Shown piece by piece: positions 1 through 64,000 of a stretch of 64,000 nucleotides of DNA (the first letter of the stretch is position 1; every line of letters begins with the position of its first letter). The notes beneath the pieces were generated by a model that ran no database searches, was not told the origin of the DNA, and was given only the letters and a program-made list of their open reading frames with translations. Origin of the DNA: Candidatus Latescibacterota bacterium (lineage in GTDB: Bacteria; Latescibacterota; UBA2968; UBA8231); the NCBI GenBank assembly GCA_965203355.1, contig OZ241889.1, positions 1,248,001 to 1,312,000 on the forward strand, given 5' to 3'. The position numbers and the translations under genes are program-made.

Positions 1-416
1 TGCACATCGATCCGCTCGAACTTGTGGTTTTGCTTGACGACCCGCTTCATCTCGCGCTCGATCTTCTGCAAGTCTTCGGGCGTGAACGGCTCGGCCACGT
101 CGAAGTCGTAGTAGAAGCCGTCGTCAATGGCCGGGCCGATGGCCAGTTGCGCGTCTGGGAAGAGGCGCAGCACGGCCTGCGCCAACACGTGCGACATGCT
201 GTGGCGGTAGATCCAGGCGGCCTCATCGGCATGCCAGGGGATGAGCTCGACTTCTGCGTCGCGGCTGAGCGGGGTGTGGAAGTCGATGCGCTCGTCGCCG
301 GCGCGGGCGGCAATGTATTGCTTTAAGAGTTCCTTGTTCTCTTGGGCGAGGATCTCCTTGAGCGCACCCTCGCCAGCGTATTCAATGACCGGTCCTTGGG
401 GAACCTTGATCAGCAT
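1..416 (-). CDS. thrS: Threonine--tRNA ligase, N-terminal part (runs off the window)
   Basis: Manual translation from ATG 416: MLIKVPQGP...YRHSMSHVLAQAVLRLFPDAQLAIGPAIDDGFYYDFD, typical ThrRS N-terminal/editing region; SD AAGGAG upstream. Confidence 0.95.
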   Translation of the reverse strand, partial: MLIKVPQGPVIEYAGEGALKEILAQENKELLKQYIAARAGDERIDFHTPLSRDAEVELIPWHADEAAWIYRHSMSHVLAQAVLRLFPDAQLAIGPAIDDGFYYDFDVAEPFTPEDLQKIEREMKRVVKQNHKFERIDV

Positions 417-433
417 GACGTGCTCCTTGGCAT

Positions 434-470
434 AAAAAACCCCCGCTGTCATTGGAGCCGACAGCGGGGA
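434..470 (-). terminator. Intrinsic terminator (attenuator) upstream of thrS
   Basis: Perfect 10-bp stem CCCCGCUGUC/GACAGCGGGG (469-460 with 450-441), 9-nt loop, then G and U6 on the minus strand, ending about 18 nt before the thrS ATG. Confidence 0.9.
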
Positions 471-499
471 GCGGTTGCAAAATAAACTTTAGTCCGTCG

Positions 500-580
500 C
501 TATCCGGCGCACAGGATCGTCGTAGTGGTGGTGGTGGTAGCGGAAGCCGTCGGCCCCGATGCAGAAGCGACTGTAAGCAT
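500..580 (-). CDS. Thr-rich leader peptide MLTVASASGPTASATTTTTTTILCAG (26 aa)
   Basis: ATG at 580, TAG at 502-500; 9 Thr codons, 7 of them consecutive; directly upstream of the terminator and thrS. Confidence 0.88.
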   Translation of the reverse strand: MLTVASASGPTASATTTTTTTILCAG

Positions 581-586
581 GGCCAA

Positions 587-615
587 AAAATACCGGTAGC
601 GGTCTGATTGTGCAA
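587..615 (-). promoter_or_regulatory. Sigma70-like promoter for the thrS leader (predicts a leaderless start)
   Basis: TTGCAC (615-610), 17-nt spacer, TATTTT (592-587), then 6 nt to the A of the leader ATG; no SD. Confidence 0.6.
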
Positions 616-621
616 GAGCCG

Positions 622-2112
622 TTACGTCAGTTCGTAGTGGGAGCGATCGGGCCGGGGCACGGGGTGGCCGTCCTCGGTGTTGATGCTCCAGTCGGCTAGC
701 CGTAGGCGCATGGCGGCCAGGGCGTCGCGGTGTTGCTCTTCGTCGATCACATTGACCCATTCGTTTGGGTCGGCGCCGAGGTCGTAGAGTTCGTCGCGGT
801 CTCCCATGGGGTCGTGGACGTATTTCCATTCGCGGGTGCGGACCATTTTGCACCGGCCGGCGGCCTCGCGCCACTGCAAGGTATCAATCAAGGTTTTGCG
901 GCCCCAAGGTTGAGGCAACTTTGCCAAATCGGCCAGGGTAAAGAGCGGCCCCCCACAGCCATATTCGGAAAAGGTCGCGTCTCGGGGGGCCGCGTCGGTT
1001 GCGGTGGGCAGCGGCGTTCCGTGCATTGAGCGCGGTTGTGCCATCCCCTGCAAGTGCAACAGCGTCGGCACCACGTCAATTAGGTTGGCCATGCTTTGGT
1101 CGCGCACACCAGCGGCGACCTGTCCGGGCCAAGAGACGATCAGCGGCACCCGCGTCAAGCTGTCGTAGAAGACCCCGCCCTTGCACTGCATGGCGTGTTC
1201 GCCCATAAAGTCGCCGTGATCCGAACAAAAGACCACAATCGTCTGCTCCCGCAGCCCCAGTTCGTCGAGCTTGTCGAGGATTTGGCCGAGCGCGTCGTCG
1301 ATAAAGCGCACCATGCCAAAGTACGAGGCCATGACGCCGTAGAGGTCTTCGCTGGGGTCGCGGCGCACTCCCAGCATTTGATAGAGCGCTCGGTTGCGCT
1401 CGGGCGCGCGCGCGTCGTCGAATTCGCCATCGCGCCACCGGGGCAGGTCAATGGCCGAAGGCGGGAACAAGGATGCGTACTCGGCCGGGCACAGCCACGG
1501 CTCGTGCGGGTCGGGAAAGGAGACCCACAGGGCAAAGGGCTGGTCTTGGTGCTTCTCGATAAAGCGCGTCGTCTGCCCGGCGATCAGGCCGGTAGAGTGG
1601 TCTTCCAACGGCAGGTCGGAGGTACCGTAGCTGAAGCGGGGGTTCTGGTGGGCGAGCTGGCGATGCTCGGCGGCGACCTTGCGGCGGCCTGCTGCGGGCC
1701 GGAACCAGTCCATGCCGCGCGTCTGCGGCCCCTCGTCGCGCCCACCGTGAGTAAAGGCATTCCACACGTCGAAGAGCGCCAAATCTTCTTCCCGCTCAAA
1801 GCAGTGGTTTTTGCCGATCAGGCCCGTGGCGTAGCCGGCCCTTTTCCATAGCTGCCAAGCGTGCGTGGCACCGGCGGGCATCAAGGTTTGATTGCGTCGG
1901 CCGCCGTGCGAGTGGGGAAACTGCGAGGTCCAAAACGAGATGCGCGCTGGCACGCAGAGCGGGTGCGGGGTGATTGCGTTTTCAAAGAGTACGCCGTCGG
2001 CGGCGAGGCGTTCCATGGACGGGGTTCGGCAGAAGGTGTTGCCGTAGAGATGGCTGGCCGTGGCGCGTTGTTGATCGGTCATTATGACGAGGATGTTGGG
2101 GCGGTCGGTCAT
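622..2112 (-). CDS. Sulfatase (formylglycine-dependent family)
   Basis: RPNILVIMTDQQR, CVPARISFWT (CxPxR), GKNH, SDHGD motifs. Confidence 0.93.
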   Translation of the reverse strand: MTDRPNILVIMTDQQRATASHLYGNTFCRTPSMERLAADGVLFENAITPHPLCVPARISFWTSQFPHSHGGRRNQTLMPAGATHAWQLWKRAGYATGLIGKNHCFEREEDLALFDVWNAFTHGGRDEGPQTRGMDWFRPAAGRRKVAAEHRQLAHQNPRFSYGTSDLPLEDHSTGLIAGQTTRFIEKHQDQPFALWVSFPDPHEPWLCPAEYASLFPPSAIDLPRWRDGEFDDARAPERNRALYQMLGVRRDPSEDLYGVMASYFGMVRFIDDALGQILDKLDELGLREQTIVVFCSDHGDFMGEHAMQCKGGVFYDSLTRVPLIVSWPGQVAAGVRDQSMANLIDVVPTLLHLQGMAQPRSMHGTPLPTATDAAPRDATFSEYGCGGPLFTLADLAKLPQPWGRKTLIDTLQWREAAGRCKMVRTREWKYVHDPMGDRDELYDLGADPNEWVNVIDEEQHRDALAAMRLRLADWSINTEDGHPVPRPDRSHYELT

Positions 2113-2133
2113 GGTGGGTTCCTTGTGGTGAGC

Positions 2134-2326
2134 TCAGAATAGGTGCTGCTGAGGGTCAGCCGGGATTGGGAACACCCCGACAATGACCCATGGATTAGGG
2201 GCGACTTGGTGAAATCGCTGTGTCGTTCCGAGAAAAAAGTGAAGGTCGGTCTTCAGGAATGTGTCGAAGTACTTTCGGATAGGTCTTAACAGCGACGAGG
2301 ATGCGTTGTTTTTCCGTAATTGTCAT
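2134..2326 (-). pseudogene. Internally deleted remnant of a conserved hypothetical gene coupled to DUF488
   Basis: ATGA overlap with the DUF488 stop; N-terminus MTITEKQRILVAVKTYP joined out of frame to a C-terminus KYFDTFLKTDLHFFLGTTQRFHQVAPNPWVIVGVFPIP...stop. Confidence 0.65.
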
Positions 2327-3315
2327 AAATGTATCACGGTGTAACTCTGCTCTACAGTATGGTATCGTGCGGCTTGAGCAAACAGATCTTTCTGGTCAAG
2401 TATCCGGCAGAGCGCGTCGGCGACACCGTGCCGATGGCATTGGTCGGCCTCATGTTCGTAACAGGTGAGCGCGACAGATTCGCCCAATCTCAGCCAAGCG
2501 CAGATTTTTGCCAAAGCATCGCCCTGTTTCGGAAGGCTTTTGCGCTCGTATGTCCTGAAAAGAGCGTCGAAATCTGCTTGGGATTCTAAGCCCCGGCGTT
2601 GCCGTGATTCAATTCCGAGTTCGGGCAGGTGTTCGTAGCGAATGCCGACTCCATCGCCTGCCTTGGCAAGTGTTTTTTTAGAAAAGCCGTATTTGCGGCT
2701 GATGGCGTTCTGTCGAACATCGCAAAGGACGGTCACGCTTGCTTGGAGTAACGCATTGAGATAGCGCTCTAAAGTTCTTCCCTCGTACCCGATAGTCAAA
2801 AGCCGAGATGGGGTTCCTGCCGGGTGAGCGGACTTGATGCGATTGAGCGCGGCTTCATCGCTTTTGAGCACCTGCTTGGCAATGGTACTGTGGATCGCGT
2901 AATAAGGATGCTTGCGATAGGTTTCTGCGATGAGTGCCTCGCCTCGTAGCCTGTGGTAGCGCCGCGCAAATACGCGCATCGAATCGTCTTGGTTTTCGCG
3001 GGCGATGCGCTTGCCCTTCTCAGTGAGTATCCAATGCTGGTGATCGTCGATCAGCAGACCGCAATTGACGAGGCGGCGGCGGTCTGCATAGCACGTGAAC
3101 GAGCAAGCTCCATATTGGTAGGGCACGAATTCGTAGGGACTTGTTTGGTCGGAGGGGAACAACTCCTTGCAGTAGAGGAATAAGAGTTTCTGGAAGTCTC
3201 GGTTGCCCGTGTTGCCCCCAAGCACGTCAAGCAGTGCGAGGAGCAGCCGCTGGCGCGAGTACAGTCGGAATGTCCCTTTTTTATTAACTGCTTGAACTGG
3301 AGTTTTCATAGTCAA
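2323..3315 (-). CDS. DUF488 family protein with N-terminal winged-helix-like extension
   Basis: LLTIGYEGR, LCDVRQNAISRKYGFSK, YEHLPELG, CYEHEADQCHRH; N-terminal FQKLLFL...YEFVPYQYG. Confidence 0.85.
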   Translation of the reverse strand: MTMKTPVQAVNKKGTFRLYSRQRLLLALLDVLGGNTGNRDFQKLLFLYCKELFPSDQTSPYEFVPYQYGACSFTCYADRRRLVNCGLLIDDHQHWILTEKGKRIARENQDDSMRVFARRYHRLRGEALIAETYRKHPYYAIHSTIAKQVLKSDEAALNRIKSAHPAGTPSRLLTIGYEGRTLERYLNALLQASVTVLCDVRQNAISRKYGFSKKTLAKAGDGVGIRYEHLPELGIESRQRRGLESQADFDALFRTYERKSLPKQGDALAKICAWLRLGESVALTCYEHEADQCHRHGVADALCRILDQKDLFAQAARYHTVEQSYTVIHL

Positions 3316-3390
3316 GTGGCTATTGATTAGTCGACCTTGTTTAGTTACGCCTAGCGATTTTTCCCTGTCAACAGCCTCTTTGCCTATCCT

Positions 3391-4261
3391 CTACCGTTCC
3401 CACAATTCGCTCAGCGGCACGGCGAGTATGCGCTCACCGGCTAGCGGGAGCAGGTCGCGGCCGGTGTAGAGCAGTACCCCAAACTCGAAATGCTCACCGC
3501 AGCGATGGGCCAGCCGAACAAGCCCTTGCCCGTCTTTGGAAGTGAGGGCGCTGGTGGCCTTGACCTCAATGCCCCAAGTCTTCTGGCCCCGCGTAAGGAC
3601 TACATCGACCTCCACCTGATCCTTGTCGCGATAGTGCCAAAAACGCAGGTCCGGCTCTGTCCAGGTGGCTTGGGCTATGAGTTGCTGCACCACAAAGGAC
3701 TCCAATAGATGCCCCATGCGGTCCCGATGGTTGAGCCAATCGGCCGCAGTCAGGTCTGCGAGGGTCGCCGCTAGCCCGCTGTCGAGCAGATGGATCTTTG
3801 GCGTTTTGACGAGCCGTTTGGCCGGGTTGCGGTGCCATGCGGGCAGGCGTCGAACCAGAAAGAGCCGTTCAAGCACGGCGATATAGTGGTCCCGCCAGAG
3901 ATTCGGTAACGGTCGGCACCAGCAATAGATTGGCCGAGCCGGTCAGCAGAAAACGCCCGGGGCGGCGGTCTTGGTCTACGGCGCGTTTGATGGCCGAGAG
4001 CAGTGCTGGCACTCGTTGTACCTCGTCCAAGGTCACCGCCTCTGGCAGGTTGGCGACCAAACCGTCTGGGTCGGCCCCAGCGGTCTGATAGTAGTTGTGC
4101 TCGTCTAAGCTGATGAACGCCCGGTCCGGCGCGAGTTGCCGCACAAGCGTAGTTTTCCCACTCTGCCGTGGCCCAAGCAGACAGACCACTGAGGTATCTG
4201 CCAGAGCCTCTCGGAGAACGGGTGTCAGAGAGCGGGGAAACAGGGAATGGTCGGCGTCCAT
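3391..4261 (-). pseudogene. AAA ATPase + DUF4143 protein, split by an internal deletion/frameshift
   Basis: Walker A GPRQSGKTT, LDEVQR, LTGSA, ESLAG in one frame; HYIAVLERLF...KIHLLDSG...EVDVVL...IEVKA in another; junction near 3885; about 300 aa total versus about 400 typical. Confidence 0.85.
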
Positions 4262-4312
4262 TTGTCGATTGAAAGAGCGTCCAATTGTCGGTTGAAAGAG
4301 CGTCCAATTGTC
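4254..4312. repeat. 23-bp tandem repeat (about 2.5 copies)
   Basis: GCGTCCA(A/T)TTGTCG(A/G)TTGAAAGA units starting at 4254, 4277 and 4300. Confidence 0.9.
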
Positions 4313-4439
4313 TAATGACAATCTGGGGAAAGAGGACGCGGCGAGCAAGATGGATAATTGAACTATAAACTCCGTTGCGATTTTTCTATGCGATTCGACC
4401 CGCATCCTCCAGTTTGCGCTCGTCGGCCAGCGGGAGCCG

Positions 4440-6074
<1,635 letters not shown>

Positions 6075-6091
6075 AAATGGCGCTCCTTGTG

Positions 6092-7141
6092 CTAAACGCT
6101 TGGGAGGATGGCTCCGACCCGCTGAGCGCAATCGAGGATTTGTCGCCAAGTTGCTTCCTCGATGGCTACGCCAGCTTGGCGTCGCTGTCGCTCGCGCTTT
6201 TCCAATTCTCCGGGCAGCAGGATGGCATCGACGCCGTCGGCCTTGGGCGAAGCCCGCAAATAGTCCGCAAAAGCGCGCACTTGGGCCGAGTACTCGGCGA
6301 ATGGCTGGAAGCACGCAATGTCGATGACCAGCAGGAAGCAGCCGTTGCCGATCCGCGCCTTTCGGCTCCGCGCACAGCCCGCCCCGCTCAGCGCCCCGCC
6401 CAACAGCTCAACCACCACCCCGAGTCCGTAGCCCTTGTGGCCCATGAGGCCGCCAAAGGGCAAGAGGCTGCCGCGCGGTTCGTCGTAAAAATCCGCCGGA
6501 TCGGTCGATGGCCGGCCAGCCGCGTCGATGATCCATCCTGCGGGAACGGGTTCGCCGCGGTTGCGCTTGACCCGCACCTTGCCCTCGGCTACTAGGCTGG
6601 TCGTGATATCCAGCACGAGGGCGTCGCCCGCTCCGTCGGGCCAGCCGCCCGCCAGCGGGTTGGTGCCCAAGCGACCGGCGATGCCACCCCAAGGAGCCAC
6701 GCTGGCGCCGCCGCCGTGCGAGTTGGCGCAGAGTAGGCCGATCATGTTGGCGGCGGCGACGCGCTCCACATAGCTGCCGAGGCGACCGATGTGGTTGGCG
6801 TTTTTGACGGTTATGGCCGCGACCCCGCTGTTGCCGGCGCGCTCTAAGCCCATTTCCACGGCTTGATTCATCGCGACTTGCCCAAATCCCCAGTGCCCGT
6901 CGAGCACGGCCGCAGCCGGGGTCTGGCGCACGACTTCGACCTCGGCGTGGGGAACGATCTCGCCCTTTTCGATGGTGCTTATGTATTGGGGAATGCGGAT
7001 GACGCCGTGCGAGTCGTGCCCCACGGCATTGGCGTCGGCCAGCAGCTTGGCGACGACCTCGGCGGCCGGGGGTGGCGCACCGGCCGCCGCGAAAATGGCG
7101 GTGCTGACTTGGCGCAAGTGGTCGATGGAAAATACGGGCAT
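6092..7141 (-). CDS. Ldh_2 (malate/L-lactate dehydrogenase-like) oxidoreductase
   Basis: GHDSHG, DGHWGFGQ, NHIGRLG, GTNPLA, GHKGYGL. Confidence 0.92.
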   Translation of the reverse strand: MPVFSIDHLRQVSTAIFAAAGAPPPAAEVVAKLLADANAVGHDSHGVIRIPQYISTIEKGEIVPHAEVEVVRQTPAAAVLDGHWGFGQVAMNQAVEMGLERAGNSGVAAITVKNANHIGRLGSYVERVAAANMIGLLCANSHGGGASVAPWGGIAGRLGTNPLAGGWPDGAGDALVLDITTSLVAEGKVRVKRNRGEPVPAGWIIDAAGRPSTDPADFYDEPRGSLLPFGGLMGHKGYGLGVVVELLGGALSGAGCARSRKARIGNGCFLLVIDIACFQPFAEYSAQVRAFADYLRASPKADGVDAILLPGELEKRERQRRQAGVAIEEATWRQILDCAQRVGAILPSV

Positions 7142-7143
7142 AG

Positions 7144-7622
7144 TTATTGGGCGATTGACGATGCTAGCACGGCTAGCAGGTCTTGCGCCTGCTGCGCCGA
7201 GAGTTTGGCGCGCTGTCGGCCGGACTCAGCCAGATGGTATGCCCCAAGGGCTGCTCGGGGCCGCGCAGGAAAATTTTTAAGTGATCGTAGTAAAACATCG
7301 CGTCCCGGCGCGCGCCGGATGGGCCGCGCCATTCGCTTTGGTCCGGGGGAATCTGCTGGGCATCTAGGGTATCGTCGACGACTGCGGCCGCCACGTACAC
7401 GCAGTCGGCGTCCCACATCAGGTAGAGGTCGGCTTCGTGATCGGCCGGGCCGGTAAAAGCCCCGCGGACGCCCACGCGATCGCCTCCGGGGACTAGGCCG
7501 ATGCGCTCGGGTGCCCCCCACTCGACCAGTATGCCATCGAGCGTTGGCTTGGGATTGATCGGCTCGGCGCCGACTCCCGCGGCCATCAGGTATGCCCACG
7601 CGCCCCAGGCAGTGCGCGGCAT
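7144..7622 (-). pseudogene. Probable truncated secreted CBM9/DOMON-like sugar-binding protein
   Basis: TGATG coupling to the upstream gene; signal-like N-terminus, PTLDGILVEW...LYLMWDADCVYVAAAVVDD; frame ends in a basic tail while another frame runs to the stop at 7144. Confidence 0.45.
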
Positions 7623-8164
7623 CACTCGTCTTGGCGCAAGGAAGAGACAGCCCAAGCCGCGTCTGGATCGTCCATGGCCACGGCGCGCACGCCGCCCGGC
7701 ACAAACGACAACAGGTCCTCGTAGCTAGCCTGCCGCCGAGCGTCGGGATAGAGCCAATCGTGTAGGTAATACACCGCGTGTATCTTGGCTTGGAGGATTT
7801 CTTTGGCACAGCCAAAACAAGGCCGCATCGTCGAATACAGCCGCGCTCCTTCGGTGGCGATCCCAAAGCGGGCCGCCGACAACAGTGCGTTCTGCTCGGC
7901 GTGGACGCAGATGCACAAATCGTAGTCCTTGCCCGAAGCGTACTGGTCGCGGTGGGCGCAGCGATCGCACCCGCCGTCGAGACAGTTGACCATGTTGTGC
8001 GGGGTGCCGTTGTACCCGGTTGAAATGATCCGGTCGTTTTGCACCAAAATGGCCCCGATGCGGTTGCCCGTGCAGTTGGCACGCGTCCGGACGGCCATGG
8101 CGATGCGCATGTAGTACTCGTCCCAATCGGGCCGCTCGGATAGGGCGATTTCCTTCCGCGACAT
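7622..8164 (-). CDS. dCMP deaminase / ComEB family
   Basis: RPDWDEYYM, TGYNGTP, HAEQNA, PCFGC zinc motifs. Confidence 0.93.
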   Translation of the reverse strand: MSRKEIALSERPDWDEYYMRIAMAVRTRANCTGNRIGAILVQNDRIISTGYNGTPHNMVNCLDGGCDRCAHRDQYASGKDYDLCICVHAEQNALLSAARFGIATEGARLYSTMRPCFGCAKEILQAKIHAVYYLHDWLYPDARRQASYEDLLSFVPGGVRAVAMDDPDAAWAVSSLRQDE

Positions 8165-8247
8165 AATGGCTCAATCACCTGCTAGCTATTTCGTGCGGAT
8201 CGTGCGGAATGCGGGTTGGTGGGGGAATAGTACGCCCGCTGCTGCAA

Positions 8248-8410
8248 CAGGTCAACCGCCGCGCGCGGTCTGCCGGAGCAGTGGCCAGGTCAACCGCCGC
8301 ATGCGGTCTGCCGAGGGCCGCGCGAATTGAAACCCGGCGCGGTCCGCCGGACGGCAAGGTGCTCGACGCGGATGCGACGATCGGTCAACCGCCGTGTGTG
8401 CGGTCCGCCG
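8248..8410. repeat. Three copies plus one partial copy of a ~28-bp palindromic repeat
   Basis: GGTCAACCGCCGyryGCGGTCyGCCG-like units at 8248-8275, 8286-8313, 8383-8410, partial at 8337-8349; internal ACCGC/GCGGT stem. Confidence 0.8.
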
Positions 8411-8422
8411 CCTTCTGCCCGT

Positions 8423-8450
8423 TTGACATTCAGCGGCTCGCTGGTATAAT
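8423..8450 (+). promoter_or_regulatory. Consensus sigma70 promoter
   Basis: TTGACA (8423-8428), 16-nt spacer, extended TGn-TATAAT (8445-8450). Confidence 0.8.
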
Positions 8451-8604
8451 TGGCCTCCCGCATCGCTTTGCTCGGGTCCGCTGCCATGGCCCAAGGCGGT
8501 CGCGCCAGAAGACGCGCAGCTTGGCCCTCGGCGAGGTTGCAAATCAACGACCCACTCGGCGGCCAGCCATGCTGCCCGTCCTAACCCTGATAAGGAACTT
8601 GGCT

Positions 8605-9738
8605 ATGCACGAAGTGCCGAAAGGGAAAATTACTTGTATTGAAAAATGCGTGTTGCGCGGGACCCGGCCGCGCTACATCGGCTTCAACGCCCGCATTCCC
8701 GCGCACGGCGCGCAGATCGCGGACCCGGTCGTCCGAATTTGCACGGATGGCGGGGCTTGGGGCTTGGGTTGGTCTCGCATTGGCGAGGACGAGGCGCGTG
8801 CGCTGCTCGGCCAGGAGATCGGCGATCTCTTCCAACTCCCGGACGGTTGCCGACCCGCCGGCCGCAACCTCGATCTGCCGCTGTGGGATTTGGTGGCGCG
8901 GATGATGGGTTTGCCGCTGTATCGCTTGCTCGGTGCCCGCGGCAAACGCGCGGTCGAAGTGTACGACGGCTCGATCTATATCGACGATTTGGACGCCACC
9001 GACGAGGAACAGGTCAAAGACATTTTCCGCGGCGAAGTCGCCACCGGCCACGAGCACGGTTATTTGCACTTCAAGATCAAGGTCGGTCGCGGCGCACGCT
9101 GGATGCCCACGGACGCGGGCCTCAAGCGCGACGAGCTGGTCATTCGCACGGTGCGCGAAGCCGCTGGTCCGCAGGCCAAGGTGCTCATTGACGCGAACAT
9201 GGGCAATACGCTCAACACGGCGATAGCCCTGTTGGACGCCTGCGCGGATGTGGGCATCTACTGGTTTGAGGAGCCTTTTGCCGAAGATGCTCCGCTCAAC
9301 CAAGCGCTCAAGGAACACATCGTCGCCCATGACTGGGACACGCTGGTGGCCGACGGGGAATTTTCGCCGCCGCCGTATTTTTTTGACTTGGTGGAGAAGG
9401 GGTTTATCGACGTGGTGCAGCACGATTTTCGCGCTATGGGGTTGACGTGGTGGCGGAGCACGTCGGCGCGGCTGGAGCAGTGGAACGCGCTCTGTGCTCC
9501 CCACTGCTGGGGGTCGTACATTGAGCGCTTTCACCACGCCCATTTCGCCGCTTCCATCCCCAACTTCTGCCTGCTCGAAGCCGCACCGGCTACCATGCCT
9601 GGGCTGATCACCGATGGCTGGCAACTCGCCGACTCCATTCTGCGCGTACCCGACACACCCGGCGCGGGTCTCGACATTGAGCCGCACGTCTTCGCCCGGG
9701 GAATGGCGGATCGAGAGGGGTTTAGGGTGGTGCTTTGA
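8605..9738 (+). CDS. Mandelate racemase/muconate lactonizing enzyme (enolase superfamily)
   Basis: DLPLWDL, FKIKVG, IDAN, WFEEP, ADGE, APH; SD AAGGA before ATG 8605. Confidence 0.88.
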   Translation: MHEVPKGKITCIEKCVLRGTRPRYIGFNARIPAHGAQIADPVVRICTDGGAWGLGWSRIGEDEARALLGQEIGDLFQLPDGCRPAGRNLDLPLWDLVARMMGLPLYRLLGARGKRAVEVYDGSIYIDDLDATDEEQVKDIFRGEVATGHEHGYLHFKIKVGRGARWMPTDAGLKRDELVIRTVREAAGPQAKVLIDANMGNTLNTAIALLDACADVGIYWFEEPFAEDAPLNQALKEHIVAHDWDTLVADGEFSPPPYFFDLVEKGFIDVVQHDFRAMGLTWWRSTSARLEQWNALCAPHCWGSYIERFHHAHFAASIPNFCLLEAAPATMPGLITDGWQLADSILRVPDTPGAGLDIEPHVFARGMADREGFRVVL

Positions 9739-9759
9739 GCATTAAAATAAAGTGTGGTT

Positions 9760-9950
9760 AAAGCCCCGGTCGAGCGCGATCCAAAGACCCTTTGCCGATT
9801 TCGTTCTACGAGAATGAGCCGGATTTCAACCGCTTCCACCAAAGTCGCCAGGCCCGAGGACTCAATCCAGACCTGCGCGGCGTCGAGAGCGAGCTATGGC
9901 TCATTCAGCGGAAGCAACGGCCTTTGCCGTTTGTTTCGCGGTCACCTTCA
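9760..9950 (-). pseudogene. Possible decayed STAS (anti-anti-sigma) gene fragment
   Basis: Frame reads LALDAAQVWIESSGLATLVEA, resembling the STAS DSSGL motif; no intact start. Confidence 0.3.
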
Positions 9951-10019
9951 AGCTCTGTCCAGCTATTCCGCCTTTGGCTTGTCGATTTACTCGGCTGGCA
10001 TACTGTCGCTACATTCCAT

Positions 10020-11210
10020 TTATCGGTAGTCCGCCGGCGTCTTGCCGTCGTTGTCTTTGGCGTTTAGGTCTGCTCCATGCTCAAGCAAGAGTTTCGCCGT
10101 CTCGCTGTTGTCCAGTATTGCTGTGTAGTGTAACGGCGTCTTGCCGTCGTTGTCTTTAGCGTTTAGGTCTGCTCCATGCTCAAGCAAGAGTTTCGCCGTC
10201 TCGCTGTTGTCCAGTATTGCTGTGTAGTGTAACGGCGTCTTGCCGTCGTTGTCTTTAGCGTTTAGGTCTGCTCCATGCTCAAGCAAGAGTTTCGCCGTCT
10301 CGCTGGCGTTGTTCCGTGCTGTCCAGTGTAACGGCGTCTGTTCGTATTTGCCTTTAGCGTTTGGTTCTGCTCCATGCTCAAGCAAGGCTTCGGTGGTCTT
10401 GACGGCGTCTTTGTATGCTGTCCAGTGTAACGGCGTCTCGCCGTCTTTGTCTTTGGCGTTTGGGTCTGCTCTATGCTCAAGCAAGAGTTTCGCCGTCTCG
10501 CTGTTGTCCAGTATTGCTGTCCAGTGTAACGGCGTCTTGCCGTTGTTGTTTTTAGCGTTTGGGTCTGCTCTATGCTCAAGCAAGAGTTTCGCCGTCTCGC
10601 TGGCGTTGTTCCGTGCTGTCCAGTGTAACGGCGTCCAGCCGTCGTTGTCTTTAGCGTTTGGTTCTGCTCCATGCTCAAGCAAGAGCTTCGCCGTCTCGCT
10701 GGCGAAATAGACTGCTGCGGCTGCCCAGTGTAACGGCGTCTCGCCGTCTTTGTCTTTGGCGTTTGGTTCTGCTCCATGCTCAAGCAAGAGCTTCGCCGTC
10801 TCGCTGGCGTTGTTCCGTGCTGCTTCGTGTAGCGGCGTCTCGAGCGGTGTCTTGCCCCATAAGTCTTTAGCGTTTGGTTCTGCTCCATGCTCAAGCAAGA
10901 CCTTCGCGGCTTCGCTGGCGTTATAAACTGCTGCGTAGTGTAACGGTGTCTTGTCATAGTTGTTTTTAGCGTTTGGGTCTGCTCCAAGTGCTAGCAAGAC
11001 CGTTGCTCTCTTGGCGTTGTTCTCTATTGCTGCTTCGTGTAATGTTCTTATGTGATCATCGGCTTGGGCGTTTGGGTCTGCTCCGCTATCAAGAAAGTCT
11101 ATCGCCTTCTTGATAGTGTTCTTTTTCAATGTTCCCACGTGTAACGGCCCCTTGTGGTCACACCCTAGGCTTCCAAGTATCAATGTTGTGATTAGTAGGC
11201 GTCTGCTCAT
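10020..11210 (-). CDS. Ankyrin-repeat lipoprotein (about 10 repeats), C-terminally truncated
   Basis: Lipobox LGSLGC; repeated GKTPLH...SETAKLLLEHGAxPNAKD units; ends mid-repeat. Confidence 0.93.
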   Translation of the reverse strand: MSRRLLITTLILGSLGCDHKGPLHVGTLKKNTIKKAIDFLDSGADPNAQADDHIRTLHEAAIENNAKRATVLLALGADPNAKNNYDKTPLHYAAVYNASEAAKVLLEHGAEPNAKDLWGKTPLETPLHEAARNNASETAKLLLEHGAEPNAKDKDGETPLHWAAAAVYFASETAKLLLEHGAEPNAKDNDGWTPLHWTARNNASETAKLLLEHRADPNAKNNNGKTPLHWTAILDNSETAKLLLEHRADPNAKDKDGETPLHWTAYKDAVKTTEALLEHGAEPNAKGKYEQTPLHWTARNNASETAKLLLEHGADLNAKDNDGKTPLHYTAILDNSETAKLLLEHGADLNAKDNDGKTPLHYTAILDNSETAKLLLEHGADLNAKDNDGKTPADYR

Positions 11211-11325
11211 GGCTTTGTCTCCTTCCCTTCGTCCAGCTACTCGGCTGGTGCTGGTAGCTCTCCGCTTGCGGTCGCGGTCGCTGTGGTGGATTAACGTTAA
11301 TTTCGGTTATCAGTAGTATTTCGGC

Positions 11326-11691
11326 CTATTCGATGGCTCCATACTGACGCAATAGCTCGGCGGTTTCGCTGGCGTCGGTGGCTGTTGCCCATTGTAACGG
11401 CGTCTTGCCTTCGTTGTCTTTGGCGTTTACGTATGCGCCATGCTCAAGCAAGGCTTCGGTGGTCTTGATGGCGTTCTCACGTGCTGCGAAGTGTAACGGC
11501 GTATTGCCGTCTTTGTCTTGGGCGTGGATGTTCTCTTCATACTCAAGCAAGAGCCTTGCGGCTTTGTTGGCGTTCTCGCGTGTTGCCCAGTATAACGGCG
11601 TCTTATCGTCGGTGTGGTTTGTAGGCGTCTTGTCGTCGGTACATCCTAGGCTTCCAAGTATCAACGTTGCGATCAGTATGCTTGTGGTCAT
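11326..11691 (-). CDS. Short ankyrin-repeat lipoprotein (about 3 repeats)
   Basis: MTTSILIATLILGSLGC lipobox; TPLYWA, TPLHFAA, TPLQWA; SD AGGAG. Confidence 0.9.
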   Translation of the reverse strand: MTTSILIATLILGSLGCTDDKTPTNHTDDKTPLYWATRENANKAARLLLEYEENIHAQDKDGNTPLHFAARENAIKTTEALLEHGAYVNAKDNEGKTPLQWATATDASETAELLRQYGAIE

Positions 11692-11756
11692 TGTCTTGTC
11701 TCCTGAGCGTGTGAGAGGTGGTATATGTGCCACGGCCGACTTGTCTCCAGCCAAAA

Positions 11757-13565
11757 TCAATCGTCGTCTTCGCGCTCACTGAGCAATTCGCCGCGCTGGA
11801 GCCGCTCGGCGTTTTCCGTGGCCCAGAGGATGTTCTTCATCACCTTTTGCGCGGTGATGTAGCGGGTCGCCGCCAACAGGTGGACGCGCTTTTCCTCGAG
11901 GTCGTCGCTCAACTCGTAGTGCCGGAACGCGGCTTCGAGCACTTGGAACATGTGCAGCTCGGCGTCTTCGCGGAGCATGATGTGGGCCAAGGTGTGGCGG
12001 AGCGTGGCGATGTCGCGCCCTTCTTCGAGATATTGGCTGACGAGGACTTCGGACTCGAATACCTTCTGAAAGTCGGCCAATTCCCCGAGGTGCTGGAGCA
12101 TGGCTTCGCTGGAGGCGAAGGGCTCGTCGAGCTTTTGTCCGCGCCGTGGGACGCGGGCGGAAGGCATGTTGAGCCAGCGCAGGTAGGTGAGAAAGACCGC
12201 GCCGTGGAAAATGGCGCGCAACAGCTCTTTGCTGGCAGCGTAGTGGAAGGTGCAGTAGAGCGCGTGGGCGTAGGAATAAATGTTGGCTACGTCGTGCCAG
12301 TCGCCCTCGTTCTTGAGGTGGAAGCGCAAGGTGCGCTGTGCGCTGGCATAGGCCATGGCGCGGCAGAGTTGGGTCGGCGGAACGCCAGCGCGCAGGGCCG
12401 CTTCGACGCGGGCGAGGATGGGTTCAAAGTCGTCGCCGAGCATGACTTGGGCGAACTCGGAGATGTCGATGGTCGCTTCGTTGCGCTGATTGTCCGCCCA
12501 GATCTCGTCTAGGCGGGCGAAGATGTTTTCTAAGTGCGGCAAGCTGTCGGCCCAGCGCGAGGTCTCTTCGTGGCGGGTGCGAGTCACCAGATCGACGACA
12601 ATCGGGCGGAGAATCTCGTGCGCACCGACCCATTCCACGTAGTCGAGGGCCTCAAACATTTTGTTGGCAAAGTCGAGGGCGTGTCCGTCGCCCGTGAAGT
12701 AGAAGTCCGTGGCCGCGGCGAAGACAAAATCCGCGAGGGTTTCCTTGCCGCAGCCGCGGTCGTGCAGGGTGAGCAAGATGCGCTCGGCCGCGCCGTGGTG
12801 CCGCTGATCGACAAAGGTGCGAAACCAGCGCTTGAGCGTGGCCAAGTCTTGGTCGGCATGGCTGCGGGGAAAGGGGAAACGCTGACGACGCGACGAGCCC
12901 GAGGTGCGTAGCGAGATTTGGTTCAAGCCGTGGACGAGAAAGAGATTTTGGTCGGCTTCGGCGATGTCGTCCCACAGGTTCGCGGCGAGAGTTATGATGG
13001 CGACGCCCGACGACCAGCCCTCGCTGGTTTTGTGTGCGCCGTAATAAAGCCCCTGTTGGATGATTTCCTGCGGGGTGGCACCGGTCTGGCGAAGCGCGGC
13101 GACCGCTTTGGCAATGAGGAAGGAACTGCGGTCTTTAAGCCCCTGTTCGAGCGTGCGCTTGCCCCGGGCCACGAGCCGCAGGCGGGCCTCCTCCTTCTCG
13201 CCGGGCGGTACGCCAACCCAAGCATAGCCATCGTCGCGCACTTCTACGGGAAAGGCTTTCAGGTCGTCTCCCGACGTCAGCAGGCAGCCGCCGGTCTTTA
13301 GGTCGAATTCCCAGTGGTGCCAGTGGCAGATTAGCACGCCGTCGCGGATGCTGCCTTTGGACATGGGGTAGCCCATGTGCGGACAGCGATTGTCAACGGC
13401 GTGGAAGGACCCTTCGTAGAGAAAAACGGCGAGGTGAATGCCGTCAACGGTAAAGGGCCGACCCTCGCCTGCGGCAAATTCGCGAGCCGGTGCGAGCCGG
13501 TGATAGACGCAAGTTGCTGGATCGACATCAATCTGCGGTTGCATTTTGCTGAGCGGGGTGGACAT
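11757..13565 (-). CDS. Rieske 2Fe-2S domain protein with large helical C-terminal region
   Basis: DNRCPHMG and CHWHHWEFDL Rieske motifs; SD AGGAGG. Confidence 0.88.
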   Translation of the reverse strand: MSTPLSKMQPQIDVDPATCVYHRLAPAREFAAGEGRPFTVDGIHLAVFLYEGSFHAVDNRCPHMGYPMSKGSIRDGVLICHWHHWEFDLKTGGCLLTSGDDLKAFPVEVRDDGYAWVGVPPGEKEEARLRLVARGKRTLEQGLKDRSSFLIAKAVAALRQTGATPQEIIQQGLYYGAHKTSEGWSSGVAIITLAANLWDDIAEADQNLFLVHGLNQISLRTSGSSRRQRFPFPRSHADQDLATLKRWFRTFVDQRHHGAAERILLTLHDRGCGKETLADFVFAAATDFYFTGDGHALDFANKMFEALDYVEWVGAHEILRPIVVDLVTRTRHEETSRWADSLPHLENIFARLDEIWADNQRNEATIDISEFAQVMLGDDFEPILARVEAALRAGVPPTQLCRAMAYASAQRTLRFHLKNEGDWHDVANIYSYAHALYCTFHYAASKELLRAIFHGAVFLTYLRWLNMPSARVPRRGQKLDEPFASSEAMLQHLGELADFQKVFESEVLVSQYLEEGRDIATLRHTLAHIMLREDAELHMFQVLEAAFRHYELSDDLEEKRVHLLAATRYITAQKVMKNILWATENAERLQRGELLSEREDDD

Positions 13566-13771
13566 GCGCGTTGCCTCCTGTGGAATGGACTGCCAAGAAT
13601 ATGCGCGATTTGGCGGTGTGGGGCGAGGGGTTTGTGTTGACTTGCCGTGCCAAACGCGATCATGTTCTTAAAGTATCGTTGGGGCTATGCGCTAGGCATG
13701 GGTCGCTCGATTCTGCGGCGCCTTTGGCGAAGCAGCGCCGTACCATCCGCACCAAGGAAAGGAGATTTTCC

Positions 13772-14215
13772 ATGACTTTGCGAATTTTGCTGGCAGGTGT
13801 GCTCTTTTTGGGCGGCCTGGTCGCCGAAGAGGCGACCGCACGCGGCAAGCGCGTAAGCCAGATGCCCAATGGGGCTGCATTTAGCTGTAACGCCTGCCAC
13901 ACGGCTGGGGGCGGTTCGCCGCTCAACTCGTTTGGCCTGGCAGTCAAAACCGACTTCCTCACCGCCGCCGGTGCCGCTGGTGACGTGATTTGGGGCCCAG
14001 CGCTGGCGGCCTTGGACTCGGATGGCGATGGCGCGTCTAATGGCGTGGAACTGGGCGACCCCGACGGCACTTGGGTCGCGGGCGATGCCAGTCCAGCAGT
14101 TGAAACGTTTCATCCCGGCGACCCCGAGAGTACCCCGCCGCTGCCACCGCCAGACACGGCGGTTGCGGAAACGACGTGGGGGCAAATCAAGAAGCTGATC
14201 GGCCCGCTCGACTGA
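13772..14215 (+). CDS. Secreted temptin-like protein with CxxCH heme-binding motif and TWGxIK tail
   Basis: Signal peptide; MPNG...CNACH...GGG..NSFG...W...DSDGDGASNGVELGDP; Pro linker; C-terminal TAVAETTWGQIK; SD AAGGAG. Confidence 0.75.
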   Translation: MTLRILLAGVLFLGGLVAEEATARGKRVSQMPNGAAFSCNACHTAGGGSPLNSFGLAVKTDFLTAAGAAGDVIWGPALAALDSDGDGASNGVELGDPDGTWVAGDASPAVETFHPGDPESTPPLPPPDTAVAETTWGQIKKLIGPLD

Positions 14216-14288
14216 GTGGAGCGAATGGCTCGGCAATTTTTAATCTCGCGATGGCATTGAAAACCACCGCCCGGCGTGGGTTTGCAAC

Positions 14289-16517
14289 ATGACGGCAAAC
14301 AGTAGAGAGCAACACTTTGCCATTGAGGGCATGCACTGCGCTAGCTGTGTGCGGCAGGTCGAGCAGCAGGTGTCCGGCTTGGTCGGCGTTGAAGTGGCTG
14401 ACGTCAATTTGGCCACCGAGCAGATGGCCGTGCGCTTTGACCCGGCAGCCGTAGATGAGGAAATCATTGCCGCGGCCGTGGCAAAAGCGGGGTTCCGGGC
14501 GCGGCTGCAAGTGCCCGAAGCGGCCAGCGCGGCTAGGCGACAGACGCGCAAGCGCGCCGAACTCACCGAGCAAGCAGGGGCCTTTGGCTGGGCGGCTGCG
14601 TTTTGGCTGCCGCTCTTTGCCGGGGAGATGGCCGAGCAGATGGGCGCACCCGTTGCCCAAACGCTGTCCTTGGCTCAGCATCCGCTGCGGGTGGGCGTTC
14701 TACATCTGTTGTGGGTGTTGCCGGTGATGTGGATTGGCCGCCCGATCTACGCCGAGGGCGGGCAGGCTCTGTGGCGGGGCCGACCCAACATGTTTTCGCT
14801 CATCGCCATTGGCACGGCGGCGGCGTGGAGCTACAGTGCTTGGGGCTTGGCGGCTGTTGCTTTGGGCGCGGCGGCGGCGTTTGACTCCTATTTCCCGACG
14901 GTTGCGACGATCATCACGCTGATGCTGATGGGCCGCTATCTCGAAGCGCGCTCGCGGTTGCGGGCCGAGGAGGCCATAGGTGGCCTGTTGCAGCTCAAAC
15001 CCGACAAGGCTGCGCTGGTGACGGACGATGGGGAGCGGGAAATCGCGGCTGATGCCATCGAAGTCGGCGATTGTCTGCGCGTGCGCCCGGGCGAGCGCAT
15101 TCCAGCCGACGGTGAAGTCGTCGAAGGAAATTCTACGGTGGATGAGTCGCTGCTGACCGGCGAGTCGCTGCCCGTGGCCAAGGCGCCGGGTGCTGCCGTG
15201 ACGGGCGGCAGTCTCAATGGCGAGGGTGCGCTCATGGTCCGCGCAACGTGCGTGGCTGGGGAGGCGCGGCTGATGCAAATGGTGCGCTTAGTCGAGGCCG
15301 CGCAGGCGGGCAAAGCGCCCATTGCCCGTTTGGCCGATGTCGTCGCCGGGTATTTCGTGCCGGCCGTGCTGGTCGTCGGCGCGGTGGCGGCGGTGGGTTG
15401 GCTGTGGGCCGGGGAGAGTTTGAGCTTTGCGTTGCAGGTTTTTGTGACCGTATTGATCATCGCCTGTCCGTGTAGTTTGGGCTTGGCCACGCCGGCCGCC
15501 ATCATGGTCGGCACGGGCCGCGGTGCGCGTTTAGGCATTCTGTTTAAAAGCCCAGCGGTGCTGGAAACGGCGCACAAGGTAGATGCGGTAGTGCTGGACA
15601 AAACCGGCACGATCACCGAAGGGCGACCGCAGGTCGTGGCGGTGGAGCCGTTAAATGGCCGTCGCGCCGACGAAGTGCTGAGCTTGGCCGCGGCCGTAGA
15701 GCGCGGCTCGGAGCATCCGCTGGCCGCCGCGATTGTGGCCGCAGCCGCCGAGCGGGGGCTTGCCGTGCCAGCGGCTAGTGCCGTTGTGGCGAGTCCGGGC
15801 AAAGGGGCGCAGGCTGTGGTGGAGGGCGCGGCCGTAGTGGTGGGCAATCGCGCCATGATGGCCGCGGCCGGAGTCCGCATAGCCGAAGACAGCGGATCAG
15901 CGGACGGTGCCACGGTCGCGTGGGTCGCGGTGGGGGGCGCATTGGTTGGCCGCGTGTCGTTGGCCGACCGCCCTCGTCCGCAGAGCAAGGACGAGGTGGC
16001 GCGGCTGCGCCAATGCGGTTTGGCGGTGGTGATGCTCACGGGCGATAGCCGTCCGGCCGCGGAAACTGTGGCGCGTCAGGTGGGCATTGAGACCGTGTGC
16101 GCCGAGGTCTTGCCCGCAGACAAGGCCGCGGTCGTGCGGGCTTTGCAAGCCGAGGGCCGCTGCGTGGCCATGGTCGGCGACGGGATCAACGACGCGCCCG
16201 CGTTAGCTGCCGCCGATGTGGGCATGGCCTTTGCCACCGGAACGGACGTGGCGGCCGCGTCGGCCCCGGTGGTACTCATGCACAGCCGGTTGGCGGATGT
16301 GGCGCGGGCTATTGAACTGAGCCGAGCGGTTGTGCGGACCATAAAGCAGAATTTGTTCTGGGCGTTTTTTTACAATGCCGCGGGCATTCCAGTGGCCGCC
16401 GGTGCGCTGTACCTGTTCGGCGGCCCGCTGCTCGATCCAATGCTGGCAAGTCTGGCGATGGCCTTTTCGTCGGTGTCGGTGGTGATGAACGCGCTCCGGT
16501 TGCGGCACTTTGGCTGA
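14289..16517 (+). CDS. copA: Cu(I)-translocating P1B-type ATPase
   Basis: HMA GMHCASC, TGES, CPC, DKTGT, SEHP, GDGIND, YN and MAFSS transmembrane motifs. Confidence 0.93.
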
Positions 16518-16577
16518 ATCGCTGTCTTTGAGTAGGAGAAAATTCGCTGCGCTCAGCACGACATTGCGGAGGACGTT

Positions 16578-17810
16578 ATGGCTACCATTATGATGGTTGG
16601 GGCGTTTGACACCAAGGGCGTGGAATACGCCTTCTTGCGTACGCAGATTTTGGCCCGTGGCCACGAGGTTGTCGCCGTGAACACGGGCGTTATGGGCGAG
16701 TGCGAAGCCTTTGCCGCGGATGTGGATGCCAGCGCGGTGGCGACGGCGGCTGGCACGTCGCTGGAGTCGCTGCGGGCGGCGGGCGATCGCGGGGCCGCCA
16801 TGAAGGCTATGGGTGCGGGCGCGGCTAAAGTGGCGGCGCAAGGGTATGCCGAGGGGCGGTTTGACGGCATCGTCGGCATGGGCGGGTCCGGCGGCAGCAG
16901 CGTAGTGACCGCGGCCATGCGCGCCCTGCCGGTGGGCGTACCCAAGGTGTGCGTTTCGACGGTGGCGGCGGGCGACACCACCGCGTACGTGGGCAGCAAG
17001 GACGTGGTGCTCATTCCGTCTGTTGTCGATGTGGCCGGAGTCAATCGGATTTCGCGGGTGATTTTCACGCGAGCCGCTGGCGCGATCTGCGGCATGGTCG
17101 AAGCCGAGCCAGCACCGGCTGCCGATGACAAGCCAATCGTCGTCGCCTCGATGTTTGGCAACACCACGGAATGCGTAAATGCGTGTAGCGAGGCGCTGGC
17201 GGCGCGCGGGTACGAGGTCTTGGTCTTTCACGCCACGGGCACGGGCGGCCGCGCCATGGAGTCGCTCATCGACGAAGGCTTGGTGGATGCCGTGCTGGAC
17301 ATCACCACCACCGAGTGGGCCGACGAAGTGTGCGGCGGCGTCTTCAGCGCGGGGCCAGCGCGCTTGAGCGCGGCGGGCCGGGCGGGTTTGCCCCAGCTCG
17401 TGGTTCCCGGCTGCGTAGATATGGCCAATTTTGGCGGCATGGATACGGTGCCGCAGCGATACAAGGACGGCATGCGTCTCTTTTACGAGTGGAACCCAGC
17501 CGTGACCTTGATGCGCACCAATGCCGAGGAAAATGTGCAGATGGGCCGGATATTCGCCGAAAAGCTCAACGCCGCCACCGGTCCGGTCGCCGTGCTCATT
17601 CCGCTTAGAGGCGTGTCGATCCTCGACGGCGATGGCGCGTTGTTTTGCGACCGCGAAGCCGACCGCGCCTTTGGCGACGCCCTCAAAGCCCGCTTGGACG
17701 AGGGCATCCTCGTCCGCGAAGTCGATTACAACATCAACGATCCAGCGTTTGCAGCCGCGGCGACCGCGCTGCTACTGGAGCTAATTGCCGAGAAAGCAGG
17801 AGCGCGATGA
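16578..17810 (+). CDS. Tm-1-like ATP-binding domain protein (UPF0261)
   Basis: GAFDTKGVE, GGSGGS, LPVGVPK, SVVDVAGVN, FHATGTGG, DITTTE. Confidence 0.92.
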   Translation: MATIMMVGAFDTKGVEYAFLRTQILARGHEVVAVNTGVMGECEAFAADVDASAVATAAGTSLESLRAAGDRGAAMKAMGAGAAKVAAQGYAEGRFDGIVGMGGSGGSSVVTAAMRALPVGVPKVCVSTVAAGDTTAYVGSKDVVLIPSVVDVAGVNRISRVIFTRAAGAICGMVEAEPAPAADDKPIVVASMFGNTTECVNACSEALAARGYEVLVFHATGTGGRAMESLIDEGLVDAVLDITTTEWADEVCGGVFSAGPARLSAAGRAGLPQLVVPGCVDMANFGGMDTVPQRYKDGMRLFYEWNPAVTLMRTNAEENVQMGRIFAEKLNAATGPVAVLIPLRGVSILDGDGALFCDREADRAFGDALKARLDEGILVREVDYNINDPAFAAAATALLLELIAEKAGAR

Positions 17811-18220
17811 GCGAGAAAAAGACATTCGTACAATGTGCAGACGTGGAGACCCAGGTCTTTGACTGGGGCCGCCTGAACTGGCTTTCCGAGCCGCTGGTGA
17901 CCGCGGCCGAGCACTTTAGCTGCGGCGTGGTGGAACTGGCCCCGGGCAAGGGCCACGAGCGCCACAATCACCCGTATAGCGAGGAAATTCTCTACGTGAT
18001 AGAGGGCACTGGGGTTCAGACGGTGGAGTTGGCGGCGGGCCTGTTGGAAAAGGAGATCGGTCCAGGGGAGTTGGTCCACATTCCGACGGCCGTGTATCAC
18101 TCGACGGTCAACAATGGGGACGGCCCGATGAAGTTGATCGCCATCTACGCGCCGTTTGGGCCGGAGGCCGAGCTGCGGCAGATGGCGGGGGTGCGGATAG
18201 AAAAGGCGTTAAACGGATAG
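17807..18220 (+). CDS. Cupin domain protein
   Basis: GHERHNHPYSEEILYVIEG...VYHST; ATGA coupling. Confidence 0.9.
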   Translation: MSEKKTFVQCADVETQVFDWGRLNWLSEPLVTAAEHFSCGVVELAPGKGHERHNHPYSEEILYVIEGTGVQTVELAAGLLEKEIGPGELVHIPTAVYHSTVNNGDGPMKLIAIYAPFGPEAELRQMAGVRIEKALNG

Positions 18221-18226
18221 GCGGCT

Positions 18227-19054
18227 ATGGCTTTTACGAGAGAAGAGGTGCTCGCGAGATTGCGGCAGAACATCGCGGCCGGGACGCCCATTATCGGCGC
18301 GGGCGCGGGCACCGGGATCAGTGCGAAGTTCGAAGAGGCTGGCGGGGTTGATTTGATTGTGATTTACAATTCCGGGCGATTTCGCATGGCGGGCCGCGGA
18401 TCGCTGGCCGGGACTATGCCATATGGGGACGCCAATGCGATTGTGATGGATATGGCTGGGGAGGTGCTGACGGTGGTGGAGGATACGCCGGTGCTGGCCG
18501 GCGTGTGTGGAACCGATCCGTTCCGGCAGATGGACGTTTTCTTGCGCGAGGTGGCAGCCATCGGGTTTTCCGGCGTACAGAATTTTCCGACCGTGGGCCT
18601 GATCGACGGGTTGTATCGGCAGAACTTAGAGGAGACCGGGATGGGGTATGGGGCGGAGGTGGAGATGATCCGCACGGCGCACGAGATGGGGTTGTTGACA
18701 ACGCCTTATGCGTTTAATCCCCAAGAGGCCGAGCAGATGGCGGCGGCCGGTGCAGACATTGTGGTGGCGCACGCTGGGCTTACCACCAAAGGCGCGATTG
18801 GCGCGGCGACCGCGCTGACTTTGGCGGAATCAGTCGGGTTTGTGCAGGCGATATGCGACGCGGCGCGGGGCGCGTCCGAAGCGGTGATTGTGCTGTGCCA
18901 CGGAGGGCCGATTGCCGAGCCGGAGGACGCCGAGTACGTGTTGCAAAACACGCAGGGTGTCGATGGCTTCTACGGCGCGTCGAGCATGGAGCGGTTGCCG
19001 GTGGAAGTGGCGATTACCGAGCACGTGAAGAAGTACAAGGCCATCCGCTTTTGA
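18227..19054 (+). CDS. Phosphoenolpyruvate hydrolase-like TIM-barrel protein
   Basis: [46 protein letters not shown]. Confidence 0.92.
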
Positions 19055-19064
19055 TCCGGCCCGA

Positions 19065-19610
19065 TTGAAGCCAATGCGCCCTTTGCGCAAAGTTGAAGTG
19101 AAGCGGCTCTTTGCGGACGCGGCGAAGCGCTATCCGCCCAAGGTGGAGCTAGCCTTTTTACTACAGAGCGTGGAAGACCCGCTCAACGTCGGCTCGATGT
19201 TTCGCATTGCCGATGCGTGTGGGGCGCGGGAGTTGGTTTTTACCGGTGTGACGCCCGCGCCGCCGCACGAGGATATTGAGCGCACGGCGCGGGGGCACGA
19301 GCGGCGCGTGGCATGGCGGCGGATTGGGCGCGTGGACGAAGCGGCGGATGCACTGCGGGCCGAAGGGTATCACTTGGTGGCGTTGGAAATGGTGCAGGGG
19401 GCGGTGTGCTATTTGGAATACGATTTCCCCGACAAAGTATGTTTGGTGCTCGGCAACGAGTCCAAAGGCGTCTATCGACAGACCTTGGCCCTGTGCGACG
19501 GCGCGGTCTATATCCCCATGTACGGCAAGGGGCCGTCGATGAATGTCCACGTAGCCGGTGCGCTGGTGGCCTATCGGGCATTGCTTGGGAAAGGGAACAG
19601 TGGGCAGTGA
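19065..19610 (+). CDS. TrmH/SpoU family RNA methyltransferase
   Basis: NVGSMFRIADA, LGNESKG, IPMYGKGPSMNV. Confidence 0.9.
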   Translation: MKPMRPLRKVEVKRLFADAAKRYPPKVELAFLLQSVEDPLNVGSMFRIADACGARELVFTGVTPAPPHEDIERTARGHERRVAWRRIGRVDEAADALRAEGYHLVALEMVQGAVCYLEYDFPDKVCLVLGNESKGVYRQTLALCDGAVYIPMYGKGPSMNVHVAGALVAYRALLGKGNSGQ

Positions 19611-19800
19611 CCCGTGGTCAGTGGCCAGTGGCCAGTCCCAACCCACCCCCGGAAGCGATCTGACCACAGATTATCGATCATCGATCACCGATCACCGGCT
19701 GCTGACCACTGATCACTGCCCACTTATCACTGCCCACTGATCCCCGGCTACTGACGACTGGCTACTGACGACTGGCTACTGACGACTGGCTACTGACCAC
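19598..19800. repeat. Inverted arrays of heptamer repeats
   Basis: About 5 CAGTGGY-like units (19598-19636) and 20 in-register CTGACCA/CTGGCTA/CTGACGA-like units (19660-19799) in opposite orientation, between convergent genes. Confidence 0.9.
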
Positions 19801-21369
19801 CTAAGTATGCGCTTGTTCTAGAGCGGCATACGGGCCGATGAGTTCGTCGTACGCGGCTACGGCTTTTGGCTCCGGTTCGATGGTTGACCCGGCGACCGGC
19901 TGCGCGAATGGTTCGACGACTTCGGCCCATGAAGGCGCGTGATCGGCTGCGGATTGGTGGGCGTGAGCGGCGCGGAGGGCCGCGCCTAGGGCCGCTGAAT
20001 GGGTGGTCTTGAAGCGGTGGACCGGACAGTTGTGGACGTTGGCGAAGACGCGCAGGATTTCGGCGTTGGCCGATGCGCCGCCGGTGACGTAGAGCGAGGA
20101 AACTTCTACGCCCATCCAACGTGCGTGGATGCGCGAGGAAAGGGCTTGCGCTTCGATGACGGCGCGGACATTGGCTGGCGCGTCGGTGGGGTCGAGGTTT
20201 TGGCGGACGACGTTGGGTCGGGGGACTTTGGGGACGATTTCTGGCGCGAAGTACGGGAGCATGAGTGCGCCGTTGTTGCCCGGCGGCGTGGCACGCAGAG
20301 CGCGGGCGAATTGATCCCAATTCACGCCGTATTGGTCGCGCACGGCCTCGCGGGCCAAGCTGCCGTTGAGATAGCAAGTCAGGGCCATGTAGTGCGTGCC
20401 GTCGGGCGAGGCAAAAAGTGCCCCCTCGCCTTCTTTAGAAGTGCGCGGTTGGTCCATGCAGGCAAACAGGGTATCCGAAGTGCCCAAGCTCAGGGCGACT
20501 TGCCCCGGGGCGACGAGGCCGAGGCCGATGAGGCTGCATGGATTGTCGCCCGAAAATGGCAACACGAGGCAGCTATCTGCGAAGCCGTAGCGGCCCACGT
20601 AGTAAGGGCTGATGGGGCCGACGGGCTGGCCGGAGGGAGCGATCGGTAGGAGTTTGGCGGCTAGGTCGGGCGCGGTAGCGGCGAGCGCGTACGCACTCCA
20701 TTGGCGGGCGGCAATGTCCATCATGTTGGTGCCGCTGCCGTCGCCCGGGTCAACGCCGACGAGCCGACCCGCGAATAGGCTGGCGACATAGGAACTGACC
20801 AAACCGATGTACGCGGTGTCGGCGTAAGCGTCAGGTTCGGTCTGGTAAAACTTGCGGATTTGCGGGCCGCTGAAGCGCTCAAAGGTCGGGTTGCCGGTGA
20901 GCGCGAGGAGTGCGTCGCGCCCGCCTACGGCTGCTTCGATCTCGGCGCACTGAACGGTCGTGGAAGTGTCCATCCAGATGGGCGCGGTGGCGCGGGAGAA
21001 GATGGCGGCGAGTTGATCTTTGAGTGGCTGGGTCGGTGAAAGGTTTGCCAAGGCGCTAGCGGCACTGGCGTTGAGATAGACGGTGCCGTGCTGCTGGCCG
21101 CTGCCAGCGACAGCCCGCACAACCCCGAGGTCGTGGCCTTGGTCGGCGAGCGTTTGCAGGAGCAGGTCCAGTGCTTCAGCCCACATCAGGGGCGCGCTGT
21201 GGACCACGCCGCCGCCGAAGTCGAGGACGCCGTTGACGACCCCATACGTGGTTTTGCAGTGCTCGTCGAAGTTGATGGACGCTTGGGCGACGATGGCGCG
21301 TTGCTCGGTGTCGATGATTAGACCGGTGATGGATTGGGTGCTAGCGTCGATGCCCAGATACTTGCTCAT
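19801..21369 (-). CDS. xylB: Xylulokinase (FGGY kinase, eukaryote-like subtype)
   Basis: YLGIDASTQS, GSGQQHGTVY, APIWMDTST, ERFSGPQIRK, GDNP, SLGTSDT, TGGAS. Confidence 0.8.
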   Translation of the reverse strand: MSKYLGIDASTQSITGLIIDTEQRAIVAQASINFDEHCKTTYGVVNGVLDFGGGVVHSAPLMWAEALDLLLQTLADQGHDLGVVRAVAGSGQQHGTVYLNASAASALANLSPTQPLKDQLAAIFSRATAPIWMDTSTTVQCAEIEAAVGGRDALLALTGNPTFERFSGPQIRKFYQTEPDAYADTAYIGLVSSYVASLFAGRLVGVDPGDGSGTNMMDIAARQWSAYALAATAPDLAAKLLPIAPSGQPVGPISPYYVGRYGFADSCLVLPFSGDNPCSLIGLGLVAPGQVALSLGTSDTLFACMDQPRTSKEGEGALFASPDGTHYMALTCYLNGSLAREAVRDQYGVNWDQFARALRATPPGNNGALMLPYFAPEIVPKVPRPNVVRQNLDPTDAPANVRAVIEAQALSSRIHARWMGVEVSSLYVTGGASANAEILRVFANVHNCPVHRFKTTHSAALGAALRAAHAHQSAADHAPSWAEVVEPFAQPVAGSTIEPEPKAVAAYDELIGPYAALEQAHT

Positions 21370-21442
21370 AGAAATGCCCCGTCGTAATTTTTGCAGGCTA
21401 TTCACACCCAAATTAACAAACGCGCTGAGGAGAACAAAACCA

Positions 21443-22762
21443 ATGGAGGCAGGGGTGGTGCAGCCCGAAATCGCCGGGACGCTGGCGGCAGTGGACCCAG
21501 AGGTCGAGGCTATCATTCGCACTGAAAACAGGCGTCAGCACAACAAAATTCGCCTGATCCCATCTGAAAATTACGCCAGTCAAGCCGTGCTCGAAGCCAG
21601 CGGCTCGATCCTGACGAACAAGTACTCCGAGGGGTACGCCGGGGCGCGCTACTACGAGGGCCAACGGGAAATCGACAAGATCGAGCGGCTGTGCATTGAG
21701 CGCGCCAAGGAGATTTTTGGTGCCGAGCACGTCAATGTCCAGCCCTATTCGGGCTCGCCGGCCAATCAGGCCGTGTACGTCGGCCTCTGCACACCGGGCG
21801 ATACGGTCATGGGCTTGGCGCTGGCGCATGGAGGCCACCTGACGCACGGAGATCGGGTCAGCATCTCGGGGATGCACTACAAGTCCGTGCAATACGGGGT
21901 GTGCCGAGACTCGGGCGAAATTGACTTCGACCAAGTCGAAGCGCTGGCCAAAGAGAACCGGCCCAAGCTGCTTTTCTGCGGAGGCACGGCCTATCCGCGC
22001 ATCGTCGATTTTGCACGCTTTGCCGAAATCGGTCATTCGGTGGGGGCCATCGTGGTCGCCGACATCGCGCATATTGCCGGGCTGGTGGCCGCCGGGGTGC
22101 ATCCCAGCCCGGTGCCGCACGTAGATGTGGTAACTACGACTACGCACAAGTCGCTGCGGGGGCCACGCGGCGGGATGATCTTATGCCGGGCGCAGTACGC
22201 CGAGGCCCTCGATAAGGCGGTGTTCCCAGGCTTGCAGGGCGGGCCGCACAACAACACCACAGCGGCGATTGCCGTGGCGCTCAAGGAGGCGATGAGCGCG
22301 GAGTTTAAGCGGTATGCTCAGCAGATCGCGGCCAATGCTCAGACCTTGGCCGCCGCTCTGACGGCGCGGGGTTTTGCCCTCAGCTCGGGCGGCACCGACA
22401 ACCACCTGATCCTCATAGACATGGCCCATAAGGGCGTTACTGGTTATGCGATGGCCAAGGCGCTCGACGCATCGGGCATGGTCTGCAACTTCAATCGCGT
22501 GCCCTTTGATCCGCGGCCAGCGCGCAAGCCCAGCGGCATCCGCGTTGGTACGCCGGCGATTACCAGCCGGGGTTTTGGTGCCGAGGAGATGCAGCGGTTG
22601 GCCGAGTGGATGGACCGAGTGGCTCAGGTCCGGGCCGATAAAACGCTAGAACTCGACGACCGGAAAGTGGAGTACGCCGAGATCGCGGCGGCGGTGCGGT
22701 CATGCTGCGCCCGCTTCCCGGCCCCGGGCTTGCTCTACGATGGCGCGGGAAAGCCGCTTTAA
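21443..22762 (+). CDS. glyA: Serine hydroxymethyltransferase
   Basis: LIPSEN, NKYSEGYAGARYY, GGHLTHG, TTTTHKSLRGPRGG, FPGLQGGP. Confidence 0.97.
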   Translation: MEAGVVQPEIAGTLAAVDPEVEAIIRTENRRQHNKIRLIPSENYASQAVLEASGSILTNKYSEGYAGARYYEGQREIDKIERLCIERAKEIFGAEHVNVQPYSGSPANQAVYVGLCTPGDTVMGLALAHGGHLTHGDRVSISGMHYKSVQYGVCRDSGEIDFDQVEALAKENRPKLLFCGGTAYPRIVDFARFAEIGHSVGAIVVADIAHIAGLVAAGVHPSPVPHVDVVTTTTHKSLRGPRGGMILCRAQYAEALDKAVFPGLQGGPHNNTTAAIAVALKEAMSAEFKRYAQQIAANAQTLAAALTARGFALSSGGTDNHLILIDMAHKGVTGYAMAKALDASGMVCNFNRVPFDPRPARKPSGIRVGTPAITSRGFGAEEMQRLAEWMDRVAQVRADKTLELDDRKVEYAEIAAAVRSCCARFPAPGLLYDGAGKPL

Positions 22763-22765
22763 GTC

Positions 22766-23971
22766 ATGAGTGTGGATATATATCGAGAACTAGGCGTCGA
22801 GCCGATCATCAACGCCGTGGGCCCGGCAACGCGATTGAGCGGGTCGATCATGCACCCGGAAGTGGCCGAGGCCATGCGGCAGGCTTCGGAACGCTGCGTG
22901 GATATAGCGCAGATGCAGGCGCGGGCCGGGGAAGTGATCGCCGAGATTACTGGTGCGGAGGCCGGGTACGTGACGAGTGGGGCGGCCGCGGGCTTGTTGC
23001 TGGGGACGGCCGCTTGTGTGACTGGATTGGATCCGGGCAAGATGAACCGCTTGCCGGATACGTCCGGGATGAAAAACGAAGTGATCATGGCGCGCAGCCA
23101 CCGGAACTTCTACGACCACGCCGTGCGCTCGGTGGGGATCGAGTTGGTGGAGGTGGGGATCGCCGACCGCTTTTCCGGGGCGGGAATACGCGATGCGGAA
23201 GGGTGGGAGATCGAAGCGGCGATTACCGAGCGGACCGCGGCGATCGCGTACGTGGCGTACGCGCACACGCAGCCGTCGCTGGAAGAGGTAGTGGCCGCAG
23301 CGCGCCAGGGCGGTGTGCCGGTGATTGTAGATGCGGCCGGTCAGCTTCCGCCGGCGAGCAACTTGCAGCACTTCATTGCCGCTGGCGCGGATTTGGTCGC
23401 CTTTAGCGGCGGCAAGGCCATTGGTGGGCCGCAGGCTTCGGGGATTTTGTGCGGGCGGCGGGATCTAATCGCCGCGGCCGCGCTGCAACACCAAGACCTC
23501 GACGTGATGCCCGAGTTGTGGGAGCCGCCCGTGCGTTTAATCGACAAGTCGCAGCTACCTGGGGCTCCGCAGCACGGCATTGGGCGTCCCTGCAAGGTCG
23601 GCAAGGAAGAGATCGCGGGTTTAGTGAAAGCGCTGCGTCTTTTTGTGGCCGACGATCCGGTGGAGCGGCGGCAGCGCTGGTATGCGCTGATGGAGGAACT
23701 GGTCGGCGCGTGTGGAGTGCTGCGGCACGCCGAGATTGCGGTGGTGGCCGACCGCAAGCGCGCCGAGATCCCGACCGCGCGGTTGGTGCTCGACGAGGAA
23801 GCCGCGAGTATGACGGCGCTGGAACTGGTTAGAGCACTTCAGCAAGGTCAGCCGCCGATCGCCGCCAACCCGACCGATGTGTACGAGGGTGCGGTGATTT
23901 TTGGGCCGATGTGTCTCCGGGAGGGCGAGCCTGAACAGATCGCCCGACGGCTCCGGGAGTTGCTCGGCTAA
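22766..23971 (+). CDS. SelA-like PLP-dependent enzyme (DgaE-like)
   Basis: IINAVGPATRLSGS, SGAAAG, VDAAG, FSGGKAIGGPQASG, GIGRPCKVGKE. Confidence 0.8.
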   Translation: MSVDIYRELGVEPIINAVGPATRLSGSIMHPEVAEAMRQASERCVDIAQMQARAGEVIAEITGAEAGYVTSGAAAGLLLGTAACVTGLDPGKMNRLPDTSGMKNEVIMARSHRNFYDHAVRSVGIELVEVGIADRFSGAGIRDAEGWEIEAAITERTAAIAYVAYAHTQPSLEEVVAAARQGGVPVIVDAAGQLPPASNLQHFIAAGADLVAFSGGKAIGGPQASGILCGRRDLIAAAALQHQDLDVMPELWEPPVRLIDKSQLPGAPQHGIGRPCKVGKEEIAGLVKALRLFVADDPVERRQRWYALMEELVGACGVLRHAEIAVVADRKRAEIPTARLVLDEEAASMTALELVRALQQGQPPIAANPTDVYEGAVIFGPMCLREGEPEQIARRLRELLG

Positions 23972-24938
23972 ACCTGCGTCCCCCAATAGGCGGCACCGAG
24001 CAGCGCGGTCTTGTCGTTGAGCACGACGTGGACGGGAATGGCCGCGAGCGGCTCGCCCATGCGGCCTTTGTCCATAAACCCCTCCATAAAGCGGCCGGCG
24101 CGCAGCTTGGCGAGTATTTTGGGCGCAATGCCGCCGCCGACGAAAAACCCTCCCGAAGACATCAGCTTGAGCGCCAAGTTGCCCGCCTCGCGGCCATAGA
24201 GGAGCGCGAAGAGGTCGAGGGCTGTTGCGGCCAGCGTAGAGTGGCTTTCGAGGCCGTCGCGTGCGATGGCGTCGGCGCGGTCGGGTTGTGCGGCCTCGGG
24301 GGCCAGCGCGGCGTCGGCGCGGTCGGGATGCCGTTCGCACAGAAAATCGTAGATCGCGGCCAAGCCCTGGCCTGAGACCACTCGTTCCCAGCTAACGTGA
24401 CCGTAGCGCTCGTTGAGGAAATGCCAAAGCTCGGCTTCGAATGTGGAACTTGGCCCAAAGGTCGCGTGGCCGCCCTCAGAGGCGATGGCTGCATAGCGGC
24501 CCTCGGCCCAGCACAAGCCTCCTTCACCCAGCCCGGTGCCAGCGGCGATGACGGCGATGTTGCCCTTGGGGTCGCGCTGCCCTTCGTTGAGCGGACACAG
24601 ATCGTCCGGCCCCAACACCAAGGTGCCGTAGGAAGTTGCTTGCAGGTCGTTGAGCAGGTGGACGTTCGTGCCGTTGAGCACCTCCGAAATCTCGCGGGGA
24701 TCGATGAGCCAAGGCAGGTTGACGGCGCGGACGGGAAACTGATGGACCGGGCCGGGGACGCCTAAGACCGTGCGGCTGGGGTTGATTTGCGTCTCGTCGG
24801 CAAAGGCCCTAAGCAGTGCACCGGCGCTGGGGTAGGACGTGGTTTGGTAGCGCCGCTCGACGAGCGGGTCAAAGCCGCGGGCGGCTGGGTCGAAAGCGGC
24901 GAGGTACGTTTTGGTGCCGCCGACATCACCGGCGAAGA

Positions 24939-24942
<4 letters not shown>
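23968..24942 (-). CDS. glk: Glucokinase
   Basis: AGDVGGTKT, LLNDLQA, AGTGLG, SEGGH, ERVVSG, GGGIAPK; GTGA coupling to zwf. Confidence 0.93.
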
Positions 24943-26423
<1,481 letters not shown>

Positions 26424-26601
26424 AATTGTAGAAAAAATAAAAAGGCCACAGCGTCCGCTATGGCCTCCCACACCGCCTCGTGTGAGTTGTGCAAATATAC
26501 AAGGGTGGGCGAAAATCAACAAGTCAATTGTGCCGCTCAAGGCGTTGTGTGCAGCTATCTTGCTGTTGATATTAGCGCGGCCAACTTTGATGCGAGGAAA
26601 T

Positions 26602-27549
26602 ATGAGTCGGTATTTGGTCACGGGTGGCGCGGGATTTATTGGTTCCCACCTTTGTCAGCGCTTGTGTGCAGAGGGGCACGCCGTGCGGGTTCTAGACAAC
26701 TTGAGCACGGGACGGCGCGCAAACTTGGCCGAAATCCCAAGCGAGATAGAGTTCGTCGAGGGCGATGTTTGCGACGCGACCTTGCTCGCCGAGGTGGCGC
26801 AGCAGGTCGATTGTGTCCTGCACCACGCCGCCATCAGTTCAGTGCCAGCCTCGGTTGAGCAGCCCCTCGTCGAGCAGCAAGTCAACGCCGTGGGAACACT
26901 GCGGCTGTTGGAAGCGGCGCGGCAAGCCGGGGTCCGCCGCGTAGTTTTTGCCAGCTCGGCCTCGGTGTATGGCAACAATCCGCAAATGCCCAAGCGCGAG
27001 GATATGCCGCCCGAACCCGAGTCGCCCTACGCGGTTTCCAAGGTTGTGGGCGAGCACTACGCCCGCGTGTACAGCCAGATCTACGGCTTGGAGGTCGTTG
27101 GCTTGCGCTACTTCAATGTCTTTGGCCCTCGGCAGGTGCCGTCTTCCCCGTACTCGGGCGTCATCTCGATTTTTGTCGCGCAGATGTGTGCCGGCGCGTC
27201 GCCGACCGTTTGCGGCGACGGCCACCAGTCGCGCGATTTTGTCTATGTCGGCGATGTGGTGGAGGCCAATATGAGGGCCAGTACTACGCCGGGCATCGCC
27301 GGGCGAATCTACAATATCGGCTGCGGGCGCAGCGCGTCGCTGCTGGAATTGATCGCCGCGCTCAACCAGATTTTGGGGACCGAGTTGGCGCCGATGTTCG
27401 CCCCGCCTCGGGCCGGTGATATCCGCTTTTCGTCAGCCGATATATCGCGGGCCCGGGCCGAATTGGGCTACGAGCCGAAGGTTGGGTTGGCCGAGGGATT
27501 GGAGCGGACGATCGCGGCGGTGGAGGCTTCCCATGCCGATCGGCAATAA
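26602..27549 (+). CDS. NAD-dependent nucleotide-sugar epimerase/dehydratase
   Basis: TGGAGFIGS, ASSASVYG, YAVSK, RYFNVFGP, RDFVYV. Confidence 0.93.
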   Translation: MSRYLVTGGAGFIGSHLCQRLCAEGHAVRVLDNLSTGRRANLAEIPSEIEFVEGDVCDATLLAEVAQQVDCVLHHAAISSVPASVEQPLVEQQVNAVGTLRLLEAARQAGVRRVVFASSASVYGNNPQMPKREDMPPEPESPYAVSKVVGEHYARVYSQIYGLEVVGLRYFNVFGPRQVPSSPYSGVISIFVAQMCAGASPTVCGDGHQSRDFVYVGDVVEANMRASTTPGIAGRIYNIGCGRSASLLELIAALNQILGTELAPMFAPPRAGDIRFSSADISRARAELGYEPKVGLAEGLERTIAAVEASHADRQ

Positions 27550-27564
27550 AAGAGCGCGCTTATT

Positions 27565-28737
27565 GTGGCAACCATAGTCGATGGCAAAAAGCGCATCCCC
27601 TTCATGCGCGGGATGCTGGTACACTACCTAATTGAGCGCGGCTTCAACTACGAGGACGCCCGGGCCGTGGCCAATCAGGTGCGCGTGTCTTTGGGGAAAG
27701 TAGAACTTGTGCGGAAAAAGGACATGGTGCAGCTCGTACATAGAGCCATTCGCAAGCAATTCGGCCAGTACGAGGCCGGCGACCTAATTTTCTGGGAGCC
27801 ACAGCCCACCACCATCACCGTCGAGCGCAAGAGTGGGGCGCGGCCTTTCTCGAAGGAACTGTTGGCGGATTCCATTCGGGCGTCTGGGTTGCCCCCGGAC
27901 CAGAGCTACGAGATTGCACAGACGATTGAAGCTCGCTTGATAGACCAGCGTCGCCAGCGCATCTCGCATTCGGAGTTGGAAGAACTGGTCGCCGAGTTGA
28001 TCGAAAAGTCCTTTGACAAGTCTTTTGCCGAGCGCTACTACCTGTGGCGCGCTTGGGGCGATGTAGACAAACCTCTGATCATCCTCATCGGCGGGGCCAG
28101 CGGAGTTGGCAAGACCACCTTGGCGATTGCGCTGGCCAGTTTGCTCGACATCCCTCGGGTGGTAGCTACCGATGATTTGCGCCAAGTTATGCGCCTGACG
28201 CTTGCCGAGGACCTGATGCCGGCCCTACACACCTCTTCGTATTCGGCTTGGCAGGTCGTTCCGGCGGCTGGTCATCTCGACGCGGTCATCGCGGGTTTTC
28301 GCGAGCAGGCGCGGAGTGTCTGCGTTGGGGTCAAGGCCATTATTAGCCGCTGCATTGAGGAAAACACCAGCGTCATCATCGACGGCGTACACCTAATCAG
28401 CGACATGCTGGACTTAGACCGGTACGCTGGAGACGCCTTTATCACCCCCATCTGTTTGGAACTGCCGGGCCGCGATGCCTTTGAGGATCGCTTTGCCCGG
28501 CGCGCCAGCGAGGCTCCGTCGCGCTCGGCCCATCGCTATATGGAGCACTTGGCGGCCATCCTCAAAATTCAGGACTATCTCATCGAAACAAGTGCCGCCC
28601 ACGGCATTCCGGTGATTACCGCGACCTCAGTCGAGAGCCTGATCAGCGAGGCCGCCATGGAAGTTAGTGCGCTATTACAGGATCGGACGGAGATCCGCAA
28701 GGCCCTAGCCTGCCGTAAAAAGCGCTCGGCCCATTGA
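27565..28737 (+). CDS. ATP-cone-containing 2-phosphoglycerate kinase-like protein
   Basis: Two ATP-cone-like segments (PFMRGML, PFSKELL); GGASGVGKTT, TDDLRQVMR, LHTSSY, IIDGVH. Confidence 0.75.
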   Translation: MATIVDGKKRIPFMRGMLVHYLIERGFNYEDARAVANQVRVSLGKVELVRKKDMVQLVHRAIRKQFGQYEAGDLIFWEPQPTTITVERKSGARPFSKELLADSIRASGLPPDQSYEIAQTIEARLIDQRRQRISHSELEELVAELIEKSFDKSFAERYYLWRAWGDVDKPLIILIGGASGVGKTTLAIALASLLDIPRVVATDDLRQVMRLTLAEDLMPALHTSSYSAWQVVPAAGHLDAVIAGFREQARSVCVGVKAIISRCIEENTSVIIDGVHLISDMLDLDRYAGDAFITPICLELPGRDAFEDRFARRASEAPSRSAHRYMEHLAAILKIQDYLIETSAAHGIPVITATSVESLISEAAMEVSALLQDRTEIRKALACRKKRSAH

Positions 28738-28841
28738 CAAAATGCGCTGCTCGTTGGTTCGCCCAACGTTGGATTGTGTTGTATATTTACAGCCATGCGG
28801 CTAAGGGGCCGCGCCAACGCGCAACCTAGGGACAAAAAGAA

Positions 28842-29282
28842 ATGCTGAGTAACAAAAAGAAAGGGGTCTCCACTTCTAGTAGTGGACAAGCACTCAATAC
28901 GATCATCGGTCGCGGTAGCCACTTTGAAGGGAAGCTGAAGGTAGATAACAGCGTCAGAATAGACGGCGTATTCAAAGGTGAACTGATTTGCTCAGGCGAT
29001 TTGACGATTAGCCAATCGGGCGAGGCCGATGCTACGTTGATGCAGTGCAAAGAAGCGTACATCGACGGCGTTGTGAATGGCACTGTGCGCGCCGATAAGG
29101 TGCGGCTGGATACGCAGACGCGCTTTACCGGTGAAGTGTACACCGACTCGTTCACGGTCGCCGAGGGCGCGATATTCCACGGCTCGTGTTCAATGGAAAA
29201 CCACCAAAAGAGCCAGGCTCCTCCAGAGGGCGCAGCGGCAAAGCCCCTCACGGCTGGGCCTGGGCCGATCAAAAAGAAATAG
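28842..29282 (+). CDS. Bactofilin (polymer-forming cytoskeletal protein)
   Basis: TIIGRGSHFEGKL...VRIDG...GAIFHGSCSM. Confidence 0.9.
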   Translation: MLSNKKKGVSTSSSGQALNTIIGRGSHFEGKLKVDNSVRIDGVFKGELICSGDLTISQSGEADATLMQCKEAYIDGVVNGTVRADKVRLDTQTRFTGEVYTDSFTVAEGAIFHGSCSMENHQKSQAPPEGAAAKPLTAGPGPIKKK

Positions 29283-29354
29283 CACTTTCCCACCTCGTTT
29301 TTGCGCGAAAAATCCATCTGCACCGTGCGGCCGATGGATTTTTTCTTCTCGTCG

Positions 29355-31130
29355 ATGAGCCAACGCGATCATCCTGTGTCTAAGCGCCGCCGTCACCGCC
29401 GCTCGGTTCCAATAGAGGAGATCGCGGTGCCGGCCGATGCTCGGCCATGCCCGGCAAAAGAGGGGTCGCCGACCTGCGGCTGGCGGCGTTGGCGGCGCGG
29501 TGCTCTAGCCAGCTTGGGCGTGTCGCCGGTTTTTCGCGCGTACCTCTTCCTCGGCAGCATTGCCGCTATTTTGGCTTTCCTGCTCTACAACGAATCGATC
29601 ATCGCCGAACTGCGCGAATACGAAAAGAATCGCGTCGATCTCTACGCGCATTTGATCTCGTTCACGCCGCAGGCCTCAGAAGGCCAAATTTCCACCCTCT
29701 TTACCGAGGTGATCACCAAGGTCGATTTCCCGCGGATTATCACCAATCACCGCGGCGAGATCATCCAGGCCGAGGACATTGACACGTCGAGTTGGTTGGA
29801 TAACTGGGCCTTTTGGCGCAGCCAAGCGGCGGACGCGCCCGTGGCTTCGACGGCTCAGCTACAAGAGCTAATTGAGGAAATGGACATCCAGAATCCGCCC
29901 ATTCGCTTTTATTGGTCGCCAGAGACCTTGGGGCAGCTCTACTGCGAGGGAGGGCGCGTCATCATCGCGGATACGCAAGAAGCCATTGCGGCGTGGCAGG
30001 GGACGGGTCTGCCAGCGAGCAGCGACACTTCGGCTGCGGCCCTCGCCGAGGTGCAGCGAGCGTGGGAGGAGATGGAAGCTGGAGAACCGCTGCTCTTCAG
30101 CGCGCCGGCCGCTAGCTTTAGTTATCTGCATTGGGATGAGACCCGCGCAATCATCACCGACGCTGAGGGCCAGTTTAGGGCTTGGGTGGGGCCAGGGCTT
30201 CCGCGGGCCAGCGACGATCCCACCCAAGCGGTGCAAGATCAGCTTCGGGCCTTTGTCGATAGCTTGGCCAACCAGCGCCCACCACTAGCGTTCAGGATCC
30301 CGGCCGAGCACTACATTCACTACGGCGACACGAACTTGGTTGGTCGCATTTCCCTCGCCCCTTTTGTGCAAATGGGCGTGTTGGTTCTCTTTCTGCTCGT
30401 CGGCTATATTGGCTACCGCAACATTAAGCGCAGCCAACAGCGCTCGCTCTGGGTGGGTATGGCTAAGGAGACAGCCCACCAACTCGGCACCCCACTCTCT
30501 TCGCTAGCCGGGTGGCTAGAACTGCTGCGCGACGAGGCTGCCGCCGCTCCGAAGCCAGAGCGCGACGAGCGTTGGCAGCGCGTCAGTCAGATGATCGGGG
30601 AGATGCAGCAGGACATGCGCCGCCTCGACCAAATAGCCTCGCGCTTCAGCCAGATCGGCTCGGTACCCGAACTAAAAGAAAAGGACCTAGTAGCGGTGCT
30701 GGAGGAGACGATAGAGTACTTCCAGCGGCGCGTTCCCCAGTTTGGGCGGCAGGCAATCAAACTGGAATGCCCAGACGAGTTGCCACCGGTGCCCATCAAC
30801 AACGAATTGATGAGCTGGGCGTTTGAGAATCTGTGCAAGAACGCCATGGACGCCATGGACGGTCAGGCGGGCCGCTTGTACATCCGCATGGAGCTTTTGC
30901 CCGCAAGCCGCGCCGTACGGATCGCGTTTGCGGACGACGGGCGGGGCATTGAACCCGAGCACGTCAAGCGCATCTTCGAGCCGGGGTTTAGCACCAAAAA
31001 GCGCGGCTGGGGGTTGGGGCTGGTGTTTGTCAAGCGCATCGTCGAAGAATATCACAAGGGCAAGATCAGCTTGGTGCATAGCGCGCCGGGCGAGGGCACG
31101 ACCTTTGAGGTGGTTTTGCCCTTGAGTTGA
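29355..31130 (+). CDS. Membrane sensor histidine kinase
   Basis: Two TM segments; AKETAHQLGTPLSS H-box, ENLCKNA, DDGRG, GFSTKKRGWGLGL; start uncertain. Confidence 0.92.
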   Translation: MSQRDHPVSKRRRHRRSVPIEEIAVPADARPCPAKEGSPTCGWRRWRRGALASLGVSPVFRAYLFLGSIAAILAFLLYNESIIAELREYEKNRVDLYAHLISFTPQASEGQISTLFTEVITKVDFPRIITNHRGEIIQAEDIDTSSWLDNWAFWRSQAADAPVASTAQLQELIEEMDIQNPPIRFYWSPETLGQLYCEGGRVIIADTQEAIAAWQGTGLPASSDTSAAALAEVQRAWEEMEAGEPLLFSAPAASFSYLHWDETRAIITDAEGQFRAWVGPGLPRASDDPTQAVQDQLRAFVDSLANQRPPLAFRIPAEHYIHYGDTNLVGRISLAPFVQMGVLVLFLLVGYIGYRNIKRSQQRSLWVGMAKETAHQLGTPLSSLAGWLELLRDEAAAAPKPERDERWQRVSQMIGEMQQDMRRLDQIASRFSQIGSVPELKEKDLVAVLEETIEYFQRRVPQFGRQAIKLECPDELPPVPINNELMSWAFENLCKNAMDAMDGQAGRLYIRMELLPASRAVRIAFADDGRGIEPEHVKRIFEPGFSTKKRGWGLGLVFVKRIVEEYHKGKISLVHSAPGEGTTFEVVLPLS

Positions 31131-31189
31131 GGAACAGCGGTGGGCACAAAGCGTTAATTTTAAGGGGGAATAACAAGTAAAGGCGACGC

Positions 31190-32758
31190 ATGGAAGGCGA
31201 CAAGCGAAAGATACTCTGGGCCGACGACGAGATTGACCTGTTGCGTGCTCACCGGCGTTTTCTCGACGAAAGGGGCTACGCGGTCACGCCGGTGAGCAAC
31301 GGCAAGGACGCCATCGCTCTGATTGCTCAAGTGCCCTTTGACATCGTACTGCTCGACGAGATGATGCCGGGGTTGGACGGGCTTTCGACCTTGGAGCAGA
31401 TCAAGGTGGCCGATCCCAACGTGCCGGTGATTATGATCACCAAGAACGAAGAAGAACACCTGATGGACGAGGCCATTGGTCGCCGCATCGACAATTATCT
31501 GACCAAGCCGGTCAATCCCAGCCAGATTTTCATGGCTTGTAAACAGTTGCTCGACGCGCGGCAGATTCGCCAAAGCCAAGCCGGGCAGCACTACGTCTCG
31601 CGGGCTGGCCAGATCCGCGAGCAGATTGCGGGCGCGACTTGGCAGACGTGGATTGATGTACATCGGCAGCTTTGCGAGTGGGACATTGAAGGGACGCGCT
31701 TGGGCGACGCCGGGCTCGGCCAGATGATTGGGGATCAGCGGCGCGAGTGCAACCGCGAGTTTGGGCGCTTTGTCGAGCAGCATTACACGGGCTGGGTAGC
31801 AGACGAGGAGGATTCGCCGCCCTTGTCGGTGGATGTGGTGCCCGAGTTCGTGATGCCCTATCTCGAACAGGGCCGACAGGTATTCTTTATCGTGGTTGAT
31901 TGCCTGCGCTTGGATCACTGGATGGTGATGGAGCCGCAGCTAGCCGAGTACTTCAACATCAAGCGATCCTACCACTATTCGATTTTGCCGACGGCCACGC
32001 CTTTTGCCCGCAACGCGATCTTCAGCGGGCTTTTTCCCAAAGAGATCGCCGACAAGTACCGCACCTTATGGCACGAGGTCCAAGACAACGAATACAGCCT
32101 CAATCGGCACGAGCACCAATTCATCGACGATTTGGTCCGCGACATGGGCGTCGCGCTCAAACCGGGTTCGCACTACGTCAAAGTGCTAGACACCAGCGAG
32201 GCCCGGAAACTGACCCGCAAGATACCGTCGCTGGGCAGGTGGCCGCTTGTGTCGGTGGTGTACAATTTTCTCGACATGTTGGTACACAGCCAAGCGCAGT
32301 CGGACCTGCTCAAGGAGATGGCACCTAACGAGGTGGCCTTTCGCGCCTTGGTGCAGACGTGGTTTGGCAATGCGTCGCTTTTTGAAACCCTCAAGGCCAT
32401 CGCCCGCACCAATGCGGTGGTAGTGCTGACGACCGACCACGGCTCCATGCGCGGTACGCGCGCTTCGGTGGTGTACGGAGACCGCAGCACGTCTTCGAGC
32501 CTGCGCTACAAGTATGGTCATAACCTCCGCTGCGAGGAAAAAGACGCGCTGCGGATCGCCGATCTTCGGGCCTATGGACTGCCTTCGACCGGACTCGGGC
32601 ATACCTTCGTCATTGCCCGCGAGGACTTCTACTTCGTTTATCCGACCGAGTTCAACAAGTACCAACGCCGCTACAAGGGCAGCTTCCAGCACGGCGGTAT
32701 ATCCTTGGAAGAAATGATTTTGCCCGTGGCGATTATGGAACCCAAGTGGGCAAAATGA
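31190..32758 (+). CDS. porX: PorX-like response regulator with PglZ/alkaline-phosphatase domain
   Basis: ILWADDEIDLL, LLDEMMPG receiver; VVDCLR, SILPTAT, DMLVH, TTDHG, QHGG metal-site motifs. Confidence 0.88.
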   Translation: MEGDKRKILWADDEIDLLRAHRRFLDERGYAVTPVSNGKDAIALIAQVPFDIVLLDEMMPGLDGLSTLEQIKVADPNVPVIMITKNEEEHLMDEAIGRRIDNYLTKPVNPSQIFMACKQLLDARQIRQSQAGQHYVSRAGQIREQIAGATWQTWIDVHRQLCEWDIEGTRLGDAGLGQMIGDQRRECNREFGRFVEQHYTGWVADEEDSPPLSVDVVPEFVMPYLEQGRQVFFIVVDCLRLDHWMVMEPQLAEYFNIKRSYHYSILPTATPFARNAIFSGLFPKEIADKYRTLWHEVQDNEYSLNRHEHQFIDDLVRDMGVALKPGSHYVKVLDTSEARKLTRKIPSLGRWPLVSVVYNFLDMLVHSQAQSDLLKEMAPNEVAFRALVQTWFGNASLFETLKAIARTNAVVVLTTDHGSMRGTRASVVYGDRSTSSSLRYKYGHNLRCEEKDALRIADLRAYGLPSTGLGHTFVIAREDFYFVYPTEFNKYQRRYKGSFQHGGISLEEMILPVAIMEPKWAK

Positions 32759-33210
32759 AGAGAGTTTTTACCACGCACTCGGCGGCTCAGACGCGCGCAC
32801 TCGGTGCTGCGCTGGGGCGGCGCTTGGCACCGGGCGATGTGGTCGCTTTTCGCGGCGACTTGGGCAGCGGCAAGACCTGCATGATTCAAGGGGTGTGCGA
32901 GGCGTTGCAAGTAGCCGATTGCGTCACGAGTCCGACCTTTATCCTGATCAACGAGTATGCCGGGCAATGTAAGGGGCGCGAGCTGCCCGTCTATCACTTT
33001 GATCTCTATAGGCTGGGGGGAGTTGAAGAACTTGAGAATCTAGGGGCCGAAGAGTACTTTTACGGCCGCGGTGTCTGCTTGATCGAGTGGGCCGAGCGTG
33101 CCGATGGCTCGCTGCCCGATAGATGCTGTCATGTGTGGCTAGAGCACGGGGAGGCTTGCGAGCGACGAATCACCTTGCAAGGGGATGGGGTAAGAGAAAT
33201 AGATTTCTGA
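32755..33210 (+). CDS. tsaE: tRNA threonylcarbamoyladenosine biosynthesis ATPase
   Basis: GDLGSGKT, VTSPTF, YHFDLYRL, IEWAE; ATGA coupling to porX. Confidence 0.95.
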   Translation: MKRVFTTHSAAQTRALGAALGRRLAPGDVVAFRGDLGSGKTCMIQGVCEALQVADCVTSPTFILINEYAGQCKGRELPVYHFDLYRLGGVEELENLGAEEYFYGRGVCLIEWAERADGSLPDRCCHVWLEHGEACERRITLQGDGVREIDF

Positions 33211-33240
33211 GCAACTGGCCACAGCCACAGGGAGGGAATT

Positions 33241-33969
33241 TTGCAGCGGCTGATACTGTGCCTTTGCATTGCCGCTGGACCGGCCGCGGCCGCTAAGGCC
33301 GAGTTGACGAGCTTGGTCGATAGCCCGACGGCCGGGCTGGTCAACAAGGGGCATTATGCGGTGAATGTTCGCCTGTTTGCCGATGGGGGAGCTGCCGGCC
33401 GCTTGCACGTCGGCGTGCTCAAGCGGCTGAGCGTGGGGGTATCTTTTGGCGGCGAGCAACTCATTGGCACGGGTGCGGTCCATTGGTATCCGCGCGTGGC
33501 AGTGGCCGCTCGGTGCCGGCTTCTCGAAGAGGGGTACACGTGGCCGGCGTTGCTCTTGGGCTTTGATTCCCAGGGCATCGGGCCGTATAGCGATCAGCGC
33601 TACCAAGTCAAGTCCAAAGGCTTCTATTTGGCACTGAGCAAGAATTACACCTCAATGCTAGGAGAACTCGGCGTCCACGCCGGCCTCAATCTGTCACGCG
33701 AAGATGCCGACGAGGGCGACTGGTCTGCGTGGTTGGGTCTCGACAAGAGTTTGCGATTTATGGCCTTATTCGCCGAATACGACTTGGGCCGCAACAACGG
33801 TCTGCAAGATCAGGGCTTGGTAGAAGGCTATTTGAACATCGGTGGGGCTTGGACCGTAGCGCCGCAGCTACGGGTCGCGTATTATTTTAAAAACGCGCTG
33901 AAAAGCGATCACTTCGGCTCCCAATCCATTCGGGAGTTGTCCGTCACGTACAGGAGCAAATTCCGATGA
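33241..33969 (+). CDS. Predicted outer-membrane beta-barrel protein (YjbH-like)
   Basis: Signal peptide, LVDSPTAG, alternating beta-strand pattern, FAEYD. Confidence 0.6.
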   Translation: MQRLILCLCIAAGPAAAAKAELTSLVDSPTAGLVNKGHYAVNVRLFADGGAAGRLHVGVLKRLSVGVSFGGEQLIGTGAVHWYPRVAVAARCRLLEEGYTWPALLLGFDSQGIGPYSDQRYQVKSKGFYLALSKNYTSMLGELGVHAGLNLSREDADEGDWSAWLGLDKSLRFMALFAEYDLGRNNGLQDQGLVEGYLNIGGAWTVAPQLRVAYYFKNALKSDHFGSQSIRELSVTYRSKFR

Positions 33970-35324
33970 AGATACTGGTTATTGCCTTGCTTTGCGTGTG
34001 GGTCCGCGGCGCGGTGGCCCAAGAGGAACGGGCCATCGACAACTTTGCTGGAGTTGGGGTGCGGGCCATGGGTATGGGTGGTGCCTTTGTTGGGGTGGCC
34101 GACGATTTCACGGCCATGTACTGGAATCCGGCGGGCTTAGCCCAGATGCAGCAGCGCGAGATACAGGTTTCTTTGCTGCGCAATAGCCGCGCCAACGACT
34201 CGATTTTCAACGGCACTCCGGGGCGAAGCGAACTGACCAATACGCGCTTTGGCTCGCTGGGCTTTGTCTTTCCCTATCCGGTTTATCGCGGCAGCTTGGT
34301 TTTGGCGGCTGGTTTTAGCCGCATCAAGGACTTCGACTGGAATTTGAGTCAAAAAGAAGAAGCGCAGGGCCTGAACGAAGGTCGCCGTTACTTGGAGCTC
34401 AGCGATGAATTCTTCCAGCACGAGGGCGAATTGGGATTGTGGGGAGTGTCCGCCGCGGTTGACGTGTCCCCGGCCGTGTCGTTGGGCGCGACGCTGGGCT
34501 TGATTAGCGGCGAGGACGAGACTACAAACGAGTTTAATAGGACCTTTACCTATCCAGAGGACAAATCTGTTGAACAGGAAGACAAAACGTGGCCCATTTT
34601 TGGTCAGAGCCGCGAAGCCTATATAGACGAGTATGAGAGGAACCTGTATGCCGTTTTCGGTGCCATGATACGGGCACCACGCGACAAGCCGCGTTACCGA
34701 CTAGGTGCGACCTTCGCCACTGGGGCTGTACATAAAGTTCGCTATGACTTTCGCGGTCTTTTAGGGGATACGGAATACAGCTTGGTCGAGTACGACGACG
34801 GGACGGAGGAGAAATTTGACGATGATACCCTTCGTGGCACCTATGAGCTTGCGCTACCTTTTGAGTTCGGCGTGGGCACTTCAGCTGAGGCATTGCCGGG
34901 CCTGACGCTGGCGGGTAGCCTGCATTTGGCCGAGTGGTCGCAGAGCGAGTACAAGGGGGCCGATGAAAATGGCCTGCGCGCCGAGACTTCGTTTGAGGTT
35001 CAGTACAGAGACGTCTGGCGCTATCACTTCGGCGTCGAGTACCAAGTCCCGGTCGTCGCGCTGGATCTGCGGGCAGGCTACTTCGTGGACCCGATTCCCT
35101 TTGTCGGCCCGCGCGACCTCGGCTCCGCCGATCCGCCGATCCGCATTGATGAGGACCGGCGCTTTATCACCCTCGGGGCCGGGATATTGATCGACGAGGC
35201 TGTCCAAGTAGATCTGGCTTGGGTGCGGGGTACGTTTAATCAAGTGGAAGAATACTCGGGCAACATCCTTAGCGAAAAGCATACCGTCAATCGCCTCGTC
35301 GTCGGAGTAGGCTACAACTTTTAG
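33966..35324 (+). CDS. FadL/OmpP1/PorV-superfamily outer-membrane protein
   Basis: GVRAMGMGGAFVGVADD...YWNPAGL; C-terminal VGYNF. Confidence 0.85.
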   Translation: MKILVIALLCVWVRGAVAQEERAIDNFAGVGVRAMGMGGAFVGVADDFTAMYWNPAGLAQMQQREIQVSLLRNSRANDSIFNGTPGRSELTNTRFGSLGFVFPYPVYRGSLVLAAGFSRIKDFDWNLSQKEEAQGLNEGRRYLELSDEFFQHEGELGLWGVSAAVDVSPAVSLGATLGLISGEDETTNEFNRTFTYPEDKSVEQEDKTWPIFGQSREAYIDEYERNLYAVFGAMIRAPRDKPRYRLGATFATGAVHKVRYDFRGLLGDTEYSLVEYDDGTEEKFDDDTLRGTYELALPFEFGVGTSAEALPGLTLAGSLHLAEWSQSEYKGADENGLRAETSFEVQYRDVWRYHFGVEYQVPVVALDLRAGYFVDPIPFVGPRDLGSADPPIRIDEDRRFITLGAGILIDEAVQVDLAWVRGTFNQVEEYSGNILSEKHTVNRLVVGVGYNF

Positions 35325-35406
35325 ATCGTTTTTTTGGTTTCAGTCGATGGTTTGTGTATATTCAAGGCAAGCAATGAGTTTAACGCTCCTTAAAGGAGGT
35401 TAGGTT

Positions 35407-36093
35407 ATGAAAGCGAAGCCTTTGATCTTGTGCTCGGTCCTGTCGCTGACCGCGCTGATGGCCAGTGGCTGCTACACGGTGCTTAGCAGCCCGTACAGGG
35501 TGGCCGACCTACACGACGAGGAGCCTACCCGCGATGTCGAGGCTCCCACGGTTGGCCAGTTTGACGACCGCGACTACATGGACGATCTCTACCGCTATCC
35601 GGGTGTGCGCGGTGGTTATGGTCGCTATGGCGGCTACTACGGTGGCTATGGCGGTTATGGTGGCTACCATCCCCACTACTACGGCGACTACCCCTACTAC
35701 TATGGCGGCTATGGCCCCTATAGTTACGGCTACGATCCGTACTATCGGAGTTCGCGCGGTTACTACGTGTCGCCCGGGTATAGACTGATCAGTACGCGCG
35801 AACTCGACGATTTGCGTGCGGCGAGTCGATTGAATGTGACGCCGGCCGTTGTCGATCCGGCAGCGGCTGCCGAAATACAGCGCCGCGAAGAAAATGTGTG
35901 GCAGCGGCGGGTAGAGCCTCGAGTGCGCAGTGCTTCGCCACCGCCACCGCGTACCACCTCTTCGGTCAGCACTGGTACGTCTTCGCCGCAAACTAGAGCG
36001 TCAAAGGCATCTTCTGCGCCAGCGTCAAAAACTAAAACTACGACTCGGAAAGAAAAAGTGGCTATACCCAAAAAGCCAAAGCGTCGCCGCTGA
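35407..36093 (+). CDS. Lipoprotein with Gly/Tyr-rich and Ser/Thr/Lys-rich low-complexity regions
   Basis: Lipobox ASGC; SD AAGGAGG; GGYG/YYG repeats. Confidence 0.8.
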   Translation: MKAKPLILCSVLSLTALMASGCYTVLSSPYRVADLHDEEPTRDVEAPTVGQFDDRDYMDDLYRYPGVRGGYGRYGGYYGGYGGYGGYHPHYYGDYPYYYGGYGPYSYGYDPYYRSSRGYYVSPGYRLISTRELDDLRAASRLNVTPAVVDPAAAAEIQRREENVWQRRVEPRVRSASPPPPRTTSSVSTGTSSPQTRASKASSAPASKTKTTTRKEKVAIPKKPKRRR

Positions 36094-36112
36094 TTTTTTG
36101 CCAAAGATGCAC

Positions 36113-36150
36113 AAAGAAGCGGAGGTCTTTTCGTGGCCTCCGCTTCTTTT
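36113..36150. terminator. Probable bidirectional intrinsic terminator
   Basis: AAAGAAGCGGAGG/CCTCCGCTTCTTT inverted repeat between convergent genes. Confidence 0.8.
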
Positions 36151-36247
36151 GTGTTTAAGCGATTGAAATTGTTGCGGGATAATTCGATTCTGTGGCATCC
36201 GACAGTACCAATAACGCCGCCTTTTGCAACGAGCTGCGGCGAAAAAA

Positions 36248-36517
36248 GAAAATGGGACCTCAAACCGAAGATTGAGGTCCCATTTCCGTGCCTTGCGGTG
36301 TCGTGTGTGCTACTTGAGCAGCAGCATCTTCTGGACGGCGAGGAACGCTTCACCCGCCTGCAAGCGGTCCGTAGGCTGTCGCTCTGACGTTCATACGAAA
36401 ATGGGACCTCAAACCGAAGACTAAGGTCCCATTTCCGTGCCTTGCGATGTCGTGTGTGCTACTTGAGCAGTAGCATCTTCTGGATGGCGAGGAAATCACC
36501 GCCCGCTTGCAAGCGGT
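36248..36517. repeat. 121-bp direct repeat (36248-36368 and 36397-36517), about 91% identical
   Basis: Each copy carries the last 18 codons of the CTD (RLQAG..FLAxQKMLLLK*) plus a terminator hairpin AAATGGGACCT/AGGTCCCATTT. Confidence 0.92.
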
Positions 36518-39500
36518 AGAAGTACATCCCGGACGATACGCTCTGGCCGCGGTCGTTGGTCGCGTCCCACTCCACCGCGTAACGACCGGCACTCTGATGC
36601 TCGGCGACCAGCGTCCGAATCGGCTGACCCAACACGTTATACACGATCAATCCCACGTCCGCCGCCTGCGGCAACGCATACTGAATCGTCGTCTGCGGGT
36701 TGAACGGGTTCGGATAGTTGGCTGCCAGCGAGAACACGGCCGGCCGCGTCTGTAACGACACCGGCTTGCCGGATCCGCTGTTGAACACATCGAACAACGT
36801 GCTCAGGTCGCCCAAGTCCAGCATCGGGTTGACCGTGATTGTGAACGTCAGCGAGACGCTTTCGGCGCCCGCCGTCGCCGTGTAGGTGACCTCAACGGCC
36901 CCATCGGTCGCTGCGTCCGGCGTCCCGGAAATCGTCCGGGTGGTCGCGTTAAACGACAGCCCGGCTGGCAAATCCGACACGCTATACGTGATGGCTCCCT
37001 CGCCGCTCCGCGCCGCCGGCAGGACCAACGGCGTAATCGCCGTGCCCGCCGTATAGGTGTGTGCGGCAATCGAAGCGCCCTCGACGAAAGCTAAGGAGAG
37101 CGTCATATCCTCATCGCTGTCGATCATGCCGCTATCCACGTCGGTCAGCACCAGCGTCGCCGAACCCGCTGTCAAGCCCGGTCCCCTCGCGTGGAGGACG
37201 ATCGTCTCGTCCCCTTCGGCCAAACCATCGGCGACCGGGTCAATCCAAAAGCGCGTCGAACCCATAAGCGAACCGGCCGCAATGGTAACGTCTGGATCGA
37301 ACCGGGCCGAGTAGTCCGTACCGCGCGTGGCACTCGAAGCCGCGTCAATCGAGATGGCGACCGTCGCATCCGTGGCCAACGGCTGGCCGTCCAACGCAGC
37401 CATGACCATTACCTCGGTCCATTCTGCGGACTCGCTAATCGCGCTCGGCATCACCGACACGACCAGCGCCGTGCTGGCCGTCTCGTCGTCGGAAATCCGC
37501 AGGTCCACTTGTCCCCAGCCGCCCGAAGCCGCCGCCCGGATCCCCAAATACTTATGACCGTCCGTTGCCGAATTGTCGATGGGCGACAGGAAAAGCGTCG
37601 TCGAACCCACCGTCTCGCCGGCCGCGATGGTGATCGTCCCCGCCCATGTCGCGGTGTAATCCACGTTGCGGGTGGCCATCGTCCCGCTGGCTGGCGGCAC
37701 CAGCGTGAAGCGAATCGTCTCCGCCGTCGGGGCCGCCCCCACCAACGTCGCCGTAACGCGGATTTCGATCGGCGCGCCGTTTTCGCGCACGACCGCTGGC
37801 GAAGCCATCACCCGGGCGACCCCGACGACCGGCTGGGCTTCCCGGACCGTGAGGGTGAAGGTTCGGGCGGCGCGGTCGCCGTCGCTATCGAGCACCGTAT
37901 AGACGAGCGTGGCCAGGCCCACGGCGGTCGGCGTCCCGGCAATCGTCCGGGTGGCCGGGTCAAACGCCAGCCCGGCCGGCAGCCCGGTCGAGATGCTATA
38001 AGTCAGCGTCCCTTCGCCCATGGCGGCGGGCAACACCGCGCTAAATGCCCGCCCCACCGTTGCTTCAAAGGCTAAGGCTAACGGGCCCGCGGCGAAGCGA
38101 GGCCGGCCGAGGTCGGCGGGCGCATCCGAATCCGTCGGCGTCGCGCCATCGATCAGCGTGATCGTTGCGGTATGGACCGCGAAGGTCGCGCCGGCTTGGT
38201 TTTTGAGGTCGTCGGTCAACAGCGTTAGCGTGATCGTCTCGTGGGTGTCGGCTTGTCCGTCGGGGAGCGGGGTGATCGCAATCGTCGCGGTTCCGGACAC
38301 CGAACCGCGCGGAATCGTCAGCGTCGTCAGCCGCGCCAGATAGTCCACATCGCGCGTCGCCGCTAGGTCGGAGGCGTGGTCCAAGACCAACGTGAGGGTC
38401 GCATCTGCGTCGAGCCCTTGGCCGTCTAAGGTCCCTGTCACCGTAACCGTCGTCTCGCCCGCGTCCTCTTCGATCTCACTCGGACGCACCGACAGAGTGA
38501 TGTTCTCGCTCAGCGTTTCATCGTAAGTGATTGGCTCATCGTAAGAGATCGGCGCATCATTGGTAGGCGGCGCATCGTTGGTCGGCGGCGGATCGTTGGT
38601 GGGCGTGGAATTCGTATCGTCGCTTCTGACAGCTTGCATAATCGGCAGCACGAGTTTGCCGTATCCGCTGTCGTTGTCCTTGCCCGGCGGTCCGATGTCA
38701 ACCGTTGCCGCGATCAGGGCATCCCACAATTGAGTACGCGAGTACGATGGATTCGCCGACTTGATCAGCGCGGCCGCGCCAGCCACGTGGGGAGCCGCCG
38801 CGGAAGTCCCCCAAAAGCCACCGGCACCATAAGTAACGGTCGATACTCCAATAGGTGCGACGAGGTCGGGCTTGATGCGACCATCGGTCGTAGGCCCTCG
38901 GGAACTCTCATCTTGAACCCGACCTAGGTCGTAATCGTTATAATGGATCGCGCCGACGGTCATAGCCCCTCTGGCGTCTCCAGGAGGCTGGATACTGCTC
39001 TTGGCAACCGCATACTCTGCCAAATCGACATCAGAAAATATCTTTAGCTTCATAGGCTGGGCACTCACATTATCGTCCAAATAAACCCCTATGCCATAGT
39101 CCCCCGACTTTGGTGCCTTTATTTCGATACGTTCATAAGGCGTGCCACCGGAACCGTGTTGAGTAGTGGTACTGTAGGTGACTCGTTCTAAAGTGCCGTC
39201 GGCTTTTTCAAAATAGAGATACAGGTCGTAGTCTTGGTAGGAGGTGGGCCAATCATCCCAAGTCAAGTAAACAGATATATCATCCCCGGCCTCGGCTTTA
39301 AACGACAGTGTCTCGTCTTCTTGGCTACTAAAGTTGTGCCAACGATCCCCATCGGGATCAGACCATACCCCTTCGTAATGTTTCTCGGCCTCATTGCCCG
39401 CCGCATTGACCCAGAGAATGCCGTTGTCGGCCGCGTCATTTACAATGTCGCAGACCGGCCCACGGCCGTCGCCAAAGCCATTAGGCCAAGTTATGGAATG

Positions 39501-40223
39501 ATTGATTATGTCAATTCCCTCTCGTATGCAAAAGTCTTTGGCATTCTCAAGGTCAACTAAATCGCCTGTCTTCAGCAGCGTGAGTTCGGCTTCAGGAGCC
39601 ATATCGTGGACGACCTCGGCACAAGCGGTGCCGTGGGCAAAAAAGCGTTCAGGACCGTCGTAGGCGTCCATCCCGTCCCCGGTAAAGTCGAAATTCTTCA
39701 CATCCGTCGGCAGGTCTGAGCCTAATTGATCCGCCCCCTTAAATGCGACATCAATAATCGCCACCTTGACCCCTTGGCCGCTCACACCATTGCGGTGATT
39801 ATCATGCGCTTTGGTGACTTGCACCCCTTCGCTGACAGTCTGTTGCGGATGCGGCCGACGCGGCCGGCGAACAAAGCGAACCCCCGGTAGCTCGGAAACC
39901 GCCCGCAACGCCGCCGCCGGAACCGAAACCCGCATCAGACTCTTGGACTGGGCGCGCACCGTCCCGCCCCGTGCCGCCAGTGCCGACGTATCAATCGAAG
40001 CCGACCCTTGACCAAGATGTGGAACCAAGATGACGACGACCGTATCCTGCAAATCGCTAACCGGCTTGCCGGCTCGGGGTGCGGCCAAGGCCCACAACGC
40101 ACTTTCTAGCTTGGCCGGGCCGGCGGGTTTGTCAGGTGGGGAAAAGTCTATGTTCTGTCCCCAAAGGGATGTATAGCTCAGGACGCCCAAGAAAAGGGCG
40201 ATTGTCCTGCTTTTTGATTGCAT
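36459..40223 (-). CDS. Secreted S8 subtilase with Ig-like repeats and FlgD-Ig (T9SS-like) C-terminal domain
   Basis: Triad AIID, HGTACA, GTSAAAP; LPAGLxFxxxTRTIxGTP Ig units; NYPNPFNPQTTIQY...SSGMYFYRL...KMLLLK; SD GGAGG before ATG 40223. Confidence 0.9.
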   Translation of the reverse strand: MQSKSRTIALFLGVLSYTSLWGQNIDFSPPDKPAGPAKLESALWALAAPRAGKPVSDLQDTVVVILVPHLGQGSASIDTSALAARGGTVRAQSKSLMRVSVPAAALRAVSELPGVRFVRRPRRPHPQQTVSEGVQVTKAHDNHRNGVSGQGVKVAIIDVAFKGADQLGSDLPTDVKNFDFTGDGMDAYDGPERFFAHGTACAEVVHDMAPEAELTLLKTGDLVDLENAKDFCIREGIDIINHSITWPNGFGDGRGPVCDIVNDAADNGILWVNAAGNEAEKHYEGVWSDPDGDRWHNFSSQEDETLSFKAEAGDDISVYLTWDDWPTSYQDYDLYLYFEKADGTLERVTYSTTTQHGSGGTPYERIEIKAPKSGDYGIGVYLDDNVSAQPMKLKIFSDVDLAEYAVAKSSIQPPGDARGAMTVGAIHYNDYDLGRVQDESSRGPTTDGRIKPDLVAPIGVSTVTYGAGGFWGTSAAAPHVAGAAALIKSANPSYSRTQLWDALIAATVDIGPPGKDNDSGYGKLVLPIMQAVRSDDTNSTPTNDPPPTNDAPPTNDAPISYDEPITYDETLSENITLSVRPSEIEEDAGETTVTVTGTLDGQGLDADATLTLVLDHASDLAATRDVDYLARLTTLTIPRGSVSGTATIAITPLPDGQADTHETITLTLLTDDLKNQAGATFAVHTATITLIDGATPTDSDAPADLGRPRFAAGPLALAFEATVGRAFSAVLPAAMGEGTLTYSISTGLPAGLAFDPATRTIAGTPTAVGLATLVYTVLDSDGDRAARTFTLTVREAQPVVGVARVMASPAVVRENGAPIEIRVTATLVGAAPTAETIRFTLVPPASGTMATRNVDYTATWAGTITIAAGETVGSTTLFLSPIDNSATDGHKYLGIRAAASGGWGQVDLRISDDETASTALVVSVMPSAISESAEWTEVMVMAALDGQPLATDATVAISIDAASSATRGTDYSARFDPDVTIAAGSLMGSTRFWIDPVADGLAEGDETIVLHARGPGLTAGSATLVLTDVDSGMIDSDEDMTLSLAFVEGASIAAHTYTAGTAITPLVLPAARSGEGAITYSVSDLPAGLSFNATTRTISGTPDAATDGAVEVTYTATAGAESVSLTFTITVNPMLDLGDLSTLFDVFNSGSGKPVSLQTRPAVFSLAANYPNPFNPQTTIQYALPQAADVGLIVYNVLGQPIRTLVAEHQSAGRYAVEWDATNDRGQSVSSGMYFYRLQAGGDFLAIQKMLLLK

Positions 40224-40398
40224 CGGAGCCCTCCCATGCTTCTTCAAAAACTTCAAAACGGTGATTAGTTAAATAAGAGCGAGAAATTTCCACAATGGTT
40301 GAAGCGCCCGCATCCCCGCGTGTTCGGGACAGTAGCTCCAGCTTGACAATTCAATAGAGGGGAAATTCTGTTCGGGGCGGTAAAACCGTTTTTTGTGC

Positions 40399-41082
40399 CT
40401 AGTCGCCGCTTAGATCAAAATGGCGGGTCTGTGGTTTGGGTGGCGGGGCGATGCGGAAAAGGAAGCGTTGTAGTGGCCGGGCAAGAGCCATGAGTAATTG
40501 GCGCTCGCCTTGTTTGTTGCCGCCGAAAAGCTGTAGTTGCACCGGTTGGTAATTGCGCTGTGTGCCCCCTTGTTGCCAGACTTGATTGGTGTTGAGATTG
40601 ATCAAGCTGACTTTGAGATCTATGGTCAGGTCAATGCCGGGGTTGGGCGACATGCCATAGGGCGTGGGCGACATGGGCATCATCCGCGCCTGTAAGTGCT
40701 TCAGCTCGACGAACACTAAGGCGTCGAGCACGAGTTCTTCCTTGAGAACGGTCCGCACCGAGTCTTGGTGGACGCTCGTCGAGTCGAGGCGAATCCCCTT
40801 GAGCTTGTAGGTGATTTCGTCTTGGTTCATCACTTCGGTCTTGGGCATGTTGCCGAGGCTGCGGACCACGGCATTGGACAGCCGCGCCATGACCTTTTCG
40901 ATGTCCAACTCGCGAAAGGGTTCGATGTTGGTCGCGCAAACGACGCCGATGTGATCGACTTCCGCGAGGTAGGGGCGCAAGACCGGATCGGGTTGCGACG
41001 GGGCGCGAAACTCGACGTGGGTAAAAGCACTGCGGCCACCGCAGCCCACCAGGCCAATGAGCAATATGAGAACAGCAATCAA
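40399..41082 (-). CDS. Hypothetical lipoprotein
   Basis: Lipobox LVGC; start overlaps the upstream stop. Confidence 0.7.
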   Translation of the reverse strand: MIAVLILLIGLVGCGGRSAFTHVEFRAPSQPDPVLRPYLAEVDHIGVVCATNIEPFRELDIEKVMARLSNAVVRSLGNMPKTEVMNQDEITYKLKGIRLDSTSVHQDSVRTVLKEELVLDALVFVELKHLQARMMPMSPTPYGMSPNPGIDLTIDLKVSLINLNTNQVWQQGGTQRNYQPVQLQLFGGNKQGERQLLMALARPLQRFLFRIAPPPKPQTRHFDLSGD

Positions 41083-44000
41083 AAGCTCTGGCCAAAGCTG
41101 AAGTGAAACTTGAAGTCCGAGAAGTTGCCTTGTAGGTCCATCTGCCTAGCGAATTCAAAGTTCATCGGCAGTAAGAAGTATATTAAGAGGCCAAAGCCGA
41201 CGCTGGCGTGAACCTGCCGCGGGGAAGCCGTGATCGCGGCGTGTGGATTGTGGAAGGGCCACAGGTCGATTTCGTCGTCCTCGTTCCAAGCCATGCCCAT
41301 ATCCATAAACAGGCTGCCATCAACCGCCGGAATCAGGAAGGTGCCGGGCCAGCCAAAGAGGATGCCGCGCACAAAGGGGACGCGCAACTCGACGTTGGTC
41401 AGCAGGACCCTACTGCCGGTGAAGGCCGAGAACTGGTAGCCGCGTAGCGGGCCAGTATTGAGGTTGAAACCTGTATAGAAGGGCAGGAACCAAGTCGGCC
41501 CTCCTAGGTTGTATTCGAGGGCGTCGCGGCCCAAAGACCCCACGCTATAGGCTCGCAGGCCCAGCACCGACCAACGCCCTAGCCGCAAGTAGTGGCGATA
41601 GTCGAACTCGAGGTGCGAGAAAGAGCGTGCGGTTGCGCCCAGGCTGAGCGTGCGCCCCAGTGCGAGAAAGTAGCGCTTGCCAGCGGTGGCACCCAAAAGA
41701 CCGTAGGTAATGGAGTCGTGGACGTATGCGGTCTTGAACAGATGAGTACTGGTAGCAGTAGAATCTGATTCGTAAAAGGGACTGACCTGTTCTTCTTGCT
41801 CGCCGACATAGGTATAGCTCAAGTCGAGGCGGCGATATAGGTCGAGTGGATAGCTGGCGTTGGCCAGGGCGCCGCGCTGCTGGAGACGGCTAATGCCCCG
41901 AGCCGGGGCGCGGCCTTGGACGAGGAAGTTGCGGTTGTTGATGAAGTACTGGTTCCAATTAAAAATGGATACGTGGTATGTGGGCCGCTTGCCGTAGTAT
42001 TTGTAGCTAGCGGCAAAGTTGAAGTCATTGCTGATGTCCTGCGCGGCTACGTAATCCGTGGCCAAAACCAGCGAGTGATTGCCCAAAAGATCGCTCATGC
42101 TTAGCTGGGCAATCGACGATAAGAACCCATCGAAATAGCCCATCTGCACGGAGATGCCGTCGAATTCGAGCTTGGGGGTGTAGCGGCGCCGGCGCAGTTC
42201 CAATTCGTCGCTGTCGTCGGCGATAAGCTGGACCGCGGCCTCTTGGGATTCAGAGGGCGGCAACGGGCCGCTAGCACCGGCTAGCAGCACGGCGTCGTCC
42301 GAGATGCCCTTCTCCTTCAGGGCCGCGACGGGGATGCCGCCTTGATCGGAGAGCGCGGCAGTGCCCGGTACTAGGGACCGAACCTGAGGGATCTCTGGGG
42401 CCGGTGATGTTGCTTGGGCTGGCGGTGCCGCCGCGATCGGCGGTGTGTCTTCGGCCACGCGGGCCAGTAGCTGGGCATCTTTGCGCTTGACTTCGGGCCA
42501 TTCGGGCATGGCCATCCGGTAGAGGTGGCTGCGGCCCTTGAAATAGGTGTTGAAGACGATCTGCCGTCCGTCGGGCGAGAGGGCCGGGTTCATGATACCG
42601 CTGAGGCTGCGGGTCAGGCGAAATTCACGGCCTTCGTCTAGGTGATAGATGAAGAGGTCGTTGATTTTGTCGCGGGTGGAGACGAAGAGCAATTTGTTGC
42701 CTTCGGGTAGCCACTGAGGCCACAGGTCGTCGGTGGAACTGGAGATGGCCGTGTGCGCGGTGCCCTCCGCTAGATCGTAAATTTTGATGTCGAACTGGTT
42801 GCGGTACTTGCTGCTAAAGGCGATGCGTTGGCCGTCGGGCGACCAGTTCGGATAATCTTCGCGCTCGGGCGTGCCCGTGAGCTGACGCCGCTCGTTGAGT
42901 TGCACATCGATGATGTAGAGATCGCTCTGGCCCTGTCCGGTGCCTATAAAGGCGAGGTGGCGGCTGTCGGGCGACCAGGTTAGGCCCTCGACTAGATCCA
43001 AATCGGGCATAGTCAGGGTCTGCACGAGCTTCTTGTCGTAGAGGTTCCACAGCATGATGCGGTCGCGGGGACCTTCTTTGGCCACGAAGGCGATAGTCTG
43101 GCCGTCTTGCGCCCAAGCCACGGTGCCACTGCCGATGCTGAGGTGATCGTAGTCGGCGGCGCGCATGCTGCCGGTGATGCGCTCGACGAGCGAGGCATCG
43201 CGCAGGCGGATAATGTCCACGTGCTGCTCGATGCCATCGGAGGAATGGACGGCGAGCATGTCGCCGCTGAGCGACCAGCAGGCGCTGGAGAAGCTGTGGA
43301 TATTCTCGTGGTCCCCTATTTTTTCGGCGAATTCAGAGGTGTAGTCGCGCGTCTGCAAGAGAGGCCAGTAGGCTTTGCGCATCTGGGCCGACCAGCGCTC
43401 GTCGAGGGTTTTTAAGTCCATGCCGATCAGGCGATCCATGAGCTTGTCGGTGTCGTGCTGGCTGTCCCACAGGCGGAGGATGCGGCTGATTTTTTCGGGG
43501 CCGTACTCTTGGGCAATGTATTCCATGAGTGCGTGGCTTTGCTTGTATGCGAGGAATACGTTGCCTTGGCCCCAAGCCTGATTCATGGTTTCAATGGGGA
43601 TGAGACCGTCGGTCAGTACGGCGTCGCGGAGGACCATTTCATCGATGGTATTGCGGCCCGGAGTAGTGTATTCGGCCATGCCCTCCATCAGCCAAGTGGG
43701 CGGCTGAGCGATTGGGCTGGTAATGCGGCGAATGGGTCCTTTGTGAACGATGTCGTACTGGAAAATGTGGGTCAGCTCGTGGACGAGGACGTTGCGGAAC
43801 TCGTCGAGGTCGCCGGCAAAGGGAACTACCATGCGGAAGCGCAGCGGCTCGGCAAAGCCAGCGACACCGGGCGGCAGAAAGTCGGGGAAGATATTGGTCT
43901 GCTGAAACTGGTAGTGCGACTGGTAGATGACGACCGGCGGCCGGTGCGAAAGCTCGTGGTGCAGGATTTGGCTGATGTGATCGTAGCCTTCTTCAAGGTA

Positions 44001-44228
44001 CTCGATCGCCTGCACGGCCAGATTCTGAAATTCAGGCTCAAAGTGAAGCTCTATGTGCTCGCTTTCGAGTATTTCCCACTGGAAGTCTCGATAGCGGACC
44101 TTGTTTTTTCCGAACCCTTGCTGCAATTGCAAGGTGAGAATGTCTTGGGCGCAAAGATCTGCGGTGCCCCAAACGAGCAGGGCGGCGCAGGCGAGGCTGC
44201 GGAATTTCGTTATAGCCTGCACTTTCAC
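41079..44228 (-). CDS. Zinc peptidase-like + PD40 beta-propeller + Omp85 barrel fusion
   Basis: FGKNKVRY, HELTH...WLMEGMAEY, several WSPDG repeats, LRGY...ELRVP, C-terminal FSFGQSF. Confidence 0.85.
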   Translation of the reverse strand: MKVQAITKFRSLACAALLVWGTADLCAQDILTLQLQQGFGKNKVRYRDFQWEILESEHIELHFEPEFQNLAVQAIEYLEEGYDHISQILHHELSHRPPVVIYQSHYQFQQTNIFPDFLPPGVAGFAEPLRFRMVVPFAGDLDEFRNVLVHELTHIFQYDIVHKGPIRRITSPIAQPPTWLMEGMAEYTTPGRNTIDEMVLRDAVLTDGLIPIETMNQAWGQGNVFLAYKQSHALMEYIAQEYGPEKISRILRLWDSQHDTDKLMDRLIGMDLKTLDERWSAQMRKAYWPLLQTRDYTSEFAEKIGDHENIHSFSSACWSLSGDMLAVHSSDGIEQHVDIIRLRDASLVERITGSMRAADYDHLSIGSGTVAWAQDGQTIAFVAKEGPRDRIMLWNLYDKKLVQTLTMPDLDLVEGLTWSPDSRHLAFIGTGQGQSDLYIIDVQLNERRQLTGTPEREDYPNWSPDGQRIAFSSKYRNQFDIKIYDLAEGTAHTAISSSTDDLWPQWLPEGNKLLFVSTRDKINDLFIYHLDEGREFRLTRSLSGIMNPALSPDGRQIVFNTYFKGRSHLYRMAMPEWPEVKRKDAQLLARVAEDTPPIAAAPPAQATSPAPEIPQVRSLVPGTAALSDQGGIPVAALKEKGISDDAVLLAGASGPLPPSESQEAAVQLIADDSDELELRRRRYTPKLEFDGISVQMGYFDGFLSSIAQLSMSDLLGNHSLVLATDYVAAQDISNDFNFAASYKYYGKRPTYHVSIFNWNQYFINNRNFLVQGRAPARGISRLQQRGALANASYPLDLYRRLDLSYTYVGEQEEQVSPFYESDSTATSTHLFKTAYVHDSITYGLLGATAGKRYFLALGRTLSLGATARSFSHLEFDYRHYLRLGRWSVLGLRAYSVGSLGRDALEYNLGGPTWFLPFYTGFNLNTGPLRGYQFSAFTGSRVLLTNVELRVPFVRGILFGWPGTFLIPAVDGSLFMDMGMAWNEDDEIDLWPFHNPHAAITASPRQVHASVGFGLLIYFLLPMNFEFARQMDLQGNFSDFKFHFSFGQSF

Positions 44229-44848
44229 TCTCCCGTGGATGTGAGTGAATGGTCCGGGCGTCTGGTCCGCGGCCGAGAACCATCGTCCGGCCTGAATATA
44301 TCAAGTGTGTCTGTAGAGTCGAGACCGGCCTGTTGATATTGTTGCAAGTAGCGCAGATTGGCGGCATAGACCGCTTGGGAGGGGTTGAGGGCACGCGCCC
44401 GCTCGTAGAATTGAGCGGCTTTGTCGGTCATGCCTAGCCGCTCGTAAACGACCCCTAAGTTGTTGTGCAAACTAGCCGACAAACTGTCTTGCGCTAGGGC
44501 GCGTTCCAGGTGCGATTGGGCCTCGTTCCACATGGCGTTTTCAATGCACCAGAGCGCGTATTTGTTGACCTGCTCGATGTCTTGCAACTGCTGGCGCGAG
44601 CGCTCGGGGCGATCGACGACCACTAGCACCGGCGCGGGTTGGACGGTAGCTGCGCTCGTGGCTGTGGTGTCGGCGGCTGGGGCGTACTCGTAGCCGATGG
44701 GTCCGCTCGCCGCTGGCCGGCGCACCAGTTCCAGACAGCCATACAGACACAGCACACCCAAGCCAAAGGCCACGAGGCATACGGTATTTTTTGTAGAGTA
44801 ATTCACGCGCGATTTCTGCCTAGGCGCACGGCCATAAACGCCTTGCAC
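44225..44848 (-). CDS. TPR-containing lipoprotein
   Basis: LYGC lipobox; HNNLGVVYERLG...YERARALNP; start uncertain. Confidence 0.75.
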   Translation of the reverse strand: MQGVYGRAPRQKSRVNYSTKNTVCLVAFGLGVLCLYGCLELVRRPAASGPIGYEYAPAADTTATSAATVQPAPVLVVVDRPERSRQQLQDIEQVNKYALWCIENAMWNEAQSHLERALAQDSLSASLHNNLGVVYERLGMTDKAAQFYERARALNPSQAVYAANLRYLQQYQQAGLDSTDTLDIFRPDDGSRPRTRRPDHSLTSTGE

Positions 44849-45182
44849 CCTTGTCGTAAGCTAGTAATATAACAAACAGAAGCACTTTGAACTATTTTTC
44901 GCACTTCTGCCTTCGCGGTCCAGCTGTTCCCTGCCGACGAGCTCGTTCAATGTCCTATAGATCGGCAAAAAGGCGTGTTATGGCAGAACTTGATAAATAG
45001 ACACCAAAAAGGGAAGATTCATTCCTGCTACCGCATATGGTAATAGATGTCGCAAGAGAGCGACTTGTTCCTTTTGCCGCTGTCCACTGGCGGTCCACGA
45101 CAAGCTGCGCGGATCAACTACTTAATGCGGGCGATGCGGACGGCGGCATCGCCCGTAAAACCACTTTAGTGAGGGTCGGTCT

Positions 45183-46286
45183 ATGCTGAATCGGGTCCTT
45201 AAAATTGCGGCGATCTTGGCGTTCGCGTGGGCGTGTCCGAGCGGTGCCGAGCAGGTTCACGAGATAATTGGCTGGCGTCCTACTGGGCTGCCGCTGCTGA
45301 ATTTCAGCTCGGACGACGGCACTGGATACGGGCTGCGGGCCAACCTCTTCGAATACGACGGTCAGAGCATACCCTATCGCCGCAAATACAGCGCCCAAGT
45401 ATTTATCTCAACCAAAGGCAAGTGGGTACACCACGTACTCGTCGATACGCCCGAATTCCGGCCCGGCCAGCGGCTCGAGGTCGAACTGGTCTATGAGAAG
45501 GAGGATTTCGCCAATTACTACGGCGGCCTCAGCGACGAGGATATCGCCGGCTATTCGCAGGAGCAGAGGACGTTCCGGCAAGCCTTCCCGGAGTTCAAGG
45601 TCAAGTGGATCCGCACGCTGCGCTTCCCTTGGCGCCTGCGCGTCGGGGGGCGTTTGAGCCACAACGATATTGAGCCGAACGCCGCCGAGAGTATCCTCGC
45701 GGCCCTCGACCCCCTCGGCGCGGACGGGGGTGCCTTCGCCCAGTTTGCTGGCTCGCTGCGCTACGATACGCGCGACAACTACAACAACGCGACCTCGGGC
45801 GTGCTAGAGGAATTGTTGGTGGACTTTGGGGTTGGCGGCGGCGGCGATTACCGGGGGGCGACGCTCAGTTTTGATCACCGGCACTTCCACACCTTGAGGC
45901 GCGGACTGGTGGCCGCCAATCGCCTGCGCGTCAACTGGACCATTGGAGAGTTACCTTTCTACGAGGAACTGAACCTGGGAGGCAGCGACACGGTGCGAGG
46001 CTTGGCTCGTGCTAGGGACCGGGGCGAGGCGCGGATAGTGCTCAACGGCGAGTTGCGCTGGCACGGAGTGCCGGTATGGCGTCGCCAACACCTGTATCTG
46101 GGGCTAGTGGCCTTCGGCGACCTCGGGCAAATATTCGCCCGCGACGCGTTGCCGACGAGCGACGGATGGCGTCGCGGCAGCGGCATGGGGCTGCGTTGCC
46201 ACTGGCAGAGCACGATCGTGCGGGCCGACTACGGCACCTCGGTTGGCCGCCGGGCACTCTACATCACCTTTTCACAGGTTTTCTGA
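45183..46286 (+). CDS. Omp85/BamA-TamA family barrel without POTRA domains
   Basis: LPLLNFSSDDGTGYG, YDTRDN, LGGSDTVRG, C-terminal SQVF. Confidence 0.8.
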   Translation: MLNRVLKIAAILAFAWACPSGAEQVHEIIGWRPTGLPLLNFSSDDGTGYGLRANLFEYDGQSIPYRRKYSAQVFISTKGKWVHHVLVDTPEFRPGQRLEVELVYEKEDFANYYGGLSDEDIAGYSQEQRTFRQAFPEFKVKWIRTLRFPWRLRVGGRLSHNDIEPNAAESILAALDPLGADGGAFAQFAGSLRYDTRDNYNNATSGVLEELLVDFGVGGGGDYRGATLSFDHRHFHTLRRGLVAANRLRVNWTIGELPFYEELNLGGSDTVRGLARARDRGEARIVLNGELRWHGVPVWRRQHLYLGLVAFGDLGQIFARDALPTSDGWRRGSGMGLRCHWQSTIVRADYGTSVGRRALYITFSQVF

Positions 46287-46302
46287 GAATTCTCGGGGCC
46301 GC

Positions 46303-46989
46303 ATGGAACTGTTTTCGCCGCGCCACCTGTTCTGGATCGGGACGGCTGCGCTCTTTGCGGCAGGCTGCGCCAAGATGAGGCGGTGGCCGCCGAACAGCCG
46401 GGTTCATTCGGTCTTCCGCTGTGCGCTCTTCGCCGGGGTGCTGTTGAACGAACTCGGCTGGTTTGCCTATCGACACTTCGCGGTTGGCATTCCCCTCGCC
46501 GACAACCTGCCCCTGCACCTGTGCGACTTATCAGTATTCGTCCTGTTCGCCGGGCTGGCAACAGGTGGGAGGTTGTGGTCCGAGTTGGCGTATTACGCCG
46601 GGGTGGTCGGTGCGCTGCTGGCGGTGTGTTTCCCGGCAATCTCGGAGACCGGGGCGATCCGCCCCCTCGCCGAGATTCGCTATTTCCTGACCCATGTTGC
46701 CTTGGTCGGCGCGGGGTTCTACTTCACCTTTGGGTGCCGCTACCGCCCGCCGGCCCGGGCGATCCTGCACAGCTATATCGCCGTCCACCTCTACGCTTTG
46801 GCCATTACCCCGCTAAACCTCTATCTCGGCACTAATTATTTTTTTACGCTCTCGGCCCCGAAACAGCTCGCCTTTATCCACGCCTATCCGCACTGGCTCT
46901 TCTTAGTGGCTGTCTCGGCCATCTTTCTCGCTGTTTTCGCTCTAATGCACCTGCCGTTTGCATGGCCGCGGCGCTTGAGATACCTGTAA
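46303..46989 (+). CDS. YwaF/TMEM164-like membrane protein
   Basis: LPLHLCD, YFLTH, GTNYFF; multiple TM segments. Confidence 0.8.
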   Translation: MELFSPRHLFWIGTAALFAAGCAKMRRWPPNSRVHSVFRCALFAGVLLNELGWFAYRHFAVGIPLADNLPLHLCDLSVFVLFAGLATGGRLWSELAYYAGVVGALLAVCFPAISETGAIRPLAEIRYFLTHVALVGAGFYFTFGCRYRPPARAILHSYIAVHLYALAITPLNLYLGTNYFFTLSAPKQLAFIHAYPHWLFLVAVSAIFLAVFALMHLPFAWPRRLRYL

Positions 46990-48260
46990 TAGGTCGTGGT
47001 GCTGAGGACCAAGCAAAAAGGCGCGTATTGTGCCCAAAGAACCCACGGCTTTTCGCGCCACACGCCTTCGCTGCCGTAGCCGATTTGCACCTCGTAAGCC
47101 AAGAAAATCAAGCCGCTGAGGAGTATCCAAGCAGGGCTGGGGAAAAAGACGAGGAAGGGGAGAACCCAAAGCAAATACCAAGGATGCACGGTCGGCGAGA
47201 GCAAGACGTAAGCGCCGAGGGTTGCAAAGGCGGCTCGGTAGGGGTCGGGGTAGCGCAGCTGGACGCCGAGGGCCACGAGTGCGAAAAGGATGGTGCAGAT
47301 CCAGCGTGCGTGGGCGGCGGCGTGGGCGTCCCACGGCTGTAAGACAAAGCGAAAGAGCGAGTAGGCCGCCGCGTTGAAGTGCCAGTGCTGTACGTAAGTC
47401 GCAAGGCCCGTCGCGAGCTTTTCCCCGGCGTCGGCAAAGGGCCAAAAGGCCAAAAGGCCCAGTGTTAGAAACAGAAGCAGCGCACTCCGCTTGCGGAAGT
47501 TGAACCAATCGGCGTGCGGGCGACGCCAGAAAGCAGGTAACAGCGCGAGCGGCACTAGTTTGACCAGAAAGGCTCCGGCCAGGCCGCAGACGGCTGCGGC
47601 CCAGCGCTGGCTGTGCAGTGCGTACAGAGCCGCAAAGAGGAGCAAAACGCCCAGCGCGTCGAGGTGGCCGCTACCGGCGATTTCTATTAACGGCAGGGGA
47701 TTCCAAGCATAGAGTACGAGGCGGCGCGGGTCTTGGCCGCGGCGGACGAGGCTGTGTGCCAACAGCAGACAAAGGCCCCAATCGCAGAGCAGCAGGGCCA
47801 ATTTAAATGCGGCCGGCGTCGCGCTTAGCAGGCAAATGGCGCGAAAGAAAAGCTGCGCCAGCGGCGGGTAGATCGTGGGAATGTCAGCGTGGTTGACGCC
47901 GTGATAGAGCGCGTCGCGCAGGTGCGCCACCTGCGGTGCCGAGGGCGCGTACAGATACGGATTGATGCCAGCTAGCTGGACGCGGCCATCCCAGACGTAG
48001 CGAAAGATGTCGTCCGAAAGCGTTGCCGGGCTCCACCACAGCGTCAGGCGAAATACGAGAGCGGCCCCGAGAATCAGGTGCGGCCATCTGGGGGCTCCAC
48101 CGCTCCGCAGGACGAGATACACGGCGAGTGCGTAGCAGAGAAAAGCGGGAAAGACACCGGCCCACATCTGGGGTATTTGGCGCTGGAGATCGCCGACGAA
48201 GACCCAGTAGCAGCAACAGGCTTCAATGGCTCCGGCGAGCAGCAGCAGGCGGATGGACAC
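46884..48260 (-). CDS. GT87-like (GT-C) membrane glycosyltransferase
   Basis: LSDDIFRYVWDG, GINPY, TIYPP, AWNPL..E...SGHLD, HPWY. Confidence 0.82.
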   Translation of the reverse strand: MSIRLLLLAGAIEACCCYWVFVGDLQRQIPQMWAGVFPAFLCYALAVYLVLRSGGAPRWPHLILGAALVFRLTLWWSPATLSDDIFRYVWDGRVQLAGINPYLYAPSAPQVAHLRDALYHGVNHADIPTIYPPLAQLFFRAICLLSATPAAFKLALLLCDWGLCLLLAHSLVRRGQDPRRLVLYAWNPLPLIEIAGSGHLDALGVLLLFAALYALHSQRWAAAVCGLAGAFLVKLVPLALLPAFWRRPHADWFNFRKRSALLLFLTLGLLAFWPFADAGEKLATGLATYVQHWHFNAAAYSLFRFVLQPWDAHAAAHARWICTILFALVALGVQLRYPDPYRAAFATLGAYVLLSPTVHPWYLLWVLPFLVFFPSPAWILLSGLIFLAYEVQIGYGSEGVWREKPWVLWAQYAPFCLVLSTTTYYRYLKRRGHANGRCIRAKTARKMAETATKKSQCG

Positions 48261-48261
48261 G

Positions 48262-48771
48262 TCAGCGTTGGACGCGGCGCGCGCCGGCGTAGCGGCGATG
48301 GAAATAGGGATGATCGAGCGAGGTGATGGTGGCACCGGTGCTCATACCCACGTGGGCGAAGCTCCCTTTGCTGAGGTAAACCCCGACGTGGGAGATGCCC
48401 GGGCCTGAGGAGGTATTCCTAAAGAAAACCAGATCGCCGGGTTTGAGGTCTTTCCGGCGGCTGACGGGGTGCCCGACGCGGTATATCTCCTTGGAGGTGC
48501 GGGGCAATTCGATGCCATACGTCTTGCGAAAAATGGCGCGCACAAAGGCCGAGCAGTCCATGCCAGCGCGGGTGGTACCGCCCCACTTGTAGGGGACGCC
48601 GAGAAAGCCTTCGACGACGTGCGCGAGGCGGCTAGGGCTGGCGCGGCGTCGTTCTTTGAGTTCGCGCACCACGCTGTCCGAATCCGCAGAGTCCGCCGTA
48701 TAGCGCGGGGCCGAGCGGATTGAACAGCTACAGGTGGCCAGTAGGCACAAGAGGATCAGCAAGCGCAGCAT
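48262..48771 (-). CDS. NlpC/P60 (C40) peptidase
   Basis: LGVPYKWGG...DCS, PGDLVFF, HVGVY. Confidence 0.93.
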   Translation of the reverse strand: MLRLLILLCLLATCSCSIRSAPRYTADSADSDSVVRELKERRRASPSRLAHVVEGFLGVPYKWGGTTRAGMDCSAFVRAIFRKTYGIELPRTSKEIYRVGHPVSRRKDLKPGDLVFFRNTSSGPGISHVGVYLSKGSFAHVGMSTGATITSLDHPYFHRRYAGARRVQR

Positions 48772-48781
48772 CGGCGACTCG

Positions 48782-49636
48782 TTAGCGCGGATAGGAGAAA
48801 AATCCCCGCCCCGTCTTGCGACCCAAGGTGCCCTGCGCGACCATCTGGCGCAGCAGGGGACAGGGGCGGTATTTGGCACTGTCTAGACGCTGGGCAAACG
48901 ATTCGAGGATGTCCAAGGTTACGTCGAGTCCGACGTAGTCGGCCAAAGCTAGCGGCCCGATAGGATGGCTCGCTCCCAGCACCATCACCCGGTCGATGTC
49001 TTCGGCACTGGCCACGCCTTCGGCGAGGGCGTAGATGGCCTCATTGATCATGGGAAAGAGGATGCGGTTGACTGCAAAACCGGGACGATTGGCGACCGCG
49101 ATGGGCGTCTTACCTAGATCTTGGGCCAAGGCCATGACCGCGGCAAAGGTCTCGTCCGAAGTCGCGGTTGTGCGCACTACTTCAACTAGCGGCATGGTCG
49201 GGGGTGGGTTGAAGAAGTGCATGCCGATTACCTTGTCCGACCGCCCGGAAGCGGCGGCGAGCGCGTTGATGTCTAGGCCCGAAGTATTGCTGGCGAGGAT
49301 GGCCTCTGGCCCGGCGAATTGTCCGAGTTGGGCGAAGACCGCCCGCTTGAGGTCTAGACGTTCTGGCACCACTTCGACGACCAGGTCGGCGGTGCCTATG
49401 TCGGCGAGTTGGTCCATGCCCCGCAGCGCGGCGATGGCCGCTTCGCTGGCGTCAGGTGCTAAGCGACCTTTGGCCGCTTGTTGACGCAGACGTGCGGCGA
49501 TGGAGGCTAGCCCCTGTTCGCGGGCGCAAGCGTCTGCGTCGTAGAGCAGGACTTCCCGGCTGGCTTGGGCCAAAATTTGGGCGATACCGCGCCCCATAGT
49601 GCCCGCTCCGATGACGGCAATGCGGCTGAGATTCAT
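48782..49636 (-). CDS. 3-hydroxybutyryl/3-hydroxyacyl-CoA dehydrogenase
   Basis: VIGAGTMGRGIA, ASNTS, GMHFFNP, GPLALAD, GRKTGRGF. Confidence 0.93.
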   Translation of the reverse strand: MNLSRIAVIGAGTMGRGIAQILAQASREVLLYDADACAREQGLASIAARLRQQAAKGRLAPDASEAAIAALRGMDQLADIGTADLVVEVVPERLDLKRAVFAQLGQFAGPEAILASNTSGLDINALAAASGRSDKVIGMHFFNPPPTMPLVEVVRTTATSDETFAAVMALAQDLGKTPIAVANRPGFAVNRILFPMINEAIYALAEGVASAEDIDRVMVLGASHPIGPLALADYVGLDVTLDILESFAQRLDSAKYRPCPLLRQMVAQGTLGRKTGRGFFSYPR

Positions 49637-49788
49637 ATCGTCTTTCAGGGGTGGGTGTTCTACCCCATAATCACAAGCGGTTATTAACTCGCGGCTTACT
49701 ATTACTAATTAAATATAGTATTGCGGCGGCGAGGTGATTACCTAGATTGATTGCTCCGCCGCTAAAAAATAAAAGCAGAGGAGGATTC

Positions 49789-51510
49789 ATGGCAGCCGAT
49801 CGTGGGAAGTTGAGGAGCTCCGACTGGTTTGGGCGCGAGGACAAAGGCGGTTTTATTCATCGCAGTTGGATGAAACGCGGCCTGCCCGAGCACGAATTCG
49901 ACGGGCGCCCGGTCATAGGCATCTGCAACACGTGGTCCGAGCTAACGCCGTGCAATATCCACTTCCGCGACTTGGCCGAAGCCGTCAAACGCGGCGTGTA
50001 CGAAGCCGGAGGGTTGCCCGTGGAATTTCCGGTCACCTCGCTGGGCGAACCCATCATGCGCCCTACGACCATGCTCTTCCGCAACTTGGCGAGCATGGAT
50101 GTGGAGGAGTGCATTCGCGCCAATCCGGTGGACGGCGTGGTGCTTCTGACTGGGTGCGACAAAACCACGCCAGCGTGCTTGATGGGCGCGGCTAGCGTCG
50201 ATCTGCCGACGATTGTCGTGCCCGGTGGCCCCATGCTCAACGGCAAGTACCGCGGCAGCGATATTGGTTCGGGAACGGACGTGTGGAAGTTCAGCGAAGA
50301 CTTGCGCGCTGGGAAGATGACGCGCGAGGAATTCGGGTTGGCCGAGGACGGTATGACGCGCTCGGATGGGCACTGCATGACGATGGGCACAGCATCGACG
50401 ATGGCGTGTATGGTCGAGGCGCTTGGCATGACTCTGCCCGGCGGCGCGGCCATCCCGGCCCCGGACTCGCGGCGCAAGGTGCTGGCACATCTGGCGGGGT
50501 CGCGCATCGTCGAGATGGTGCGCGAAGATCTCAAGATGTCTCACATCCTCGGGCGCGCGGCCTTTGAAAATGCCATTAAGATCAACGCGGCCGTCGGCGG
50601 TTCGACCAACTGCGTCGTCCACTTGCTGGCCCTCGCCGGGCGCGTCGGCGTTGAGTTGTCTGTGGACGATTTCGACCGCCTCGGCAGCGCGCTGCCGCTA
50701 TTGGTCAATTTGATGCCGGCCGGCAAGTATCTGATGGAGGACTTTTACTATGCCGGTGGCTTGCCGGTGGTGATCCAAGAGTTGAAGGACGAATTGCATC
50801 TGGATGTTTTGACGGCGACGGGCAAGTCGCTCGGCGAGAATGTCGCTGGAGCAGTCTGCTACAATCGCGCCGTGATCGCGCCGCTGATCGCGCCGCTGAT
50901 TGAGGCGGCGGGCTTGGCTGTGCTCCGGGGCAATCTCTGCGCGGATGGGGCCATCATCAAGCCGTCGGCCGCTTCGCCCGAGTTGATGCAGCACCGGGGT
51001 CGAGCGGTGGTTTTCGAGACGATTGAGGACTATCACGAACGAATCGACAGCCCCGATTTGGACGTGGATGAGTCGAGCGTATTGGTGCTGCAAAACGTCG
51101 GGCCGGTTGGCTATCCAGGTATGGCCGAGGTCGGCAATATGGGTTTGCCTAAGAAACTGCTGGAAAAGGGCGTCCGGGACATGGTGCGCATTTCCGATGG
51201 CCGCATGAGCGGCACGGCCTACGGCACCGTCGTCTTGCATGTGTCCCCCGAAGCGGCCATTGGTGGGGTGCTGGCGTTGGTGCGCGATGGCGACGTGATC
51301 GAGCTTGATGTGGCGGCCCGGCGGCTGCATCTAGAGGTGTCGGACGAGGAACTGGCGCGTCGCCGGGCCGGTTGGCAGCCGCCCGCGCCCCACGATACCC
51401 GGGGGTACGTCAGCCTCTATATCGACCATGTAATGCAGGCCGACAAAGGAGTTGACTTCGACTTCTTGGTCGGCAAGTCGAGTTCTGTTGTAACGCGCGA
51501 AGCCCATTGA
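49789..51510 (+). CDS. IlvD/Edd family sugar-acid dehydratase (L-arabinonate dehydratase-like)
   Basis: SELTPCN, GCDKT, HCMTMGTAST, GGSTN, SDGRMSGT; SD GGAGG. Confidence 0.9.
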   Translation: MAADRGKLRSSDWFGREDKGGFIHRSWMKRGLPEHEFDGRPVIGICNTWSELTPCNIHFRDLAEAVKRGVYEAGGLPVEFPVTSLGEPIMRPTTMLFRNLASMDVEECIRANPVDGVVLLTGCDKTTPACLMGAASVDLPTIVVPGGPMLNGKYRGSDIGSGTDVWKFSEDLRAGKMTREEFGLAEDGMTRSDGHCMTMGTASTMACMVEALGMTLPGGAAIPAPDSRRKVLAHLAGSRIVEMVREDLKMSHILGRAAFENAIKINAAVGGSTNCVVHLLALAGRVGVELSVDDFDRLGSALPLLVNLMPAGKYLMEDFYYAGGLPVVIQELKDELHLDVLTATGKSLGENVAGAVCYNRAVIAPLIAPLIEAAGLAVLRGNLCADGAIIKPSAASPELMQHRGRAVVFETIEDYHERIDSPDLDVDESSVLVLQNVGPVGYPGMAEVGNMGLPKKLLEKGVRDMVRISDGRMSGTAYGTVVLHVSPEAAIGGVLALVRDGDVIELDVAARRLHLEVSDEELARRRAGWQPPAPHDTRGYVSLYIDHVMQADKGVDFDFLVGKSSSVVTREAH

Positions 51511-51525
51511 CGAAAGGACGCGACG

Positions 51526-52665
51526 ATGAAGATCGCCAAGATTGAACAATTTTTCCCTCGCCCGCGCATGCGCTTGGTCAAAATGACTACGGACAACGGA
51601 ATAGTTGGCTGGGGCGAGACGACTCTCGAGGGCAAGCCCAAGAGTACTTGGGCAGCGGTCGAAGAGTTGGCCGAGTATTTCGTCGGCAAGGATCCGCTCC
51701 GCATTGAGCACCACTGGCAGCACGTCTATCGCTCGGCCTTTTTCCGCGGCGGCAATGTACTGATGAGCGCACTGGCGGGTATTGACCAGGCACTGTGGGA
51801 CATCGCCGGCAAGTACTACAACGTCCCCGCCTATATGCTTTTGGGCGGGGCGGTGCGCGACCGAATTCGCGTGTACGCTCACTGGGGAATTCGCGGCCAA
51901 AGCGACGACGCACTGGCCGCGGCGCGCAATCGGCTCGACATGCTGTTGGCCCAAGGCTATACGGCCTTTAAGGCCGGGCCGGGGGGCACGTGGCGCGCTC
52001 ACGAGCCTCCGGCGCGGATCGATGCCTTTGTCAAAGACGCCTATACCATGCGCGAATGGGTCGGCGACGAGGTAGAGTTGTGCTTTGACTTCCACGGCAA
52101 GATGACGCCGGGGCTAGCCATTGAGGTGTGTGGCCAGCTTGCGGGGATGCGGCCGATGTTCGTCGAAGAGCCGATTCCACAGGAGAATGTCGATGCGCTG
52201 AAGGAGGTTTCCGACCACGTGCCGTTTCCCATTGCCACGGGCGAGCGCTTGCTCTCGCGCTGGGAGTTCCGCGAGATTTTTGAAAAGCAGGCCGCGTCCT
52301 ACATCCAGCCCGATGGCTCGCACGCGGGCGGGATCACCGAACTGAAAAAGATCGCCAATATGGCCGAGGTTTATTACATCCACATCATGCCGCACTGTGC
52401 TATCGGCCCGGTGGCCTTTTCCGCCTGTATGCAGGTTGATGCGGCAGTGCCCAATTTCTTGGTGCAGGAACAGATTGACGCCGGGCTGGGCGAGGGGCTA
52501 CTCGTCGAGCCGTGGCAGGTAATTGACGGCCACGTCGAATTGCCGACCAAGCCGGGGCTGGGATTTGACCTGATCGCATCCGAGGTCGAAAAGACGATCG
52601 AATACTCAGAGGAACTGGGCGGCGAACTTTACTATGAAAACGACGGCAGCGTCGCGGATTGGTAG
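51526..52665 (+). CDS. dgoD: Galactonate dehydratase-like enolase-family enzyme
   Basis: GWGE..LEG, FFRGG, DFHG, EEP, TGER, PHC. Confidence 0.75.
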   Translation: MKIAKIEQFFPRPRMRLVKMTTDNGIVGWGETTLEGKPKSTWAAVEELAEYFVGKDPLRIEHHWQHVYRSAFFRGGNVLMSALAGIDQALWDIAGKYYNVPAYMLLGGAVRDRIRVYAHWGIRGQSDDALAAARNRLDMLLAQGYTAFKAGPGGTWRAHEPPARIDAFVKDAYTMREWVGDEVELCFDFHGKMTPGLAIEVCGQLAGMRPMFVEEPIPQENVDALKEVSDHVPFPIATGERLLSRWEFREIFEKQAASYIQPDGSHAGGITELKKIANMAEVYYIHIMPHCAIGPVAFSACMQVDAAVPNFLVQEQIDAGLGEGLLVEPWQVIDGHVELPTKPGLGFDLIASEVEKTIEYSEELGGELYYENDGSVADW

Positions 52666-52694
52666 TTATGCGTATCGTGAAACGTTGATAGGGC

Positions 52695-53615
52695 ATGGCC
52701 GACTTTGATATTGTTTCCAAGTATTTGGTGCATCACTACCCCGACGATTTCGCTCGCTTTGTCCTCGGGCGCGACCACGTGGAGGTCGTCGAAGTGATTG
52801 ACCCCGAGCAACTCACCGTTGAGGCGAGGCAGACCGATAGTGTGCTGCGGGTGCGATTGGGTGGCGACGAGGTCCTCGTCCACACCGAGTTTCAAGCCAC
52901 CGATAGTACGCAGCCGCCGATGGCGAGGCGGATGGTCGGCTACATCGGTCGAGCCGTTGAGCAACACGGCCTGCCGGTGGTCTCCAGCGTCATCTACCTG
53001 CGGCCGGGGGCCGGTCGGCGCGATCCAGGCCGTTATCTACAGGATCGTCCCGGCCATCGCATTTTGATAGAGTACCAGGTGATCCGGCTGAGCCAGCTAG
53101 ACGGCCATCGCATCCTCAAGTCGGGGCCTGTGGGATTGCTGCCGTTTGTACCGTTGATGCGGCCGACAGCGCAGCCAGCGGATTGGCTGCAGACCTGCGT
53201 CCGCGAGGTGCAGGTGCGGCCGCTGGATCGAGCGACGAAAGCCGATTGTCTCGCCGGCATGTCGCTGCTGAGCGGATTAGTGTATGCACGAGAAACCGTT
53301 TCTGCCATTTTTTTTAAGGAGGGCCTAATGGATATTATCCGCGAATCACCCGTTGCCCAATACCTGACCCAGCAAGGCATTGAGCAAGGTATTGAGCAAG
53401 GCATTGAGCAAGGCATTGAGCAAGGGGGCCGAGAACGCGCCATTGAAGATCTGCTCGACGTGTTGGAGGTTCGCTTTGCACTCAGCGCGGCGGATCCGTT
53501 GGCCGCTCGCATACGGGGTATTGAGGATTTGCAGCGTCTCAAGCAGTTGCATCGGGCGGCGATCCAAGTAGAAAGTCTGGGGGCATTCCAGCCCCTCCTA
53601 GACGCCGACGAATAG
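52695..53615 (+). CDS. Rpn-like (PD-(D/E)XK) nuclease / putative transposase family protein
   Basis: D...K.L, QTDSVL, HTEFQ, MARRM..Y, VIYL, LLPFVPL, QGIE repeats. Confidence 0.82.
   Translation: MADFDIVSKYLVHHYPDDFARFVLGRDHVEVVEVIDPEQLTVEARQTDSVLRVRLGGDEVLVHTEFQATDSTQPPMARRMVGYIGRAVEQHGLPVVSSVIYLRPGAGRRDPGRYLQDRPGHRILIEYQVIRLSQLDGHRILKSGPVGLLPFVPLMRPTAQPADWLQTCVREVQVRPLDRATKADCLAGMSLLSGLVYARETVSAIFFKEGLMDIIRESPVAQYLTQQGIEQGIEQGIEQGIEQGGRERAIEDLLDVLEVRFALSAADPLAARIRGIEDLQRLKQLHRAAIQVESLGAFQPLLDADE
53316..53330 (+). promoter_or_regulatory. Internal Shine-Dalgarno and in-frame ATG within the Rpn gene
   Basis: T-rich tract, then AAGGAGG (53316-53322), 5 nt, ATG at 53328, in frame. Confidence 0.7.
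53371..53425 (+). repeat. 12-bp coding tandem repeat (QGIE x4)
   Basis: AGCAAGG(C/T)ATTG x4 plus a partial unit. Confidence 0.95.
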
Positions 53616-53655
53616 GGCCATCGCGTAATATCAGTGGAAGCCGCGGATTGATAAC

Positions 53656-54024
53656 ATGCGCCGCCGTGCGTTTGAAGAGTTGGTGGAAAAGGCACTTCTG
53701 CGCTTGCCTGAGGAGTGCCGCCGAGTGTTGGGCAACCTAGCCATCGTCGTCGAGGATTGGCCCGATCCCGAGTTGGTCGCAGAGATTACCGGTGATCCAG
53801 AAGAAGTGCTCTACGGGCTTTTCACGGGTACGCCTTTGCCCGAGCGCCGCCTCGAAGACAGCGGCGATCTGCCGCCGGTAATTGCGCTCTATCAGGGGCC
53901 TTTGGAGGAGGACTTCCCCGATTTAGGCGAATTGGCGCGAGAGGTGGAGACCACCTTGGTACACGAGCTAGCGCACTTTATGGGCTTTGACGAGGACGCA
54001 GTTAAAAAATACGGTTATGAATAG
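53656..54024 (+). CDS. Zincin-like metallopeptidase family protein
   Basis: LYGLFTGTP, IALYQGP, HELAHFMG. Confidence 0.88.
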   Translation: MRRRAFEELVEKALLRLPEECRRVLGNLAIVVEDWPDPELVAEITGDPEEVLYGLFTGTPLPERRLEDSGDLPPVIALYQGPLEEDFPDLGELAREVETTLVHELAHFMGFDEDAVKKYGYE

Positions 54025-54964
54025 CATGGGCTTGCAAAAGGCCCTCGACGGGCGCGAGTTAGACGCCTTGGCAACTCTGCTGCGCCAGCACCCTCATCTG
54101 GTACACCACCGAGTCGAATGCGCGCACGGGCAGAGCTGTACCCCCTTGCAGTACGCCGACCGCATCGCCGCTGGCTTGGACGTCATGCGCCTGTTGGTCG
54201 AATGCGGTGCCGATAGGAGCGAATTGAACGGAGCACTCTTTGGGTGTTGTGAAAACCACAATCTAGACCACATGCAGCGCCTATTGAAGCTGGGCGTCCA
54301 CCCCGACGACGCGTACAACGAAGGCTGGGACTGCCGCGTCCTCTACGGGTTTTTGCAGACGTATCACCGCTCGCCTCCTGCCCATCTGCATGTCTGCATC
54401 GAAGCACTCATCGCAGCGGGGGCGACCTTTGAGGACGGGCCGACGATGGACATTCACCGAGGGCGCCTCGACCAACTGGAGCAGCGCCTCGATAGCTGCC
54501 CAGACCTAGTTGAGGCGCGCTTCTGGCTCGACTATGGCGACCATCTCACGCTGCGGGGCGTCACCCTCCTGCACGTGGCGGTCGAATATCGCGAACTGGA
54601 TGCGGTGAACCTGCTGCTGAGGCGCGGTGCCGACTTGAATGCCCGCGCCGCGGTCGGCCGCAACGGCGTGGGCGGTCAGACGCCCCTCTTCCACGCCATT
54701 GGTGCCAATCAAGGAACGGGTTGGGAGACCTTCGAGTGCCTGTTGGACCAAGGAGCGGATTTGACGGTTAGAGCACGCATCCAGCGCAACCCGGCGGCTG
54801 ACGACAAGGTGATGGACTGCATCCACAAGGGGCGGGACCACTTTTTCCCCGAAGTTGAAGAACTAACGCCACTCGGCTATGCCCTGCGCCACGAATCTGG
54901 CCCAGCTTGGCGCGCCACCCCGTGCGAAGTGGCCCGGCTGCGAGCACTACAGGCCCCGGTGTAA
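54017..54964 (+). CDS. Ankyrin-repeat-containing protein
   Basis: TLLHVA...LLLRRGADLNA, GQTPLFHA, TPLGYA. Confidence 0.8.
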   Translation: MNSMGLQKALDGRELDALATLLRQHPHLVHHRVECAHGQSCTPLQYADRIAAGLDVMRLLVECGADRSELNGALFGCCENHNLDHMQRLLKLGVHPDDAYNEGWDCRVLYGFLQTYHRSPPAHLHVCIEALIAAGATFEDGPTMDIHRGRLDQLEQRLDSCPDLVEARFWLDYGDHLTLRGVTLLHVAVEYRELDAVNLLLRRGADLNARAAVGRNGVGGQTPLFHAIGANQGTGWETFECLLDQGADLTVRARIQRNPAADDKVMDCIHKGRDHFFPEVEELTPLGYALRHESGPAWRATPCEVARLRALQAPV

Positions 54965-55054
54965 CTTCGCCGCGCCTAGGCGGTTGCCTCTATCGGGGAT
55001 ATGGTTTAATTTTTTTAAACTTCGCAACACACATTTATCCAAGTAGCTTTTCCC

Positions 55055-56767
55055 GTGAATGCACCTAACCACGACATACTGATCGTAGGCGGTGGTGGTG
55101 CGGGTCTGCGGGCGGCAATTGCTGCTGTCGAGCTCGATCCGAACCTCAGCGTTGGCTTAGTATCCAAAGTGTACCCGATGCGCAGCCACACGGTGTCAGC
55201 CGAGGGCGGCTCCGCAGCGGTGATACGCGACGAAGACGACAGCTTCGACTCCCATGCCTTCGACACCATCAAGGGCAGCGACTTTCTCGCCGACCAAGAC
55301 GTAGTCGAGGTCTTCGTCAAGGAAGCCCGCGACGAGTTGATTCAATTGGAGCATTGGGGCTGTCCTTGGAGCCGCGACGACGATGGGCGGATTAGCGTGC
55401 GTGCTTTCGGTGGCATGTCGGTCAAGCGCACCCTGTACGCGGCCGACAAGACCGGCTTCCACATGTTGCACGCTCTTTTCCAGACCTCGCTCAAATACGA
55501 TCGCATCCATCGCTACGACGAGTGGTTTGGGACGCGGCTGCTGATCGACGACAACGGCGCGGCCTGCGGCGTGGCAGCGATCAACATGCGCTCCGGTGCC
55601 ATGCAGGCCATTCCCGCCAAGGCCGTGATCATCTGCACGGGCGGCGGCGGGCGCATTTTTCCCTTTACGACCAATGCCGCCATCAAGACTGGCGACGGCA
55701 TGTCCATGGCCTACCGAGCGGGCTGTCCTCTCAAAGACATGGAATTTGTCCAGTACCATCCCACCGGGTTGCCGGGCACGGGCATCCTGATGACTGAGGC
55801 ATCGCGCGGCGAAGGGGGGCACCTGATCAACAACAAAGGCGACCGCTACCTCAGCGAATACCTGCCCGACAAGATGGAGTTAGGCCCGCGCGACATGGTT
55901 TCACGGGCATTCGTCCACGAGGAGCGCGCCGGGCGGGTCTTTTCCGGCCCGTATGGCACCTACGTCCATCTTGATTTGCGGCACTTGGGCGAAAAGAAAA
56001 TCGACGAGCGCATCCCCTTCGTGCGCGAGCTGACCAAAAACTACGTGGGCCTTGACCCGGTGTACGAGCCAGTGCCCGTGCGTCCGGTGGTCCACTACAT
56101 GATGGGCGGCATTCACACCGACATTACTACGGCGACGCCAATCCCGGGCTTGTACGCGGCCGGGGAGACGGCCTGTGTCACCATCAACGGAGCCAATCGC
56201 CTCGGATCCAACTCGCTGTCCGAGCTTTTGGTCTTCGGTGCGCGGGCTGGTCGCTACGCCGCGGAGTACGCCGCGGAGGTCAATTCACCATCGTACGACA
56301 GCTTGGAGAAGATGGCTGCCGACGAGTGGCAGCGGATTAAACAGGCGTTTTTCAAAAAAGAGGGCAGCGAGCGCATCGCCGACATTCGCTCGGATCTGCA
56401 GAAGACGATGGAGCAAGGGGCGGGCATCTACCGCGAACAGGAGAGCCTAGAGGCGACCCGCGCCGAACTGCCCAAGCTCAAGGAACGCTACGCGCGCGTC
56501 CAAGTTGACGATAGCTCGTCGGTCTTCAACACCGAACTGACGGCCGCGTTGGAGTTAGGCTCGCTGCTCGACGTGGCCGAGACCGTGGCCCATTCGGCGC
56601 TGCTGCGCCGAGAGTCGCGCGGTTCGCATTCGCGCCTAGACTACGAAGCGCGCGACGACGAAAACTTTCTCTGCCACTCCTTGGCCTATCGCACCGATGG
56701 CGAGCCGCGCATTGAATACCAAGATGTCGTCATCACTCGCTGGCAGCCCCAAGAGCGCACCTACTGA
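55055..56767 (+). CDS. frdA: Fumarate reductase/succinate dehydrogenase flavoprotein
   Basis: [47 protein letters not shown]. Confidence 0.93.
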
Positions 56768-56779
56768 TTGAGAGGAGCT

Positions 56780-57526
56780 ATGAGCGATAAGACCATTGGC
56801 ATCCGGGTGACCCGCTTTCGGCCCGAGCAGGAGGACGCACCCACCGAGCAAGTGTACGAGGTTCCCTATCAGGAGGACTGGGTTGTCCTCGACGCGCTCA
56901 ACTACATCAAAGACCACATTGACGGCACCCTTTCGTACCGCTGGTCTTGTCGCATGGGCGTGTGCGGCTCTTGCGGTATGATGGTCAACGGCGAGCCTAA
57001 GTTGACTTGCGCGGCTTTTCTCAAGGACTACTACCCGAATGAACTGGTGGTCCAGCCACTCGCCCACTTTCCCATCATCCGCGACTTGGTCGTCGATATA
57101 GACGATTTCATGGACAAGCTCAAGGCGGTCCAGCCGTGGATCATTCGCACGGAAGAAAAGCCGGTCGCCGAAGGCGAATACTTACAATCTCCTGCGGAGC
57201 TAAAGGAGTTCAAGCAGTTTAGTCAGTGTATCAACTGCCTGTTGTGCTACGCGGCTTGTCCCGTCTATGGTTTAGAAGACGTCTTCGTCGGCCCCGCGGC
57301 CCTCGCACTGTCCTACCGCTACAACCTTGATTCGCGCGACGAAGGCTATGCCCAACGCACGGTCGTCGCCGCTAGCAGCGAGGGCATCTGGGAATGCACC
57401 TTTATCGGTGAATGCTCGGTCGTATGTCCCAAGGACGTGGATCCAGCCGCCGCCATCCAGCGCACCAAAGTCGAGACCACGACTAACTGGTTCAAATCCT
57501 TTCTCATGCCTTGGGGGAACAAATGA
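56780..57526 (+). CDS. frdB: Fumarate reductase iron-sulfur subunit
   Basis: [34 protein letters not shown]. Confidence 0.93.
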
Positions 57527-57927
57527 GCCAGTCATACGAAACCTACAAGCCAAAGCTATCGCCGACTTGGTGGCTGAAAAATCGCAACTACTTCCTATTT
57601 ATGATGCGCGAATTGAGCAGCGTCTTCATAGCGGCCTTCGTCCTCCTTTTTCTTTACCAGCTCTTTGCGCTGGCCAGTGGGGAGAATGCGTATGCAGCTT
57701 GCCGCGCCAAACTGACGACGCCGGCGTTTGTGGCTTTTTACGCGGTGGCATTCGTCTTTGCGCTCTACCACACGATCACTTGGCTGGGGGTAATGGGTCG
57801 AGTCCAAGTCGTGCGGATGGGCGCGTTTACCGTGCCGCCCAAGTTGGTAACGGCTGGTGCCTTCGTCGGGTTTTTCGTCGTGTCAGCGGCCGTCGGCTGC
57901 ATTTTCCTGTATGTGCTATCGCCATGA
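57523..57927 (+). CDS. frdC: Fumarate reductase membrane anchor subunit C
   Basis: WW...[13 protein letters not shown]; three TM segments; ATGA coupling. Confidence 0.85.
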
Positions 57928-58289
57928 TGAGCTACAAACAAGACAAAACCGAACCTTTCTGGTGGGGCCTGTTTTCCGCTGGTGGCGTGGTAGCCGCCAT
58001 GCTGATCCCCGTGCTGATCTACTTCGTCGGACTGGCCGAGCCGCTGGGCTTGATCGGCGCGGAAGTGAGTCAATACGAGGCCATGCGCGAGTTGCTCAGC
58101 CACCCGCTGGCTAGGGTGTTATTTTTCGTCGTGGCCGTCCTACCGCTCTACCACGCAGCACACCGCATCCGCTTCATGCTCCACGAATTTGGGCTGCGGA
58201 AGTTGATCCTTCCCATTCACTACTTATGCTACGGCGGTGCCATAGTCGGCACTGGACTGGCGGCTTACCTCCTCTTTTATCGGCTCTAA
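57924..58289 (+). CDS. frdD: Fumarate reductase membrane anchor subunit D
   Basis: EPFWWGLFSAGG, HAAHRIR, CYG. Confidence 0.88.
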   Translation: MMSYKQDKTEPFWWGLFSAGGVVAAMLIPVLIYFVGLAEPLGLIGAEVSQYEAMRELLSHPLARVLFFVVAVLPLYHAAHRIRFMLHEFGLRKLILPIHYLCYGGAIVGTGLAAYLLFYRL

Positions 58290-58310
58290 TCGTCGGCCCC
58301 GATGGGTGCA

Positions 58311-59447
58311 ATGAAACCGACGCTGCAATCGCGCATCCGCGGCTCGGTGCTCGCCGCGGCTTGGGGAGACGCCTTGGGTGCGCCGTTTGAGTTCGCGCCG
58401 CCAGACGCCGTTGAAAAGCGCACGGGTAAGAAGTGGCTGGCACGGCTTCATCCATGCACCGGGAAAAAGGGGCCGCATGGGATGTGGGTGGACGAAGCTC
58501 CAGTGGGTACGGGCACTGACGATGTGCGCTACAATTATCTCTTTATGGAACTGGCTGTCGAATTAGGGAGGATGCCAAGGGATCGGGAAGTGGCGCGGCG
58601 CTTGTTGGACGTGTATGAGCGGCCCGAAGTTTTTTTCCCCAGCAATGCCGAACTGGCGCGCGAGCAGTTTGATCTGTGGGAAGGGGTTAGCCGCGGCTGT
58701 CTGGGGGAGAAGTCGCCGCGTTACCCGGGAGTGCCACCGGCGGTGCTCGCCACGCGGAGCATCGGACTCAACTATCCCACGCTGGCTGGGCTGTTAGTGT
58801 TGCCAGCGGCCGGCCTGCTCTTTCCCGGCGATCCCGCCGAAGCCTATCGCGCTGCTTATGAGGCGGATTTTTTTGCGATTGGCTACGCCCGTGAGGCCAC
58901 CGCGCTATTGGCGGCGGCGCAAGGTGCGGCATTGGCCGATATGTCGCCGCCGACATTGGTCGACGTCGTATTGGCGCTGGACCCGCTATACTTGGGAGGA
59001 TATTTCGGGGACGCTTTCATCCGGCAGAAACTGCCGCCGCTACTGGCGAGAGCCGCCGGTAAAAGAGCCGAGCAATTGGCCGAGTTCCTTGCGTGGGAAC
59101 TGCGCCATTTCAGCGTCTTCGATCCCTTCCGGGCGTTGGCCATTGCCTTTGCCGCGCTCTTGTCCCATTCCGATGACCCGTCCCTCGCGTTGCAAGTGGC
59201 GGCCAACCAAGGTGATCTCGACGAGGAAGGGCACTGGAGCCGCTACGCGGATATCGACTGCTATGCCGGGATTACCGGGGCACTAGTAGGGGCTTGTTGC
59301 GGCGACAATGCGCTGCCAGCAGACGTGGTCGGACAGGTCGTCGCGGGAAACAAGGCCGTGTACGGATTTGACTTGGAGGCGACGATTGCGCGTTTCGCGC
59401 GCTTAGTGGTCGCAAAGCAAGAAAAGGAAGAACGCCAATGCCCATAG
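58311..59447 (+). CDS. ADP-ribosylglycohydrolase family protein
   Basis: GDALGAPFEF, GTGTDD, DIDC..ITGALVGA. Confidence 0.8.
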   Translation: MKPTLQSRIRGSVLAAAWGDALGAPFEFAPPDAVEKRTGKKWLARLHPCTGKKGPHGMWVDEAPVGTGTDDVRYNYLFMELAVELGRMPRDREVARRLLDVYERPEVFFPSNAELAREQFDLWEGVSRGCLGEKSPRYPGVPPAVLATRSIGLNYPTLAGLLVLPAAGLLFPGDPAEAYRAAYEADFFAIGYAREATALLAAAQGAALADMSPPTLVDVVLALDPLYLGGYFGDAFIRQKLPPLLARAAGKRAEQLAEFLAWELRHFSVFDPFRALAIAFAALLSHSDDPSLALQVAANQGDLDEEGHWSRYADIDCYAGITGALVGACCGDNALPADVVGQVVAGNKAVYGFDLEATIARFARLVVAKQEKEERQCP

Positions 59448-59860
59448 GAGACAAAAACGCCATAATCGCCGGCTGCGGAATGCATCACGTGGCCGTGCAG
59501 ACGCGCGATTGGGAAACGTCGCTGAGCTTTTATCGAGATGTGCTGGGGATGGAGGTGGTCGCCGAATTTGGCTCTCCTGAGCGCAAGATCGCGCTCTTGG
59601 ATGCAGGCGACGGAAGCCACCTTGAGCTCTTCGCCCCCACGGCTGAGTCGCCCGCACCTGGAGCCGAAAGCCCTAACGATCCGGTGACGCATTTTGCCTT
59701 GGCGGTTACAGATGCGTACGCCGCCACTGAGCGGGTGCGAGCGGCCGGATGCGAGATCACGGTTGAACCCAAGGAACTGACGCTGGACAGGCTGAACGTG
59801 ACGATTGCCTTTTTCAAAGGCCCCAATGGCGAAGTCGTGGAGTTTTTCCAGACTCGCTAG
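59438..59860 (+). CDS. VOC/glyoxalase family protein
   Basis: HHVAV...FYRDVLG, LELF, HFALAV, GPNGEVVEF. Confidence 0.9.
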   Translation: MPIGDKNAIIAGCGMHHVAVQTRDWETSLSFYRDVLGMEVVAEFGSPERKIALLDAGDGSHLELFAPTAESPAPGAESPNDPVTHFALAVTDAYAATERVRAAGCEITVEPKELTLDRLNVTIAFFKGPNGEVVEFFQTR

Positions 59861-59873
59861 GCTGGGTTGGCAT

Positions 59874-59907
59874 AAAAAAGCGCAGGCCCCCGGGGGCCTG
59901 CGCTTTT
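59874..59907. terminator. Bidirectional intrinsic terminator
   Basis: AAAAGCGCAGGCCC/GGGCCTGCGCTTTT between convergent genes. Confidence 0.88.
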
Positions 59908-59926
59908 CGCGTTTGTCTGGTAGGGA

Positions 59927-60166
59927 TTATTGCGGAGTTTCGGTTTGGGGGGCTGCTCCGATGATGACTACGTCTCGGGCTTGCAGGCCCTTGGGGCTAG
60001 CGACCGTTTCAAATTCCACCTGCTGACCTTCTTCTAGAGAGCGGAAACCATCGCCGCGAATCGCGCTGTAGTGGACGAAGACGTCGTCTTGTCCTTCGCG
60101 CTGAATAAAACCAAACCCCTTGGAACTATCGAACCATTTGACGGATCCACTTTGACGTTCGGACAT
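59927..60166 (-). CDS. Cold-shock protein
   Basis: [22 protein letters not shown]. Confidence 0.97.
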
Positions 60167-60252
60167 GATGAAGGTTACCTCCCTTCGATTGCTAATGGCG
60201 TTGAACTGAGCGTTCCAAACTGGGCTTAAGGCAGAGTTGCTTGTAAAAAGAC

Positions 60253-60510
60253 CTAGCGCGAACTACGCCGGCCAGGCCGGCCCGTGCTGCGTGCGCCGAA
60301 GGCAAAGCCGGCCTCGGCCATGCGAATGGCCTTTTGCTGTCGGCGGATGCTCTTTTGGCGGTTGATCTTTTTTTGGACCGAGGGTTTAGTATAGAAACGC
60401 CGCTTTTTTAAGTCGCGCAACAAGCCGGTTTTGCGGGTTTTGGACGTAAAGCGCCGTAGTGCTTTTTCAAAGGGTTCGTCCGCTCGGACCTCGACGCTGA
60501 AATTGCTCAT
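60253..60510 (-). CDS. rpsU: 30S ribosomal protein S21
   Basis: [10 protein letters not shown]...RRFYTKPS. Confidence 0.92.
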
Positions 60511-60558
60511 ATGCTGCTCCTAACTCTTGGCCTTTAAGTGCCTGCCTAAGAAAAACAT

Positions 60559-60587
60559 ATTTTACGCTATGGGTGGCTCTTAGTCAA
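60559..60587 (-). promoter_or_regulatory. Sigma70 promoter for rpsU
   Basis: TTGACT, 17 nt, TAAAAT on the minus strand. Confidence 0.65.
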
Positions 60588-60761
60588 GAGCGGTCTTGCC
60601 AGCCGCGCTGAGCCAAGGCGATTACAAAATAGTTGCGATTTTGGCCAGATAGCCTTTTTTTGTAATTCGTAAAAAGACTCCCCTACTTTAGAGAGAAGTC
60701 GCGCTTCGTCGTTCGACTTCCATACTCCATACTTCCTCTATCTCGCACGTAAGGAGATGCC

Positions 60762-60959
60762 ATGGCTTTTTCGCATACGAATTCCAAGGGGGTCGCGTAC
60801 ATTCTGCATTCCCGGACCACGACCCTCAAAAACGGGAACTCGCAGACGATTTACTTTTTTTCTAAAACTGAAAAGGAAGGGGCGCTCGACGCCGTGCCGG
60901 ACGGCTATGCGGTGTCTGAGAGCAAAAACGGCCTACCCGTGCTGAAGCGCAGTAAGTAA
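60762..60959 (+). CDS. Small hypothetical protein (65 aa)
   Basis: SD AAGGAG; compact ORF NSKG..YILH...QTIYFFSK...GLPVLK; followed by a terminator. Confidence 0.8.
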   Translation: MAFSHTNSKGVAYILHSRTTTLKNGNSQTIYFFSKTEKEGALDAVPDGYAVSESKNGLPVLKRSK

Positions 60960-60982
60960 GTCGCCTCGGCGGTACCTCGTTC

Positions 60983-61036
60983 AGACCGGTTCTTTTTCTT
61001 AGTATTCCCCAAAAAGAAAAGGGACCGGTCTTTTTT
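60983..61036 (+). terminator. Intrinsic terminator
   Basis: AGACCGGTTCTTTTTCT/AGAAAAGGGACCGGTCT stem then T-run. Confidence 0.7.
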
Positions 61037-61097
61037 ATGCCCAAAAGGGGCTGCGGTCGCGCTTTTGTCGAGCGTAGCGTTGTCCTATACTATGGGC

Positions 61098-61817
61098 ATG
61101 ATGCCAAAAACAGTAAGCGAACAGGCTGCGGTCAACTTGCAGCAACGGCTGGCCGAAAACCCCTACGTAGGCCGCGGCATTGTCATTGGGCGGGCTGTGG
61201 AGGGGACTTGGATGCAGGTTTACTGGATCGCAGGGCGAAGTGCCAACAGCCGCAACCGCATCTTCGTCGTCGAAGGCGACGTATTGCGAACTGAAGCAGC
61301 CGATCCCGCGAAGTTGAGCGACCCCACGCTCATTATTTACAACGCTATGCGAGTTTGCGCTCGGCGCAGTATTGTCTCCAACGGGGTCCATACCGACGCC
61401 ATATACGCGGGTTTTAACGCTGGCCGCAATTTTGCCGAGAGCTTGGCTGGCTGGCTACACGAGCCGGACCCGCCTAACTACACACCACGCATAGCGGGTT
61501 ATGTCGATGTGGAGGCCGATGAGGCTTGGCTCGCCATCCTCAAGGCTAGCCCTTTTAACCCCGAGCGCAGCGAACGCCACTTCTTCCGCTTTGACTGCGT
61601 CGAGCCGGGCTACGGTTACGCCATCACTACGTACGACTCAGACGGCGAGCCGCTGCCCTCATTTTCTGGAGTTCCCTACCTATTGCCCCTCACCGCCGCG
61701 CCTACTCGTCTCTGGGAAGCCTTAAGCCCCGATCACCGGATCGCACTTGCAGTGCGCCGCATCGCAGCCGATGGCGCAGTCGAAACCAAGATCATCAACC
61801 GCTATGAGGCGGTATAG
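61098..61817 (+). CDS. IMP cyclohydrolase-like protein (PurO-type Ntn fold)
   Basis: NPYVGRGIVIG, GRSANSRNR, LIIYN, SNG.HTD, EPDPPNYTPRI. Confidence 0.85.
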   Translation: MMPKTVSEQAAVNLQQRLAENPYVGRGIVIGRAVEGTWMQVYWIAGRSANSRNRIFVVEGDVLRTEAADPAKLSDPTLIIYNAMRVCARRSIVSNGVHTDAIYAGFNAGRNFAESLAGWLHEPDPPNYTPRIAGYVDVEADEAWLAILKASPFNPERSERHFFRFDCVEPGYGYAITTYDSDGEPLPSFSGVPYLLPLTAAPTRLWEALSPDHRIALAVRRIAADGAVETKIINRYEAV

Positions 61818-62845
61818 CCTCTGTACGCGCGGTGGCAAAGAAAAAGCACGGCAACAAACAGAGCCACGGCTACTGCCTGATGCAGCGAGGCCAAGGCCAA
61901 GGGTACGTGCGCGACGACCGTGCCGATTCCCAAGCCGATCTGCACCGCTACCAAGCAGAGGATTAGGCTGGCTCCAGTTTTCAGTGCTGTGTGGCGGGCG
62001 ACCGCCCAGAGTACTAGTGCTAGCCCGAGGACTGCAAAGGCAAAGAAGCGGTGTTGGAAGTGGACGGTGATGGGGTTGTCGAGCAGGTTTACGAGGAGCG
62101 GCTGCATAGACCACAAGCCGGCCGGAAGCCAAACCCCGAACATTTTGGGGAAGGTGTCCGATAGGTAGCCGGCCTTGAGTCCGGCGACGAGGCCACCAGC
62201 GGCGATCTGGAGGGAGACGCCGGCAAATAGCCAAATGCAAAGACGGCGCACGGTGCGGGGCACCGACTGAGCCGCTGCCGCAGGCGATAGATAGCCTAGG
62301 GCTTGCCAGAGGCAAGCGGCCAAAAGGGCGAGGGCGCAACAAAGGTGCAAGGTCAAGCGCAGGTGACTTACTTGGGGCCGGTCGTCTAAGCCGCTTTTGA
62401 CCATTAGCCAGCCCACCAAGCCTTGGAGGGCGAAGAGCAGGCCAATGCCTAGATAGGCAGGTATGTGGGCGCGGGGAACGGCTCGGCACCAGAGGAAATA
62501 GATCAGGGGCATTACAAAGAGCAACCCGGCCAGTCGGCCGAGCAAGCGGTGGCCGAACTCCATGTAGTAGATAAATTTGAATGCGCCCAACTCCATGCCA
62601 TAGTTGACGAGTTGGTATTCGGGCGTCTGCTGGTACTTGGTGAATTCGCTTTCCCAGGCCGCAGCACTGAGCGGCGGAACGACGCCGGTGACCACGTTCC
62701 ACTCGACGATAGACAGGCCCGAGCGGGTCAGGCGCACCCACCCCCCGTACAATATGAGGACGACGATGAGAGCTGAGACAGCGAAGAGCCAGATGGCGAG
62801 TTGGCGATGGGTGGTCATGTGGCGGGGTTTGAACAAATCACTCAT
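61802..62845 (-). CDS. ctaA: Heme A synthase (COX15/CtaA)
   Basis: GGWVRLTRSGLSIVEW, EFGHRLLGR, GWLMVKSGL, HFQHR, HQ. Confidence 0.93.
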   Translation of the reverse strand: MSDLFKPRHMTTHRQLAIWLFAVSALIVVLILYGGWVRLTRSGLSIVEWNVVTGVVPPLSAAAWESEFTKYQQTPEYQLVNYGMELGAFKFIYYMEFGHRLLGRLAGLLFVMPLIYFLWCRAVPRAHIPAYLGIGLLFALQGLVGWLMVKSGLDDRPQVSHLRLTLHLCCALALLAACLWQALGYLSPAAAAQSVPRTVRRLCIWLFAGVSLQIAAGGLVAGLKAGYLSDTFPKMFGVWLPAGLWSMQPLLVNLLDNPITVHFQHRFFAFAVLGLALVLWAVARHTALKTGASLILCLVAVQIGLGIGTVVAHVPLALASLHQAVAVALFVAVLFLCHRAYRGYTAS

Positions 62846-62914
62846 AGAAAATACGCTGTGGCGATATATTGGCAACTTTTGTCACGTCGCCGTACGCGAT
62901 AGAAGGAGGTACGT

Positions 62915-63655
62915 GTGAAGCTAGCAAACAAAGAAGCGTTGGTAACGGGTGGGTCCACTGGCATTGGCCGGGCGGCTGCCGAGTTGTTCGCGCAGGAAGG
63001 TGCCCGCGTCCACATCGTGGACTACAACGAATCGGAGGGCCGAGCGGCTGTGGAGCAGATCGAGGCCGCAGGGGGCCAAGCGCATTTCTACGCCACGGAC
63101 GTGCGCCTCGAAGAGAGCATGGCCGCGTCGGTCGCGCAGATCAGAGAGCGCACCGCTCGCCTCGATGTGGCGGTTTTTGCGGCCGGAGTCTTGAAGGGGG
63201 CGTACAAAACCATTGAGGAGCTGTCGGAGGAGGATTGGGATGCGACGCTCGACACGAATCTGAAGGGCACCTTTCTCTCGGCCAAATACGCGACGCCGCT
63301 TTTGGCGGCCGCCGGCCAATCCGTGCTGCTGATCATTGCCTCGGGAGCGGGTGTACGGGGCGGTTCCTCGTCCTATGCTTATGCTGCGAGCAAGGCTGGT
63401 CAACACGGATTGCACTACAAGCTCGAAGGTGAGTTGGGGCCGCAGGGGGTGCGCTTGCACGTGATTTGCCCTGGCGGTATTGCAACGCCGCTGAAGCTAA
63501 AGAATATAGCGCAGGGGGCCGAAGCCGCAGGCCGCGATCCAGAGGAAGCAAAGCGGAACGCCGTGCTGGGAGACCCGATGGGCGTGGCGCGGGTGCTGGC
63601 GTTTTTGGCTTCTGAGGAGGGGTCTTACGTGCGGGGGACGGTGTTCACTCGGTAG
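62915..63655 (+). CDS. SDR family oxidoreductase
   Basis: TGGSTGIG, NLKG, YAASK, CPG. Confidence 0.93.
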   Translation: MKLANKEALVTGGSTGIGRAAAELFAQEGARVHIVDYNESEGRAAVEQIEAAGGQAHFYATDVRLEESMAASVAQIRERTARLDVAVFAAGVLKGAYKTIEELSEEDWDATLDTNLKGTFLSAKYATPLLAAAGQSVLLIIASGAGVRGGSSSYAYAASKAGQHGLHYKLEGELGPQGVRLHVICPGGIATPLKLKNIAQGAEAAGRDPEEAKRNAVLGDPMGVARVLAFLASEEGSYVRGTVFTR

Positions 63656-63764
63656 CGTCAGGCGCGTTCCCAACGGCTGGAGCCTCGGAAGCCATGTTGC
63701 TGCCGTGGTTTTCGCCGCTGTCTGCGTTCGACCGACTTAAGACGGAAGGAGATTATTCAAAATC

Positions 63765-64000
63765 ATGCCTATGCCAGCTTACAAACAACTGCGCCGACCG
63801 ATCCTTGAAATAGTAGCTGCGGCAAAAGAAGATGTAGTCTCTAAGCACTATGTCAGGGAATCGCTTTGCCAACTCTTCTCGCTGACTGATGATGATCTGC
63901 TAGAAAAAACACTCTCTGGACGACCAATGAAGTTTGAAGATCGCCTGAGTGACGGGATTTATTACTTAAAAAAAGCTGGCCTGCTACAATCCCCTACACG
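63765..64000 (+). CDS. Mrr N-terminal-like winged-helix protein (partial, runs off the window)
   Basis: Manual translation MPMPAYKQLRRPILE...FSLTDDDL...SG...FEDR....YYLKKAGLLQSP; SD AAGGAG upstream. Confidence 0.7.
   Translation, partial: MPMPAYKQLRRPILEIVAAAKEDVVSKHYVRESLCQLFSLTDDDLLEKTLSGRPMKFEDRLSDGIYYLKKAGLLQSPT

Follow-up and report, generated by a model that had tools for sequence, protein, structure and literature searches.

The leader of thrS in the window, i.e. the whole 64-kb stretch of Candidatus Latescibacterota DNA analysed here, very probably acts as a ribosome-mediated (leader-peptide) transcription attenuator which sets the expression of thrS according to the supply of charged tRNA-Thr. 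The main support for this reading is comparative and was obtained from the sequences of related genomes. An earlier note, made from the window alone, had described a Thr-codon leader peptide ahead of an intrinsic terminator, together with an antiterminator strand that runs across the stop codon and the control of thrS, and these elements hold up against the relatives. The features are the following, listed from the promoter towards the gene:

610-615, minus strand: candidate -35 hexamer TTGCAC, kept in 7 of 8 subfamily members, with TTGACA at the same place in the eighth (L081)
587-592, minus strand: candidate -10 hexamer TATTTT, 17 nt past the -35 hexamer and 6 nt ahead of the uORF ATG
580-578 (ATG) to 502-500 (TAG), minus strand: leader-peptide uORF of 26 codons plus TAG, product MLTVASASGPTASATTTTTTTILCAG
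566-571, minus strand: GUCGCU, a candidate 'region 1' which can pair with AGCGAC (501-496) and whose role is putative
546-557, minus strand: segment 'b', GGGGCCGACGGC, a 12-bp complement of the terminator 5' arm plus loop (465-454)
518-538, minus strand: presumed regulatory run of seven consecutive Thr codons (four ACC, one ACT, two ACG)
492-508, minus strand: putative antiterminator 5' strand ('region 2'), which overlaps the TAG and starts 13 nt downstream of the final codon of the Thr run
434-470, minus strand: intrinsic terminator with stem 470-459 paired to 451-440, a loop and the U-run 439-434
423-428, minus strand: thrS Shine-Dalgarno sequence AAGGAG, invariant in the subfamily
1-416, minus strand: 5' part of thrS (threonine--tRNA ligase) with its ATG at 416; the gene runs off the window

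A minus-strand open reading frame at 580-500 with seven consecutive Thr codons, hidden inside a spurious longer frame, had been noticed before. Both coordinates and codons were confirmed. The uORF is contained in a longer open frame at 874-500(-) (124 aa, GTG start), whose 3' end it forms; this longer frame overlaps the sulfatase gene in a different frame, and a search for Pfam families found none in it. In the 64-kb window, a pattern of six consecutive ACN codons matched only at the Thr run (two overlapping matches), and it matched in none of 100 shuffled sequences. The genomes of two relatives contained 48 matches (G001) and 2 matches (G002) to the Thr-run pattern, most of which are likely coding repeats. 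Within the subfamily of eight leaders that includes the window, the uORFs were in frame in 8/8 cases and 81-102 nt long, and every indel inside them was a multiple of 3. Variable sites fell on third codon positions 11 times, on first positions 7 times and on second positions 3 times. All eight leaders possess Thr runs, of 4 to 10 codons, which draw on all four Thr codons (ACG 23, ACT 23, ACC 22, ACA 10). This is evidence that the uORF is kept as a reading frame, an indirect sign of translation.

The gene downstream was assigned by its N-terminal 138 aa, which match NCBIfam TIGR00418 (E 8.8e-16) and are 88-93% identical to the ThrRS of Latescibacterota MAGs. A perfect 10-bp terminator with a U-run at 469-434, directly ahead of the thrS Shine-Dalgarno sequence, was part of the earlier reading and was recovered here with a T6 tract and a hairpin energy of -22.4 kcal/mol. 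Its Watson-Crick core consists of CCCCGCTGTC (469-460) and GACAGCGGGG (450-441). A terminator scan reported a single site at 470-440 with 12 pairs (8 of them G-C), a 7-nt loop and T6 at 439-434, compared to a mean of 0.5 sites in shuffled sequences. In the family alignment, 97.2% of the cells in the stem were paired and compensatory double changes affected 6 of the 11 pairs, a level reached by 0/500 shuffles.

The segment spanning the uORF stop codon was likewise said to pair with the 5' arm and the loop of the terminator, and this pairing was reproduced: GCCGGAUAGCG (508-498) and CGCUGUCGGC (466-457) form 10 bp with one bulge at -13.9 kcal/mol. RNAduplex, run with no prior input, arrived at essentially the same antiterminator pairing as its optimum (-13.6). 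Region 508-492 was unchanged in 8/8 subfamily leaders apart from two single-base changes, and the entire stretch from TGTGCGCC through the terminator is nearly invariant in these eight leaders. Beyond the subfamily, the antiterminator strand and the terminator 5' arm were paired in 90.1% of cells in 29 thrS leaders and in 90.5% in 39 leaders of all specificities; slid controls reached 28-58%, and 77-81% when displaced by +3. Covariation amounted to 0.242 compared to 0.217 in shuffled alignments of the 29 thrS leaders (reached by 26/500 shuffles) and to 0.252 compared to 0.230 in the 39-leader alignment (35/500). The covariation of the antiterminator is modest, and the pairing is supported mostly by conservation and the tolerance of G-U pairs.

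These elements can be arranged into a switch. Transcription would start at or next to the uORF AUG from the candidate promoter at 615-587, and a ribosome would translate the 26-codon uORF while RNA polymerase heads to the terminator. When Thr-tRNA is plentiful, the ribosome would reach the TAG at 502-500 and cover 508-492, so that the terminator 470-440 with its U6 tract could form and most transcripts would end at about 434, before thrS. When Thr-tRNA is scarce, the ribosome would stall in the Thr run (538-518) with its leading edge short of 505, leaving 508-492 free to pair with 466-457; the terminator would then not form and the polymerase would read into thrS. The footprint of a ribosome extends about 12-15 nt to either side of the A site, and between the AUG and the U-run the leader measures about 147 nt. 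The location of 508-492, 13 nt past the Thr run and across the stop codon, is compatible with this geometry. The start of transcription, the ribosome footprints on this leader, the kinetic competition of the two pairings and the physiological response are what we infer from this layout.

The uORF is probably translated from a leaderless start, as had been suggested earlier. This is indicated by an ATG 6-7 nt past the -10 hexamer in 8/8 subfamily members, by a 12-nt indel which leaves the spacing between the -10 hexamer and the ATG intact, by L082, in which the uORF ATG next to the -10 hexamer is the only ATG retained, and by L081, whose homology to the other members starts at the -35 box, with a different gene upstream. 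The promoter at 615-587 is a candidate proposed from conservation: the -10 hexamer reads TATTTT or TATCTT in 8/8 members, while a consensus promoter scan of positions 300-800 reported no sigma-70 site and the candidate hexamers match the consensus at 3/6 and 4/6 positions. In other subfamilies, a GGAG-type Shine-Dalgarno sequence is located 8-12 nt ahead of the uORF ATG. Three RNA libraries, all available as contigs, contained 5-8% of the sampled words. One contig from a relative (X9 record 14) spans 542-1244 and thereby connects the sulfatase gene with the uORF; if it is RNA, it would speak against an exclusively leaderless transcript. A second contig of 252 nt (X20 record 3) covers 272-520 and bridges the terminator into thrS. 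Both derive from relatives about 90% identical, found at 85% likeness; such contigs show neither ends nor strand and may be DNA. The X23 RNA library yielded no matching piece at 85% likeness.

The alignment of upstream regions of thrS from relatives, proposed earlier as a check, agrees with the attenuator, with recurring Thr clusters and a covarying terminator stem (6/11 pairs). Among 120 genomes sampled from the phylum, 39 encode a ThrRS N-terminus 55-93% identical to that in the window, the next best being 44% identical, and the terminator upstream of thrS is kept in 36 of these 39 (absent in L105, L113 and L117). At least 5 Thr per 10-codon open window were found in 22/40 leaders on the sense strand and in 1/40 on the reverse complement, and Thr was the top or co-top amino acid in 24/40; one leader (L115) was scanned over 649 nt rather than 165, and the respective counts excluding it are 21/39 and 23/39. 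Distant ThrRS lineages carry unrelated peptides, yet Thr clusters precede the same terminator. Different lineages share the stem sequence CCCRCUGYCG to an unusual degree, and the hairpin loops vary freely among the 40 thrS leaders. No more than 3 Thr occurred in any 10-codon window of 14/40 leaders (L088 and L089 included), L091 has a uORF which has lost its Thr codons, and L098 and L103 lack a uORF, their hairpin following directly on the promoter. A Thr sensor is therefore not needed for the hairpin to persist.

Stem-like sequences of this type also serve as ordinary 3' terminators in many phyla, as was the case for 8 of 17 and 11 of 47 matches inspected in the searches described below. The hairpin could be a mere terminator, or an insulator that separates thrS from the sulfatase gene, with a Thr frame that arose by chance or as a slippage-prone repeat, and the fold of the whole leader, no better than shuffled sequences (z -0.37), would fit such an absence of regulation. 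We nevertheless give this explanation almost no credence. A promoter-like conserved block lies between the sulfatase stop codon and the uORF, and L081 has kept the leader from the -35 box on despite its other upstream gene. The Thr run stays in frame despite indels and synonymous change, and Thr clusters recur in unrelated peptides ahead of the same hairpin. Furthermore, a terminator placed directly before the Shine-Dalgarno sequence of an essential gene, with no later promoter, needs a bypass.

The folding of single sequences contributes little to the case for attenuation. Compared to shuffles of the upstream 82 nt, the antiterminator had a z-score of -1.9, which is not beyond chance, and z-scores of duplexes against mononucleotide shuffles were mostly 0 to -2. 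As these folds are unremarkable, it is conservation, the terminator and the Thr run that give the observation its significance. The antiterminator is also much less stable than the terminator (-13.9 vs -22.4 kcal/mol). In the full-length leader of the window the terminator dominated in every ribosome state (P 0.56-0.87), so the switch must be kinetic. The candidate region 1 pairing appears in the minimum free energy structure of the nascent leader and its duplex comprises 6 bp at -7.9 kcal/mol. A comparison of folds with a stalled and a terminated ribosome, which the earlier note had recommended, discriminated between both states in part of the family: in 11/19 leaders, the probability of terminator-arm sequestration was lower by at least 0.10 with the ribosome placed at the stop codon than with the ribosome at the codon cluster. 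In the window, this comparison did not separate the states (0.82 stalled vs 0.80 at the stop), because 557-546 pairs with the terminator arm in most of them, and the antiterminator attained P 0.66 only with the ribosome stalled at Thr1-2.

The behaviour of segment b raises a second explanation, in which the attenuator is real and its working antiterminator is 557-546 rather than 508-492, or in which this copy has become largely constitutive (leaky) through the deletion of 21 nt, so that the Thr logic would differ. At -23.4 kcal/mol the segment b duplex is as strong as the terminator, and it dominates nascent folds without a ribosome as well as with a ribosome at Thr4-7 or at the stop codon. 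The window lacks 21 nt which are found in all 7 relatives and which bear CCGUCGG, a local partner for 557-546; given this loss, the copy in the window may be regulated differently or be leaky. On the other hand, the pairing spans about 80 nt and would have to form across a translating ribosome, in the short interval that precedes synthesis of the 3' arm. All 12 bp are present in only 5/8 subfamily members, and L004 and L084 show no compensating changes. Other subfamilies have no equivalent of 557-546; there, the competitor which is conserved is the strand close to the stop codon. We thus consider segment b, or a constitutive copy, unlikely as the explanation, and continue with 508-492 as the antiterminator strand.

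The scaffold of the leader is not confined to thrS. A covariance model (R1), trained on 29 thrS leaders from outside the window's subfamily, describes a CGRYGGYGG strand, the stop codon, a spacer of 35-45 nt, a CCCRCUGYCG hairpin and a U-run. R1 matched the window at 435-534(-) with 28.1 bits (E 3.4e-5), the sole full-length match with E <0.3 in the 64 kb. In the sampled phylum, the scaffold was present at least ahead of thrS (two enzyme types), metG, alaS, aspS (two types), glnS, valS, lysS, hisI, ilvB and asd. Inspection of 47 R1 matches that were not the thrS leaders revealed 28 with an identified downstream gene and a cluster of cognate codons in the uORF: 10 his, 6 metG, 4 aspS-type and 2 asd loci, and one each for alaS, glnS, valS (with a weak cluster), lysS, ilvB and a second thrS. 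No discordant codon cluster was seen among the 28/28 R1 loci with an identified gene, and 11 of the 47 matches were plain gene-end terminators. It is difficult to account for the switch of the cluster to the cognate amino acid on the same scaffold if the codons do not act as the sensor.

A wide pattern scan of genome contigs located at least 118 stretches, with a pattern too loose to describe a distribution; 17 matches were scored with the model and inspected, and 8 of these 17 were plain gene-end terminators, among the matches listed. In records titled Acidobacteriota and Verrucomicrobiota, look-alikes with clusters of Cys, His and Leu codons are located ahead of cysM/K, hisZ and leuA. In two complete genomes, R1 searches identified 2-3 real attenuators each, a number which does not give the size of a regulon, since the model is biased to thrS-like stems. 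It seems fairly likely to us that the thrS leader belongs to a large family of leader-peptide attenuators related in sequence. Its members would share a G-rich antiterminator strand close to the uORF stop codon, a spacer of fixed length, the CCCRCUGYCG hairpin and the U-run, and would differ only in the codon cluster of the uORF, which would make the family comparable to a T-box regulon that is read by ribosomes. The attenuator mechanism is already known in kind, and a family with multiple specificities is apparently undescribed. Literature searches on Latescibacter* combined with leader peptide, attenuator or thrS, and on the R1 scaffold, found no report in the papers searched. A comparative survey of the attenuation of amino acid and aminoacyl-tRNA operons (Lopatovskaya et al. 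2010, PMID 20198868, cited in PMC4833913) may include thrS attenuators from other phyla.

The leaders of other genes also bear on the possibility that a factor acting in trans, such as ThrRS, uncharged tRNA-Thr or another hairpin-binding protein, senses the leader while the Thr codons are incidental. Such a factor could account for the unusual conservation of the CCCRCUGYCG stem, and for its persistence without a uORF (L098, L103) and without Thr clusters (L088, L089, L091). This is very unlikely, however, considering that the metG, his, aspS, alaS, glnS, lysS, valS, ilvB and asd leaders use the same stem and strand and differ only in the codons of the uORF. As genes of other specificities share both elements, a site specific for ThrRS or tRNA-Thr cannot be in the conserved part. 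The freely varying loops and the selection on the reading frame of the uORF also speak against it, and no Rfam family, T-box included, matches the leader. The hairpin was also considered as a mimic of tRNA-Thr, a candidate which was rejected because of the varying loops and the sharing of the hairpin with other genes.

Lastly, the leader RNA of about 147 nt left by termination, or the 26-aa peptide, might act in trans, besides or instead of the control in cis. There is precedent in rnTrpL and peTrpL, reported for Sinorhizobium (PMC6614838). An Rfam cmscan of positions 300-800 with E values up to 10 found no leader family (Thr_leader, RF00506, included) and only the Rhizobiales sRNA Atu_C7, whose match consists mostly of the terminator and, at 19.1 bits, is far under the gathering score of 45. 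The peptide sequence is not conserved beyond the subfamily and nothing points to any target, so we attribute a very small probability to an action in trans. Control of thrS in cis by attenuation is the reading that we retain.

What looks like a textbook-clear Thr-codon attenuator on thrS thus occurs in an uncultivated phylum that is represented almost exclusively by metagenome bins. The mechanism is not new in kind, and the value of the observation lies in its breadth and testability rather than in surprise. A set of attenuators on one RNA scaffold would be a natural experiment in the evolution of attenuator specificity; if its members are homologous and not convergent, the replacement of codons has repeatedly given them a new specificity. 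For genome annotation, it provides a simple rule for dozens of short uORFs which gene callers miss or merge into spurious long frames. The leader may also be a compact and portable part of about 150 nt, whose amino acid specificity might be re-programmed by replacing codons.

The classical attenuators of E. coli (thrL-thrABC, trpL and hisL) share with the leader in the window a short uORF containing consecutive regulatory codons, a terminator before the first structural gene and a competing antiterminator which becomes available depending on the position of the ribosome; as in thrL, the proposed sensor is a Thr run. They differ in that the window leader precedes a synthetase gene instead of a biosynthetic operon, that its uORF is probably leaderless and that it matches no Rfam leader family in sequence or structure. 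In the window's subfamily, moreover, the antiterminator strand is located on and just past the stop codon, whereas in classical four-region leaders it lies between regions 1 and 3.

Attenuation of aminoacyl-tRNA synthetase genes by leader peptides has a precedent in pheM-pheST of E. coli. Leader-peptide attenuators are described for trpS and leuS of Streptomyces (PMC1262725) and for hisS paralogues in bacilli (PMC2965389), and leader peptides for thrL-thrS, leuL2-leuS, trpL2-trpS and alaL-alaS of S. lividans, several of them transcribed leaderless (PMC8079986). The premise of the earlier note that Thr leader peptides are classically tied to thr biosynthetic operons has to be softened in view of the leader peptides reported for trpS and leuS (PMC1262725) and for thrS of S. 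lividans (PMC8079986). The logic and the class of target are the same as in the window, including a leaderless thrS leader peptide in S. lividans; thrL of S. lividans has only two Thr codons and no clear terminator (PMC8079986), whereas 7-10 consecutive Thr codons and a canonical terminator are seen here. The window leader also comes from a different phylum, Candidatus Latescibacterota, and belongs to a sequence-related family with at least 11 gene types, a trait not reported for the known synthetase cases in the portions of those papers at hand.

The T-box of Firmicutes resembles the proposed attenuator in its tRNA-charging signal, its synthetase and amino acid targets and its output as terminator or antiterminator, and equally combines a conserved scaffold with a small, exchangeable specificity element. 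In the T-box this element is a specifier codon read by a tRNA, whereas in the window it would be a codon cluster read by the ribosome. The window leader is shorter (about 150 nt compared to 200-300 nt) and contains no T-box sequence and no Rfam T-box match; in 40 related loci, no Rfam leader or T-box match was found either. In E. coli, ThrRS represses the translation of its own mRNA at an operator that mimics the anticodon arm of tRNA-Thr and blocks ribosome binding. Both systems place thrS under the control of its 5' leader, but the hairpin in the window has a variable loop, is followed by a U-run after the stem and is shared with genes for other amino acids.

The thrS leader of the window lies on the minus strand. 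The leader and its surroundings comprise the following features:

2323-3315, minus strand: ORF of 330 aa that encodes a DUF488 domain (PF04343) at its C-terminus and lies 5' of the sulfatase gene
2112-622, minus strand: sulfatase gene (Pfam PF00884), stop codon TAA at 624-622
580-500, minus strand: uORF of 26 codons, MLTVASASGPTASATTTTTTTILCAG, from ATG (580-578) to TAG (502-500), opening 41 bases past the sulfatase TAA
538-518, minus strand: Thr run, uORF codons 15-21 (four ACC, one ACT, two ACG)
470-434, minus strand: terminator, stem 470-459 with 451-440, 7-nt loop and T6 at 439-434, beginning 30 bases past the uORF stop
428-423, minus strand: Shine-Dalgarno sequence (SD) AAGGAG, followed by the thrS ATG at 416

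The positions and description that an earlier note had assigned to uORF, Thr run and terminator proved correct on re-examination of the sequence, as did its remark that the uORF is hidden inside a longer open frame (874-500, minus strand), for which no family match was found. Runs of six ACN codons were absent from the remainder of the 64 kb and from all 100 shuffles, and the terminator (-22.4 kcal/mol) is the sole terminator-like site of the leader region. The sequence CCCGCTGTCG has a second exact copy at 3775-3784 on the plus strand; two occurrences in the window against 1.27 expected are within chance. The first 138 residues of the downstream gene product match thrS (TIGR00418), and its N-terminus is 88-93% identical to the threonyl-tRNA synthetases (ThrRS) of MAGs titled Candidatus Latescibacterota.

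The same leader was present in seven MAGs within this identity range, and the resulting subfamily of eight leaders was compared. The anticipated conservation of the Thr run was observed, the relatives carrying runs of 4-10 codons (TPTTT, TTTMTTTT, TTATTTTT, T9, T10) with all four Thr codons in use. Indels within the uORF were all multiples of three (3, 6, 9 and 21 nt), and variable sites fell mostly on third codon positions (11, compared to 7 first and 3 second positions). The stretch from TGTGCGCC through the stop codon to the hairpin was almost invariant.

Upstream of these eight uORFs the arrangement TTGCAC-N17-TAT(T/C)TT is preserved with a variable spacer, and an ATG follows 6-7 nt past the second hexamer in every case. 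Six members carry four extra codons (MISA/MISV/MIPA); the corresponding 12-13 nt are absent from the window and the relative L002, so that the next ATG falls at an equal distance from the hexamer. In the relative L082 the second ATG is lost, hence the promoter-proximal ATG must be its start. In the relative L081 the upstream gene is a different one, and similarity to the others starts at the -35 box (TTGACA there). None of the subfamily uORF ATGs is preceded by an SD, in contrast to thrS with its AAGGAG. The promoter-ATG spacing, L082, L081 and the lacking SD support the earlier proposal of a putatively leaderless uORF. Leaderless leader peptides before leuS, trpS and thrS are described in Streptomyces (PMC8079986).

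From the phylum of the relative G001, 120 genomes were sampled, and 116 of them gave a ThrRS match. Its N-terminus was 55-93% identical to that of the window in 39 of the 116, the next best reaching 44%. A hairpin CCCRCUGYCG...CGRCAGYGGG with U-run stood just 5' of the thrS SD in 36 of these 39 and was absent before thrS in L105, L113 and L117; in the leader L115 the U-run is interrupted. The uORF peptides were unrelated across subfamilies, yet Thr clusters recurred (..SAPSTTGSTTTKATTRAK, ..SAPTTATTPTTR.., MTSTPTTTPPATGT.., ..RRETTTPGTTTPVTGT.., MAFPTTTTTTRTT.., ..TATTWTTTTPPTGTPTGPT..), and in subfamilies other than the window's the uORF ATG usually followed a GGAG-type SD. At least five Thr within an open stretch of ten codons were found in 22/40 leaders versus 1/40 on the reverse complement, and Thr was the top or co-top residue in 24/40 (21/39 and 23/39 without L115). 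Fourteen thrS leaders had at most three Thr. Three leaders (L088, L089, L091) preserved antiterminator strand and terminator with the Thr cluster absent or lost, which may reflect loss or change of the signal; the uORF of L091 reads ..AEPSAPIFSTSHVLW... In L098 and L103 hairpin and U-run directly follow a TTGACA-N17 promoter without uORF or antiterminator strand, and in L098 the 3' arm and U-run are duplicated in tandem. Leaders of more distant thrS genes (L122-L129, whose ThrRS share about 40% identity with that of the window) are about 110 nt long, lie behind a TTGACA-type promoter and have a G+C-rich terminator before thrS; they showed neither a Thr-rich uORF nor an Rfam match and look like a different leader type. 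Runs of seven ACN triplets numbered 48 in the whole genome of G001, probably coding repeats, against 11 in the reversed control, and two in that of G002, another relative.

A covariance model of the attenuator scaffold (antiterminator strand, stop codon, spacer, hairpin, U-run), built from 29 thrS leaders not belonging to the window's subfamily, recovered the window's leader (28.1 bits, E 3.4e-5) and no other convincing site in the 64 kb. It matched in 80 of the 120 sampled genomes. The 47 matches inspected away from thrS fell into four classes: an identified downstream gene with a uORF cluster of the cognate amino acid(s) (28), a uORF cluster with the gene cut off or unknown (5; L144, L164, L166, L171, L175), a uORF without obvious cluster, e.g. 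MKLSTCASRKKPKCPGG, before ABC-transporter ATPase genes (3; L159, L304, L305) and ordinary terminators (11). Downstream genes of the first class, their identities checked by NCBIfam on representatives, were:

metG, 6 loci, ..PMCMMSS..
hisI or his operon, 10 loci, ..HHTHH.., ..HTAHHMHHHMM..
aspS, 4 loci of two types, ..NDNDNN.., ..NNNDDNN..
asd, 2 loci, ..KSKPNTKRDDNKRTAK..
alaS, 1 locus, ..AFAAASAAGAAYA..
glnS, 1 locus, MPIRQQQRQQKR..
lysS, 1 locus (L163), ..LKRKNNSKR..
ilvB, 1 locus (L167), ..GVVHLVLGVNV..
valS, 1 locus, weak Val cluster with a GTG start assumed
second, archaeal-type thrS, 1 locus

The scaffold loci (L145, L146-L150, L152-L156, L158, L160, L161, L163, L165, L167-L177, L307) had no Rfam family match, and the alaS, aspS and valS examples were found in the window's own lineage (genomes G003, G004, G087, G089). 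Tandem pairs of attenuators precede the single genes ilvB (L167) and lysS (L163). At L166 an insertion presumably separates a leader from its gene: an ISL3-family transposase gene comes after the attenuator, whose uORF contains His. At five loci (L150, L154, L170, L173, L307) a small SAM-dependent methyltransferase stands between the His leader and hisI; at L148 HisI is fused to the N-terminal motif of such a methyltransferase.

Pattern matches in other phyla, taken by submitters' labels, were scored with the same model. Among the matches listed were Cys-cluster leaders (..MCCCRR..) before cysM/K (L209, L235, L263; records titled Acidobacteriota bacterium, Bacterium HR08 and an 'uncultured Clostridia' MAG of 64% G+C), His-cluster leaders (HHTYWHHHH) before hisZ in Pyrinomonadaceae (L204, L210, L247) and a Leu-cluster leader (NLNLLLSKALLL) before leuA in Limisphaerales (L256). 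The scaffold may extend past one phylum, a lead on distribution only.

A MAFFT alignment of 39 leaders of all specificities showed strand, spacing and hairpin to be common to all. Compensatory changes in the terminator affected 4 of 9 consensus pairs among 40 thrS leaders and 6 of 11 pairs in the 39-row alignment, with 97.2% of cells paired and none of 500 shuffles reaching this. A strand CGRYGGYGG, a near copy of the hairpin 3' arm, is conserved about 45 nt 5' of the hairpin within the last uORF codons. Its pairing with the 5' arm held in 90.1% of cells (29 thrS leaders) and 90.5% (39 leaders), against 28-58% in slid registers and 77-81% at +3. Covariation of this strand was modest and ran via G-U intermediates (one pair: GU 17, AU 10, GC 9), its score being reached by 26 and 35 of 500 shuffles, respectively. 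The covarying stems named in the earlier note were found for the terminator and only modestly for the antiterminator. In several leaders the strand can also pair upstream with a segment overlapping or abutting the regulatory codons, as in the classical 1:2 / 2:3 / 3:4 layout. The window's subfamily has the ancestral strand in interrupted form, and the competitor has shifted to the stop codon and the bases directly after it.

The antiterminator previously proposed for the window exists: GCCGGAUAGCG (508-498) pairs with CGCUGUCGGC (466-457) over 10 bp with one bulge (-13.9 kcal/mol), and an unbiased duplex search of the terminator arm against the 82 nt upstream returned essentially this site (-13.6 kcal/mol). 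By itself this duplex was not beyond chance (z -1.9) and was weaker than the terminator, and the whole-leader fold did not surpass shuffles (z -0.37). The antiterminator strand begins 13 nt past the last Thr codon and overlaps the uORF stop. With usual ribosome footprint sizes the geometry is right: a stalled ribosome would end just short of the strand, and a terminating one would cover it. When a 30-nt ribosome mask was applied in equilibrium folding, sequestration of the terminator arm dropped as expected in only 11 of the 19 leaders; the window was not among them (0.82 vs 0.80). In the window the antiterminator reached P 0.66 only with the ribosome stalled at Thr1-2; in other states terminator arm and loop were taken by 557-546, GGGGCCGACGGC, in uORF codons 8-12. 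This segment pairs with 465-454 (minus strand) over 12 bp at -23.4 kcal/mol, equal in strength to the terminator. At full length the terminator wins whatever the ribosome state, hence the decision must be kinetic. The choice of structure in the trp attenuator is likewise kinetic. In the seven relatives the equivalent of 557-546 has a local partner, CCGUCGG, absent from the window because it was removed by an in-frame deletion (between 559 and 562, after codon 7) of 21 nt, or 7 codons, that 7/7 close relatives retain. The deletion may make the window's copy leaky, or the long-range pairing of 557-546 may never form in time.

Ribosome-mediated attenuation of thrS, as the earlier note proposed, is the best-supported reading and very probably correct. 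The codons must be the sensor, because the RNA parts stay constant and only the clustered uORF codons change with the regulated gene; this codon swap is the strongest single argument. Among metatranscriptome contigs of relatives (three libraries), one bridges the terminator (272-520) and another joins the sulfatase gene to the uORF (542-1244), with strand and ends not readable and a possible origin from DNA. The window's leader is not a member of an Rfam leader family, the T-boxes or the E. coli-type thrS operator.

The mechanism is known in kind. The attenuator resembles classical thrL, trpL and hisL, and pheM-pheST is a leader-peptide attenuator of a synthetase gene. Further synthetase examples are trpS and leuS of Streptomyces (PMC1262725) and hisS paralogues of bacilli (PMC2965389); thrL-thrS of S. 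lividans, as described there, carries two Thr codons and lacks a clear terminator (PMC8079986). A literature search found nothing on Latescibacterota leaders or a shared multi-specificity scaffold. Interest is raised by the family, in which one attenuator scaffold appears to be re-used with exchanged codon clusters before at least 11 gene types, mostly aminoacyl-tRNA synthetases. Its logic resembles that of the T-box regulon, from which it differs in being read by ribosomes.
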